Origin: Laetmonice hystrix
Lineage: Eukaryota
Assembly: GCA_965235115.1 (NCBI GenBank)
Contig: OZ249438.1
Location: forward strand, 22,258,001-22,322,000
Reading direction: 5' to 3'
Length of the DNA: 64,000 nucleotides
The notes beneath the pieces are model-generated. The model was not told where the DNA came from, searched no databases, and saw nothing but the letters and a program-made list of their open reading frames with translations. Positions 1 to 64,000 of this stretch are shown here, one piece after another. Position 1 is the stretch's first letter, and every line of letters starts with the position of its first letter. The translations under genes and the position numbers were made by a program.

Positions 1-2799
1 CTCTTTCCCCTGGCAGACCCGATAGTGCACAGGTTGAGCCGGTCGAGGGGTCGGTTCTTGACCGCAATCGGTCTCTTACCTTCGATGAATTATTATATTA
101 ACATAACCCCATCATCAACACCAAACATTTCATTTAAAATTTGAAAAGAATAGGTGTTAAAATTACTGGACTGAGTATTCGTATGGAGTAAGATAATTAG
201 TTCGCATTAAATTTGAAATTGATCTGTATTGACGTATTCACATATGGACAAGTTTGCCGCATTTAATTTTGTTACACCGGGAAGTTAATCCACTGTATTT
301 TACGCTGATCTAGACTAAACCAAACTTGAGTGGCATCTCGAAATAAACGTCCCTCAACTGGGACAGCAGTGGTCAGATGTATGGGTGTGACGTCATGCTG
401 TCACATGACGTGTTCACGAGCAAACCAAGACGTCCGCGTCAGGAAGTTAGATAGATGGCATGATTCATACGGAGGTATGTCCATGACATTCCGACTTTTC
501 CAATCTGTGGGGACAGCTCGATAGAGCCCTACATCTCTACTGCTAAACTCGAGATTACCAGTCAGATTTGATTGTAAAATTTAGACGCTGTTTAGGTGGC
601 ACGTGCAGGCCAGCAACCTAGTAAAGTCTTCCGCGTGAAGAGCAGTTTGTTTAGCTTTGATGTAGGTCGAGGCAGTGGATGGTGTAGATGGATTGATTGA
701 ACACCTCTTGCTGGTCAATCATCGATCACGAATCAAGGTCACACCTCTTTTTCGATTGTTTGGCCAACCGAAGGTGAAGGTCACTTCATCCTGCCCCGCT
801 TCCGGTGAGGGTACCACGTGATGCTGTGTTTGAGTGAGGTGTTGTTGTAGCTGTGTGTGGGTGTGTGCGTAGACCAGTTTGTTTGTTTCTGGGTACCATG
901 GTAGTTACCAAACATTGTCTATATGGGAAGGTGTACGTGTGGATGTGGTTGTATGGGTGGGTGGTCTCGGGGTTGCAACTACGGTCGGGGGAACAGGGTA
1001 GTGTCAACATTTGCCTTCGGTGCGAGTTGCTGTGGAAGCCAGGCAGGACCAAGTCAACAAGAGCATTAGGCCATTGTCCATGGCCGGTTTGGTCAACATT
1101 GGGATGAATCGATCGATCCGTCGATCGACCGTTCAGGTGACCGTGGTCAGCCAGTCCGGTCTGTGTCATTTACCTAGCGGCGAGGGAGTCTCGCTGCCAG
1201 CTATCGATGGGTACAGCAAAGTCAGCAAGGCAATCATACTATATACAGTTCATGTAGTCAGCCAACACATGCTGACCAGTCCAGCCAGGCAAGACCAAAC
1301 CAAAGAACAAGACCAAACTAAATACTGTCTGTCTGTCAATACAGCCAGCGGGTAGTACCGCGGTGAAACCACGTGTACAGACATTGGAAGTGGTGAAAAA
1401 GCATGACCCCAAGGTTGTATCACGAGAAAACTATGCGGAGGAAGTACAGGTTTTCGATTTTTGGAGACCGAACGGGTTATTTCGTTGGGGGGGGGGGGGG
1501 GGGGCTGCAAGTAGTCATACTATAACTCATATTTTTTAAAGGAACTCAGTACTTATGTGATTGTGTAGGCACATTGCAAGGGTCTTCCGCGATCGGTAAT
1601 TCTATAGTGTCTTCCTTTTAGATGACGTACTCGGCCTATCCATGACATACCCACCCATTGCGTGTTTCCACTCAGCTGAACCTGAGCATTTGTATGCTTT
1701 CCCCATCACTGCTGGGGCAGTTCGGTTTTACGAGCCACGGTGGCGACACATTTCCCGAGGCGAGGGAAACATTTGAAATTTACTGAATGAAAGGTTACGT
1801 TTACTTCCTCGCAAGCAATGATAGTATAATGAAGACGTCAACGGTTCATTATGACAATCTTAAAGTTTCTGATTGGTTGCATGTGACAATGGCGCCGAGC
1901 CTGTTCACGTGGAGCAAACCTACAGTACCGTTACAGTTGTTGGATAGCACTTCACTGACGGTGGCAGTCAGTGACAGGTTTGGGATCGAAAAGAAACAAA
2001 TCTCCAACAGATGTCGCTGTAGACTCTCCAGTGATACACCAGGTATGGCGCTGTGCCGAGTATGTGCCCATGGGGGTTTCTACAGTCTCTCTGATATCAT
2101 CTCCGTACAGAGCCAATGTTTTTAATGGACCAGAATTATCCTTCAGAACGCTTGAAACGTCCGGCCGTTTTAGTAATTATAACATTATTTCCATCTTTTA
2201 AAGTAGGGCCTACCCCTTATACCCACAGAAGCTTTGTGAGTGCCTGATAAAGTGCGAGAGAATTCCTTCTTTGGCTTTCACAGGTTAATTGAAGGACGCC
2301 AAATTTGGGGGCATAGGTGCCATGTGCGAAATACGTACTTATCGATCTAAGCACATTGCAATGACCTGCATATAAATATAGGCCAACAGGCTTAGCAACT
2401 ACATACAATAGCAAAAACTCTCTAATTTGTAGACAACAACTTTGATCAATCATTGACAATATTGATTATAGAATGACTGATCACGAATGTCCTCATGTGG
2501 AGGTAACAGACCTAATCTGGACGAGATCTGATAGTCCAAGACTTTGCCAGGTCACCTGGAACCAGTGCTCAGAAAGCTCCGAGTTTATTTTCTAGGCAGC
2601 CTTCGCAAATGTGTCCTCAGCACCCATAGCCGTGAACCCATGGCATTAATACGAATTAACTCGATGTGTATTAGATGAGATACATTATTTTTAGGCTCGT
2701 TCATTGTTAAAAGTAGTCTACCTTCTGTTATTTCCCTGAATCAGAAAAGTACGGGACACTGGGTGTTTGGTCAGGCGTGGAGACTGTAGGACAAGGAGA

Positions 2800-3420
2800 G
2801 AACGCCGTACGGTCGGCTGTACACGTTTGGCAGCCCGTCAGGTCGCCGCGGATTCTCCAGCCTTACAAAGATTGGCCAGGTGTGTCTGATTGATCCGCAT
2901 ACATATGCGGGGAGGGCCATATAAACGGCGTGGATCCTGCCACACCTGTCACAGTTCAAAGACGCAGGTCGCAGGGGCTGCCCCTCGAGCCGGCGAAGCC
3001 ACCGCCTGACCCAGTTAGCAGAGCGCGCCCATGTCGTCTGCTTTTGTTCAAAAATGGCCGACCACCACTGGGTCAGGTCAGGGGTCGCCACAGAGTGTAT
3101 TTGTCAAGGTGTTACGTACAATTGCACTGGCGGTTAGTATTTCTTTACGGCGGGCCTCTTCATGTCTTTGGCGTTTTGATACTCAGGCTGAATAATGGAA
3201 GGGTCCCTGACCAGCATAATAAAGCTCGCCGATTGTGTATGTTCTGGAAATGAGCTTTTGACCATCGTTTTGGTCGACCGCCGATTCAGATAGGTCTGTC
3301 TGACAGGCAGACATTAAGGTGACTCCAGGCACCATAATGTCTCTCGTAACACGCCGGACTGATAGCAGCAGGTGTAACTAAAGAGTCCTTTGGGGTTGAG
3401 GACCTTTCCCCGTGGTGACT
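2800..3420 (-). mobile_element. Decayed non-LTR retrotransposon (RTE-clade-like), 3' part of ORF2 plus 3' end
   Basis: Minus-strand translations, broken by stops and frameshifts, give motifs in the order expected for the RTE ORF2 C-terminus: AAISPACY..YGAW (cf. AAVLPxLLYGxETW), LNVCLSDR (cf. LNIRWxDR), RRALLCWSG (cf. RRLRWAGH), DLTQWWSAIFEQK (cf. DRxxWRSAV..FExKR) and CDRCGRI (terminal Cys knuckle). GACGGGCTGCC follows at 2839-2829, resembling RTE 3' ends. By-eye similarity only. Confidence 0.5.
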
Positions 3421-3898
3421 GTTACGTCGTTATTTACCCAAAAGGTCACTCGCAAAGAACGCAGGGCAGACGGCCTTCTCAAAGCCGGGGAACTGCCATT
3501 TAAGAAAGTCACACTTCCTCTCTCATGGAGTGTTCGACCAGAAGGCCTTAGTACTCCGATATTAAAGTGCCCCCCTGTGCTGTTTTGGGGTAGGGTAGGG
3601 GATGAAGATAATTACAATGTCATTATTACAGCAAGTAGGCCTATATCGGAGTGCGGTTTTCAGAAAACATGAGGTATATATGTTCTTTATATTATAAAGC
3701 GTCGGCAGTAGGCCACTTTACCTTTTACTTTAGAAAAACTAATGTTGTTTTTAACGTACTCTTTAACGTTTTAACGTGGCTCTCTTGGTAGACATCTGCA
3801 TCTGTTCGAGCTGAGAACGTAATGGTATAAATGTCTGCTCCTGGAAGGCAGCAATTCTCTCATTTTATCATTTAAAACAGGATTGATTCAATAGCCGG

Positions 3899-5015
3899 TT
3901 TGTCACACGAAGAAACCTTGTTCACCGACCATGCATATAACTTTTTGCCTACCTCTAACAAAGATGGTTGCATCAAAAATAAAAATTATGCCAAGAAGAT
4001 GTATGGCATCGCTGAGAACAAATATGATCAATCTTACATATGATTTGGGAGGACATATTAAAAAGAAGCCGACAATTGAAGGAATTGTTCCCAGATTGAG
4101 TCTACATTTGGTTCGGGGACAAGTGCACTAATAGCGTGCGTGGTGGTTCCTCCCGACCATCAGTAACTCGTCTTCCTCTGCTCACCAGTGGTGGAGGTAC
4201 CCGGCTCACGACGGTTCGTTTCATGGTTTGGCTAAAGGCAGCCCTGTGGGCACGTCACGCAGTCCAACCTGCACTACCTGGCCTCCCGCATGGCTACCTG
4301 ACCTGCCCCATCCCTCGCCTCCAACCGGGTCCCTAATCCCTGGTCACCTCAATCGATCCTCTTTCATAATCGTGCCATTTAGAGCCACGGCTGGTCCCTA
4401 AAAACCAGGCCCTTCTCTGTGGTTCGGAAGAATAAAGCGCGGATTAGTGTTGTTTCCAACGAGGCGCTCGGATTCTGTCGACGGTGGCCATTTAGGCCTG
4501 GAGATACGCGAACGAACAAAAGTAGTGCTGGCCGCGATCATATACACTTGAAGAGGCTTTTAATGTGATAGTTACCTGATACACAGCGCGATACGGTGTC
4601 ACACGGGTACTAAGTCCGCTCTCACAGGTCGCCTGTACATTTTGGAGGACTTTCCTGGGCAGACATGAGAGTGCATGACTGCCTTTCAGGTGTAATATCA
4701 TATTCAAGTAGGAAGAAACAGAAAGGCCGACATATAAATGTGTGCGTGCGCGTATTATTTGACATGTTATGGTGCGTAAGGTGAGGGATATCTCAACGCA
4801 CATCACTGTGAATGCGTGTAATGATAGGAGGAATCCAGAGGTACGCTCGAGAACCACAGCACGCACTTTCCTTGTTCCAAGGTATTAGATGCAGATTCTG
4901 GCAAGAGTCAAGCAGATACACGACAGTGAAGACCTTTGTGTCTACCCAAAGCGCAGACGTATAGGTTAGAGACATACTTGGATTGTCGGTGAACAAGGTT
5001 TCTTCGTGTGACAAA
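3899..5015. mobile_element. 1117-bp segment bounded by a perfect 31-bp inverted repeat (putative non-autonomous TIR element or inversion footprint)
   Basis: TTTGTCACACGAAGAAACCTTGTTCACCGAC at 3899-3929 is the exact reverse complement of 4985-5015. No target-site duplication or transposase ORF is seen. Confidence 0.55.
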
Positions 5016-5879
5016 GCTTTCTCAGCGGTCTCCAGACCAAACCTTGGAATCCTCACTGGATCTAGAATAAAGAAAGCAACCGTCCCCTTTTCCCATTTCC
5101 ATGTTAAAAACGGCGTGATGCGACGGAGTGCCAAGGCTTTGGCTCCGTCTGTCAAAGGCCTTTTGTGGCGCGCCTGGAACATGGCCTGCAGCGCCAAATG
5201 CCTTCGCATTGCTGGGGACCTCTTTAGCGAGGTCCAAGTTTTGACCGATCTGCTCGTTCCAAATGTCTTGTCCTCCTTTGTCCCCGGCCGGTCATTTGGT
5301 CCAATCTCCCCAGGTGTTTCTCATTGTTTTGTCTCTCACGGACACTCGTAGTTTTCTCTAGATAACGAGATGGGAAATGAATTGATTATTTCAAGGAATA
5401 TCGATCTTGATCATGCAGGGACTAGCCATGGAGAGGTGAAGCAAAGAGACCTTCCCATTGGATGCTAAAGTTGGTTGTTGTTGACTATGTAACGCTTTCA
5501 CGCAACATATCGGAAAGACGTAACCTGCGGGATTTGGTCACGTTGTTATCTGTTTGAACCACACCGTTTTATTCGGCGTGTATGGACAACCAGAAATGAT
5601 ATCGTGAACGCAAGAAGATCTGCTATCAACAACGTGCACTGAACGCTAATGGTACAGTTAGTCCGATAGCGTGGTGCCCACTGGTTGGGCACCGATGTCA
5701 ACTGTTCATGTACGACCGATTATTGGCATTGGGTGGCTTAGTGTGGTTGGTTTTTGCTGTGGCGTTGCCGTGTGGCATCAAAGTACTGTTGCTTGAATGA
5801 CATGGATGTTATGTTGCTGGTATGCATGGCTATTTTAAAATATCTTGAAAGAGTAGGGGATTTCCTGGTCGGTGAACCC

Positions 5880-6150
5880 AATAGGGGGAAAGCCTGCTGC
5901 TATAGATTGGCCAGAGCTGGTATGACATTGAAGTCATGGTTGCTGGCATGAAATCGACGTTACCGCTACTAGTATTGCATTAAACCAATCGCTGCACGTA
6001 AAGCAATCCACTACGAGCATGGTACTCTGGATGGAGCATTTCAGTATTTATACCACCTGACATCAGTGTCGCCCTTCCCGACCTCTGCCAACTCCATTCC
6101 TGCCCATAGCTCTTTCTGCTCGTGGACAACAGGAGCTTTCCCTCAAACCG
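5880..6150 (-). mobile_element. Possible decayed LINE reverse-transcriptase N-terminal region
   Basis: Minus-strand frames read ELAEVGKGDT / SGGINTEMLH..GLLYVQRLV*CNTSSGNV..WPIY, resembling the LINE consensus LKxGKAPGPDGIxxEMLK..LLxWLxRLFN...G.VP...IIPIYK. Orientation and relative order match the 2800-3420 fragment. Weak. Confidence 0.3.
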
Positions 6151-7130
6151 TTCTCGTTACAAAGTCGTCTGTGCCTTACCCACGTGATCATCACAACCGA
6201 CCTGTGTCTGCGATCGATAAGTGGTCAGCGTGACATGGTACTGACGGACAAGTCTTGTCGGTCTGTGAGACCAGCGCCATATACCACAGCCACGCCCGCT
6301 ATTGTCACAATGTAGGCCAAACCCATGGCAAGCTAAGACTAAAAGGGATACAAATAATTCCTGGAAGTCGCATTGAAAGGCCGAGCCAGTGGACGTTAAA
6401 CGATGTGCAACAAAAAGGCCGCCACGACACGTCCACATGGTATTGGCTTTTACTCCACCAAATCTAACCTGCACGGCTCCGCCCCTAGATAGGAAAAATA
6501 CGCTTAAAAGCAGAGGCCTTGCCGGCGTAAGGTTATAGAGTTACGACGAGGAGTTAGCTTTCTGGGCGGTCATTTGGTCCATTCGATCCGCGTGGGTTTG
6601 GTCTTTGATGGTGCCGTCTGCTCGGTTTGCGTCAGGTGAGACCAAGACCTTGGCGAGTCAAGGGAGCGCCCGCGTGACGACACCCTGAGGGCAGGATCGG
6701 ATGGCAGGGGGCAACAACAGTGGCAAGGGTGGTGGCCAGGCTGGCGCGGTCGATGATCCCCTATATCAAGGCAACCAACGATAATTCGCACCGATTGAAG
6801 TTTGTAACTGTAGCGCATCACGTCAACGCGAGCCTTGACATAACGTCAGCTTTGGAATGTAGCGGTGTGGGTACTGCTGGCAGCTTCTGCATGGACAGAC
6901 TCGTGTGATCATTGAGTCACAGGTCGGCCCAGCCTGTCTTCTCATGGCAGGCTTTCTGCTGGCACAAGAAACAGCAGATACCAGTCTGTATACATTCGGG
7001 TCTTTAATCCCTTCTGATATTATACCATTTGTCACCATTTTGAAATCAAACTACTTAAAATGCATTATTCCTAGCAATAACCTGCTTTAGTAGGCACCAG
7101 ACAACCATCCATGTATTAATTTGTATGTAC

Positions 7131-7546
7131 CTAATGCCCCTGATCCACCGGTGGAGACTGCTTCGCAACTGACTAGCCTAAAGAATCAAAGTTGCGAATC
7201 AGTCACAAACAAAACTTTGCAACTGATTCGCAACTTTGATGACAAGTTGCGAATCAGTCGCGAAAGCTGATCCACCGGAAAATACAGTTGCCAAGTTCCA
7301 GTCGCCAGTGGGCAAAATCAAACATGTTTGATTTCGCCAAGGGAGGTTGCGAACAGGTTGCAAAGCCAGGTGATTCGCAGAGCCAGTTGCGAACTCCTCA
7401 TGACAGGTGATCCACCAAAATAGTGTTCGTGTCGTGTTCGCGACTGGGATGTCAACTGTAGGACTTCCCCGAGTTGCAAACAGGTTGCCAATGGGTTGCC
7501 AACGAGTCGCAAGGCCAAGTTGCCAGCGGTGGATCAGGGGCATTAG
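7131..7546. mobile_element. MITE / non-autonomous foldback DNA transposon, about 416 bp
   Basis: CTAATGCCCCTGATCCACCG (7131-7150) is the exact reverse complement of 7527-7546; the TA inside the ends could be a TA target duplication. There is an internal 16-bp inverted pair (7188-7203 and 7222-7237), many GTTGC subrepeats and internal TGATCCACC copies. No coding capacity. Confidence 0.8.
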
Positions 7547-10500
7547 ATAAACGTTTATATGGGGCAAGTAATATAAATCTTGTGGTATAATTATGACCGC
7601 GTATAAAGTCAGCAGTCTGTGGGAATAGAGTTCACGTTAAGCTCGTATGAAGCCAATAGTAGTATATGGACATGACGAGTTCAGTGGTAGTCCCCCCACG
7701 TACCGAGGTGACAACGACAACATCAATCCACATTGGTGTTTCCAGAATACGAGATTACATGTATTATCATGGAAGTACAAAGCACAATACTCTGAAGAGC
7801 CGCAAGAAAAGAACTCGGCCTGCTGATAACTGCATACGGAGAAGACTCCACGTCCTTTATGACCTTTCGACGGAGTCCCATCAGGAGGTTTAATTTGGAC
7901 ACAGTCTGTTCGTGCAATGTCTGTCGCGCTCTCTCTCCTTTTTTCGCTCGGTGCATCCTTTGTGCCAATGTACAGAAGTCAGGTGGGGTTGTGTAAAAAG
8001 GCGGCACGTGAACAAAGAAGTTCACCTGTTGTTTCCATTTTGTATGTACCACTGGCCTGGCGGTGTCTCAGGGCAAACTCAGGTGTACGGGAGATGTGGG
8101 TGTGGTCAGTAAAGGCGCTGTTTGGTGATCAGATCGGCGGAAACTCGAGAGAATAAGGCGAGAGAAGACAGTGGTTGTGTTACAACATCGCTCAGGTCAT
8201 AAGATGTTGTACTGACCCCTGGCAACTTTCTCCAGTCCTTATGACCTCGTCATGGAGGTCAGATAACTCGGTCGTATATCATTATGCGGGACCAAAGAGT
8301 CGCCAAGGTTTGAGTCTGGTAACGTGACCATTATGAGAAACACAAGCCGAATGTTTAACCTTCGTCACTTCGATCTCCCGTCAGATTGGACCGATGTCCT
8401 TGGCCTCTGAGAAAAATGTTTTCGTCTTCATCTGGCTCAGTGTTAGCACCCTCACCCCACGCCACCCCACGCCACCCCACCCCTGTCCCTTCAGTACAGT
8501 TAGATCGTAAATAGCCACTACGTTGTACTGACACTGATCGTTTGTGACACAGACATTCAGTCGAATTCGATGAGGTTATCATAAAGATGGCGTGTTTATC
8601 TTTAATGTTCCCTAATTCCCCATTGCTGCAGAGATCCTTATATTAGTGACGCTGACTGAAACGTATAAATTGAGAGGAGGCCAGAGGTATAAGATCTGAT
8701 CATTAGATGGGTCCTCTCATATATTAAGGATATCGAAATACCAAAGTAATTACTAACTTACGTGATATGTGAGAATACGATAAATATTTCATTGTGGGAA
8801 CTCTGTAGAAGTATGTAATAATAGATTAACCATAGGGAATTCTCTTTGACAAAAAGGTCAATGTATTAATCAAAGAGAGCAGACTATATTGTGGATATGT
8901 GAATGACACAAATACCGTAGGTGTACGTACAATTAATGATGTACACAATAAAGATAAATCTTTGATTATATGTATATACCTCGTTCATTGCTTGCCTGAT
9001 AGAAATGTATTCTCCCCAAGCGACAACTTAACGATCAAATTTCTCTACTATTATGGTCTCATGCACAATATTACAGACATTATGTTTGTGACTATGGCAT
9101 GCCCATCCACAAAGCTGATAATATGGTTGGTCGACATACATAGACACAGACTCGGTCTGTACAATAAGTATGGCGGATAGATCGGTTATGTCTTATAAAA
9201 TGGCTACATTCAAACTACATTCAGACATTAACGGACTGTTTCAAATATCAATAATTGTTTTATCTTTTTCATCAACTTACTTGTGGTGTTACACAAAGGT
9301 TTTGACCAAAATCGAGCTAAAACTGAGAGACATTTTGTTGACATTCAATCCCTTTGGCGATACGAGGTTTCATCATTCCAACTTCAGCCTCGATCAACGA
9401 GTTTCATCACATGACCTTTTCTATACTTTTGATTGGACATTGAGTTACAAGATTTTATCAGTAGATCACAAAAGTACTAGTAAGCAAAAGATATGAACTG
9501 ACGCTATCTTCATGAGGGACACAGTTCTTTGCTAACACTCAGTGATTCGGACCTATTAATTCGGGGAAGCTCCCCAATTCTCAGGTTTGCACCAGCTTCC
9601 ACACAGTTTGCCAACGATTGACGGGCATGGAAACTATATGAACTTGCATATTATGCTGTTGTATAATAATTGTGGGTTGCGGAGACAGTTCGACTTTTTC
9701 CCTGATCATTAAATGAGAGAAATACAGTCTGCTATACTTCGTTTAGTTACTCCTTGCACGGGTAGGCCTGAAGGCAGGGGTCTGTGCCACGCGGATGAGG
9801 CGTTTTCTGGCTAGGATGTTTTAGGACCGACGCTAATTGAGATGAGGAGATCATAACGCACCAAACCATGGCATCATGTTCACTGGGCTGTGGTGTCTGC
9901 CTCCACGCCGACAGTCTAGGCCCGCATCAGGCACGAGCAGCCCCAGTCATCAGCTCCCACAATGGATACGGTGCACAGGTTGCAGAGGTATATGGGACCT
10001 TTATCCCAGCGTCATTGTTCAACAATCGCCACTAATGATGGGCCATTGTCAGAGTCAAACGGTCACGCTTCCTGGAACATGACGACGCCACATCAGTTAC
10101 ACAAACGCCCCTTATTGATGGCCATGGAACTTCAAGTCGTATCACATAATTCAACACGACTGTGTATGTTTCTCCCTTGTATAGGTTAATTGTCAGGTCG
10201 CCCTGTGTAGCTCAGCCATTGACCTACCGCTGGGGACGTAAGTGGCCACGCAGTATTGTTCTGAGCGATCACCACACGCGGGTTAATTATTTTACCGCTG
10301 TGGCCCATATGCTACCGGTCGGTCTTAATTGTTTTCTGCACGTTAGGTGCCTGCCCTGTCCGGATGTCCAGGTGGTTCGTGTATGGTGACGCCTGATGAC
10401 CTCATTGCAGGCGTAAGGACAGTCTGTAGAGACCTGCAGGTGCTGCGGTCTGGCCAGTTGGCACCGAGTCTACGCTCGACCAACTGGACACGCTATAGCC

Positions 10501-10620
10501 GTGTGTCAAACCGTCGGTCAGTGCTGACATTGCCACCTCCATCCATATCCTCAATCCATCACATCCTCACGCCTACCAATACCACTCCAGCAAGGCTGCA
10601 TGACAGATATGATATAGGCC

Positions 10621-10800
10621 NNNNNNNNNNNNNNNNNNNNNNNNNNNNNNNNNNNNNNNNNNNNNNNNNNNNNNNNNNNNNNNNNNNNNNNNNNNNNNNN
10701 NNNNNNNNNNNNNNNNNNNNNNNNNNNNNNNNNNNNNNNNNNNNNNNNNNNNNNNNNNNNNNNNNNNNNNNNNNNNNNNNNNNNNNNNNNNNNNNNNNNN
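10621..10800. other. Assembly gap (180 N)
   Basis: Run of N. Confidence 1.
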
Positions 10801-11879
10801 CAAATTTCTCTTCATTATTTAATATAAAAAATCTACCAAAATTATAATTTCGGTGAAAAAATGCTATATCACTTAGTACTATACGTCGATTTCAACATCA
10901 CCAATAATCACAATGTACTCACTATCAGATACGGATTGATATGATTATACGGAGCTTGAAGCCCATCCTAATCAAACGTCATGAGTAGGGTTGGCCTTGG
11001 ATTAATATAATCTAGTTATTATAATCTAGTTATATATAATTAATCAGTTGAAAGTTGGGCCCCTCACGTAGGCAGTCATCAGACCGGAAGTGAAGATATA
11101 TCAACTCGGTGTCTTGGTTACGACGAACGTGTAAAGTTTTTACTGATGTTTCCACCAGTTGAGGTTCTTCCATCTCCAGCCATGCTTCACGGGGCCTCGG
11201 GAAGGACGCATCTTTAACGACACAAAGATTTAAATCACTGAATTCCTGGAACATAAAGCACAAAGTAATCAGATATGGTTGTGAAAGATGTTCCAATTGT
11301 AACGCACTCCTCCTTTCCTGTGTCTCATATTCAATTGTACGTAGATACACAGTATCATGAGTCGAGTCGTCATCCACCAAGTCTGCCCACGCCCATTATG
11401 ACTGTAGGATTTCTCTAACACAGATACCGTCACATATCGCATATAAAACGAGAAGGGACTGAGATTGCCCGTCGCCGAAGCACAGCCTCGCTCTGTCACA
11501 ACGTTCTTAACGATGCCTCGTGTGGGGACGATGGTAAAAAAAACGACGCGCTCTGTCCCCTGGCCAAGTTTAGATAGGGACGTTATGTAACTGTCAAAAA
11601 GCTGCTTTTATAGCATCTCTCCTCCCTTGGAATCATCATCCAGCATAAAGTAGCACGCTATGCCTACTGATACAATGATATAGACAGAATCCCACGCAAG
11701 GCTTGGAGTTACACTATACACGGTGTACTTCATTGACCTTCCATTTCAAACTACATGTCTTCAGTCGTAAAAGGGTTTTTTTGATGAGGAGGTGGGGTGT
11801 CAAATATATTGTTTTAACATGGTTAGGATTTCGAAGCATTAGGTGATGGGTTTTTATATTGTTTCTGACTTTGTCATAC

Positions 11880-12408
11880 TAGTGGTAAAGAGCACAAGTT
11901 CTGTTCGTATAAAGGATGTGTCGTATTGCCTTGCGTGGTGATTGGATGCCTTTACTTCTCAGTCCAGGAACGCCATCTCCATGAAGGTCGCTACGTTTGC
12001 CTCGAAATGTCTGCACAGCGCTGCACCATCCGCCTGAAAGACAATCTGAGCTGGCCATGATGGCCCTGTCCACTTCAATGTCCATCACCAGCCCCCGGGA
12101 GAACATTAATAAGTCGTCTCTTTGTTGTAAGGCAAGGCAAACAGATGCTTGGCTGTGGTCAGACCTTTGCCAGGGTTCGTGGCCCTGATGTCCAGCGCTG
12201 CCTCCGTACAAGGAAGCCCACTATGAGGAGGGCCTGGAGGTCATCAAGCAGGACGGAGAACGCCCCCTGGTGAATGGATGTCCATGCTGGCCATCATAAC
12301 CAATAGGTTGAGACAACACGTGGCAGCGACAAGTCTCACAATGTAAGCGACCCGGCGCTGACCATCACCCAGTACCACTCCCGCCAGCAGGCCCGCTACT
12401 TCTTCTAG
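11880..12408. pseudogene. Ambiguous degenerate coding remnant (pseudogene or TE fossil)
   Basis: Plus strand: successive short GC3-rich frames (SRNAISMKVATFASKC, YKEAHYEEGLEVIKQDGERP, SDPALTITQYHSRQQARYFF*) separated by frameshifts and ending in a stop directly before an (ACT)n tract. Minus strand: DDLLMFSRG (12118-12092) resembles the L1-type RT motif FADDLLxFSRG. Identity unresolved. Confidence 0.2.
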
Positions 12409-12421
12409 AACTACTACTACA

Positions 12422-12486
<65 letters not shown>

Positions 12487-12503
12487 CAAGACCACTACTA
12501 CTA
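12409..12503 (+). repeat. (ACT)n microsatellite
   Basis: About 26 near-perfect ACT units followed by a short degenerate tail. Confidence 0.97.
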
Positions 12504-15500
12504 ATTGGAGGACATGAGACTACTGCGGACAGACTGAAGGGGAGGGGGCGCAAACCGGCTGCCTGCCTCGCCGAGCAGATACAACCTGAGGCGCCATGTA
12601 ACGCTGACCAAACAAGACATGCATTTCGATCAATGCCATGTTTGCTGGTCACAGACGGTGCCTTTGAGCAGGGCGCAGTGGACAGCGGTCATCGGGTGTG
12701 AGTGACCGCGGTGGTCGGAGTGAACTCGTCTGGCCCGCTTTCCACTTTCTTTCTTCGGTGCTGCTGTATTCAGCTTCAGTGACATCAGATGGTCAAGGAG
12801 GTTTCCGGTCGACTTGTTGGGAGGTTAGAGAGAAGGACAGGCCAGAGCAGCGCTGGCGATCCGACCTTGGGTCTGCTGTGGTGTGGACCATTGAGAGGGA
12901 CTGTGTACTGTTGGTGGGTGTCCTTGATGAAGGTCAGACGTCGTGGATCCAGCCCTGGGTGGGGCTGGCTGACTGGTTGGCCGGGAGAGGTGCACTGACC
13001 GTGAGCGAGGTGCACCAGTCGAGGCAGTTACAGTTACATTATATGATCGTGGCACAATAACCATGCCAACACGACCGCCAACCTGAACGCCGCGCTGGAC
13101 AATGCAACTGCACCGACGCCCGTCTAGCCTCTGCAGGCATGGGTGGATGAAAACGAGAGAGAGAAACACCATATCAACCCAATGACCTGACTGTTTGTTG
13201 AAAATATCGGACTTTTAATATCCATGGAGTGTGGCATATGGTAAACGGTGTGTACCGAGTGTGGGTGCTAGCCGTTGGGCCGGGCCGACTGACGGGGGCC
13301 GGCTGGCCGGGCCGGCCGGGCCGGGGGGTGGGGGTAGGGGGAGTGGGGGGGGGGGGACGCTGCCGGCCATAACGATCGATACGAGGCGGCACCTTGCTGG
13401 GATCTAGTGGCGTGACGCCTCCGTACTGACCACTCTCACGTCGTGGCGCCACACGCCATGCCGAGCTGCGAGTCCCGCAGCCATGGAATCGTCCGTGTCC
13501 AGCGGCGGCGACTGTTAGAACAGACTGCACGCCACCACCGGCCAGCCCCAGCCCCCAGCCCAAGCCACTACCCGGGCTGTGCACACACTCGGACAGGGCG
13601 CCAATCGGAATTCATTGGCATGTTGCGAATGTTGCGTAATGGCCGCCGAGTAGCATGCAGTGGTACGCGCGTCCCACGCCGGGCAGTGACTCGCCCATAT
13701 CCCGGGGGGTCAGATCGATGGAGGGACGGTCAGCCTCTGTCCCACCCACCCCACCCCCCCGCACCCCCCCGAGCCACCAGGCAGCGCGCACGGTAAGCGG
13801 TCCTGGAACGGCCCCAGGCCGCCAATTGCTAGATGACCACGCCGGTAAACATGACCCGTTAGACGACGTAATGTAAATGGAGTTTTATGGTTGTTTATGT
13901 GTCAATCCGTCTGATCGGGTTAGATCCGGTGTGCTTCACTGCCCGGACAACCCGTCACACGACTGTCACACGGCCTCCACCCATGTCTTGTCTGGGTAAA
14001 TCTGTCCGTAGCCCCGCCTGGAGATTAGCAATGTTCCACCTATCCAATCTCCACTGAGTTATAAGTACTACATGTATAGTGGTAATGTGTATGTACCATA
14101 GTTGGTGAGGATTTCTCTTGCGATCAGCGGTCGAACATTGTGTCCCCCAACATTACCATCCCCAGACCCCCTCCACCTTGACCACGCTTTATTACCACAA
14201 ATATCTCCCCATTACATCTCCTACATTTAGTATTCAGGATCCAAGGAGGAATCCTGTCCGACCTCTGCCCTGTCTATGGACACAGAACGTAGAAGACTGA
14301 GTAAGGGCATGCACGAATACGTGAATAGTGAAAGTTTACGTCATGGGATAAATAGATAATGTTGGGCATTCAAGATCATTGCTGTCCTCCCACCCTTTCT
14401 ATACACACCCTAGGTCCATGACTGTTCTCATTGCGTAATGTCCCATTATGACCTAAACTAGCATGCTTAATTGCCCTTCTCCTTTTATATGCAGCTCTGA
14501 AGTATATACAAACATGCTCGATTCTAAATGATTGCCTTTGTCCCCTGTGCCCCATGCTCTGGGTAGGACCAGAACCCCGAGTGGAGACTGGTGGAGAGCC
14601 CAGCGGCTGAAGATGTTTTAAACACAGACAGGGTTGTAACTAGTGTGAAAACAGGTCTGGGGCGCATACTGTATAGCAAGACGAAGCCCTGTAAGCGAAG
14701 CCAGTCTCTGTGAATGAACCGCCAGTCTGCCTTGCCACTACATTGAGCCGTACCCTCCAACAAACCATTTGATCTGCTTCCGTTTTTTGTGGGTGAGGCG
14801 GTTCTCTTTACGTTCAGACAGAAGATCACGGTTATGTGCCATGAGATAAAAAGGTTAATTTCTTAGGCAGGATCAGGTTGGCCTGTCATTGATTATGACT
14901 CATACTAATGATTGCGCTCATCAGATTGTATATATGTAAGACAAAAACATGCCCGGCCCAACGCTGCCGTTTATAGAGGTTATGTGACATGCACGTCACT
15001 TAACATGCGGCGACCAGATCCCGTACCACGTACCACCTGGGAGGACGAACCAATTTTACTATCTTACTACCTATCTTACTACCGCCAAAACATACTGAAT
15101 TAACGTCAACAATTACAACAATACTACACAAATAAAAACAAAGTAGAACCACTCGAATGAGGTTTTTTTTAAACCGTATTGTCAGTCAACCGAGACTTAA
15201 TGATCACTGAAACAACGTTTTGTTTCTTTAAGGAACTAGCAAAGGTTATCAAGGACATACAGAAGAGTCTTTGTCATGATTCCAATGCTGTATGTAGCCA
15301 TACGTAAATGATCACTAACCTAGACCTACACACCATATTTTTTTCGTGAACAATTTTGTACAATTTAATTGAAGAGGCTCACGTCTTTGTAACTTCGGTG
15401 AAACCTCTTACTTGGTTAATATGAAATACAAATTTTCAACAGATATGAATATGTTAGTTTTTTTTATGTGGCACACTGTAAGGAGACTACATAGAGAGAA

Positions 15501-16549
15501 AGAGAAGAGAACGGCCTGCATCTGGCCCAGTCAGGTAGTCTCGGGGAGGGGTTACCAGGAGCTTTTAAATCTGCCCCTCCAGGCGTCAGTCATTGTGTCA
15601 TGTTTCCTCTGATTACACCTCAGTATATCCAAGCGATTCGGCCATTATCACTGATTGTGGTATGTTTCTAAGGTTGGCTGGCGGATTATCCTTTGTCAGA
15701 GACAACTATGTTCCAAAAGTTTCGATCTCCACGCCTAAGTTCTCCTCCTGGCCGGCGTCTATATTGACGTATATCCTCAAAGTAACAATGCCCCATTATC
15801 CTCCGCCATCCGTGGCCTGTTTGTATTAGTGTATGCAGTCATTACGGGGGTAACGGGTTCATATAGGTGTGCCCAGTCTCCCAATGGCCTCAAGTTTTCT
15901 AGTCCTCTGTAAATCGGCACTCAAAAGACCGCCTTACGGGGCACGGTCAAAATGGAGACATTTCTACATGAAACGTTTCCGTCCGAATCAATGAATCGCT
16001 GTCTATAATGCAACCGGAGTAGAGCATTTTCTTTTTGAGATTTGCAATTCTACATCCGCCCGCTTTGGACTTCGCTTCAGACGACGGCGCTGAGGGGTCG
16101 ATGAACGCACATTTCATGTCCCTGAACCCACCCCCACCCCCACGCAGACACACCTGAAGAAAAGTTAAATCTTTAGTGCTTAGTAAGAAAGGGCCAGAGA
16201 TTGGTCATTGTTGGTAGAATGTTAACGAGGTATACGAAAGTCTTTCGGCGGGGAAACTTCTGAATGTCACGAGGGTGTACATTGACTGCGGCTTTGAATG
16301 CTCCTTTTGATTGCAGTAAATAGCGGATGTAGTTCCCAAGATAATGACGATGGAGGCACACGTCTAAGATAACATCGGAAACTGTGGCGATCCTCTGTCG
16401 TCTCCCGCGTCCACACAGAATTCGTCATAATCGCCTTAAATGTGTTCATCGCAGTCTCCATGAAAAAAACCTATGGACATTTCCATGGACAGTTACAATT
16501 GTGAGTTGTTCGACATTAAGAAAAGGGCATAGAGGCAAACGTATACCTC

Positions 16550-17101
16550 AGACTGTGTTTGTGAGGGTACGTATTGACATAAGACTGTGTTTGTGAGGGC
16601 ACGTATTGACATAAGACTGTGTTTGTGAGGGCACGTATTGACCTAAGACTGTGTTTGTGAGGGCACGTATTGACATAAGACTGTGTTTGTGAGGGCACGT
16701 ATTGACCTGACTGTGTTTGTGAGGGCACGTATTGACCTAAGACTGCGTGTGTGAGGGCACGTATTGACCTAAGACTGTGTGTGTGAGGGCACGTATTGAC
16801 CTAAGACTGTGTTTGTGAGGGCACGTATTGACATAAGACTGTTTGTGAGGGCACGTATTGACCTAAGACTGTGTTTGTGAGGGCACATATTGACCTAAGA
16901 CTGTGTTTGTGAGGGCACGTATTGACCTAAGACTGTTTGTGAGGGCACGTATTGACCTAATACTGTGTTTGTGAGGGCACGTATTGACCTAAGACTGTGT
17001 TTGTGAGGGCACGTATTGACCTAAGACTGTGTTTGTGAGGGCACGTATTGACCTAAGACTGTGTTTGTGAGGGCACGTATTGACCTAAGACTGTGTTTGT
17101 G
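16550..17101. repeat. Minisatellite, 32-bp unit, about 17 copies
   Basis: Unit AGACTGTGTTTGTGAGGGCACGTATTGACCTA, with 30-bp and point variants. Confidence 0.97.
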
Positions 17102-17301
17102 CTATGTTCTTTCTGCATGATTAACACTGCTGCATTCTCACATTCTCTTACTCGTATCTTCTGTACAATTCCTTCCACAGTTCAGTTTGCAAACCAAGCG
17201 CTTGCTGTAACTCTCGAGTGTCCCCTGGCGGGAATCGTTAAAATTAACTCAACTCGTGTCGCGGAACGCAACGGCAACTTCCGGTTGGAGATTCGCCGTG
17301 A

Positions 17302-17548
17302 ACATTACCATATCCATGTAACATCTTCAGACTCGATTGTTTCACCTAACACATTACCATATCCATGTAACATCTTCAGACTCGATTGTTTCACCTAACA
17401 CATTACCATATCCATGTAACATCTTCAGACTCGATTGTTTCACCTAACACATTACCATATCCATGTAACATCTTCAGACTCGATTGTTTCACCTAACACA
17501 TTACCATATCCATGTAACATCTTCAGACTCGATTGCTTCACCTAACAC
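17302..17548. repeat. Minisatellite, 49-bp unit, 5 copies
   Basis: Unit ACATTACCATATCCATGTAACATCTTCAGACTCGATTGTTTCACCTAAC; one substitution in the last copy. Confidence 0.97.
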
Positions 17549-20500
17549 GGCTATGCTTCACATAACGTTTTATTTTAAATGTACTCATAAAATAGAGATC
17601 TTCGCAATAATGTTCAAATTAAATATATAATATTACAATAATTACACAATTAGACCTGCTATGATATAGAGCACATACTAGCCTAAACGCTGACCATATA
17701 ATGTTAGGACGAGGGCACGTATTGACGGGGCAGGGACGGATCAAGCACGTATAAAGTCGGGGGGTTTGAGGCACACACGTCCTATGTAGACTGAGGCCAG
17801 TCGGCCTCGGCCAAAGCTTTCCGACGAATCGACTTTGGCCGCACGGACGCTGTCCATAGTGGGCTCCAGCCATCGACAAACCGCCACTAAGCCGCCATCA
17901 TCCCACTCCGTGTTATCTTCATCCCCCTCAATGGCCAGTTTCATAAATTTTCATTAATATTGATAAATGTCTTTTTGATCTAGGATTACCCCTTGTTTCC
18001 CTCTGCTATCCGCCACCAACCCTACGGATGGAATCATAATGATGTCCAGCCTCATTGATCTCCAATTGCGTTTCGCTGGACGACATTTTGATGTTGTCCA
18101 GTGGGCCCTTGTTGAACCTATCGACTCTTCTCGCCATGATATTAGAAAGGAGACTACGTCTAGATTTACATGCTATGATTGCTGGGGTTAACGTTTGGGA
18201 AAAACCACAGGACGAAAATAGTAACCATTACAATATATGTTTATTGACTTTGACGTGTACTTGGTACAATCATACAAATATTGACATCTTAAATACATTC
18301 ATAAGCTGAAACTAAAACCTTTAGTACATTACATGTACAGGTACGGTGAAAATAAATTAACACGGGCACGGGCGCGTACAGACCACCAACACATCCACAC
18401 AAGCATTTAGTTAGCTTGCTTCTCTCTTCAACTAGCAGCAAGTATAATAATAAATGCGTTGATAATGGCACAAGCGTGAAGCATTGTAAACGTCTAATTG
18501 TGCCCCCTCTACCTAAGGGAGGCTCTCTCTACACGAATGAAGCACGTACAAGGTTGTGGTCTGTTGTCGTTTTAGTATGGCCCCGCCTGGGTCGCCACAA
18601 CCCATCAGTGCGCATGCTCGCTGAATTGCGCATGCTCGCTGCCCACGTCCGGCAAACACTGTCGGCGCGCAACAACAACCCAATGCTGCATAAAATTTAA
18701 CAAAATAGATATTGATGTAATTCCGCCTCTAGTATTACCAACCATGGGGTTGCCAAACTCGTCCCACGTCACTGGAGTTAGTACCAATGTACAGTCACAA
18801 CATAACACTTCAATGGCGAGTATAGTAACAGAAAAAAAATCAGTGCAAGAGCTGACAAACGCCTGATTACTTATCGGGTAGGGCCGCCTCGCCAGTCGAG
18901 AGACAGTACTTCCTGCGTGTTTGTTCGAGTCCAAATACAAACTAGCAAAATATATACGAACAAATTGTTCTCCATTGCAAAATATAACTATGCTGACAAA
19001 ACAAGAAATCTATAATTCCTGAATTATATAACAATTTTTCACATTTGGTAAAAAGTATGAAAATGCAAATAATTTCACTGTCATCTTTAATGCCCTCCTG
19101 AATATGAAATGCATGCACTATGAACGATGGCAAAAATACGTTTGCATGTTATTAGCGTACTGCTTGAAGGTTAAGCGCTTGCATGGTCTCTTGTCTGTTA
19201 TGAGATCAAACTAGTTAGGCAACGTCATAGATGCGAAAGCATGTGCTTTTTATACATGGAGGTCAGCGCCATGCTTTCCCATCTTGACGTGTTGAGCGCA
19301 ATGCATAAAAGCGGCCAAGGTCGCCCTATGACGGAGAGTAGCATTTACATTTACTCAGGTCAAACCAACGCCACTGCCGCCATTCGTACATTTCTTAGTC
19401 CTGAACATGCAGGCCTTCATGGCCGGCCTTTTGTCAATTGAAGAGTACATATCGTCTATAAAACACAGGCTTCAAAACCCTTGGTATAATCATTTGTTTT
19501 TCTCTATGATGTGGCTGTTATGAGACATTGCAAAAATATACACAATTGGTTATAAACTAAAAACTGTGGTTATACACTTGTTTAAGTCATACGTCGAGCT
19601 GTGACGGGTTGGAGGGAGGCCCCAACATTTCGTTGTAAATCATACTCGTACTCAATGAACTGCAGATTGTCATTTACCCTGACTATCATCAAGAAAGACA
19701 TTGTACCCAAAGACTGTACTCCCCTGGCAGGCTTTACATACGTGCCTACTGTGTGCTGGTACTTCTCCAGTGACTTAGGCGCGGGTCACACACCCGATAA
19801 TTCGAGAATAGTTTTCTAATTTATTTTCAAAAATACAATAACACTTTTGGCATGGGATATGCTTCGGGAAGCCGATATCCTTTATAACAGCGAAACGCAG
19901 TTTATGGAAAAGCTTTGATCATCATATTCACAAATGTCCGGATCATTTATGAAACCTTACATACAAAAGATCCTTAAAACTTTTTAAGACCACTTTCAGG
20001 AATTCCTGCGGCATGCCTTTTCCGGATTCCTTTCTTGACTGCTGACTGAGAGAATCAGAAGATAATAAAACCGTTTAGTCATATTAAGACTGCCCAAAAA
20101 TAAGCACCAGTTGACCTTATTCATATACGCTTCATGAGAGCAAAGTTCACGACAGTGTAGGCCATTTAATTAAGGGGGAAACCTACTTCTATAAACTGGA
20201 CTTGTGAAATCCGTCCAACTTACACATTTGGGCTTGATTAAGCACCTTGGACGTACATGACAGAGATCCTGCGTGCACCAAACATACAGTGGGCTTCACT
20301 TAGAGAGAGATGGGGAATGGAGGTTGAGAGATTGAGAGACCACAATGAACAGTAAGAATGGGATTCACTGTACCTATATAAAGACTGGGCTTGGACGCTT
20401 AAAGGATGACCTCCTCGGAAACGGCAACTCTAAACGTACGGATTGACCATCGTGTCTATAAGCTATCTACAATCTCCTAAATATGCCACCGTCCGCATAC

Positions 20501-21488
20501 TAAGGTTTTCCCAATGACACAAACACATTCTAGTCTCGGTATGTATTCATCGATGTCAAAATATTCACAATAACATGGAAATGCATTAGTATGTCTACTG
20601 TTAATATAGTCTTCTCCCAAGATTTCAGTAGAGTACACAGTATCATATTTCGATGTCTTGTCATTCGTTATATTCCATAACAAATGGCTCTTTCCTCGTC
20701 ATCATAAAAACAAAGTCACGAGTGTCTCCTTTGTTTTGTCCTGGCCCAGTGAAAGAGGTCTGTCAAAAATACTATGCAATAAATATATTGCACATATTTT
20801 CATTTATAAAACCCGTTGTTTAGACTGCAGGGCACAGTGTCGTTTAGGAAAGCACTTTCATTACAACACAAATTAGTGTGTAAGCCCTTTTTTCATGCCC
20901 GAAGGTCAAACTGAACTGCCCTAACCTATGGACCACATGAAGGACCCTGAACTTCACAACACCAGAAACAGGGGTTTCTCTTTTGTATACACCTGATGAC
21001 AACAAGTGCGCCAAGTCATGCTAGCCCAGCCATCAACAAGTATTTCGTTGTATGCACTGCTTTTTTGCTTTCTTTTTGGGGGGAGGAGGGGGGGCGATAG
21101 AAATTCCTGGCTTTCCCGATACACTTTGCACCTCCAAACGTAACACGCGTTTCGTTACATGCTCGTTGCTCTCTTGTTATGAAATAAACAAACACAAATA
21201 AACAATGGGGCGGGGAAATGAACAAGCTTGATATGTCAACAATGCTGTTAGATAATAAACCCCTCTTTGTATGCAAGACACGGACTATCAGTAGGTTATC
21301 TTCATCATGGGACACTCAATATGAGACCAAACCATTCGATGGGACTGCTCGTAGACAATTTGGCAGCAGACAAGACTTAGAGTGCTGGACTGCGGGACTT
21401 TCTGATTTTTTTTTCACCTTTTTTCCTTTTGAAAAAGTCTCTCCTCAAAGCTTTGATATGAATGAATCATCTGCCGATCTCATATGGT

Positions 21489-21545
21489 ATGGTTGCATGT
21501 TGGCTGCTGGTGCTCTGGTTGACGACGCTCTCTGGTGGTGCTGGT

Positions 21546-21594
<49 letters not shown>

Positions 21595-21618
21595 CAAACT
21601 CTTTCGACAATCTCCAAG
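21489..21618 (+). CDS. Putative first coding exon of an unknown secreted protein (signal-peptide-like leader plus poly-Ser)
   Basis: ATG at 21489 gives MVACWLLVLWLTTLSGGAG-(S)15-RTNSFDNLQ, ending at a strong donor CAAG/GTGAGG (intron starts 21619, phase 1). A polypyrimidine tract lies at about 21403-21430. No homology recognised and downstream exons are uncertain. Confidence 0.25.
21546..21590 (+). repeat. (AGC)15 microsatellite
   Basis: 15 perfect AGC units. Confidence 0.98.
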
Positions 21619-24600
21619 GTGAGGCTCTCGAATGGAGGGCACGGGATCTCAGTTGCCAGTCATAGAGTGAGTCTGATGCCAAAACTTCTGAAAGCAACTA
21701 CCTAAAAATATCCTCATCATTATCATGATAATGATGATTATCCAGTTAGCATATGTAACAGTTTTAGTACATAATACCCTGAACAGTTGAGCTTTCTACG
21801 GTATAATAAACCATTTGCTGCACGTGCATTTATATACCAAGTGCACAGGCTACTGAATTATTATACAATGTACTATGAGGGCTCTCAACAGTGACAACGG
21901 AGCAAGGTATTCACTTCTACCACACACGAGTCAGGCTATTCCACCGGCCATTTCAGTTGGTCTGGATTGTCATTTTTTAATCATGCGACTTCTCTTTCAT
22001 ACCCAATTATACACGTAACCATGCACACCTATTTGATTATTTATACACATTTTGTTAGCATGGGATTTTCCCGAGACTGCAGGCTAGTTTCAGACCGTCA
22101 AATCGCCGCTCAAGAAACACCACTGAATCCGTTATTCATGACGTAGCTGACGTGGACATGATGACGTAGATCCCCGATAATTTTGAATGCTATGTGTGAG
22201 TGAGTTTCAGACAGCGGGAGTGGCCACACTGACACCAGAACCAGTCTGTCCATACTGCCCGGTGTAAACCTTCTCCAAGCTCCTGCTGACTTCCTACCAC
22301 AGCTGCCTGCCTGTACGAGGCCGCCGTGTCACAACCTCTCTCCCTCACAATCCGACCAGCCTGATGAATTTCCAAATATGATCAGCACTTAAGCCATCAG
22401 GGAGTGAGTGGCCAGGAGGTACAAGTGGGCCTCACCTTACGTGTCAGCCTGGACAAATTTCATTTTTCTCCCGGCGCAATTTGGCTTGCAAGACCACAGT
22501 CTGTCAGAGCGGTTGATGTGGACTGCGGGCACTGGAGTGGTTCGGGCACGGAGGGTGGGGGGCTGTCCACGCGTTCCACCCAGCAACTACCGCATCCAAA
22601 TCATTGACACGACAGTGGTCGATGTCAAAGATGCGCTGGTTGGGTCTGTTCAATTCACTGGCCCGGCCATCCCCAAGATCCGCCGTGTCAGCCCTGATTG
22701 ATTAGTTTCTCTGGCCTCGTCCGTCGACCTCGTCAGTGGCAGGCGTCACTCGGCTGGTCGGAGCGAGTGAGCCCCACCTTCGTGAACTGTGTCCACGCGA
22801 GGTGAACTCGCCCGTGCCTCTCACCAATTTACTGTTTCTTGTCATGCAAACCGGCCAAGACTTGCAAGCACCGTCTCTCTGTCCCTTCTAATGCCCTCAT
22901 TGCCTTTCTTCCCCTCGTCCTTCTCTTCCTGTCTGCCCACGACACTTGTTGATGGCATGCAAGTACGTTTCTAGCACCAAACGCACGACACCATGGCCAC
23001 TTATTTGTAGTATTCATCAATTCAAAAATCGACCGAAGGTCAATCGGCTCACTTCTTTTCTTCTCTCATACCGTCTATCTCTGCTCTTTTCTCAATGCCC
23101 CCTCCCTCACCCTCTCCGCTTCTCTCGGTATCAGTGAATATTTTGAAACATTTCCGAAAAACCGGCTGTTTCAAGTGGTTAATCTGGCCGCCTGTCGAAC
23201 GCCACAGTTTGGTGGTATTTTTGAGCTCACCAAGGATGAAGCCAGCCGGCCTAATCCTCTCTCAGTGAACAATCAGTCCCCGAGAGTCCAATGAATTTCT
23301 CCCGCAAAATTAACCTTGTACTTCATGAAGTGATTTTAAAATCAAATTTCAATTAGGAAAACACTTGAATTATTTAGAAAAGCGCGTTGTCTTTTTCTCT
23401 CTGATCGTCTGTCTCGGTGTGTTTCTACAAGCTCGTTCGACGTGTTCTTCCCGGCGGGATGATGCGTGTTGAGACGACGCCGAGATGTGAAGCAGCGTGC
23501 ATGGCGGGGCTTTTAGAGCGCCGTCTCTATCACCACGTCCAGTCTGACTGCCTCCGGCCGCTCATTTAGTCTGGCCGTCCGTGGCCGTCCTAAAGGTGGA
23601 GAGGACTGACCTGGCTGGCCGGGCTAGGAGGACTCTCTGATCTCTTGTTAGCAGTCGTTAGGTGACGGAACACTTGTTGGAACACCAGGCTACGTCTAAC
23701 GTTACGAGGCCGGCCTGGGGGGTCAACCTGTCCTCCGCTGAGGTTGATGGCCTCTGATGACAACTGGTGACTTCAGCAACCAACCGTTTGCCTCCGCAGT
23801 CGCCATCAAACGCACCATTGACATTTTCTACGTCCTATTATTCTATGATTGCGGGGCTATTACATGGAGTGGGTACTTGCACGGCAGAATCACGGCAGCC
23901 GCCCTGCCAGCAGTCGGTTTGACTCCAATAACAGATGATGCTCATAAACTTTGGACTTGGCCATGGCCAGAGATGGCGATCGTGACCAGGAGGTTCGCTT
24001 GCTGCCAGCTAAAACCTTTTGAAGCCGGTCCTCACACAACCTTGCATGGCAGGCTAAAGGAGCCTTTGGAGTCTGCCAGACCGGCAACAGGGCTTGCCAC
24101 CAGAGTCCCACAGGCAATTGGAACTGTCGTCGGAGTTTTTTCCGTCATAAGCGGAGCCTGTGTCTCGTTGTCTGTGCATGCCCTCCGCTCCCCAGGTGTA
24201 AGCAGTGGCGGAGGCTGACATTGCAGGTAGGGGTGTGGCCGGGGGCTGCTGGAGGACTCGAGGATGGTGGGGTGGGGGTAACAGAGTTTGGTGAACTCGT
24301 CTTGCTAACACACAACCCGCTAACGGTAGGCCGGTGGCGAGTTGGTGGCAGGTTTCCCTGTCCCCACGCAACCTGGGCCCCACGGTCCCCGCGCCACGAG
24401 TCTTCAAGTCGCTGTACTGTCCATGGTCGCGGGGCATGTCTGCGAGGGCTTTTGGACAGGGGCGTCCCCTGCCCTCCTCCTGCCCCGCTGGCCCCCCACC
24501 TGTCCATGCTGCCAGGCCTTTGTGTGTGAGACAAACAGCACCTGGGACGGGGCCAGATCAAAGGCCGTGCCCAGGTGCGCGCCTACCTGCGCCGCTGGTG

Positions 24601-24879
24601 GCCCTGGTGGCTTCCCATCCGAGTGAGCATGGTGGAGCCGGCGGCAGGGGTGGCAGCCAGGACCTGACGGCAGGCGGCGGCTTGACGGCGAATTGGCCGC
24701 TGGACACGGCCGGCCTCAGCGCCTGCTGGCCCGCCGTCAAAGGTCACTCCCACAGACACGGTAGTTGTGACGTCAAGGGCAAGCCGACAGGAAGTGCGCA
24801 ACGTGTCGCCAGTCTCCCTACCACAGCAAGGCCAGTCCCGGTTTGGGTACTCAATAATATGGCATCATGTACATCGACT

Positions 24880-27800
24880 TTTTTTTAGGTTTTCTTTTAA
24901 TTACAACCACTTATTGTGTGGGTAAGGATACTTGAGCGAATGTGATCGTTGATCGGTCGGATAGATTCTGAGCGGGGAAGTGACGGTCTGAACACACCTG
25001 AAATCTAACGTATCCCGTACCATACTTAACGAGACAGAACTGCACTTTTACATCTATACTGTCTGTCTTGTATATTCACAGCATTAACCAGAACACAACT
25101 GAATTGTCGGTGGAACCGCAATGGCTGCCCACTGCACACTGGATTGAGAAGTATACCTTGCAAGACGGAGTTGGCAAGCCAGTGGCAAGTCAAGTGGTTT
25201 CAATCCAGCCATAGCCATAAAGTTAATGATGACCTCTTTTTGTCTCTCTTGGTGTAGTTCCTTCTGACAACTGCAATCCTTACAATCTAACAATTTATAA
25301 AAATAACCTTTTCAATATGGCACATTGTGAATTTATGTTCCTTTGGAACCCAAAAAGAAAAAAAGGACGCTAACCAAACTTTTACCTCCATATCCAGGAA
25401 TTTCTGTGCTTCGTTTTTGTAGTTGTAGTTGATGTTATCGTTTGACATTTTGACCGTTTGTGCTTTACCACCTCACAGTTGTAGTGCTGTACAATATTTG
25501 TGCTCAAAATCGGTCACCAAATCATTTCTTGTGCTTCTTAGTGAAACTTTTCTTCAAACACAAATAATATGGCACATGCAATTCCAGAATAAATAGAGCT
25601 TTTGTCTACCTACGAAACTACCACATCTAAAATCCGTTCATCTTTCTCCAATTGTATTGGAGTTTCCAACTTTGTACAACTCTCGGTCAGACTGACGGCT
25701 TCTTGAGCAAAAGTTGTCCCTCTTCCAAGGTCAACCTACGGTCAAGGTCAACTCAGAGGTCAGCCCAAGGTCAAGGTCAACTTAGGACTTGATGGCCCAG
25801 GCTCCACACACAACATTGCCATGGCTTTCCACACAATGACCATTTACAAATGTAGAATTAATGAATGAGGTGCAATATAAAAGGAACTTATGACAATTTG
25901 CTTACTGACTGACTATACATGGCAGATTATGATAAAGTTTGAAAAAAATTCGATTCGAAGGTCCCTCCCACTAACCAGGGACCTCGTAGTCTTCCTTCGT
26001 TTTCCCCCGCTGCAATAATTCTCTGCTAGCCCGCGCATGAACACAAAGCGTTAACTACATTATTTATAATATGATACAGAGTTCCTTCACGGTTAATAAC
26101 ATTGTTTGTATTGATGAGAACATGCTTCTCCTCTGATGTATCTCTTCTTGCGATGAGAAACGCAGGTGTTGCATCACACGGCATGGGAATGGAGAGCTGC
26201 CTTATTTTTTGTTTGTCTGTCAAATTTCAATTTCCTAAGTGTCCACTCGCACTGGCTGACCCCATGAAGAAAGGATCAGACTTGATCGAGGGTTCACAAT
26301 GAAGTTTTGCGCTCTGTTCCCGTCCGGAGAGACCGCTACAACTACTAGTACATCTACAGAGGGTGTTGTAGTGTTTAAAGTCCCCGGCTGCTCCTACCAG
26401 TGACCATGTTTTGTACGTATTACAGTATATATCCCCAAGTACAAACCGGTGTCGCTGTAGATATAATATTAAAGATATGATACAGGCCTACAAGACAGCA
26501 CGTCAGTATTGTAATAGTTAGCAATATAATCTAAATGTCAACAATATCAAAACAGGAAAATTTTCCTACCTGAAAAAACGTCTAGTATGTCCTGTACAAG
26601 TCGTTATGTGTGTATTGCTGCTGCAAGATCTCGCTATATACTGACCTAATAAGTATGGCAATCTACAGAATAACTACACCTTGCTTTTTTCCTTTAAAAT
26701 GTAAATACAACTGCAGTTTACGCCAACTATATCATGGCCACGCCTTCCCCCGCCGCCGTGCGCTATACACTGATCACTCACATTACGATACCAACTGTGT
26801 CACTTTCAGCGACAAGTCGCCATGATGGGTTGCCATGGTAACTGAATGCTTGCAGCTAACCAACCTCAGTACCCTTACTTAGCCTTCTCCTTCGTGGATC
26901 TCTCTTTTCGTAGAGGATAAAGATCACACCCACAGTGTCTTACTACAACGTAACGTCACAATGACATATATATGTATAGTATATACATATCCTACGTATA
27001 TATTCATACATATACTTTGTCAAATGGCACCATATGTTAGCACATTATAAGAGTAATAACCATCTAGTTAAAAACAGGCTTCCAGTGCACAAAACTATTA
27101 GTTTTCTACCTACCATTTTCTTTACCATGGGCTCTGCCCACTTTCCTGGGCAAAAAAAAAATCTAAAAGTTTGACCATCAAGTATGAGGAAACTGATTGT
27201 TAATTGACAGTACAAGACCTTTTCTGTGGCGGATTTTTCCCTTGCCTGTTACCAAACCTGGGTACACTCAGTGAACACATGACCTGGATGGCCATGGTGC
27301 CTAGGATACATACACCTTGTCAACAACAGCCAGACAGGGGTGGGGTTGCAGCACCATCACTTTACAGGGACAAGAGATATTCCGGAGGTCTGTAACTCAA
27401 GTTGTCCCCGCACAGCATCATGTAGGACGGCGGAATTTCCACTACCGTATTAATTCATCATTTCAAAAAACAAAAAATATTTGTGAACCAAATCTTAAAA
27501 TGCTCATAAAGTGCAATTTCACTGAATAGTTTGATGAATGGGTGTTAAAAAGGAAGACGTTCCGATTGTATAGAGACCATTTCCTGGGCAATGAGATGAT
27601 AAAATATGGTCCCGGTTAGGTGTCGTCTAACCCCTACCAACTGTGCTGTACATGGGACAACCTGCCCCTATCGGCTTCACTGACTGGTGTCTGTCGTTTC
27701 TGTGCTGTTTGTTAATATGTTTCAACAGGATACACTCCTCCAGTTCTAACCAATAATTACCTCATCAAAATAAATAGATTGCACGTGAGACGATCCGAAT

Positions 27801-29717
27801 AATGGACACGCTTCAAACGCTGTAAGCGTCTCCTAGTTTTAAGCACCAAAGGTACGTTACATTGAATGATGCGCGATATGGCACAAATTCCCAAATAGTT
27901 GGGGGTAAAATCATCATCATCATCATCATTATACCCATCGTCGTCTTCCTCGCAACTACCACAACTTTCAATCATTACACATGACTGAGCCCATGTTAAC
28001 ATACAGTATCCTCGCCACTCTTGAATACAGACATGTCCCTATAATATCAATTTTATCCAAGCACATCTTGTATCCAAGGCAACACGGCACCGTTGTCCTG
28101 TCGTTGTAAAATGTGACATTTTGCGGACAGTTCAAGAGATGCATGTGTTCTCCTCCCATTTCGCCCACGGTCCCGTCAAAGAGTGGATGGTCCATCTGAT
28201 GTTTTTCCGAGCCGTGCAACAGCACTCCAAAGTTTCTGGACGGTCCATCCAATCCAAGACACCAGCACATGACACACATCCACTAAAAATACTACTAGGA
28301 TGAGTAAATATATAATATATATAATATATATTAATAAAGAAAACCTTCCAACATGGTTTGCACCTGTATGCCCTGTCCTATCACTTTGCCATCTGTCCTC
28401 CACACCTCGCGAATCGACTGCCCCTCGGGTGGGTGGGTTTGTCATCCTGACCGCGGCCTCAACGGCCCCCAGTCCGTCCGCACGTACGTATAGACGTAAT
28501 CAAATAACAATGCATGCAGTTAAAATAGGAACTGCCACAAAACTGGTGTTTAACACGAACAAACACAGGCACACTGCACTGCTGACAAGACTCACTTCTG
28601 AATTGTAGCTTCACTGACCTATCTGTTGGGACTTTGTTGTCAACCTGATCTGATCTGGCAACATGACCTGAAGGACACAGCGACATAATTTTCGTCCTCC
28701 TTATGATGTGCCCTTTTTTCAAAAGGAGGGTGGTATTTAGACCCGAGTCTTCCACTGAAAATATACATGTAGATACATCAATATCTATGTATACATATAT
28801 GCTTTAAAAGCCAAACCATTGTGAAGTGCCTTTAGACACTGAAGTGCGACACTCGTTCGTTGTGATGATGTGTTCGTTCCTTTGAGACCAAATGAAAGCA
28901 GTCGGCTCCCTTCTCCATGGGTGAAGTGTTACTCCAAACGTCGGCACGGCCTAACCTTGTGCTTTGATTCACTGCAAACCTTGAAACCCTGGTACCCTCT
29001 GTTTTTTTCGATGTATTTCTTATCGCCTTGATTATCTCGATTATCACATTCAGTTAAGAATAAACATATTGCTTGAGACACCTTGTACTTGATAACAGCC
29101 ATTCGTGGCGACTCAAAAGTCAAGATAACTGTGTACTTGACACTCAATCAAGTATGGCTTCTCCACATACTGAGCAGCTTCCGGAGACCAAGTACGTCCT
29201 ACTGTAGAAATATTTGAGTATTTGTTGGGTTTTTGTGTGTGTCATGCAGACCACTATCAAAGAATTACATCCGGCCTGAAGGTATGCCACGTCTCTTCCC
29301 GTATAAGAACGTTACAAATATATATAATAATGTATGACAATGTGGGAGCATCCTAATATTGTGCCAATCCCAAATTTTTCCGAGTGTTGCAATCTGCATA
29401 AATGCGTTCATTTTTAGAATAGCGCCTAATATACATTTATAAGTAGGTTATCAAGGGACTGCCATCGATAGTGGGGCTTTTTGATATTGTGATATTTTTA
29501 AAATCAATCATCATGCATACAAAGATACTGATCAATAATATAAACAGACCTGTATAAGATATACAGGGTTTTCAGACAAAACTGATATTACCGATAATTT
29601 TCTTTACCGAATATTCAATACATAACTTGACAGTGGAGACAAAACAACGGTCAAATTGTGACACCAGATAGTCAACACAATAACAATATTCGATGAGATG
29701 AATCACGTGCTCTAAAA
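24880..29717 (-). other. Probable long 3' UTR / downstream region of BCL11 (end not defined)
   Basis: AT-rich, no credible ORF, directly follows the stop codon. Long 3' UTRs are typical of vertebrate BCL11 genes. The left boundary is a guess, based on a minus-strand ATTAAA near 24895-24901. Confidence 0.3.
25728..25779 (+). promoter_or_regulatory. Cluster of AGGTCA nuclear-receptor-type half-sites
   Basis: AGGTCA at 25728, 25745, 25757, 25768 and 25774 plus CGGTCA at 25739; includes TCAAGGTCA and a DR0 arrangement. Function is not shown. Confidence 0.35.
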
Positions 29718-32011
29718 TCAATCGATGTGGTCCATTTTTGAGAGGGCTGGTGAGGCTGAGGAGCCGAGACTGTTTGTCCCTGGGGTGCTGCTTGCACTGA
29801 CTGAGCCAGCATTCTGGTTCTCCACGCACTTTCGCATGTGCTTTTCTAGAGTGCTTGGCACAGAGAATGGCATGTTGCAGAATTTGCAGCGGTAGACATC
29901 TTTACCCATCCGTCCATGTGTCTTCATGTGACGAGTGAGCTTCGAAGACTGTGCACAGGCGTACGAGCATAACTCACATCGATATGGCTTCTCCCCTGTA
30001 TGTGAACGACGATGCACTGTCAGGTTCGAGCAGTTCTTGAACACCTTTCCACAGAATTCGCAAGTGTCATTACGGCGCTGTTCTTTGCTGGGACGCACGC
30101 CAACCAACGAGGAAGGATTCGACACTGTGGGCGAGGAGGCCAAGGACGGCGCGAGCCCAAGCGCACTTAGACTCGTGCTCGGTTTAGGACTATGTACCAG
30201 AGAATCCACTGTATAGGCACTTTCATGATGGTGGCCGTTTTCATGAGAGTGCGGCACTGGTAGCATTTGATCTGGTGACCCCATCCCGCTGTGTGGCACC
30301 ATGGCGTTCATGGCTCCGATAAATAAGTCTCGATGTGAGCTTGTCGGCGGGAACCAGATGCGGGGGAAGAACGGTTCCATGTGGTTGGGTACTAGGTTCT
30401 GTTCCTGAGGCTCCAACTTGATACGCTTGCTGTCCGGTCCGGACTCTAGGTCCGGCAATGATCCGTGGATCTTACCACTGTTCTCCATACCAATGGAATC
30501 ACCTTCACTGTGACCATTCTCCGTGATCGTCTCACTGTGCTCTGGCTTCGGCTGGATGCCCTGGCGCCGCTTGCTTTCTTCTAAAGCCTGTCGGAAGGCT
30601 TCACTATACGCCTGGATTGAATTGAGTCCAGTGTTCTCCATGACTTCACTGAGTAAAGTGGCACCAGCGGGTTTCTCTCCCACAGAAAGATCGGTAGGCG
30701 TTTCGTTGCTATCGTCCTCGAAGGAAAACTCCAACTTCTTGGGGTTGGGATGGGGAGCGGAGAGGTCAGTGGGCTCGTCTTGGATGGCGCCCATCTTCCT
30801 GGCCTCCTCCATGGCACGCTCCTCATCCTCACTCTCGCTGTCCTCGGATTCACCCTCACCCTTCGACAGCTTGGAGTCAGGCGTGCTGCTCGACGACCTC
30901 ATCGAGTTCTCAGAGCCCGTGGACATTGAAGACGCTTGTGAGAGGGAGGAGGACATGCCATGGTGGCGCGACGAATGTGTCTTCATGTGCCTCTTGAGCT
31001 TCGAGGCCTGAGTGCAGGCGTGTGGGCACATGGGGCACTTGAACGGCTTCTCTCCCGTGTGAGAGCGCCGGTGCACAATGAGGTTACTCTGGAACCGGAA
31101 GCACTTGCCACAGAATTCACAAGCCTTGGCCTTTCCTGGTGTGACCGCCCCCGACGATGACTTCGGACTGCTGTCGCCGGCGGGAGTTGGTGAGGTGGCT
31201 GTCGGGGACTTAGAGAAAGGTGTTAGCTGGCCGGGGTATTGGGCCGAGTGTTTGGGACTGGGCGAGTGCGGTGACGGGCTGTTGGTTCCTGCTAACTGTC
31301 GCAGGCGCTGTGAGTAAAAGTCCAGTGCCGACCCTTCCAGGGGGACGGCCGGGGACAGTGGGTGACGGTGGTGGCGTTCGAAGGGGTTTGGGAACCCCGG
31401 TATCGCTGATGGCGGCGGCTCGAAGTTTGGGGGCATGCCAGGAAAACGCTGGAACGGGTCGGGTATGAGGTCAAGTCTGAAGTCGCAGTGAGGGGGTCGG
31501 CTGAAGGGGCCGTGGTTGACGAGAACCGGGGAGATTGGGGGACGCTCCCCTCCCGAACCCGGCATTCGGAACATAAAAGGCGGGTGAGGCTGAGACAGCA
31601 TGTCCATACCCATACTGATGGCTGGCGGTGAGCTGGCCGGGCGGGGTTGTTGGGGTAAACTCTTGGAATGAAGCGAGGTCGGGGACTGCTGCGGACCGAC
31701 GGGCCGCTCCTCCTTGGGTTTGGGCGTGGGTGAACTCTCCGAGTTCTCTCGCTTCGGCTTCGTCTTCGCTTTGTCCTCTTTCGAAGGACTGGGACTTGGG
31801 TTGGCGACGGGCGTGCGCTGCCCCCCTGAGTTTTCACAGGACTTTTCCCTGTCGTGGTGGTGATGGTGGTGGTGTCGTTCATGGTTCCGATCACGCTGTC
31901 GGAGCAAGTCCTCGTAGATTTTCAACCCGTGCTTTCCCTGCGCGTGCTGCAGCAGTGCCCATGCCGACGTGAAGCCATCTTTGCACGACCCGCACGTGAA
32001 CTGGCTTGGTT
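29718..32011 (-). CDS. BCL11: BCL11A/BCL11B (CTIP) family C2H2 zinc-finger transcription factor, terminal coding exon (764 codons plus TGA)
   Basis: ZF1 EPSQFTCGSCKDGFTSAWALLQHAQGKHGLKIY (31929-32000). ZF2-3 CEFCGKCFRFQSNLIVHRRSHTGEKPFKC..HACTQASKLKRHMKTH (30975-31121). ZF4-6 CEFCGKVFKNCSNLTVHRRSHTGEKPYRCELCSYACAQSSKLTRHMKTHGRMGKDVYRCKFCNMPFSVPSTLEKHMRKC (29826-30062). All are near-identical to human BCL11A as recalled. Conserved linker motifs: PFMFRMPG, LDFYSQRLRQLAG, SIQAYSEAFRQAL, KRIKLE. The ORF-track start MFCCVFT is intronic; the exon starts after TTTACAG in phase 1. Confidence 0.97.
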
Positions 32012-32045
32012 CTGTAAACACACAACAAAACACCGTATGTTAGTC
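32012..32045 (-). promoter_or_regulatory. 3' splice site and branch point of the BCL11 terminal exon
   Basis: Minus strand reads GACTAAC (32045-32039)-atacggtgttttgttgtgtgtttACAG/AACCAAGC: a consensus branch point about 28 nt upstream of a CAG acceptor. Confidence 0.85.
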
Positions 32046-34278
32046 ACCTGTCGTGCAAGCTGATCGGAAAACAATTGTTCATTTTACACCTTTTGGGGAA
32101 GAAACAACGAGCCAGTTAATCATTAATTTCAAATCATCAACACAATTTCACAATTAAAATCTAATTCTGCTGTTACGAGTCTTTTTTCAAAACAGCAAAA
32201 GCCTGGTTTCATCTTCCATAAAACACTACAGTTACACAGCAACATTCAAGGTGACATTGGCAAGGAGCCAAAATCCATGATCAAAGGATATCGACAATGT
32301 GGGTATTTTTCAAGGTTGCTGCCCTGAAATAAAAACCTAATGGACATGTGTTTCGTTACTCTTTCCGTTACAATCATGGACTGTACGTGGCAGTGGGGAA
32401 ATAACACCTGAAACATTACATTCAAGAGATCGCCAGATCTTTTACGGAAAAGTCTCTGGAAGTGAATCTACTTATTTAACAGACCTCTCATCAATAAAGA
32501 ATGGCAAACCGACTTCTTCATCAGGTGAACCTTCTCGGATCATTGTCTGCCACATGTTTTCATGTGTCTGTCAGGTATAGTAAGTATATGAGTAACCGAG
32601 TTGTAATAACCTGGACAACTGAGTGCGTGGAGGTGAGTGTAGGGATGGGGGGAGGGGGGGGGGACTCCGGCTCAAGTGGCGAGACAGTGGTCCGGTAACG
32701 TCTACACGAGGGATCTTCAGGCTTAAGAGCATGTGAAAAAAGTAAGTGGTTAGAGGGCGGGGGTGGGGTGGGAGTGGGGTCTGTGTGCTGGGTGGGATTC
32801 AAATCCATCACCCGCCTAAAAGGCAGATCCTATGACACACTGTTGCCCACATATTGCATAATGACCTTGACCTTGATTTGAGGGCATGTCCTCCTGGGGT
32901 CAGTGAATGACAGGCCCTCTGGTGGCAGCCTAGGGGGTACGCCGGGTGGGGTAACACTAATGACCCCACCTCCTGTAGCCCCGGTAACTGGTGAAGTTGG
33001 TTTGATGTAATACGCTAGCAGGCCGAGTCAGTGGGGAGTCGCCTCCGTGGGTTTGTGATACAGAGAATCGGCACCCATCTCACTGCCCGCTGCCCTCTGA
33101 CGCCCGCCCCTTGCCATCCTTCCAACCTATCACTCTTCTAATGGGCTCCTCAGGGGCTAGCCACGCCAAACATTCCTGTTGGTGGCTTTTTTTTCTTTCT
33201 CTCCGAGGCCAGTGTTCTAGTCTGGCTGTGACCAGCAGGTCCGAACTGTTCCGGTCGGACCACGTGATCCCGCTTCCCTCCACGCCCATCCCGCGTAACA
33301 TGACCAGCTCAACAAGGACCCGCATACCGCCGATTCTACCACTCTGTGTGGCCTGCCAACTCCGGAGAACCAGAACCACAATGAATTACAACATTTGTAT
33401 AAAGGAAACCATCAGAGGTTGTTAAAGAAACATGTAAACAACTATAATATAGATAGTATAATTCTATATTAGCAGCTGCTCTCTAATATACCATAACCTG
33501 GTGTTATTCCCGCCTCTCTGAGGGCAAGACATTCCTCAACGCTCTTTTAATGGTTCACTGTAAAAAGCGCCGATTGCGTGGATGTGTTGTTTGCCGCTGA
33601 CCCTGCCTGGCAACTGTATCCAGGAGCGACATACAGCGTTGACAAGAGCCGGGCAGAGAGAGGGAAATGGACGATCAAATTTCAACTGACACACACATGA
33701 GGGTGATAACCAGGGCAAAAGTCCCGTCCAAAACGTCACTATTTGCAGAGTTATTTATCTCCTCAAGGGCGGGGGCGGATATTCGGGTTCGTCTGTAACA
33801 ATATGCTTACATGACCGTAGAACATGCAGCAACTTTTGTTCCATGTGAAAAAGTTACATTAAAGCTTACTTTGTCATTGGAAAATCGCTTGTTTCGCGGA
33901 ATCCGGTCATGTGACCTCAAAACCCCGCGGTCGGGGAATTTGGTTTGAACAGCTTTCATTTTCATGTTTTATTTTTCTTTAAACCACAGATGGTTTAATA
34001 CCAATAAGAAAAGACTAAACTTCATTCTGCCGACCCTCCATCTTCATCCATTGAGTCATCAATTAATCATAATTGAATAATACCAATCTTCACCCAAAAT
34101 AATCCGTGTGAAAAATCACAACCAGATACATATTTAGGGTCAAATTGATTTCAGCGACATATTTATAGATGAATGGTCGCCACTCACAATTCGCTGGAGA
34201 GTGGACAGTCGGACAATGTGGCTGGCTAACCTATTATAATGTTCGTCCAATCGGTCCACTCACATACCACTGAGTCCT

Positions 34279-36495
34279 GTTTGGTGGGAGGTAGGAGGGG
34301 TGGTGGTGTGACCATCAGAGTTGGGTTAGGTGTCGGGGGTGGGGATCTAGACGTTTGGTGGGAGGTAGGAGGGGTGGAGGTGTGACCATCAGAGTTGGGT
34401 TGGGTGTCGGGGGTGGGGATCTAGACGTTTGGTGGGAGGTAGGAGGGGTGGTGGTGTGACCATCAGAGTTGGGTTGGGTGTCGGGGTGGGGATCTAGACG
34501 TTTGGTGGGAGGTAGGAGGGGTGGAGGTGTGACCATCAGAGTTGGGTTGGGTGTCGGGAGTGGGGATCTAGACGTTTGGTGGGAGGTAGGAGGGGTGGAG
34601 GTGTGACCATCAGAGTTGGGTTGGGTGTCGGGGGTGGGGATCTAGACGTTTGGTGGGAGGTAGGAGCGGTGGTGGTGTGACCATCAGAGTTGGGTTAGGT
34701 GTCGGGGGTGGGGATCTAGACGTTTGGTGGGAGGTAGGAGGGGTGGAGGTGTGACCATCAGAGTTGGGTTGGGTGTCGGGGGTGGGGATCTAGACGTTTG
34801 GTGGGAGGTAGGAGGGGTGGTGGTGTGACCATCAGAGTTGGGTTGGGTGTCGGGGGTGGGGATCTAGACGTTTGGTGGGAGGTAGGAGGGGTGGTGGTGT
34901 GACCATCAGAGTTGGGTTAGGTGTCGGGGGTGGGGATCTAGACGTTTGGTGGGAGGTAGGAGAGGTTTGGTGTGACCATCAGAGTTGGGTTAGGTGTCGG
35001 GGGTGGGGATCTAGACGTTTGGTGGGAGGTAGGAGGGGTGGTGGTGTGACCATCAGAGTTGGGTTGGGTGTCGGGGGTGGGGATCTAGACGTTTGGTGGG
35101 AGGTAGGAGGGGTGGTGGTGTGACCATCAGAGTTGGGTTGGGTGTCGGGGGTGGGGATCTAGACGTTTGGTGGGAGGTAGGAGGGGTGGTGGTGTGACCA
35201 TCAGAGTTGGGTTGGGTGTCGGGGGTGTGGATCTAGACGTTTGGTGGGAGGTAGGAGGGGTGGTGGTGTGACCATCAGAGTTGGGTTGGGTGTCGGGGGT
35301 GGGGATCTAGACGTTTGGTGGGAGGTAGGAGGGATGGTGGTGTGACCATCAGAGTTGGGTTGGGTGTCGGGGTGGGGATCTAGACGTTTGGTGGGAGGTA
35401 GGAGGGGTGGTGGTGTGACCATCAGAGTTGGGTTGGGTGTCGGGGGTGGGGATCTAGACGTTTGGTGGGAGGTAGGAGGGGTGGTGGTGTGACCATCAGA
35501 GTTGGGTTGGGTGTCGGGGGTGGGGATCTAGACGTTTGGTGGGAGGTAGGAGGGGGGTTGGTGTGACCATCAGAGTTGGGTTGGGTGTCGGGGGTGGGGA
35601 TCTAGACGTTTGGTGGGAGGTAGGACGGGGGTTGGTGTGACCATCAGAGTTGGGTTGGGTGTCGGGGGTGGGGATCTAGACGTTTGGTGGGAGGTAGGAG
35701 GGGTGGTGGTGTGACCATCAGAGTTGGGTTGGGTGTCGGGGTGGGGATCTAGACGTTTGGTGGGAGGTAGGAGGGGTGGTGGTGTGACCATCAGAGTTGG
35801 GTTGGGTGTCGGGGTGGGGATCTAGACGTTTGGTGGGAGGTAGGAGAGGTTTGGTGTGACCATCAGAGTTGGGTTGGGTGTCGGGGTGGGGATCTAGACG
35901 TTTGGTGGGAGGTAGGAGGGGTGGAGGTGTGACCATCAGAGTTGAGTTGGGTGTCGGGGGTGGGGATCTAGACGTTTGGTGGGAGGTAGGAGGGGTGGTG
36001 GTGTGACCATCAGAGTTGGGTTGGGTGTCGGGGGTGGGGATCTAGACGTTTAGTGGGAGGTAGGAGGGGTGGTGGTGTGACCATCAGAGTTGGGTTGGGT
36101 GTCGGGGGTGGGGATCTAGACGTTTAGTGGGAGGTAGGAGGGGTGGTGGTGTGACCATCAGAGTTGGGTTAGGTGTCGGGGGTGGGGATCTAGACGTTTG
36201 GTGGGAGGTAGGAGGGGTGGTGGTGTGACCATCAGAGTTGGGTTGGGTGTCGGGGTGGGGATCTAGACGTTTGGTGGGAGGTAGGAGGGGTGGTGGTGTG
36301 ACCATCAGAGTTGGGATGGGTGTCGGGGGTGGGGATCTAGACGTTTGGTGGGAGGTAGGAGGGGTGGTGGTGTGACCATCAGAGTTGGGTTGGGTGTCGG
36401 GGGTGGGGATCTAGACGTTTGGTGGGAGGTAGGAGGGGTGGTGGTGTGACCATCAGAGTTGGGATGGGTGTCGGGGGTGGGGATCTAGACGTTTG
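34279..36495. repeat. G-rich minisatellite, 74-bp unit (some 73-bp), about 30 copies
   Basis: Unit GTTTGGTGGGAGGTAGGAGGGGTGGTGGTGTGACCATCAGAGTTGGGTTGGGTGTCGGGGGTGGGGATCTAGAC; very homogeneous. Confidence 0.98.
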
Positions 36496-36737
36496 AGCCA
36501 CGTTGGCCGTCTTTACTCGCACTCAACGCCTTGTGTCACCTGGACGTTAGATGTGTCAACACCCACTGTCTGCCGGCTGCGGTTATACACACCACTCATT
36601 TTTACTGTCTATCTTTTCCAGCTTTCCACTTATTCCGACCCCTCCCGCTTTCTGTCCACCCTGCCACCATACACGAGACACTTCATCCGGACCTCACTTA
36701 ACCTGACAAGGACCTCCAAACTATCAGTCCGACGGGT

Positions 36738-37260
36738 CCTAACGACGACAGCCAGTTTAACGACGACATATAGTCTGCAATGTCTTAACGACGACCCCCT
36801 CCATGGTATCCTAACGACGGCAGTGACTCTCTGAGATCCTAACGACGAGAGTGAGTTTAACGACGACCCATAGTCTGCAATGTCTTAACGACGATCCACT
36901 CTATGGTATCCTAACGACGACAGTGACTCTCTGAGATCCTAACGACGACAGTGACTCTCTGAGATCCTAACGACGACAGTGACTCTCTGAGATCCTAACG
37001 ACGACAGCGACTCTCTGAGATCCTAACGACGACGGGGACTCTCTGAGATCCTAACGACGAGAGTGAGTTTAACGACGACCCATAGTCTGCAATGTCTTAA
37101 CGACGACCCACTCTCTGAGATCCTAACGACGACAGCGAGTTTAACGACGACCCATAGTCTGCGATGTCTTAACGACGACCCACTCTCTGAGATCCTAACG
37201 ACGACCCACAGCCCGGGGTATTATAACGACACCCCACAATCTGAGGGTAATAACGACAAC
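36738..37260. repeat. Composite / higher-order minisatellite built on a TAACGAC(GAC) core
   Basis: About 21 TAACGAC cores spaced by recurring 18-, 26- and 28-bp monomers. Confidence 0.92.
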
Positions 37261-39960
37261 CTGGTGTGTGTTACGTTAGGTTACGTGAACTGGTTCGTCG
37301 GGGTCTGGCCAGCCGCCGCTGTCCAAATATGGCGCGGGGTCGTTGGGGGGGGGGGTGCATGGGGTTGGGGGCGACCAGGCCGGCCTGGCGTGGCATCCTT
37401 TAGCTGGTAGGGGGTCATCTCACAGTCCACGTAGCCACGGCCAGCATGTCATCGCTCCTCTCCCCCTTTTTTTCTTTTTTTTTCACCGCCCTTCCGAAAC
37501 CTTCTCTCGTTAGTTCCTGGGGACCCTCTGTGATGTGGAGTAATTTATTACATGGGAGGGTGGCGGTTGGCTCGAGCGTTCTTGCACTGCTGGAAAAGTA
37601 TGTAGCTTGGCTCTTGGTAGAAACCCCTCCTCCAATACCCCCACCTCAGTCTACTGCTGGTCAGCATCTTCAACTGGTTCTCAAGGAACAAATGCGAGTC
37701 GGTTTGGGCGGCGCTGGCCCTACAACAAGCACCCAACCTGATGTTATGCAACTGGCATGACCTGACGGCCCCCGGTGCCAGGCTTGTAGTCAGACTGTGT
37801 GTTTTCTATCAGCACCTCTCCCCGCCAGCTGAGAGCCCACGCCCCGCTGTAGGCGGCCGTGCTGCGGACTGGCCAGTTTTTTTCTTCCTCACCCCCTATC
37901 CAGCTGTACCCTCAGATGCCTGGGGGGCAGGTCCTTCGCCCCTGGTAGGTGCCCACTGGGGCAGGCCTTGCCAATTTGGTCCTGGAGAACCTTGCATCAC
38001 TGGCTCTCCTGCTGAAACCCGCCCCCTGGGGCAGCAGTGGGGGTGGGGGGATACAGGCGTGAACCACACCTGAACCTCTCACAGCCACCAACTAACATAT
38101 TGCCAATATTAAATCAGTGCTCACTACCGGCAGGAAACCCCCACCCTTCATACCCAATCCATATCGACCACTTATCTATGACCCTTCCTCAGATTTCCTC
38201 GTTTTGACATGTGCTTTTTTTAGGGACAGGTTCCTCCCCCAGCCCCCCCCCCCCCCAAGCATGTATGCCTGCTGGTACTTTCTGTGCCTAGAAAATTGAA
38301 CCTGTGTATAGACCATCAAAGTGGATGGGGCACCTCCGTAAACGATTGGGCATCTTGGTGCACTTGTACTTTTTAAGTGCGAACTCTCACAAGTTTTGAT
38401 GCTTACTTAAGAATGCTTTGATGTTTACCAAGAATACTTGTTTCTAATGACTTGCCCACTCTGCACTGAGAAATCACCATCTACAATGTCGAACTGCCCT
38501 TTGCTCTTTTAGTCGCCACGACCTATGTTGGTCATGGTCATATGTTGGGAGTTAGGTCCAGGGTCGACAACATCGAGAGATCGCCAAGCTGAGATTTATC
38601 TGTCCACCGTACATCACCATCGTACTCACATCACCCAGCGCATTACTCGAGGAAAGAATTCCTAAATAACTGACAACAGTTGAGACCCTGATTGGAGCGG
38701 TCTTAAGGTGGTGGTGGTCGGATCGGCTGGGAAGCCTTGGATCAGGTACAAAAAGTACAAATTCCTTGGGACGTGCAATTGTCTGCAAACAGTGACGGTC
38801 TTCAATAATAATAAGAACGTCACAAGGTCCGTGTTTTAATGCAGTTAACGTATTTTCTCCTCCTCAGTTTCTATATTTAAACGGTGCGTTTGATGTGATC
38901 TCAATAATCCTGATTATCATGGTTTCTCTCCACAGGTCACTTGTCCCTTTATTCCTCATCCCCTGCCCCCTCCACAACTCCACTCACTGCCTTTTAAAGC
39001 CGACCCAACGATATAAGTAAAAAAAGGCCTCAGCTGTGTTATACGTACATGGTTTAGTGGTATCCCCTTACAGAAGGTGAAGGGGTCAACTTGTGACTAG
39101 AACACCGACACTCCCCATTCTCCGAACCTGACTCAACCAACCTTCACAGGGCTAGTTTGGCAAGGTCCTTGGTCATAGTCCATTGCAGAAGCAGAATGAC
39201 CCTTGTCTTCTCTCCCCACAACCTGTCGGACTCGAGGTGAAGGGAGGGGGATTACCTGTACGGTTCGGGATCGACGGCCGCTTCAGATGCGGTTTGGTAG
39301 TTTTGACAGTTTTGCCCGTTTTCAACCCGTTTTGCCAGCCGGACGTTAGTGGACAGTAGGGGGTGGGGCAGGTTTGGCTGTAAGTAGGTCAGGTCGGGCG
39401 GGCTTCCTGCTCGGAGCGATGGGGATCAGGGGCCGCCTGGCGATCCAGAGGTGGCGGGCGGTGGGGGGGGGGGGGGGGTGGAAATGGTCCGCCGGGCGTT
39501 GGGACGGGGAGGGGGCCGGTAGGCTGGTTTGGATTTGGTTGGCTATGCAGGCTGGCGGGGCAGAAAGCTCACCCCAGTGAGGGCAAATGGCACAGGGGTT
39601 CTCCTGTGTGTTCCTGCTGCTATCAACGGTGTCTAGGCATGCTGCCAGCTTTCTGTAACCTCACACGGTGGAGCGCTGCTGCTACCACGCAGGGAAAGAA
39701 GGGGGAGAGAGGGGCAAAAAAAACTACTCTCGGGGCTGGACGTGATGGCATTTGTCCGAGGAGGACTGGGTTGGGCCAGACTTGGTTAGCCAGGGCAGGC
39801 AGACCGACGGCTGAACCCGGTGGGTGGGGTGGGTCCCATCCGTCCAACATGACGGCCAGGGGGGGGGGGCAACCTTCATCCTTTTTTTCAGAAAGCCGAG
39901 GGCAACTTTTTCCCAGTTGTTATTTTCGACATTTAGTTTTAGCCTGAACAGAAAACACGT

Positions 39961-40190
39961 AGGTATATACCCGGGTTGTGGTACCCCTGTGAACAAGTTT
40001 GTCGTAATACCGGGTTGTGGTAGCACTGTGACCAGGTATGTAGTATACCCGGGTTGTGGTACCACTGTGGCCAGGTATGTAGCATACCCGGGTTGTGGTA
40101 CCACTGTGACCAGGTATGTAGTATACCCGGGTTGTGGTACCACTGTGACCAGGTATGTAGTATACCCGGGTTGTGGTACCACTGAAACCA
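39961..40190. repeat. Minisatellite, 39-bp unit, about 6 copies
   Basis: Unit GTATACCCGGGTTGTGGTACCACTGTGACCAGGTATGTA; outer copies diverged. Confidence 0.95.
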
Positions 40191-43100
40191 GTTGTGAGAC
40201 CAATGTCCCAAGTGTCCCTGCCATCCCCGGGTGTTAGTCACTGGGTGAGTGGACACACCCTCTCAGGTCGATCTGTCCACCTGTATATACTTGTATATGT
40301 ACAGGCGAGTATTACCCCCACCCCCACCCCGTGCACCCACTAGCCACACTGACTCATTTCTCAGGAGATGATCACTATGACAGACAGTTCACAAAAAGTG
40401 CCCTCCGGGTGCTTGACTTGGCTGGCCACGCTGCCCACACTCGCTCTGGGCAACTCGCAAAGTTAAAAAAAAACTTGTTTGCCCCCAATCTGTCTCTCTC
40501 ACCACAACCAATCCGGCTTGGCTTTGGTAGACCACAACCACAGAATGTATACCTTAGGAGATTTTTTTTCTTTTGATGCATGGCAAAACCAGAAGGGAAA
40601 GCTGCAGAAAAAACTTTCCTTTCCTTAAACTTGGACCTATCCTTATACGCTGAACTTCTGACTTGACTGGCCTGTTTACTGCTGACCTGAACTGGGTCGC
40701 CATTTCAACATCTCTGCTTGCATTTGAAAAAAAACCCGCTGGAGTCGGTTTCTGGTGGGGTAGGGTAAGGTTGGCTGGGTTTTAGCCGACTCTTTCACCA
40801 ATCAGTGGAGGGCATCCCTTCTCTACTCGGGAGTAGACCCCCGTCTCTCCCTTCCTCCCCTCGACCGGCCACAAACCACAAGGTCCAGACCCTTTTCTTT
40901 GCTCCCTCTCTATCTCTGTGTCTGTTGTGGCTCCAGCCCCCCCCCCCCCCCCCGACAATGCCTGTATACCCGGTTTGACTGGCCACCAATGCGCACTGAA
41001 GCCACTGCGTATAATGTTGAACCATATGGTGTGCGTTTCCAAGCCACCACTAAATGGGACGGTTGTGTGTGTTTGCACCACCTTGGGCGGTCAGTCAGCA
41101 GTCAGACAGGACGAACTGGCAGGGTGTATAATAATACCATCCAGGTAGATTGAAACAGGCAATTCTCCCATTGGTCATGGCTCCATCTCTTTGAGTCTCT
41201 TTAAAGAAATGTTTACCTAAAGCTTTTTTGTCCCTTTCATTTCTGAATGCTACCTGCATATAAGTCGTCTGGTTATCAATGGTGGACACAGATGTCCAGA
41301 GTGGCCGCCATTAATGATCGCTTTAGCCAGTGGCCTGACATGAGATGGTTCCTACCCATATGTATGGGTTCATTGTCCCCACATTATGAAACACGGCGTC
41401 CCTTTGTGAACGGCCATTCTTCGCCCCATGTCATACGTTTGGTATGGTTATCACAGATTACTTCTATGCCAGGAATAAAACTCATCTCATTGCGTCCACT
41501 CTGCCAAACGCTAAGACCATGCTACTCATGACGATCAAGTATCTAAGTATCTAAGTATCGCAGTCTCTCCCTCTCAAACAAAGCGTGCCCAGGTATAGAG
41601 ATAGACATTGTAGGCTGTGGATCGCCAACCTGAGCTCTGCCCAGTCCTCTCATTGACTGGTGTTACCTCGCCTGACCAGGCACAGAACCCCAATGTTTTA
41701 TGAACTGGGCCACAGCAGTCTTTCCTTGCTCTCGGCCATATTTTCACTCACTGTGCCACATCAATGCAGTCACTTGTACATCCTATCATTTCGGAGAAAT
41801 TGGAGCCATCACGTCCTCGGCTCGATCCACTGATGGACGCTACACGGCTTCAAAAGTCAGGAAGTCTTGCACAATGCATTAATTTTGCAGCTTATCAGAA
41901 AAGATGACAGTGTAGGGGGCAGCCACTGTCCTTTGTTTATCCCCTGCTGGGTTGGCCAGTTGCTATTTTCCTACCTTTGAAGTGTTACAAAGTGAGCAGA
42001 TCTACTTCGGAAACAACACTTTTTTGTTTCTGCCAGGAGAAATTAATGATTGGAGTGTGTGAATATGGCCTAGAGTGACTTCAAACCGCGCACCAATACA
42101 CACATGTCCAGTGATTCAAAGAGGTGGGTGTCGGGTTGGCTGGGGTGTACATCTTGGCTTTGCATGCTCACATGTTATTATGGTAATAGTCTCCATTAGC
42201 AGCAATTATCAATTACCAGAATTAATGTCATTTACTTCAATTGCTTTCACTTTGAATGCTGATGCTAACTGTTCGGTCCCTCGGTGGTCAATGCAGGCGT
42301 ATAACGGTTCGAACTCTTGGCACCATAATAGACTGTCCATTAGAATTAGCACATGAGTTGTAATGTCGACTCCAACCCTCACCGCCACCCCATATTACAA
42401 CCCATAGCACCAGTCTGTAGATTACGTTCTGGCTGGGTGCATAGCGTCCATCGACCCTCGTTATAATGATGCCATGTACCGATAGCCGCCCATCACCTTC
42501 CAACAATTTCAGTCCATACACACATAATTTCATTGATTCAAACTCAATCCAAAGCTGCCGAATTTAAACGCTTATCAAAAGAAGTGAGAGAAATTTGGTG
42601 CGACTCTATTCAAAATGGTGATAATCGGGGGGAGAATTTTGGATAGGTTCATGTCATGTGTGATGGGCAGACGAATCTATCCCAAACTAGTTTTATATTA
42701 AACGCTCACTTTGGTAAATGACTTCATAATAGCAGCCAAGAACAGCAGCCAACTGGCGTGAGAAATGACGAATGAGTAACTCTACATTGAAATCAATTAA
42801 GAAAGTACCAAGCATTCATAATTGGATAACTCATTAATTAGTGGGAAAACCTATTACCAGATATATGAAGTGAAAAGTGTAAATTAACTGTCAAGGAGTG
42901 AAAGGTATTTGAAATTCTCTTTTTTACTTCGATTCAGATCTGCATTCCTGAACATACTTGCTGCCTAATGGGGCTCGGTTCATAACTCTCCATTTACAAT
43001 ACAGCACCCAATAACCGACATTAATATGGTCTTTTGAAGGCTCCTGGACATTTTATAAAGTCATCTATTTTGACTGCAGCCAGCCGGCTGATCTGAAATC

Positions 43101-46100
43101 TACTGCTGGAAATACTGCCGATGGCTTCCACCGTACCCTGGTAATTTGGCCATGATATATGTCATTTTTATAAAGGGAACATGGGAAAAATGTACGCAAT
43201 AAATTCCCGAGTTGATTTTCTAGTGTTCATTAATTCAAGAACGAAGATATTAGGTCCTTCGCCACAGAGGGGAAGGACACGAAGAACAAAAGAAGTCATT
43301 CCAACAAAACACATACCTTCCATATTTTGTCCCTATGTATGCATTTTTAAACCAGTTTCCTCGGAAACCCGATGTTCATATATATAACATAAACTATTCC
43401 TTAACTGCTCAGATGCAGCGCTTTAATCAAAAGGCATGAAAGATAGATATGACAAGGATGCTATCTTAGGCCGGCAAACTGGCTCTGGATTGAACTAGAA
43501 AGGGCAGTATAATTTGTGCGATTAGGGAATTTTGAATGTTTGCAGGGCTAACCTGATGCATACCACGGTCATCAAAGATTTCGCAGCATTATGGCAGCAG
43601 CAAAGCCCCTCTGGCTGTCACTAAAATCTGGATCAGCTTTCTAGTGGGTCAAGTCCCACGTCCAGGCACTTGAAAGAAACCGAGGTGAGGTGCATTCTGT
43701 CAGACCGATTGAAAACAATGATATTTATAGGTGCAGCAGACTGGAGTCTGGCCGCCGTGAGAATCCACCTTGTCTCATCAATTTGCTGACCACTGGAAAC
43801 GGTAGCGTGTTGCAAGCGTTCGTCGAGGGTCAGTTCTCCAGGTGATAATGTTCCCACTGTGAGCTCCTACAGCTGACGAGCTGCAGAGAACAGGCAGGCG
43901 CAGGGATATAGTGGTAACGATTTCTGACGACTTTGTCTGTAGTATGTGAAATATGAAACTCAAAACACCTTTATCGTTACAATAATTGCCGAGCTCCCAG
44001 CAAATTCTCAACCTTGCAAAAGAAACCAGAAAACGGTCTGAAACGTTAGGCACGATGCTTTCTTCATTCAGGTCATCTTTTGTCATTGCTTTGCGCGCGA
44101 GATACTAGGTCTAAAACCAACGATTTTTGCTAACGAAAATTACAGAACATTTTATCCCTGGCTGACTTACATCATGTTACTCCACTCCGAGAAAAAAAAC
44201 CAGGGAGCTTTGCCGGAAGCAACAGCAATTGCATGCCAATGAAGCTATCAAAAACCAATATTCGGTCCTTTACTTCATAAACCGCGCCGACTAATGCAGT
44301 ATAGTTAATCATAAGGACTTCGATATTTTCTGACTTCCCGTCTGTATTTCAGCTGGCTGAAATCTCAGCGTGGTGTGCCTCTCAGTCCGAGGCCAATCAA
44401 GGTCAGCTGAAATGACAAGGCCATTCATCGCGCACGGCTACCAGCCTCACTCAATCATGCATACATTAAAAATATGGAAGCCTGGTTTTAAAAGCTCGCC
44501 GTATTATTTTTCCAGTTGATTAGCAGCGCTGTGGACGGCGTGGCTCATGCTTGCCGCTTGCTTAATGGCGAGCACCTGTACTGGCCTCACCTAATTAGAA
44601 GCTAAAAGACAGTTCGCCTTATTAGAAGCGAACAGTATCCATTAAAATTCCCACTGCATTTCATCCCTCTACATATTTATGTTTGACATCACGGCCGCCC
44701 CGCGTGGGTTCTTTCATTTTTTATCCACTGGCTTTTAAAATCCTTACAGGGTCAGTACTGTAACGGGTTGGGTTCTGGATCACTTTTATATAGATGAGTT
44801 TGATGTCTGTGTGCTCCCTCCCCTCCCCCCAACCACCATCCCCACCATCAACCCTCTTGGAAATCCATCAAAGTGCAGTACATCCCAACACATGCCCCTA
44901 GTCCCAGGCCCTTTGCATATTTTTCAATTATCAATGGATTTGAAAATTAACATAGGTTGCCAATTTCCCACCTTTCATGTTGTTTTAGAATGAAGCAATT
45001 CTTACTAGCTTTCACCTTTTTGACCGACAATTATTACCACGCAATCCATCAAAATATCTTGCCTGAATATTGAGACCTTCCCAACAAAAAAATCAAAGGT
45101 CATTGAAATAACACACAGAGCTATCTTCTACTGCAGTCTGATTCTTCTCAACACCAGAGAATATCTTCCTCTCCCCATCCTCTGCCTGATTTACAAACCA
45201 GTCCTCACACTGCAGTTCTTCCACACAGGCCATTCGACATTTTTCACTGGGTTTAAAATTAAAAAGGGTCAGCTTGGTGTTGGTGCATATTAATTGTGGT
45301 AGAAGTTGCGCACAGCTATGATGGCCGTTCTCATTAGTTGGCTTGCCTGGATGAACCTACCACCTCGGTTAGCAGCCAAAACAACTTTTTATGGCCGGCC
45401 ACCATTCGCCAATCCTGCGTCCATCTCTCCTTGCCGAAGCCAATTCACAAGCCATTTGTTGCCACATACAATAGCCCTCCCTCTCTGCCTTTCTTTACAA
45501 CCATGCCTACTTTTCAATGTCTTTCAATATTTCACCGGCTAAAAAATCTACCCGCTGTCAATGTTCCCCTGATGCATATTTAAATCTGGCTCTAATCTGA
45601 CGCCTCCCTGGACAGGACAGTGTCATTAATTCTCAAACAGATTATCTTCCATCCACCACCTCATTTCAATGTCCCTTCAAATTTTTTTCATCAGGCTTTA
45701 ATTTATTCAAACTGGTCACTAGTCCGCGGAAGGATGCATATTTAAGCTCGCGTTTCCCATGGTGCTTTGCTGGCCAGAGCTGTCAACGCTAATTCCTCCC
45801 AGAGAGCGGTCTCTACTCTCCCATCATGCAACGGAAGAAAAAAGGTGACAATCCCTTTCAATACATCCTTTTAAAATTTATTCTGGTCAATAATTTACAC
45901 AAACACCTTGAAATGCATTTCAATTTTCCGACGCTGCCAGCCGATTACAAGCAGTTCTAATACCAATACTTCCTGCATTCTCTTCGTCTGCTTTGAGCAT
46001 CTTTTCATGTCTGTGATGAAGGCTTTTTAAAATTCATACCCATTAAAGTTTCATGGCTGCTGGTCGTGAAATCCCCTCTACCCATCCTCCCCATTATCAT

Positions 46101-47056
46101 TAATTCTTATTTCCTTGGGCATCCACTCTCCCTGTGAAGCTAATTCAACACTGTCCCCAATCCCTACTTTTTTCCTCCCTTCGTTTTAATTTAATTTTAA
46201 TTTATTTATGTCCGCCCACATTTCCCACATTAAGAGCAAGTTAAATCCCAAAGCTTTACGTCACATCTCCCTCTAGAGATACCTATACATAAGACATCTC
46301 AGGCGCAAAATCTCCTCAATTTCATTAAATATCTTTTCAAATTTAAGCCAGTCAGGCTTCAAATGAACATCTCGATTTTTTATGTCTTTTAAAATCCTGA
46401 TCATTAATTTGAGCCTGGTTTTGAAGGCTCAATTATTAGACAGGGCCTGGCTAGTCGGTCAGCGCCGCATGGCTTCGCCGCTGCTGCTGGCAGCTGCCCA
46501 CCATCCTTTGTCTCTACTTTTTTTTCACTAAAAAAAATGAAACTGTTGGTCAATATTTCATGCACAGATGTGTATTTGAGAAGCAGTGATGTGGAAAGTA
46601 GGGCAAAGGAGTACAAGTATTATGCCGCCGTCCTGTGTGTATTGTTTGTATGTGAATGTGTGTGCGGGGTGTGTGCGTCTGTGAGCTGCATACCATTCAC
46701 ATGTTTTGTTACCTAATGTTACGTCGGCCATGCTGTGCGTTGCGTGGCTACCGTTCTAAAGACCGCGGCCAGCGAGGACGGGGAGGGAGGGGGGAGGGCA
46801 GCATCCCTCTCTCCCTACTCTCCCCCTCCCCAGCCTCTTCCCTTCTGAAACACCCCTCCCCCCTCCATCCCAACCGACCGACCAACCAACGCCCACGCCA
46901 ATTACGCAACCTAATGCAATAAGTGCTAGGCTGGTGTATCGGGGCTGGGGGCTGAGGCTGACCTCCAGGCGAGCTACCATTCTCCCGGGCTTGCGCGTCA
47001 CATCTGGATAGCCACGCCTTGCATGGCGACCGCCTCGCCACTGGCCATTGTCAAAG

Positions 47057-47078
47057 TTAAAATTCAATTGAATTTTAA
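47057..47078. other. Perfect 22-bp palindrome
   Basis: TTAAAATTCAATTGAATTTTAA equals its own reverse complement. Confidence 0.95.
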
Positions 47079-49185
47079 TTCGGTTTGAAGCCATTCATTT
47101 GCTAGTATGTCTCATCGCGGACGACGCGTCCAAGTGCCGTCCCCCATCGTGTGCAAGGACACAGATGATTGGTCCAGAGATAAGCCATCATGGCTTCCAT
47201 TCGAGGCACTGGGCAGACACAGTGGTGTTGCAGTGTCATTAAAAAATATGGCACTGGCCGTTTGGTGGCGTCCTAGTGAGTGAACGAGTGAGTGGTGGTG
47301 GGTTGTTTTACTCTGACTGCCATCAAAGGACTGCTTGTCGTACCTGCCACAGATATCTGCCGGTCCTACGTCCAACTTCAAGACAAAGCTGGTGTCAACC
47401 ACACAACCTCATTGCTGGAGACAGAAAATGTTTAGTAACTTCTGTGAAGAGGGTGATGATGACAATCCGTATCAATGCCATGACGTTTGACAATATACCT
47501 GTCACCTTCAAGAAAACTACAACTCAGAAATACAAACATGAAGTATGGATGCTCGATGTAAAGGTGTCAGGGACACGTCCTTGGCAAACCCTTGCTTCTC
47601 CCAGGCTCCAAGACGCTATAGGAACCGGAGCCAAAGCAGCTTCCTTTGTTTTACTCCCTAGATCTTCAAATGAAATAACAAGGAAGAAAAATCAATAGCC
47701 GTATGCCCATTGTCTACCATTCAACATGAATAGAATTCAAACGTATATTGTAGAAGAGATAGTGAGCCGAGAAGGTTAGGTATTAGATGGAACCACAGTT
47801 TGAGAAAACCCACCCGAATCTGGCCATGTAACCGAACACCATGACTTCTGTCTGCACTTCGTCATAGCAATTATGCATGCTTCGCACATAAAAATTAATC
47901 ATCATGAAAAAACAACGCTATCACAAGTTTATGTGATTTTAACAAAGTAAAATTCAAGGATTTTATCAGCGTTTCAATTTCAGATAATGTTTTTTCAAGG
48001 AGGCCGTTTGGTTTGGTGGGTGTAGGGCATTACGTCTATTTTCACGTCCGCCTTGATGACGCCATTTTGTTCTATACATCATTAATACATTTATCATCTG
48101 TCATTTTTCTCTCCCAAATCCCCCATTTACCCATCCCAACTTATCCTAAAACATTTTCCTATTTGTAAAGTTGCAGATTTCCCTGCTTATCTCCATTTAT
48201 CTACTGACCTGACCACGTGCACCAACTTGATAACTCATCATGCACTTCAAGATAACTGACTAATACAGCTTTCAGAATTTTGAAACATTTCATTTTCATG
48301 CTATTTATACAAATGGACTCGACTCTAAATAGAATTCAATCTTGTTTTTTCTGGCTTGATAGCCATGTTTCCAATTATGGGCTCTGATATTGATAATAAC
48401 TTCAGTTCGATATTGTCCTGCTTGCCGAAGAAGCCGACGTGATACGCTAGGCCTGTTGTAATTTAGGCTGACCAACTGGTCTGGGTTAACTGGTTCATAT
48501 AGAGTGGTGACTTTTATACAGCGCAGTATTCTATGTAGTCAAAACATATCAAACGGACCACGTGGTTTAGGCAGGTCAGGATTTGGAAGGGGGGTGGGGG
48601 GTCGGGTCGGGTTGGGGTAGGGGTGGGGATAGGGGTGGGGTAGATTCCTTAAAATAATAATACGCTGACCCTGTGTGTGTTTGTGTGTGTGACGCGCGTT
48701 TACACCATCCCCGCTTTCCCAAACTCAATCATTCACAGATGGCGCTACAGTCGCTGACCTACTCGACAGGGACCAACTTTTCTCCCTACAGCCCACCCTA
48801 CCCCTCCACCTCCCCGGGGTGGAAACCAACGCCACTGGTACCATGACGACGGCCCAGCCCTGACCAGTTGGATCCCAAACGCGGCAGCTGTATTTTGGGG
48901 CAGCATACACTTGATCCTTGATCTGTACCACAGCCCCGGCCGGCCCAGCGCCGGCCTGCCGGCCCACTGCCAGCCGCTTGGATCCCTCACTGTGGACAGA
49001 TCCAGGCCAGGTGGGCCACTTTGACTGGGATGGGCAGGCTCTGGGGGAGGGGTTGGTGGAGTCGAATCCCTTACGTACATAACATTGCGTTCAGATCCTC
49101 AGATCCAAGATGGAATGGAAATGGTGGGACTGGGCTTATGACCTCAGATAATATTATTATCTCCACATTGAAAGGTTAGAACACG

Positions 49186-49835
49186 CTGGACACAGGTGTG
49201 GGGGTAAAGGCACCCTGGACACAGGTCTGTGTGGGCGGGTGGAGGTCCGGGCACCCTGGACACAGGTGTGTGTGGGCGGGTGGAGGTCAGGGCACCCTGG
49301 ACACATGTCGGTGTGGGTGGGTGGAGGTCAGGGCACCCTGGACACAGGTCTCTGTGGGCGGGTGGAGGTAAGGGCACCCTGGACACAGGTCTCTGTGGGC
49401 GGGTGGAGGTAAGGGCAACCTGGACACAGGTGTGTGTGTGTGGGTGGAGGTCAGGGCACCCTGGACACAGGTGTGTGTGTGTGGGTGGAGGTCAGGGCAC
49501 CCTGGACACAGGTGTGTGTGTGTGGGTGGAGGTCAGGGCACCCTGGACACAGGTCTCTGTGGGCGGGTGGAGGTAAGGGCACCCTGGACACAGGTCTCTG
49601 TGGGCGGGTGGAGGTAAGGGCAACCTGGACACAGGTCTCTGTGGGCGAGTGGAGGTAAGGGCACCCTGGACACAGGTCTCTGTGGGCGGGTGGAGGTAAG
49701 GGCACCCTGGACACAGGTCTGTGTGGGCGGGTGGAGGTCAGGGCACCCTGGACACAGGTCTCTGTGGGCGGGTGGAGGTAAGGGCACCCTGGACACAGGT
49801 CTCTGTGGGCGGGTGGAGGTCAGGGCACCTTGGAT
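49186..49835. repeat. G-rich minisatellite, about 41-bp unit, about 16 copies
   Basis: Unit GGACACAGGTCTCTGTGGGCGGGTGGAGGTAAGGGCACCCT; some units have (GT)n expansions. Confidence 0.96.
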
Positions 49836-52800
49836 AAAGGTATCATGAAAGGGACAGAGCGCGGTAACCACTCCGAAACAAGTAAAAGAGAAGGTCATGG
49901 AAGAAAGAGAAATATAGACACGGAGATATAAAGACTGACACAGACTGAGCCTGGCGCTAAGTAGCCAGGACATAGGGAGACATAGACAGATAGACTTACA
50001 GAGACCTAGCAGTTTGTCCAGTCAATCTGGCAGGCAGGTGAGGTTTAACTGATATAGATGTACGTACTAACTAACCTCTACTCACTAACAGGTAACCTTG
50101 ACGGTCGGTACAGGGGAACGACAGCACCTAACTCAACTATGCGACATCAAGTCAGTACATCATGGACCTTCTCTCTCTCTCACAGGCCCCAAAAAACTTT
50201 TCAAGACCAACAAGTGCGCTGTGGTTCGAATAAAAGTAACTCCATCCCTGCCCACTCTTTGAGAATATACAACTCACTTCTCCTTGAACTGGAGCAAGTG
50301 TAAGCAAATCACAACACGTGCGGACGGCATGGATTGAAATGACCAATATATTACTGGGTGAAAAACTCTATGTTTGAAATGTGAGCAATAATTTATAGGA
50401 CAATGGGTGGACCCATCGGTGGGCACTGGTAGCGAGGCTGGGCCGCCAACATCTGGGCTGGGCAAGGCTGGGGTCTACCCGTGCCTGGGACCTGACGTGT
50501 GGGGGTGTAGGGGGAGGAGATCGGTGGAGAGGGTGGGGTGCCGGGGGGTGGGGGGAGGCACTGGCCACAGGGGGGTGGAGGGTGTAGAGACAGGCAGGCA
50601 GACAGACAGACAGACGGAAAGGGAGAGGGACAGACTAGGCGGGTGATGACGGACGACTGGGGTAACTACCCAGCGGTGACTCCATGCTAACTGGCCACAC
50701 GTCAATCTTACCCCCTTCACCTGCCTCTCTCCATCCCCTCCCCATGGCCTTCCATCATGGCGCCCGCCCACGGTTAAAATATACCCGACTCACAGCCCCC
50801 CCAACATGAGGAGAAGAAAATACTCCCCCCCCCCTTCCGGATATCATTATTGTACAATGATACCCCACCATCCAGATACAGCAATGTCATGATTTGTGTC
50901 CGGTTTCCACGAGGTAATACTGAAACCATTGAAGGCACTGGATAATTTAAGAAAAATGATACCTTTCACTTTGAAAAATTTCCGTCACAAAAAGTGTATT
51001 TTTAAAAAGCAATGCAGTAAATAAACATGTGGATCACACACACATAAACTGATTAGAAATATTGACATTCACAGCTATCTGCACTCAGCCATGGAAAATA
51101 ACTGAAACTCCTCTCTCTCCACGTTTTCAAAACACTGGTCAATTTCACGCCTCTGTTATCTTGATAAAGCTCAAATCAGTGAGTGTGTTTTCAAGCGTTT
51201 GGACGCGGGCCAGGATATACTGTAATCTACTGGAGGCTAACACTGAGAGTAATACTTCCCAGTCATCCTGTTCTCCATGTGAAGGGTACAAGGAATGTAT
51301 GGTCGAGACCGGAGACCAGGGTGCGCCGCCTATCGCCAGGCCTACAAAACTCACTCTCTCAGTGGGCACTGCTGGCCAAGCAGTTTTTTGTGTGTGACAC
51401 GTCAAGAGTAGCGACAGGCCGAATACCACAGGGTCCCAGATTTCATTACCCACACATAAACCACCCTCGCCCAACTGACCGGCATAGTTTGCCCATTTTT
51501 CACTTCGACTTATTTTCTCAGGTTTCTTAAACGTTTCCCTTTCACTTTCCTGTGTCATCAAGGAAAAGCAAGAGCGCAGATACAGCGGTTGAAGTTTGGA
51601 CATTTTTGCTGCTTTATGCAGTGGTGAGATGGTTAGAGGTGCAACCTAAGACCCACCGATGATGGCCGTGTGAGGCTCCAGCCGGCAGTCTATGTGTCAA
51701 GGCTGTCCGCCTGCACACGGTTCGCGGCTACTCTTTCAGCTAATAAACCAGCTGAGGACGACTAAACGATGACTAAACGTTCCAGGCAAGATCAGAGAAG
51801 CCGGTCATTTGAGCATGGCCATGTCACTGGCAGGAGTCGGTCGGTGGTTGGTCCAGGGTCCTCTCCCTGCCCACTGCCACACGTCCCCGGGCCCTACCCG
51901 CCTCCTGAAAGGTGGAGTGGGGGGGGGGGGGGGGGGGGGTCTTCAAAGTGGAACGTTTGATGGCGGGTTGAATTTGGACTCTCCTAACTTCAGCGATTTC
52001 CCACTGCTAATGTAGTAGGCACCCACCCCTCCCCACCTCCCATGTATCTCTCTAAACCCTGCCGGTCTGGTTTGAGTCTGGCAACTGTATAGCCGTTAGC
52101 CCCCCCCCCCCCAACACACACACCCCACACCACTACCCCCTCCCACACCGCTTCCAGCCGTACGTACATATATCTGCCATCACCTCCCTCAAGCCCCCTG
52201 TCAAACACACCCCATCACTAGCCATCCCTCATCACCTCAGCATCATGTGCGTCTTCCTCTGCCGGGTAAAGTGAGCAATAATAGTTACCAATAGTCACCA
52301 AAATTCCACTTACAGATGCCGTTGTTCGTTTTTCAATCTGCAACCTCATTGACAGCACCCAGTAGCTGTCAATCTTAGAAAGCCTCTAATACTTTCTTGA
52401 GAGCAAAAGAGGATCTGTACATATGATTCATGTTGTCAAGTGAACAGAACAACCACCATATTAACAAAGCAATATTTCATTGTTGGAACATGTTGAAAAA
52501 TCACAAACTCCTCCAGATAATTGAAATATTACGGCGGACTGGCATGTTTGAAAATGTGTGGTTCGAATCAAGTTACTCAATGCAGGCAACACAGCTTAGA
52601 TTTATTGCTACATTCTTTGAAGGCAGAGCCTTCAAATAATAAACACTCCATATTAGCCAATAATGCTTGAATGTCTTTGACCATAACGCTGAATTGCAAG
52701 CTAAAAAACACGGAATTCAATAAATTCACGTCATGTCAAGTCCTTTGCCAAACCCATATTTCTGCTGTCTTCGCGTGGAGCCCTGGGGCAGACGATAGAA

Positions 52801-53764
52801 GCAATGTCCTCATTTCAATGAAGGCATATGAGAAGCAGGAATAAATATGAATGAAAAATATAGTTTTACTAATATGAGAATGATTGACAACAGACATTCA
52901 AATGAAAATTTTATTTGAAAATCTACCCAATATCAAAGACATGTCTATACGGCTTTGATCATGAAGTTTTAGAAGTTTGAAAAAAGTGCCATCATCTCCG
53001 GACTGTGGTGTGGTTTGTAAGGAGGTGGAAAAAGACCGGACGTTAGAAGTTGAGCCCAGCGGTTGAGGCCAGCAGTCGCATGGCAGCTCGCAATGAGGGC
53101 TCACATCACCACATTCACGGGGGGTTGGGAGGCTCACGTCACCAGCCCGGTAAGCTGAGACAACAGTACATTAATGAGCAGGATAGAGAAAACATGCTCA
53201 CTTAATGAGAGAGGAAGGGAGAGAAGCACATAGAGAGAGAAAGATATGGTGATGACGGCGATGGTGTGGACGAAGATCGTGAGGTCACCAGATGTCCCAC
53301 TTTTCAACCCCTCTCCCTCCCCCTCCCCCACCTACCACCAGATAAAGAAACGACTTGATGTCATGGAATAACAATAAGGCCAAGCTTGGATCGTCTTGCA
53401 GGCCGTTTGTAGACGTCCTGGCCGAGTTCTTCATGTGTTATTATGGTTTCAGTTCACAATAAAGGCACTCAGATCTCAATACTCCCCACCCTGTAAAGCC
53501 GGCCTCCTGCCATGCATGCCCTATCCTCCTGCCATGCGACCCCCTCCCTCCTAAAGAAGGATGCGCCCCCTCCCACAAGAAAGAAAAAAAAACATATCCG
53601 ATATCCTCGCGATATCCTCTCGGGGACAGTCGGTCCAGGAAAATACGCGCTCCTTGTTACTCGGAAAGAAACCAGTTGAGGTGAACGACCTCCATAAAAA
53701 CCTGTCTGGTATTACACTCAAGTCAAATGTCAATCGACCAATTCTTGGTTGAATGAGGGGTATG

Positions 53765-53870
53765 TTGGAGGAATCTATGTCACAACATACGATCATGATC
53801 TATGCGAGAGATTACATTGGAGGAATCTATGTCACAACATACGATCATGATCTATGCGAGAGATTACATT
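53765..53870. repeat. Tandem duplication, 52 bp x 2
   Basis: TTGGAGGAATCTATGTCACAACATACGATCATGATCTATGCGAGAGATTACA repeated exactly. Confidence 0.95.
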
Positions 53871-55025
53871 AACAAGACAGAGAATGACCGTAGTAAGTAT
53901 TCCGTGCCTTCACCTGTAACGGGTCACAGTACCACTCTTCTCACTGCATACACGTACTCTGAGATATATCAGTTATAATCTTACCAGTCCCAAACCACCA
54001 ATCATACTTGGCTCTAGCTAAACGATGAGAGGTCCGATTATCAAGATATAATAACGACACACGCGGCGATCTCAAATAATTATTATAGGATTTCACAGAG
54101 TCACTCTGAAACCAGCTCAAATATAATTGGCCATGAATTGAAAGCGAACCCAATCGGTCCCTCTGAAGTGATAAGTTGACAAAAGTTGTAAGTAGTGATT
54201 GCAGGTAAGCGCACACCTTGTCGCTGGAGTCTGTGGGTGTGGTCATGATGATGGGGGGGGGGGGGGGGGTGGCAGAACAAAGGCCTGATGGCATTGTTAC
54301 ACACACAACACCGACACGCTACAGAGACTGGCGAACAGTCCGCCGACCTACGTTTAATTGAAGGCTGCAGCGAAGACGGTATCAGCATCAAAGGCCAAGA
54401 ACGGCCATTTCCCATCAAAGTTTCATTACAGAAATGCCAGGCTGAAGGCTCATGTTCTGATGGCCACGTTAACCTCCATACCATAACAACTAAACGTCCT
54501 CGGGCAAGGCAGCACACCCAGCTTTCACTTCAAAGTATCGAGTTATAATTAAAATCCAAATGATTTTAGGAGAGAAAAAAAAGTCAGAGCGGTGGGTGTA
54601 GAAGATGGCCTACATCCTCAACACCGAGTGCTATAATTAAAAAGATTTTCTCCGGGGTTGTCAATGGAGTGTCATGGGGTGAGGGTGTGTGATATCTGTG
54701 TGAGTATGGCGGGATGCGGGGGTACATGTGTAGGCTGGGTATCATGAGATCAGAAACTTTCCCCTAATATTCTGTCTGACAGATTTTAACGGCTCAACCC
54801 ATGCTGTGTGCTAGACTCGACGAGAGATGTTGGCGAGGAATGAAGGCATAGTTGAGAGGGGGAGGAAGGGTTGACAGGACATGACAAGGTTGCCAAAGAC
54901 AACAGAAATATTAAAATGGGGAAACGTCTTTAATAAAATATTTTCATATAATACTACAAGACATCAGAGTGAGACTGAAGCGATCGATTTACCATTGGTA
55001 GTATAATCTCCCTATAACCAAGCAT

Positions 55026-55480
55026 CACTGGTTGGAATAATCTCCCCACAACGACCAGTCACTGGTTGGAATAATCTCCCCACAACGACGTGTCACTGGT
55101 TGGAATAATCTCCCCACAACGACGTGTCACTGGTTGGAATAATCTCCCCACAACGACGTGTCACTGGTTGGAATAATCTCCCCACAACGACGTGTCACTG
55201 GTTGGAATAATCTCCCCACAACGACGTGTTACTGGTTGGAATAATCTCCCCACAACGACGTGTCACTGGTTGGAATAATCTCCCCACAACGACGTGTCAC
55301 TGGTTGGAATAATCTCCCCACAACGACGTGTCACTGGATGGAATAATCTCCCCACAACGACGTGTCACTGGTTGGAATAATCTCCCCACAACGACGTGTC
55401 ACTGGTTGGAATAATCTCCCCACAACGACGTGTCACTGGTTGGAATAATCTCCCCACAACGACGTGTCACTGGTTGGAAT
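55026..55480. repeat. Minisatellite, 34-bp unit, about 13 copies
   Basis: Unit CACTGGTTGGAATAATCTCCCCACAACGACGTGT; a degenerate copy precedes the array. Confidence 0.97.
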
Positions 55481-55852
55481 GTCAATTTCTGACATATTTC
55501 TTTCCATCTCGAGCAGACGAGTCTGAAAGTCCGATAGATTGGTCACAGTATCAGTGATTGCGGGTGGTGGGTTGTTCCAGCATTCTGACTGAGTGGTTCA
55601 TTGCTAGGACTCACTCACTGCAGGCTTGGAGGCTCAACCCAGCTGGCTAACTACCCCCCCCCCCTCCCCGGTCCCAGCCCAGGGCCGGCCAGCGGGCGCG
55701 AGTCGCCGCGTGCACCCTACCCGGCTCGCCCCGCCGGCTGGGAGCACTGCTTGGACAAGCAATAAGAGATCAATGGTTGGAGAGTGCATCATTTGGTCGC
55801 CGGATTTATTGATCAGCGGGTTTGTCAATGGTCGCATGGCCGCCGCCTCCAT

Positions 55853-55868
55853 TGACACCCGGGTGTCA
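55853..55868. promoter_or_regulatory. Perfect 16-bp palindrome resembling a T-box dimer site
   Basis: TGACACCCGGGTGTCA, compared with the Brachyury palindrome TCACACCTAGGTGTGA; lies in a GC/CpG-rich island. Confidence 0.3.
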
Positions 55869-58569
55869 GAGATGTGAGAGGATTCGCCCGCCCAAATTAC
55901 CATGGCTATTGGCAGGGAGGGGTACAGAGAGGGTGGGGTGGGGGTGAGATGGGGTGGGGTGTATACACGCACTGAAACACAGCTCAATCTTCATGTACTC
56001 ACCCTGATTCGTAGTTGATCTGAAGACCTGGGAAATGCTACCCTTAAGGTGTTCAAGACATTGCCGGGTTATCCCTGAGTGGTCACTCCGGGCCCGCGGG
56101 TACTTGGGGGGGAAGGATCCATCAAGTAGAGGGGTTGGAAAGGGGGTGATCCGATTGAGAGGTGCAGGGGGGCTGTGAGGGGCTGACCCCTACGGGATCG
56201 ATATTAAAGGGATGTTGGTTTTCTTGTAACTGCCCCGACTGGCCTTTTGCAGACATGTCACAGATGTCGAGCACTGATTCAATGCTTGCCAAATAGCCAT
56301 CAATTAGAGTAGAAATCCGGAGTCTCATCTCTCCGGCTTACACGGTTCTCACCGACCACGCAATAACACGGCTTGCATGGTCGTACATGCATACATGCAG
56401 ACCGGCTGGGCAGGGGTGCGCTGGGGTGGAGGGGGTTGGGGTGGAGGGATTAGAGACTTGCTGGGAGAGGGTGGTCAAATCTACAGTTACATCACCCCTA
56501 TACCGCCCCCCTTCCCGCTCACCCCTCACACACATAACGGTCCCACTTTGAACCCCAGCTCTCTCCCACTTCTCAACGTCGCCGTGGCCATTAAACTGAC
56601 ATATATTTACTTGCGGGTGTGTGGAGAACGGCCCGGCTCCAAGGCCTGGCCAGCAGGGGGGTGGCTGGATCGATGTCAGGGTTTTTTTCTATGACAGGCG
56701 AGTGGGGCCTGGCCTTCAGAGTATGGTCAGTGATCCAGCCATGAGCTCTCATAAACTTTCCCGGGCGGAGGCGGGGGGCGGGGGACGCGGACACTGGATC
56801 AGTTACATGAAAAGTTATTTTGGGTTCTAACTATCCCATCCTCCTTGCGTCAGTTTTTTTAAATATATTTTTTCCTCCATATTTTTCACTCCATGATCCA
56901 TACCATGGGATGAAAACATGATCCCGCCGAATCCAAGACACATGGAACTTTAAATGATGATAGATCACCATCAAATTGTGTGAAGTGGTGGAATCATAGC
57001 CTGACCACCATAATAAATATGTTTAATAATACGATCAACTCTTGCCGTCTCCTACTCCACCATCCCACTATACTGCTGGTATCCTTCGACAGCCCTGCTC
57101 GCTCGTGTCCCTCGGAAACCTATATATCATCCGCAAATCAACTGGGTGAAATATTGGTTTTATGGCAGCCAATACCCAATGTCAATGACCAAGGTCGGGC
57201 ATCAGGGGAAGGAGGAAATTTATTTTTCATTTCCATCGTCCAATGTCCATGTCCAGGAATTGGCATTTGGTTTCAATTGTGGCACGAGACTTTTTGTTAT
57301 TGAAGATGTCTGGGCTAGGTAAGTGATAACATCTTGCAGGGCTTATTGGTTCGTGGCCAGCTGGCCCGCGCCCCTGTCTCTGTCCCTGACCCTTCGCCTG
57401 GCTAGGGGCACGGAAAAAATGGAGCAAACTGGTCAAAATCAACCCAACAAAATCTCCAGGCCATAACTGAACTGTCCGCCAATCTGTTTCTATCCAACAG
57501 ACACTTGAAGGAATGGGGCCGCCTGGTTGGCAGTGGCACGGGGGTAATCAACTTTCCCTGCCTTTTTTTATATTTCAGCCGCCTACAGAAGCCTGGTCTG
57601 TCGGCTGACCACTCTGGCTACACACTGGCGTATTTGTTTAAACCCCCAGGATGGAATCAGGAGTTGACCGTCCGTGTTGGAATGGTTGGTCCTGATTCTC
57701 TCCACCCCAATCCACACACTCTTGGCCAGCGTCCACTCCAGGGTCAGCAAGTATATACAGCAAGTGGCTGTCTGACCGTGATCCCAATTTATTTCAGGAT
57801 CCAGCCAGCCCGGAAGGACATGAGCAACCGTTGTGGAGGAACGTCCACGGTGGCAGCCTGCCTCCTGGGTTCAATCTCATCAGGTATGGACAACACTGAC
57901 CAGCGCTGACCAGTGCTGGCCTCAGGGAGCCGTCGGACAGTCAGGACCCTGGCCCGGGTTGGATATTGATCCATCAAAGCCACTCTAATCTGAGATAATT
58001 CCATCAAGTGTTTATCTCTACACGGAAGGCATCCAGAGAGAATACATATTAGGCCTTGATCTGAATGTCGGTAATCCATGCTGGTAATCTCTTCAAGAAA
58101 ACCGAATCCTGGCACCGTATGCTGTGCAATGCTCCTCTCTATGTGTAACTAATCAAAGTCAGTGGGACAATACAGATCCCATTCTGGTCATCCTTAAAAA
58201 TAATACGATTTAATAAAAAAAACATGCCTTTATGAAGGGAACCTTGCAGGGGGATGGTATTCCTCACCAGATACAAACACGCATGTCCGGCCAGGCCAGC
58301 GCTTTTAATGGTAGCCACGTCATCGATTTATACCGCTCGATGGTAAAACCAGTTTACTGTGACTACTTTCTATTGGTGGTAAACTCGGGCTTTAGAGCCG
58401 GCATGGAACCTCGAGGGACTTCATTTAACACACTACCCGTTTCTACTGCTGTTCATGGTCAAGTTCACCCAAGCAACTTAACAACGATACTGGGCCCGAG
58501 TGGCCACCAACTGATGGAATAAAAATACGATTTGACCACTAAAGTCATGTCGTTCGCGTCTCGGAGGTG

Positions 58570-58595
58570 GCCGAAATGCCATTTCGGCGTCTAGT
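58570..58595 (+). mobile_element. Helitron-like 3' terminus (hairpin plus CTAG/T)
   Basis: GCCGAAAT-gcc-ATTTCGGC hairpin followed by GT-CTAG-T; 5' end not identified. Confidence 0.35.
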
Positions 58596-60089
58596 CTCGC
58601 CATCCCCTGTTGGCATTGGATCTTAGTGGGCTAGTCCACTGCCAAAGCTCACTTAGCAGCCTTGATGGCAGCAAGAAAGCCTTGGAATCTAAGGATAAGC
58701 AGGCTTGAATCTGTCCAGTTGTCGGCGTTTTCCCCTTTGGCTCGGAGAGGGCCTTGCGGTCCAACAGGGAGCTTTGGTAGATGCAACTATTGTGTGTAGA
58801 ATTGAGGCCAATTGGACCCCGGTGACCGGCCTGTCCGGAGAACTGGCGACGACTCGAGTAGAATACAGATGAGCATTGACGCAAGATGCTGTCTGCCGGA
58901 GCGGATGTAGTGGTCACTGGTGGGCCAACTGACCACGGACGGCCATCAGGTTGACCGCCGGCCACGCTCCGCTGGGACCTGGCTGGCCAAACAACAAGAG
59001 CCATTGATTGATCCTGGAGGTGGCCCTTGGCTGTCTTCTCATGGTCCTCTGTGTCCAGTTGGTATGCCCCGTACCGTGCCACCATCGACCCCGACCGGCC
59101 CCCACTGACCGTCCCGCCGTCAGAGTTGGCAGACTGTAAGGGCTCGGTCTGTGGTCTAAAACCCTGCCATACAGCAGGTCCCAGCTGATGAGGCCGGCCT
59201 CACCGCCTCTCAGACAATGCCAGTGATCTTTAAAGGTCGTTTAATGGATCCGCCGAGAAATAAACCGCCCATCGCTTTGCTGTCTGAGTGCATGAAAAGG
59301 TTGTTGCGTGGGTGGGGTGGGGTTGATGGGGTCTGGGTGGGGGGGGGGGGTGAAGGCCCGGGTATGGGGAAGTTCAAGATGCTCGCATACTGTCCAAATG
59401 CCCGTCTGATGGACTCAAATGGACCTAGACCACATCGTTTGTGTGGTGCTCCTTTTAATCCAAGGCGGGCCACTGACCTTACACTTAATTCATTATGTCC
59501 AACACCTCCCTCTGAATACACCAACTCCACGCAAACATTCAATTGCCACAAAATGTAGTCCTTTCTCTGCTGCTTGGAGAGTGACCCATTAAAATATTAA
59601 GGACTCCTCAAGGCAAATGGTCGGAGAGTGGTTCGAACGAGACACTCTGCTGATCGGCTACTTACAGCTAACAAAGCCCTGGCCAGTGGCATTCAGCGTG
59701 CTTCTGGTCGCCTTACCAGAAAACTTCACATACATCTTACTGCCGAGAGAGGGGGCATGACAGAGAGTTGTAGCGAGGTGAAGGAAATCGGGCCATTCGA
59801 TTGGCTGTCATGGTCTGCAGGTCGAGCCCCATCATCAATCATGTCGGGATGTAGGGGGGTGCAGGGGCAGGGAGGGGGTGTAGGGGGTAAGGGGTAAGGG
59901 GCCGTCTTTTGGCTGGGACGTGATGATCTGCACGCCACAGTTTGGATTTTTTTATCACTCAGATTCTGTGATCTTTATGTATGGTCAAGTATCTGGTTTC
60001 TGGGCACGGCAACACTTTTTTTGTGCATGCGTGCTGAAGTCTGGGGAATGCAGGGAAATGCTGACCCAGGGAGTTCCTTCTCGATATTG

Positions 60090-60222
60090 NNNNNNNNNNN
60101 NNNNNNNNNNNNNNNNNNNNNNNNNNNNNNNNNNNNNNNNNNNNNNNNNNNNNNNNNNNNNNNNNNNNNNNNNNNNNNNNNNNNNNNNNNNNNNNNNNNN
60201 NNNNNNNNNNNNNNNNNNNNNN
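60090..60222. other. Assembly gap (133 N)
   Basis: Run of N. Confidence 1.
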
Positions 60223-60410
60223 TTGACTAAATCTCTTGGTGACCTCTGGATCCACTGTATCACCCCCTTGATATCCATCAACATGTTGGCCAGGTATCTT
60301 GTAAGAACATTTGATTTTTTAAAAGAAAAAAACGAAAACACCGAGAACTGTCGGCAACGTTTGCATGGTGATTATGGAGTGTCGAGGAGCCTGTCCCAGA
60401 GTAGAGTGAT

Positions 60411-60656
60411 GGTATGAACAGCACCCAGTCCTGTCGAGTGGTAGGTGATCTGGAATGAACAGCACCCAGTCCTGTCGAGTGGTAGGTGATCTGGAATGAA
60501 CAGCACCCAGTCCTGTCGAGTGGTAGGTGATCTGGAATGAACAGCACCCAGTCCTGTCGAGTGGTAGGTGATCTGGAATGAACAGCACCCAGTCCTGCCG
60601 AGTGGTAGGTGATCTGGTATGAACAGCACCCAGTCCTGCCGAGTGGTAGGTGATCT
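60411..60656. repeat. Minisatellite, 41-bp unit, 6 copies
   Basis: Unit GAATGAACAGCACCCAGTCCTGTCGAGTGGTAGGTGATCTG. Confidence 0.97.
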
Positions 60657-61916
60657 CGGAATCTCCACCTGTAGAACCAGATCGGACCTTCATGTATACA
60701 GACACTGCACCCCGAGTAATACACTTATTTCGATCTCTGCCGTTCCATATCTCAGTAGCAATATTTCAGCGCGGGATAAGTCCCTTTTGCCCTTGCTCTC
60801 TGAGGATGTGAATCTTTACTGAGATTATAGTTTTAATCCTCTTGATGTTAGATGTTTTTTCTGACCTGTTGGGCAATACCCGAGGGCCTCTGATCTCATA
60901 CTGCTTTGTTGCGCAAGCATGGCGAAGCAGGCTAATGTACGGGGTTGGAGGGGTTGGTGGGGGATGGGATCGGGGGGCATGGTTCATTATTGTTACAGTA
61001 AGTACGACAGTAAGTCGGAACAAGGACCGACCGCTCTTACAAAGCCGTGCAGGAGGTTCCTTTGTCTGAGTCAGCGGACTCCCTTTTAAGCATTGAGAGG
61101 GCACGGTTAGGTTTAATACGGTAATCTGGTGGTGATCACTGGTATGTAATCAGCGTTATTCTCTACCGCTGGGATCCTGGCATCACCCATAGGAATCAAC
61201 CTCTACTGCCGCCCGACTCGGGTGTCCCCCAACCCTACCTCCCAGGGTAGCTACCTGGGGCCGGGGGTGTGGTGGTAGGGTGCATTAAGTACCCTGAAAC
61301 ACTCTAACCGCAGACTTGTGACGACAACCCTTCTCTTTCCTACTGCAGATCGAGTTCAGGTATAGATAGGACTGTGTGTGTGTTATCCTCGCCTCACATC
61401 GACCTCGTCCACATCACTACCTATCCCACCACCATCATCACACTCCGACTGTCGATCACTGCTGGTCGGCTGTACTCAGCTACCCTGGTGATGTGATAGG
61501 TGTATCACTATATACCACCGATATCACCTCCCCCCTGCCGCCACCCCCTCCTCCCTCACCCGCTGACCCCGATCTCATGGCACGGCTACCCATCCCTCGT
61601 CACGGCTACAGGTGCGGGTTGTGGATGATGCTGTAGGTGTGACATATACTCTTACTATATGTACAGGTGTGGTCGGGGTAGGTTGTCATGACGCACCAAG
61701 GCACCGTACCCTTGGACCCCACGTCATCACCCCTTGCTGCCCCACCCTCAGGGGTTAAGATGAACTGATCAGTTCTCGCAGAGACATCTCTTTCAAATTC
61801 AGCAAAGTGTCATCGCTACCCTCCACATTCAAGTGGATCTCAGATTGTACATGCCTTCCATGGCCCTATCACAAGTGGACGTTGGACTTCTCTCTCTCCT
61901 GTTATCACGACCTGCA

Positions 61917-62570
61917 ACCTGCAACCCAAACTTCCCCCTATTACGTTACCATGAGTGGACCTGCAACCCAAACTTCCCCCTGCTACGTAACCATGAGTGG
62001 ACCTGCAACCCAAACTTCCCCATGTTATACGTAACCATGAGTGGACCTGCAAACCAAACTTCCCCATGTTATACGTAACCAGGAGTGGACCTGCAAACCA
62101 AACTTCCCCATATTATACGTAACCATGAGGGGACCTGCAAACCAAACTTCCCCATATTATACGTAACCATGAGTGGACCTGCAAACCAAACTTCCCCATG
62201 CTATACGTAACCATGAGTGGACCTGCAAACCAAACTTCCCCATACGTAACCATGAGTGGACCTGCAAACCAAACTTCCCCATGTTATACGTAACCATGAG
62301 TGGACCTGCAAACCAAACTTCCCCATGTTATACGTAACCATGAGTGGACCGGCAAACCAAACTTCCCCCTGTTATACGTAACCATGAGTGGACCAGCAAA
62401 CCAAACTTCCCCATGTTATACGTAACCATGAGTAGACCTGCAAACCAAACTTCCCCATGTTATACGTAACCATGAGTGGACCTGCAAACCAAACTTCCCC
62501 ATGCTATACGTAACCATGAGTGGACCAGCAAACCAAACTTCCCCATGTTATACGTAACCATGAGTGGACC
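61917..62570. repeat. Minisatellite, about 44-bp unit, about 15 copies
   Basis: Unit ACCTGCAAACCAAACTTCCCCATGTTATACGTAACCATGAGTGG, with short indel variants. Confidence 0.97.
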
Positions 62571-64000
62571 CAGCGACTCCAAGTTTTACCATGTTATACC
62601 CTGACTGGACCGGAGGTGTAAGGTTCTCTAGGCGGTGTTTTTCCAGTGGACCTGCCATGTAAAGTTGGCGCATTCCGACTGCCGCTCGGGAGGCCCGTCT
62701 TGTCAGAGAGAACAATAACAAGTGATGCGACTGGTTGGGAAACAAGCTGCGGTTGATCGGGCCTGGGATCGCACTGTTTAGGCCATGTGTCAAGTGGTGA
62801 GCACAATGGACCTGGGTGTGTACATGCTCGGCCCCCTCGGCCTGGCCACTGCACCGCACGGCCCCACCGGTTGGAAGGACATTTTTTGCCCCTCGCCGCC
62901 CCATGTGAAGCCCTGGTCACCATTGCGGCAACAACCCGTGTATATACATCTCCGTAAATGATCATAAATTGTGTTTATGGTGGCAGAAATGAGTGTGCCA
63001 TGTGCAAATGTATTGTTATACAGTGCCGTATCAATTTTATAAATGGTGTCGGGGCGGCGCAATGATGTGGCCACCTCATATTACGGCAGGTCGATAAACA
63101 TCATGTGCCGGCCCGGCCCGACAGTGGCCAAGGAATGGCAGCCGTTGCATAAAACAATGGGTGATGAAACACAGGCCCTAAACCTTCTCCCCACCGCCTC
63201 TTCCCATAACCCCCCGCCGCAGTCCCGCACCCCCTCCTGACCCCCACCCTACCCCCGCCCTTTCTACCCTCACCTCCATGCCGCTCACCCTGTCCAGTGA
63301 TGCCCGAGTTACAGGGTCCTGACACCCACGACTCCCTGTGTCCACCATTGATCCCCCAGCCCTCATGCTGGATCGCCTTGCCATTTGCCGCATCGTTTAT
63401 TGACATGGAGTACATGATGATCCTTGAGAGACCACTTGGGGATGAGCTCTCCATCAATTGACCAGCCGGATCGTCCCCAGGATCCATACCCCTCCGATCT
63501 CACCCCCATCTTCGCTCCCACACCCTAAACACCCCAACTCGGCGGATGGTCTCCACCATGGATTATCTGGACAGCGATCCCACCACTTAACCAGTCAGAG
63601 GCACTGATGAGAAGTTATTGAGTAGGTTCCTCCTGGAAACCCCTTACTCTCTCATACCTCCTCACACGGTTGACAGATTGCGTCTCTGTTTCAGACTCAA
63701 GATGTAAAATAGACCCGGCATATTTATTCAGGCTGTCGAACGTCGAATTACCAGCACCTGGAGCGGAAATCGACAATCTGCCGCTAGGTGTCAGCACAGG
63801 TACAGATTAAAATACCAGTCAGGTGAAATTAGCGTGCTCAGACTGCTGCATTTGACCACAGTTGTTTTACTGTTTGTCCAAAAATACAACGTTTCCGTGG
63901 CAGTTAACTGGAATTCCTTTGTCTGCAATGGATGCGACACAATTACGTGTAACACACTGTCTTTTCAATACTTTTCCTGACGGCTTTAAGAAGCAGCACC

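What the first reader, a model, noticed from the sequence alone, without database searches (positions are those of the whole stretch)
34279..36495. About 30 tandem copies of the BCL11 binding hexamer TGACCA in BCL11's own intron: candidate satellite-based autoregulation
Seen: every 74-bp unit I inspected contains GTGTGACCATCAG; substitutions fall elsewhere in the unit. The array starts about 2.3 kb from the zinc-finger exon. Established: vertebrate BCL11A binds TGACCA through its C-terminal fingers and multimerises via ZF0, and the ZF4/ZF5 recognition helices here are identical. Inference: a homotypic site array acting as an autoregulatory silencer or protein sponge whose strength scales with VNTR copy number. 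Rough chance estimate: a given hexamer appears on either strand in about 3-4 percent of random 74-mers, so this is suggestive only. Motif invariance could simply reflect a young array.
Basis: partly seen in the sequence, partly recalled or inferred. Interest (0 to 1): 0.7.

Follow-up and report, generated by a model that had tools for sequence, protein, structure and literature searches.

The report
Young minisatellite carrying BCL11 sites
A real, recently expanded 74-bp tandem repeat inside the BCL11 gene of a marine-type invertebrate copies one BCL11 binding motif 30 times. This is most likely a hitch-hiking accident, and a separate non-repetitive cluster of the same motif, shared with a related species, is the better lead for BCL11 self-regulation.

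Summary
Positions 34279-36495 are 30 head-to-tail units of 72-74 bp, 97% alike, and each holds GTGTGACCATCAG. The array lies 2268 bp upstream of the splice acceptor of the large zinc-finger exon of a BCL11 homologue on the minus strand. The DNA-contacting residues of ZF4-5 are identical to human BCL11A.

The case for selection on the array is weak:
- Only 14 of 74 columns vary, so an untouched hexamer is expected 27% of the time.
- About 6-8% of 74-mers in this sequence carry the hexamer, not 3-4%.
- The window holds about ten minisatellites, so about 0.6 motif-bearing arrays are expected.
- In a related species the array is absent from the colinear place, right beside a conserved 55-bp block.

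The satellite is not genome-wide: read depth is fully accounted for by this one locus.

I read it as a young, G-rich, locus-specific minisatellite whose motif was copied passively (0.66).

The autoregulation idea gains support elsewhere. Positions 56-60 kb hold 15 non-repeat TGACCA sites against 3.2 expected, and the orthologous stretch of the relative holds 11 against 2.9. Drosophila BCL11 (Chronophage) is reported to bind its own locus and repress itself (PMC13324515).

The scan judged a similar minisatellite-with-motif case near Delta in this genome (s1-319931) the same way.

The parts
34279..36495 (+). Minisatellite: 30 units of 72-74 bp, G-rich on the + strand (52% G, 8% C). Each unit has one TGACCA on the + strand, which reads TGGTCA on the gene's sense strand. 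Spacing is 73-74 bp.
29718..32011 (-). Large last coding exon of a BCL11 homologue (ZF1, ZF2-3, ZF4-6; stop codon at 29718-29720).
32012..32043 (-). 3' splice site of the intron that holds the array: branch-point-like CTAAC, pyrimidine tract and AG.
   Evidence: read from the sequence
36509..36563 (.). Conserved non-coding block, 80% identical to the relative, 13 bp from the array's end. It marks the colinear position where the relative has no array.
36737..37245 (.). Second, unrelated compound tandem repeat (TAACGACGAC-containing units of 28/72/100 bp), 240 bp from the array. It has no TGNCCA.
39959..40191 (.). 39-bp x 6 minisatellite. Three of its six copies also carry TGACCA.
39524..39598 (.). 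Conserved non-coding block (80% to the relative), colinear with the others.
45587..46926 (.). Group of conserved non-coding blocks (463 bp at 77%, 43 bp at 100%) in the same intron. It looks like an enhancer, not an exon.
56001..60000 (.). Non-repetitive homotypic cluster of 15 TGACCA/TGGTCA sites (3.2 expected). It is colinear with a cluster of 11 sites in the relative.

Best explanation
The array is a young, locus-specific, G-rich minisatellite (VNTR). It arose by replication slippage and unequal exchange in the long intron just upstream of the last exon of BCL11, at a G-rich spot beside a conserved non-coding block. It arose after this lineage split from the sampled relative. The founder 74-mer happened to contain TGACCA, and amplification copied it 30 times. 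The motif's constancy reflects the small number of mutations since expansion, not selection. Shown here: the anatomy, the locus-specificity, the absence from the relative, and the chance levels. Inferred: the mode of origin, and that the array has no evolved function. Because this protein should recognise TGACCA, and BCL11 proteins favour clustered sites, the array may well be bound incidentally. That would be a side effect rather than its reason for existing.
For: There are 30 units at 97% identity. Variants are shared by non-adjacent units (for example units 10 and 22, 28 and 30, 18 and 19), which is the signature of block duplication. Only 14 of 74 columns vary, so a given hexamer is untouched with P=0.27 and the 13-mer with P=0.05. 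TGACCA/TGGTCA is in 7.7% of 74-mers of the window, and dinucleotide content alone predicts about 0.8 sites per kb. The window has about ten other minisatellites, so 0.65 motif-bearing arrays are expected. In two assemblies of a relative, the distance from the conserved block to the exon is 2319-2489 bp against 4484 bp here. The difference is about the array's 2217 bp, and no tandem repeat is present there. At that spot the relatives have only a short, variable G-rich tract. Unitig depth of the repeat is 0.3-1.3 times what this one array's k-mer copies predict. No terminal inverted repeats flank it. No Rfam family matches, and the sense transcript has no structure. An analogous 73-bp array with CSL sites near Delta in this genome was judged near chance (s1-319931).
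Against: Three of eleven minisatellites at BCL11 loci carry the hexamer where 0.65 are expected: this one, the 39-bp array at 39959, and a 66-bp array just 3' of the relative's exon (P about 0.03, post hoc). The same intron holds a conserved non-repeat TGACCA cluster, and BCL11 self-repression is reported in Drosophila (PMC13324515), so sites here are less likely to be inert. The 73-74 bp spacing is about 7 helical turns, which puts all sites on one face. A closer relative (85% protein identity) has a contig that ends 2142 bp upstream of its exon, which is where the array starts here. The array could therefore be older than the more distant relative suggests.
Confidence: 0.66

Rival explanations
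1. The array is a consequential homotypic BCL11 site array. Multimeric BCL11 binds the 30 phased high-affinity sites and feeds into a self-repression loop that already runs through TGACCA sites in this intron. Array length then tunes BCL11 output.
For: All base-contacting residues of ZF4-5, and the ZF2-3 helices, are conserved (PMC12006351). TGACCA is the best-bound variant, and bound regions carry 2-4 motifs per 200-300 bp, which is the density in the array (PMC12006351, PMC12978192). [quoted passage not shown] A TGACCA cluster in the same intron recurs in the relative. The satellite is unique to this locus.
Against: The array is absent from the relative at the colinear place. Motif invariance is uninformative, and chance is not small. 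There are no occupancy, accessibility or expression data. The ZF0 exon was not seen, so multimerisation in this species is unverified.
Confidence: 0.2
2. The array matters through its DNA structure rather than through BCL11. The G-rich template strand forms G-quadruplexes that slow RNA polymerase II or make a recombination and instability hot spot in the intron.
For: There are 23 non-overlapping G4 motifs on the + strand within 2.2 kb, against 22 in the other 61.8 kb. GC skew is 0.64. The + strand is the template for this minus-strand gene. A possible second allele at the left junction hints at instability.
Against: There are no experimental data. G-richness is a common property of neutral minisatellites. 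The sense RNA is C-rich, which does not favour R-loops.
Confidence: 0.1
3. The array is one copy of a dispersed satellite or the cargo of a transposable element.
For: A TIR element carrying a satellite was noted just outside the window (s1-347170), and the genome is repeat-rich.
Against: Repeat unitig depth is no higher than this single array explains. No other copy is in the window, and no flanking inverted repeats were found. The array sits between colinear conserved intron blocks.
Confidence: 0.04

Closest known systems
Classical G-rich hypervariable minisatellites / intronic VNTRs
   Same: Tandem units of tens of bp, a kilobase-scale array, strong G/C strand asymmetry, variant units interspersed by block duplication, a single locus, and lineage-specific origin.
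   Different: Length polymorphism is not demonstrated here (only a possible alternative junction in one run). The unit happens to hold the host gene's own binding motif.
Homotypic motif clusters that focus a zinc-finger factor on one gene (ZNF410 at CHD4; bioRxiv 10.1101/2020.08.31.274324, 10.1101/2024.02.24.581901)
   Same: Many copies of one short zinc-finger motif are packed in a few kb at a single locus, and cooperative occupancy is expected.
   Different: The ZNF410 clusters are evolutionarily conserved, non-satellite and experimentally bound. This array is absent in the relative and untested. The 56-60 kb cluster resembles them more closely.
BCL11/Chronophage self-repression in Drosophila (PMC13324515)
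   Same: A BCL11 homologue of a protostome whose own locus carries multiple candidate binding regions.
   Different: In Drosophila, binding was mapped by NanoDam and repression was shown by overexpression, and no motif or satellite was implicated. Here only sequence motifs are seen.
Minisatellite with CSL sites near Delta in this same genome (scan note s1-319931)
   Same: A 73-74 bp young array multiplies one pathway motif next to a gene of that pathway, with a separate non-repeat motif cluster further upstream as the stronger lead.
   Different: A different gene and motif. Here the non-repeat cluster could also be shown to recur in a related species.

Membership tests
Minisatellite / VNTR | Head-to-tail units of about 10-100 bp forming an array of 0.5 kb or more | tested here: met
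   30 units of 72-74 bp, 2217 bp in all
Minisatellite / VNTR | Single locus, not dispersed through the genome | tested here: met
   Repeat unitig depth relative to flank depth is 0.3-1.3 times the k-mer copies in this array. Caveat: contig depth is only a rough measure, and only one sample was available.
Minisatellite / VNTR | Copy number varies between alleles or individuals | tested here: inconclusive
   One run's contig leaves the left flank into a different, unit-like sequence. All runs are from one sample.
Conserved homotypic TF-site cluster (ZNF410/CHD4 type) | Several copies of the factor's high-affinity motif within a few hundred bp | tested here: met
   One TGACCA per 74 bp, 13.5 per kb against about 0.8 per kb expected
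Conserved homotypic TF-site cluster (ZNF410/CHD4 type) | The cluster is conserved in related species | tested here: not met
   No array and only 2-3 sites in the colinear 2.3-2.5 kb of the relative. By contrast, the 56-60 kb cluster does recur.
Conserved homotypic TF-site cluster (ZNF410/CHD4 type) | Occupancy by the factor in vivo | not testable with these tools
   No ChIP, CUT&RUN or RNA runs were found for this organism
Dispersed satellite / TE-borne tandem repeat | Terminal repeats or many genomic copies | tested here: not met
   No flanking inverted repeats, depth explained by one locus, and no other copy in the window
BCL11 (CTIP) zinc-finger gene | ZF1, ZF2-3 and ZF4-6 in order, with BCL11-type recognition helices | tested here: met
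   E=2.5e-48 to BCL11A ZF4-6 and E=2.9e-27 to BCL11B ZF2-3 structures. Named best hits are BCL11A-like proteins of nemerteans, molluscs and brachiopods.
BCL11 (CTIP) zinc-finger gene | N-terminal CCHC finger ZF0 (the multimerisation module) | tested here: inconclusive
   Not found in the window. Orthologues carry PF25491. The exon probably lies beyond position 64000.

The most novel reading that the evidence does not exclude
BCL11 self-repression, so far shown only in Drosophila, is an old protostome feature that works through homotypic TGACCA clusters in the gene's long last intron, as seen at 56-60 kb and in the relative. In this lineage a minisatellite has added 30 helically phased, best-affinity sites to that intron. 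That would create a natural copy-number-dependent dial on the feedback loop.
Probability: 0.12. Interest if true: 0.7.

Novelty: new member of a known kind. Interest (0 to 1): 0.33.

Why it matters
As a minisatellite it is ordinary. It also shows that motif-in-satellite coincidences next to the matching gene are common in this repeat-rich genome. The useful outcome is the side result. A non-repetitive TGACCA cluster in the BCL11 intron recurs in a related species. Together with the identical DNA-reading residues and the reported self-repression of Drosophila Chronophage, this gives a concrete, testable candidate element for conserved BCL11 autoregulation. If that loop exists, alleles of the array with different lengths would be a ready-made natural dosage series.

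Tried and rejected
- **N-terminal exons.** Regex and tblastn searches with ten orthologues' N-termini found only a weak 'SISAP'-like hit at about 63.7 kb (E=0.39). The intron's 5' end is therefore not fixed.
- **Transposon cargo.** No flanking inverted repeats were found.
- **Structured or known RNA.** Rfam gave no hit over the whole window. The sense-strand fold has z=0.04.
- **Progenitor of the unit in the relative.** Alignment scores were no better than shuffled units, and only a short G-rich tract sits at that spot.
- **Reads over the whole array.** I laid the left junction with fewer copies, as the tool advised.
- **Exact-match scan of metagenome contigs for the unit core.** Nothing was found.
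- **The closest relative.** P0001 (85% protein identity) had no DNA served. The scallop locus was too long to be served.
- **Lingula locus.** It has no significant 4-kb cluster (P=0.68). It has only a small promoter-proximal group of six sites (P=0.01 at one window size).
- **Sponge reading.** I rejected it on numbers: 30 sites against a background of roughly one site per kb.
- **Other factors for TGACCA(C).** I considered RUNX and GLI from memory. Few sites fit either.

Full report
**1. The observation.** Tandem Repeats Finder reports a single array at 34279-36495 with period 74, 30.1 copies and 97% matches. Cutting the array at the unit start gives 30 units of 72-74 bp, and every one contains GTGTGACCATCAG. 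A 23-mer around the motif matches 30 times in the window with at most one mismatch, and nowhere else. All 30 TGACCA lie on the + strand. The description and coordinates are correct.

**2. The gene.**
- The 771-codon ORF at 29718-32033 on the minus strand matches solved structures of human BCL11A ZF4-6 at E=2.5e-48 and of BCL11B/A ZF2-3 at about 1e-27. It carries five C2H2 fingers.
- In the printed alignment the ZF4 and ZF5 helices are identical to human. They include Asn753, Asn756, Gln781, Lys784 and Arg787, the residues that read the bases (PMC12006351). ZF6 differs at a few positions.
- The best named relatives are BCL11A-like proteins of nemerteans, cephalopods, brachiopods and bivalves at 40-47% identity, so the host is a lophotrochozoan-type invertebrate.
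- Orthologues align only from 'TEP..F.C' onward and have 140-180 further N-terminal residues.
- Upstream of that point the window shows CTAAC, a pyrimidine tract and AG, so the exon starts at 32011. The array therefore begins 2268 bp upstream of a 3' splice site.
- I could not find the upstream exons in the remaining 32 kb. 'Intron' is thus a well-founded inference, not a demonstration.

**3. Is it more than chance?** Four points lower the significance.
- Only 14 of 74 columns vary, mostly at columns 19-26 and in G runs. Variants are shared between units, so few mutational events are involved. A given 6-column window is untouched with probability 0.27, and the 13-mer with 0.05. Other invariant runs of 13 and 14 columns exist.
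- Outside the array the hexamer on either strand ranks 22nd of 2080 hexamers in the window, and 7.7% of all 74-mers contain it. Dinucleotide-preserving shuffles predict 42.7 sites against 54 seen in the bulk of the window, about 0.8 per kb, or about 6% of 74-mers.
- The window contains about ten other minisatellites. Summed over their unit lengths, 0.65 arrays with the motif are expected.
- The same scan met an analogous array (CSL sites near Delta) in this genome and judged it close to chance.

On the other side, three of eleven arrays at BCL11 loci carry the hexamer (P about 0.03). They are this one, three of the six copies of the 39-bp array at 39959-40191, and a 66-bp array 3' of the relative's exon. 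The count is post hoc, and six other hexamers do as well.

**4. Is the satellite genome-wide?**
- Three public runs of one sample hold the stretch.
The left junction with about ten copies was accepted.
- Unique flank contigs have depths of 60.5, 36.5 and 45.7. Repeat unitigs have depths up to 326, 393 and 526.
- Relative to flank depth, the repeat unitigs reach 0.1-1.3 times the number of times their 31-mers occur in this single array (0.3-1.3 for all but one short unitig).
- The tool warns that contig depth is no copy number. Still, hundreds of extra copies elsewhere would show, so the satellite is locus-specific.
- There are no flanking inverted repeats, and nothing similar turned up in metagenome contigs.
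- In one run the flank contig continues into a different unit-like sequence that is not in the window. This may be a second allele and remains unexplained.

**5. Relatives.**
- A protein 67% identical (P0002/P0005) led to Logan contig L001 and to a 3.4-Mb ENA contig. I walked that contig in three steps (L003, L005, L006).
- Conserved non-coding blocks are colinear along the whole intron. They lie at window 36509-36563, 39524-39598, 45587-46926 (463 bp at 77% and 43 bp at 100%), 57218-57358, 57981-58051, 59727-59805 and 63012-63101.
- The first block lies 13 bp from the array's end.
- The distance from that block to the exon is 2319 bp (L001) or 2489 bp (L003). Here it is 4484 bp. The excess matches the 2217-bp array.
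- The relative has no tandem repeat there and only two or three scattered sites.
- At the exact spot the two relative assemblies carry a short G-rich tract that differs between them. It is a plausible seed, but its likeness to the unit does not exceed shuffled controls.
- The array is therefore lineage-specific relative to this fairly distant relative, whose exon DNA is 69% identical.
- The closer relative (P0001, 85%) could not be read. Its contig ends 2142 bp upstream of the exon, which may mean a repeat lies there too.

**6. What else is in the intron.**
- Counting the hexamer along the window showed 15 sites at 56001-60000.
- Against the rest of the window it is the second most enriched of 2080 hexamers there (15 against 4.0). 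Random placement gives such a 4-kb maximum with P=0.005-0.006. No dinucleotide shuffle of the region reaches 15 (mean 3.2).
- The region has no repeats and no ORFs.
- The colinear stretch of the relative (L006 14000-18300, fixed by three flanking conserved blocks) has 11 sites against 3.8 expected from the rest of its locus (P=0.002). Shuffles give 2.9, and 0 of 300 reach 11.
- Only one site is positionally conserved (59982 = L006 18089), and several others are one-base near-misses. This looks like site turnover within a maintained cluster.
- In an unbiased scan of the relative alone the cluster is not significant (P=0.14). The support rests on the test being pre-specified by orthology.
- Lingula shows no such 4-kb cluster. 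It has six sites in 672 bp at the annotated gene start.

**7. Known biology.**
- BCL11A ZF4-6 binds TGNCCA with TGACCA best (29 nM). ZF2-3 binds the same motif weakly.
- Bound regions hold a median of four degenerate motifs, and ZF0 forms tetramers (PMC12006351, PMC12978192).
- No paper that I found reports vertebrate BCL11A acting on its own gene through TGACCA.
- ZNF410 at CHD4 is the textbook case of a zinc-finger factor focused on one gene by conserved homotypic clusters.

**8. Verdict.**
- The array is best read as a young, G-rich, single-locus minisatellite whose founder unit contained TGACCA by chance (0.66).
- It would probably be bound in vitro. Its density of one best-type site per 74 bp, about seven helical turns, suits a multimeric factor.
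- A real effect on a BCL11 feedback loop cannot be excluded (0.20). A structural G-quadruplex effect is a further minor option (0.10). A dispersed or transposon origin is essentially excluded (0.04).
- The global 'sponge' version is implausible on numbers.
- The stronger and more novel lead is the conserved non-repeat TGACCA cluster at 56-60 kb.

Noticed in passing
window 56001-60000; L006 14000-18300: A non-repetitive cluster of 15 TGACCA/TGGTCA sites (3.2 expected from shuffles), 7 of them reading TGACCAC. It is colinear with 11 sites (2.9 expected) in a related species, and only one site is positionally conserved. It is a candidate conserved BCL11 autoregulatory element.
   Followed up: yes
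window 45587-46926: A group of conserved non-coding blocks in the BCL11 intron (463 bp at 77% and 43 bp at 100% identity to the relative). They are AT-rich with TAAT-type cores, show no ORF and no Rfam hit, and are probably a developmental enhancer.
   Followed up: partly
window 28976-29086: A conserved block (82-86%) about 650 bp downstream of the BCL11 stop codon in both relative assemblies. It is likely a 3'UTR regulatory element.
   Followed up: no
L003 12962-13210: A 66-bp x 3.8 minisatellite just 3' of the relative's BCL11 exon also carries TGGTCA in each unit.
   Followed up: partly
window 34275 (run X2): The contig over the left flank runs on into 51 letters that start like a variant half-unit and then diverge. 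These letters are absent from the window. This may be a second allele of the array or a graph artefact.
   Followed up: partly
window about 63730-63760, minus strand: A short ORF piece with an 'RLSISAPGAG' motif resembles the conserved R.SISAPIA motif of BCL11 orthologues. It is flanked by an AG and a GT, and may be a small upstream exon (E=0.39 only).
   Followed up: partly
L007 9388-10059 (Lingula anatina BCL11A-like locus): Six TGACCA sites lie within 672 bp ending at the annotated start codon, and three of them sit in a roughly 43-bp triple repeat.
   Followed up: partly
window 36737-37245: A compound tandem repeat built on TAACGACGAC-containing 28/72/100-bp units lies 240 bp from the main array. 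The window also holds about eight further minisatellites (16545, 17302, 49198, 53765, 55003, 60410, 61917), which shows how repeat-rich this genome is.
   Followed up: no
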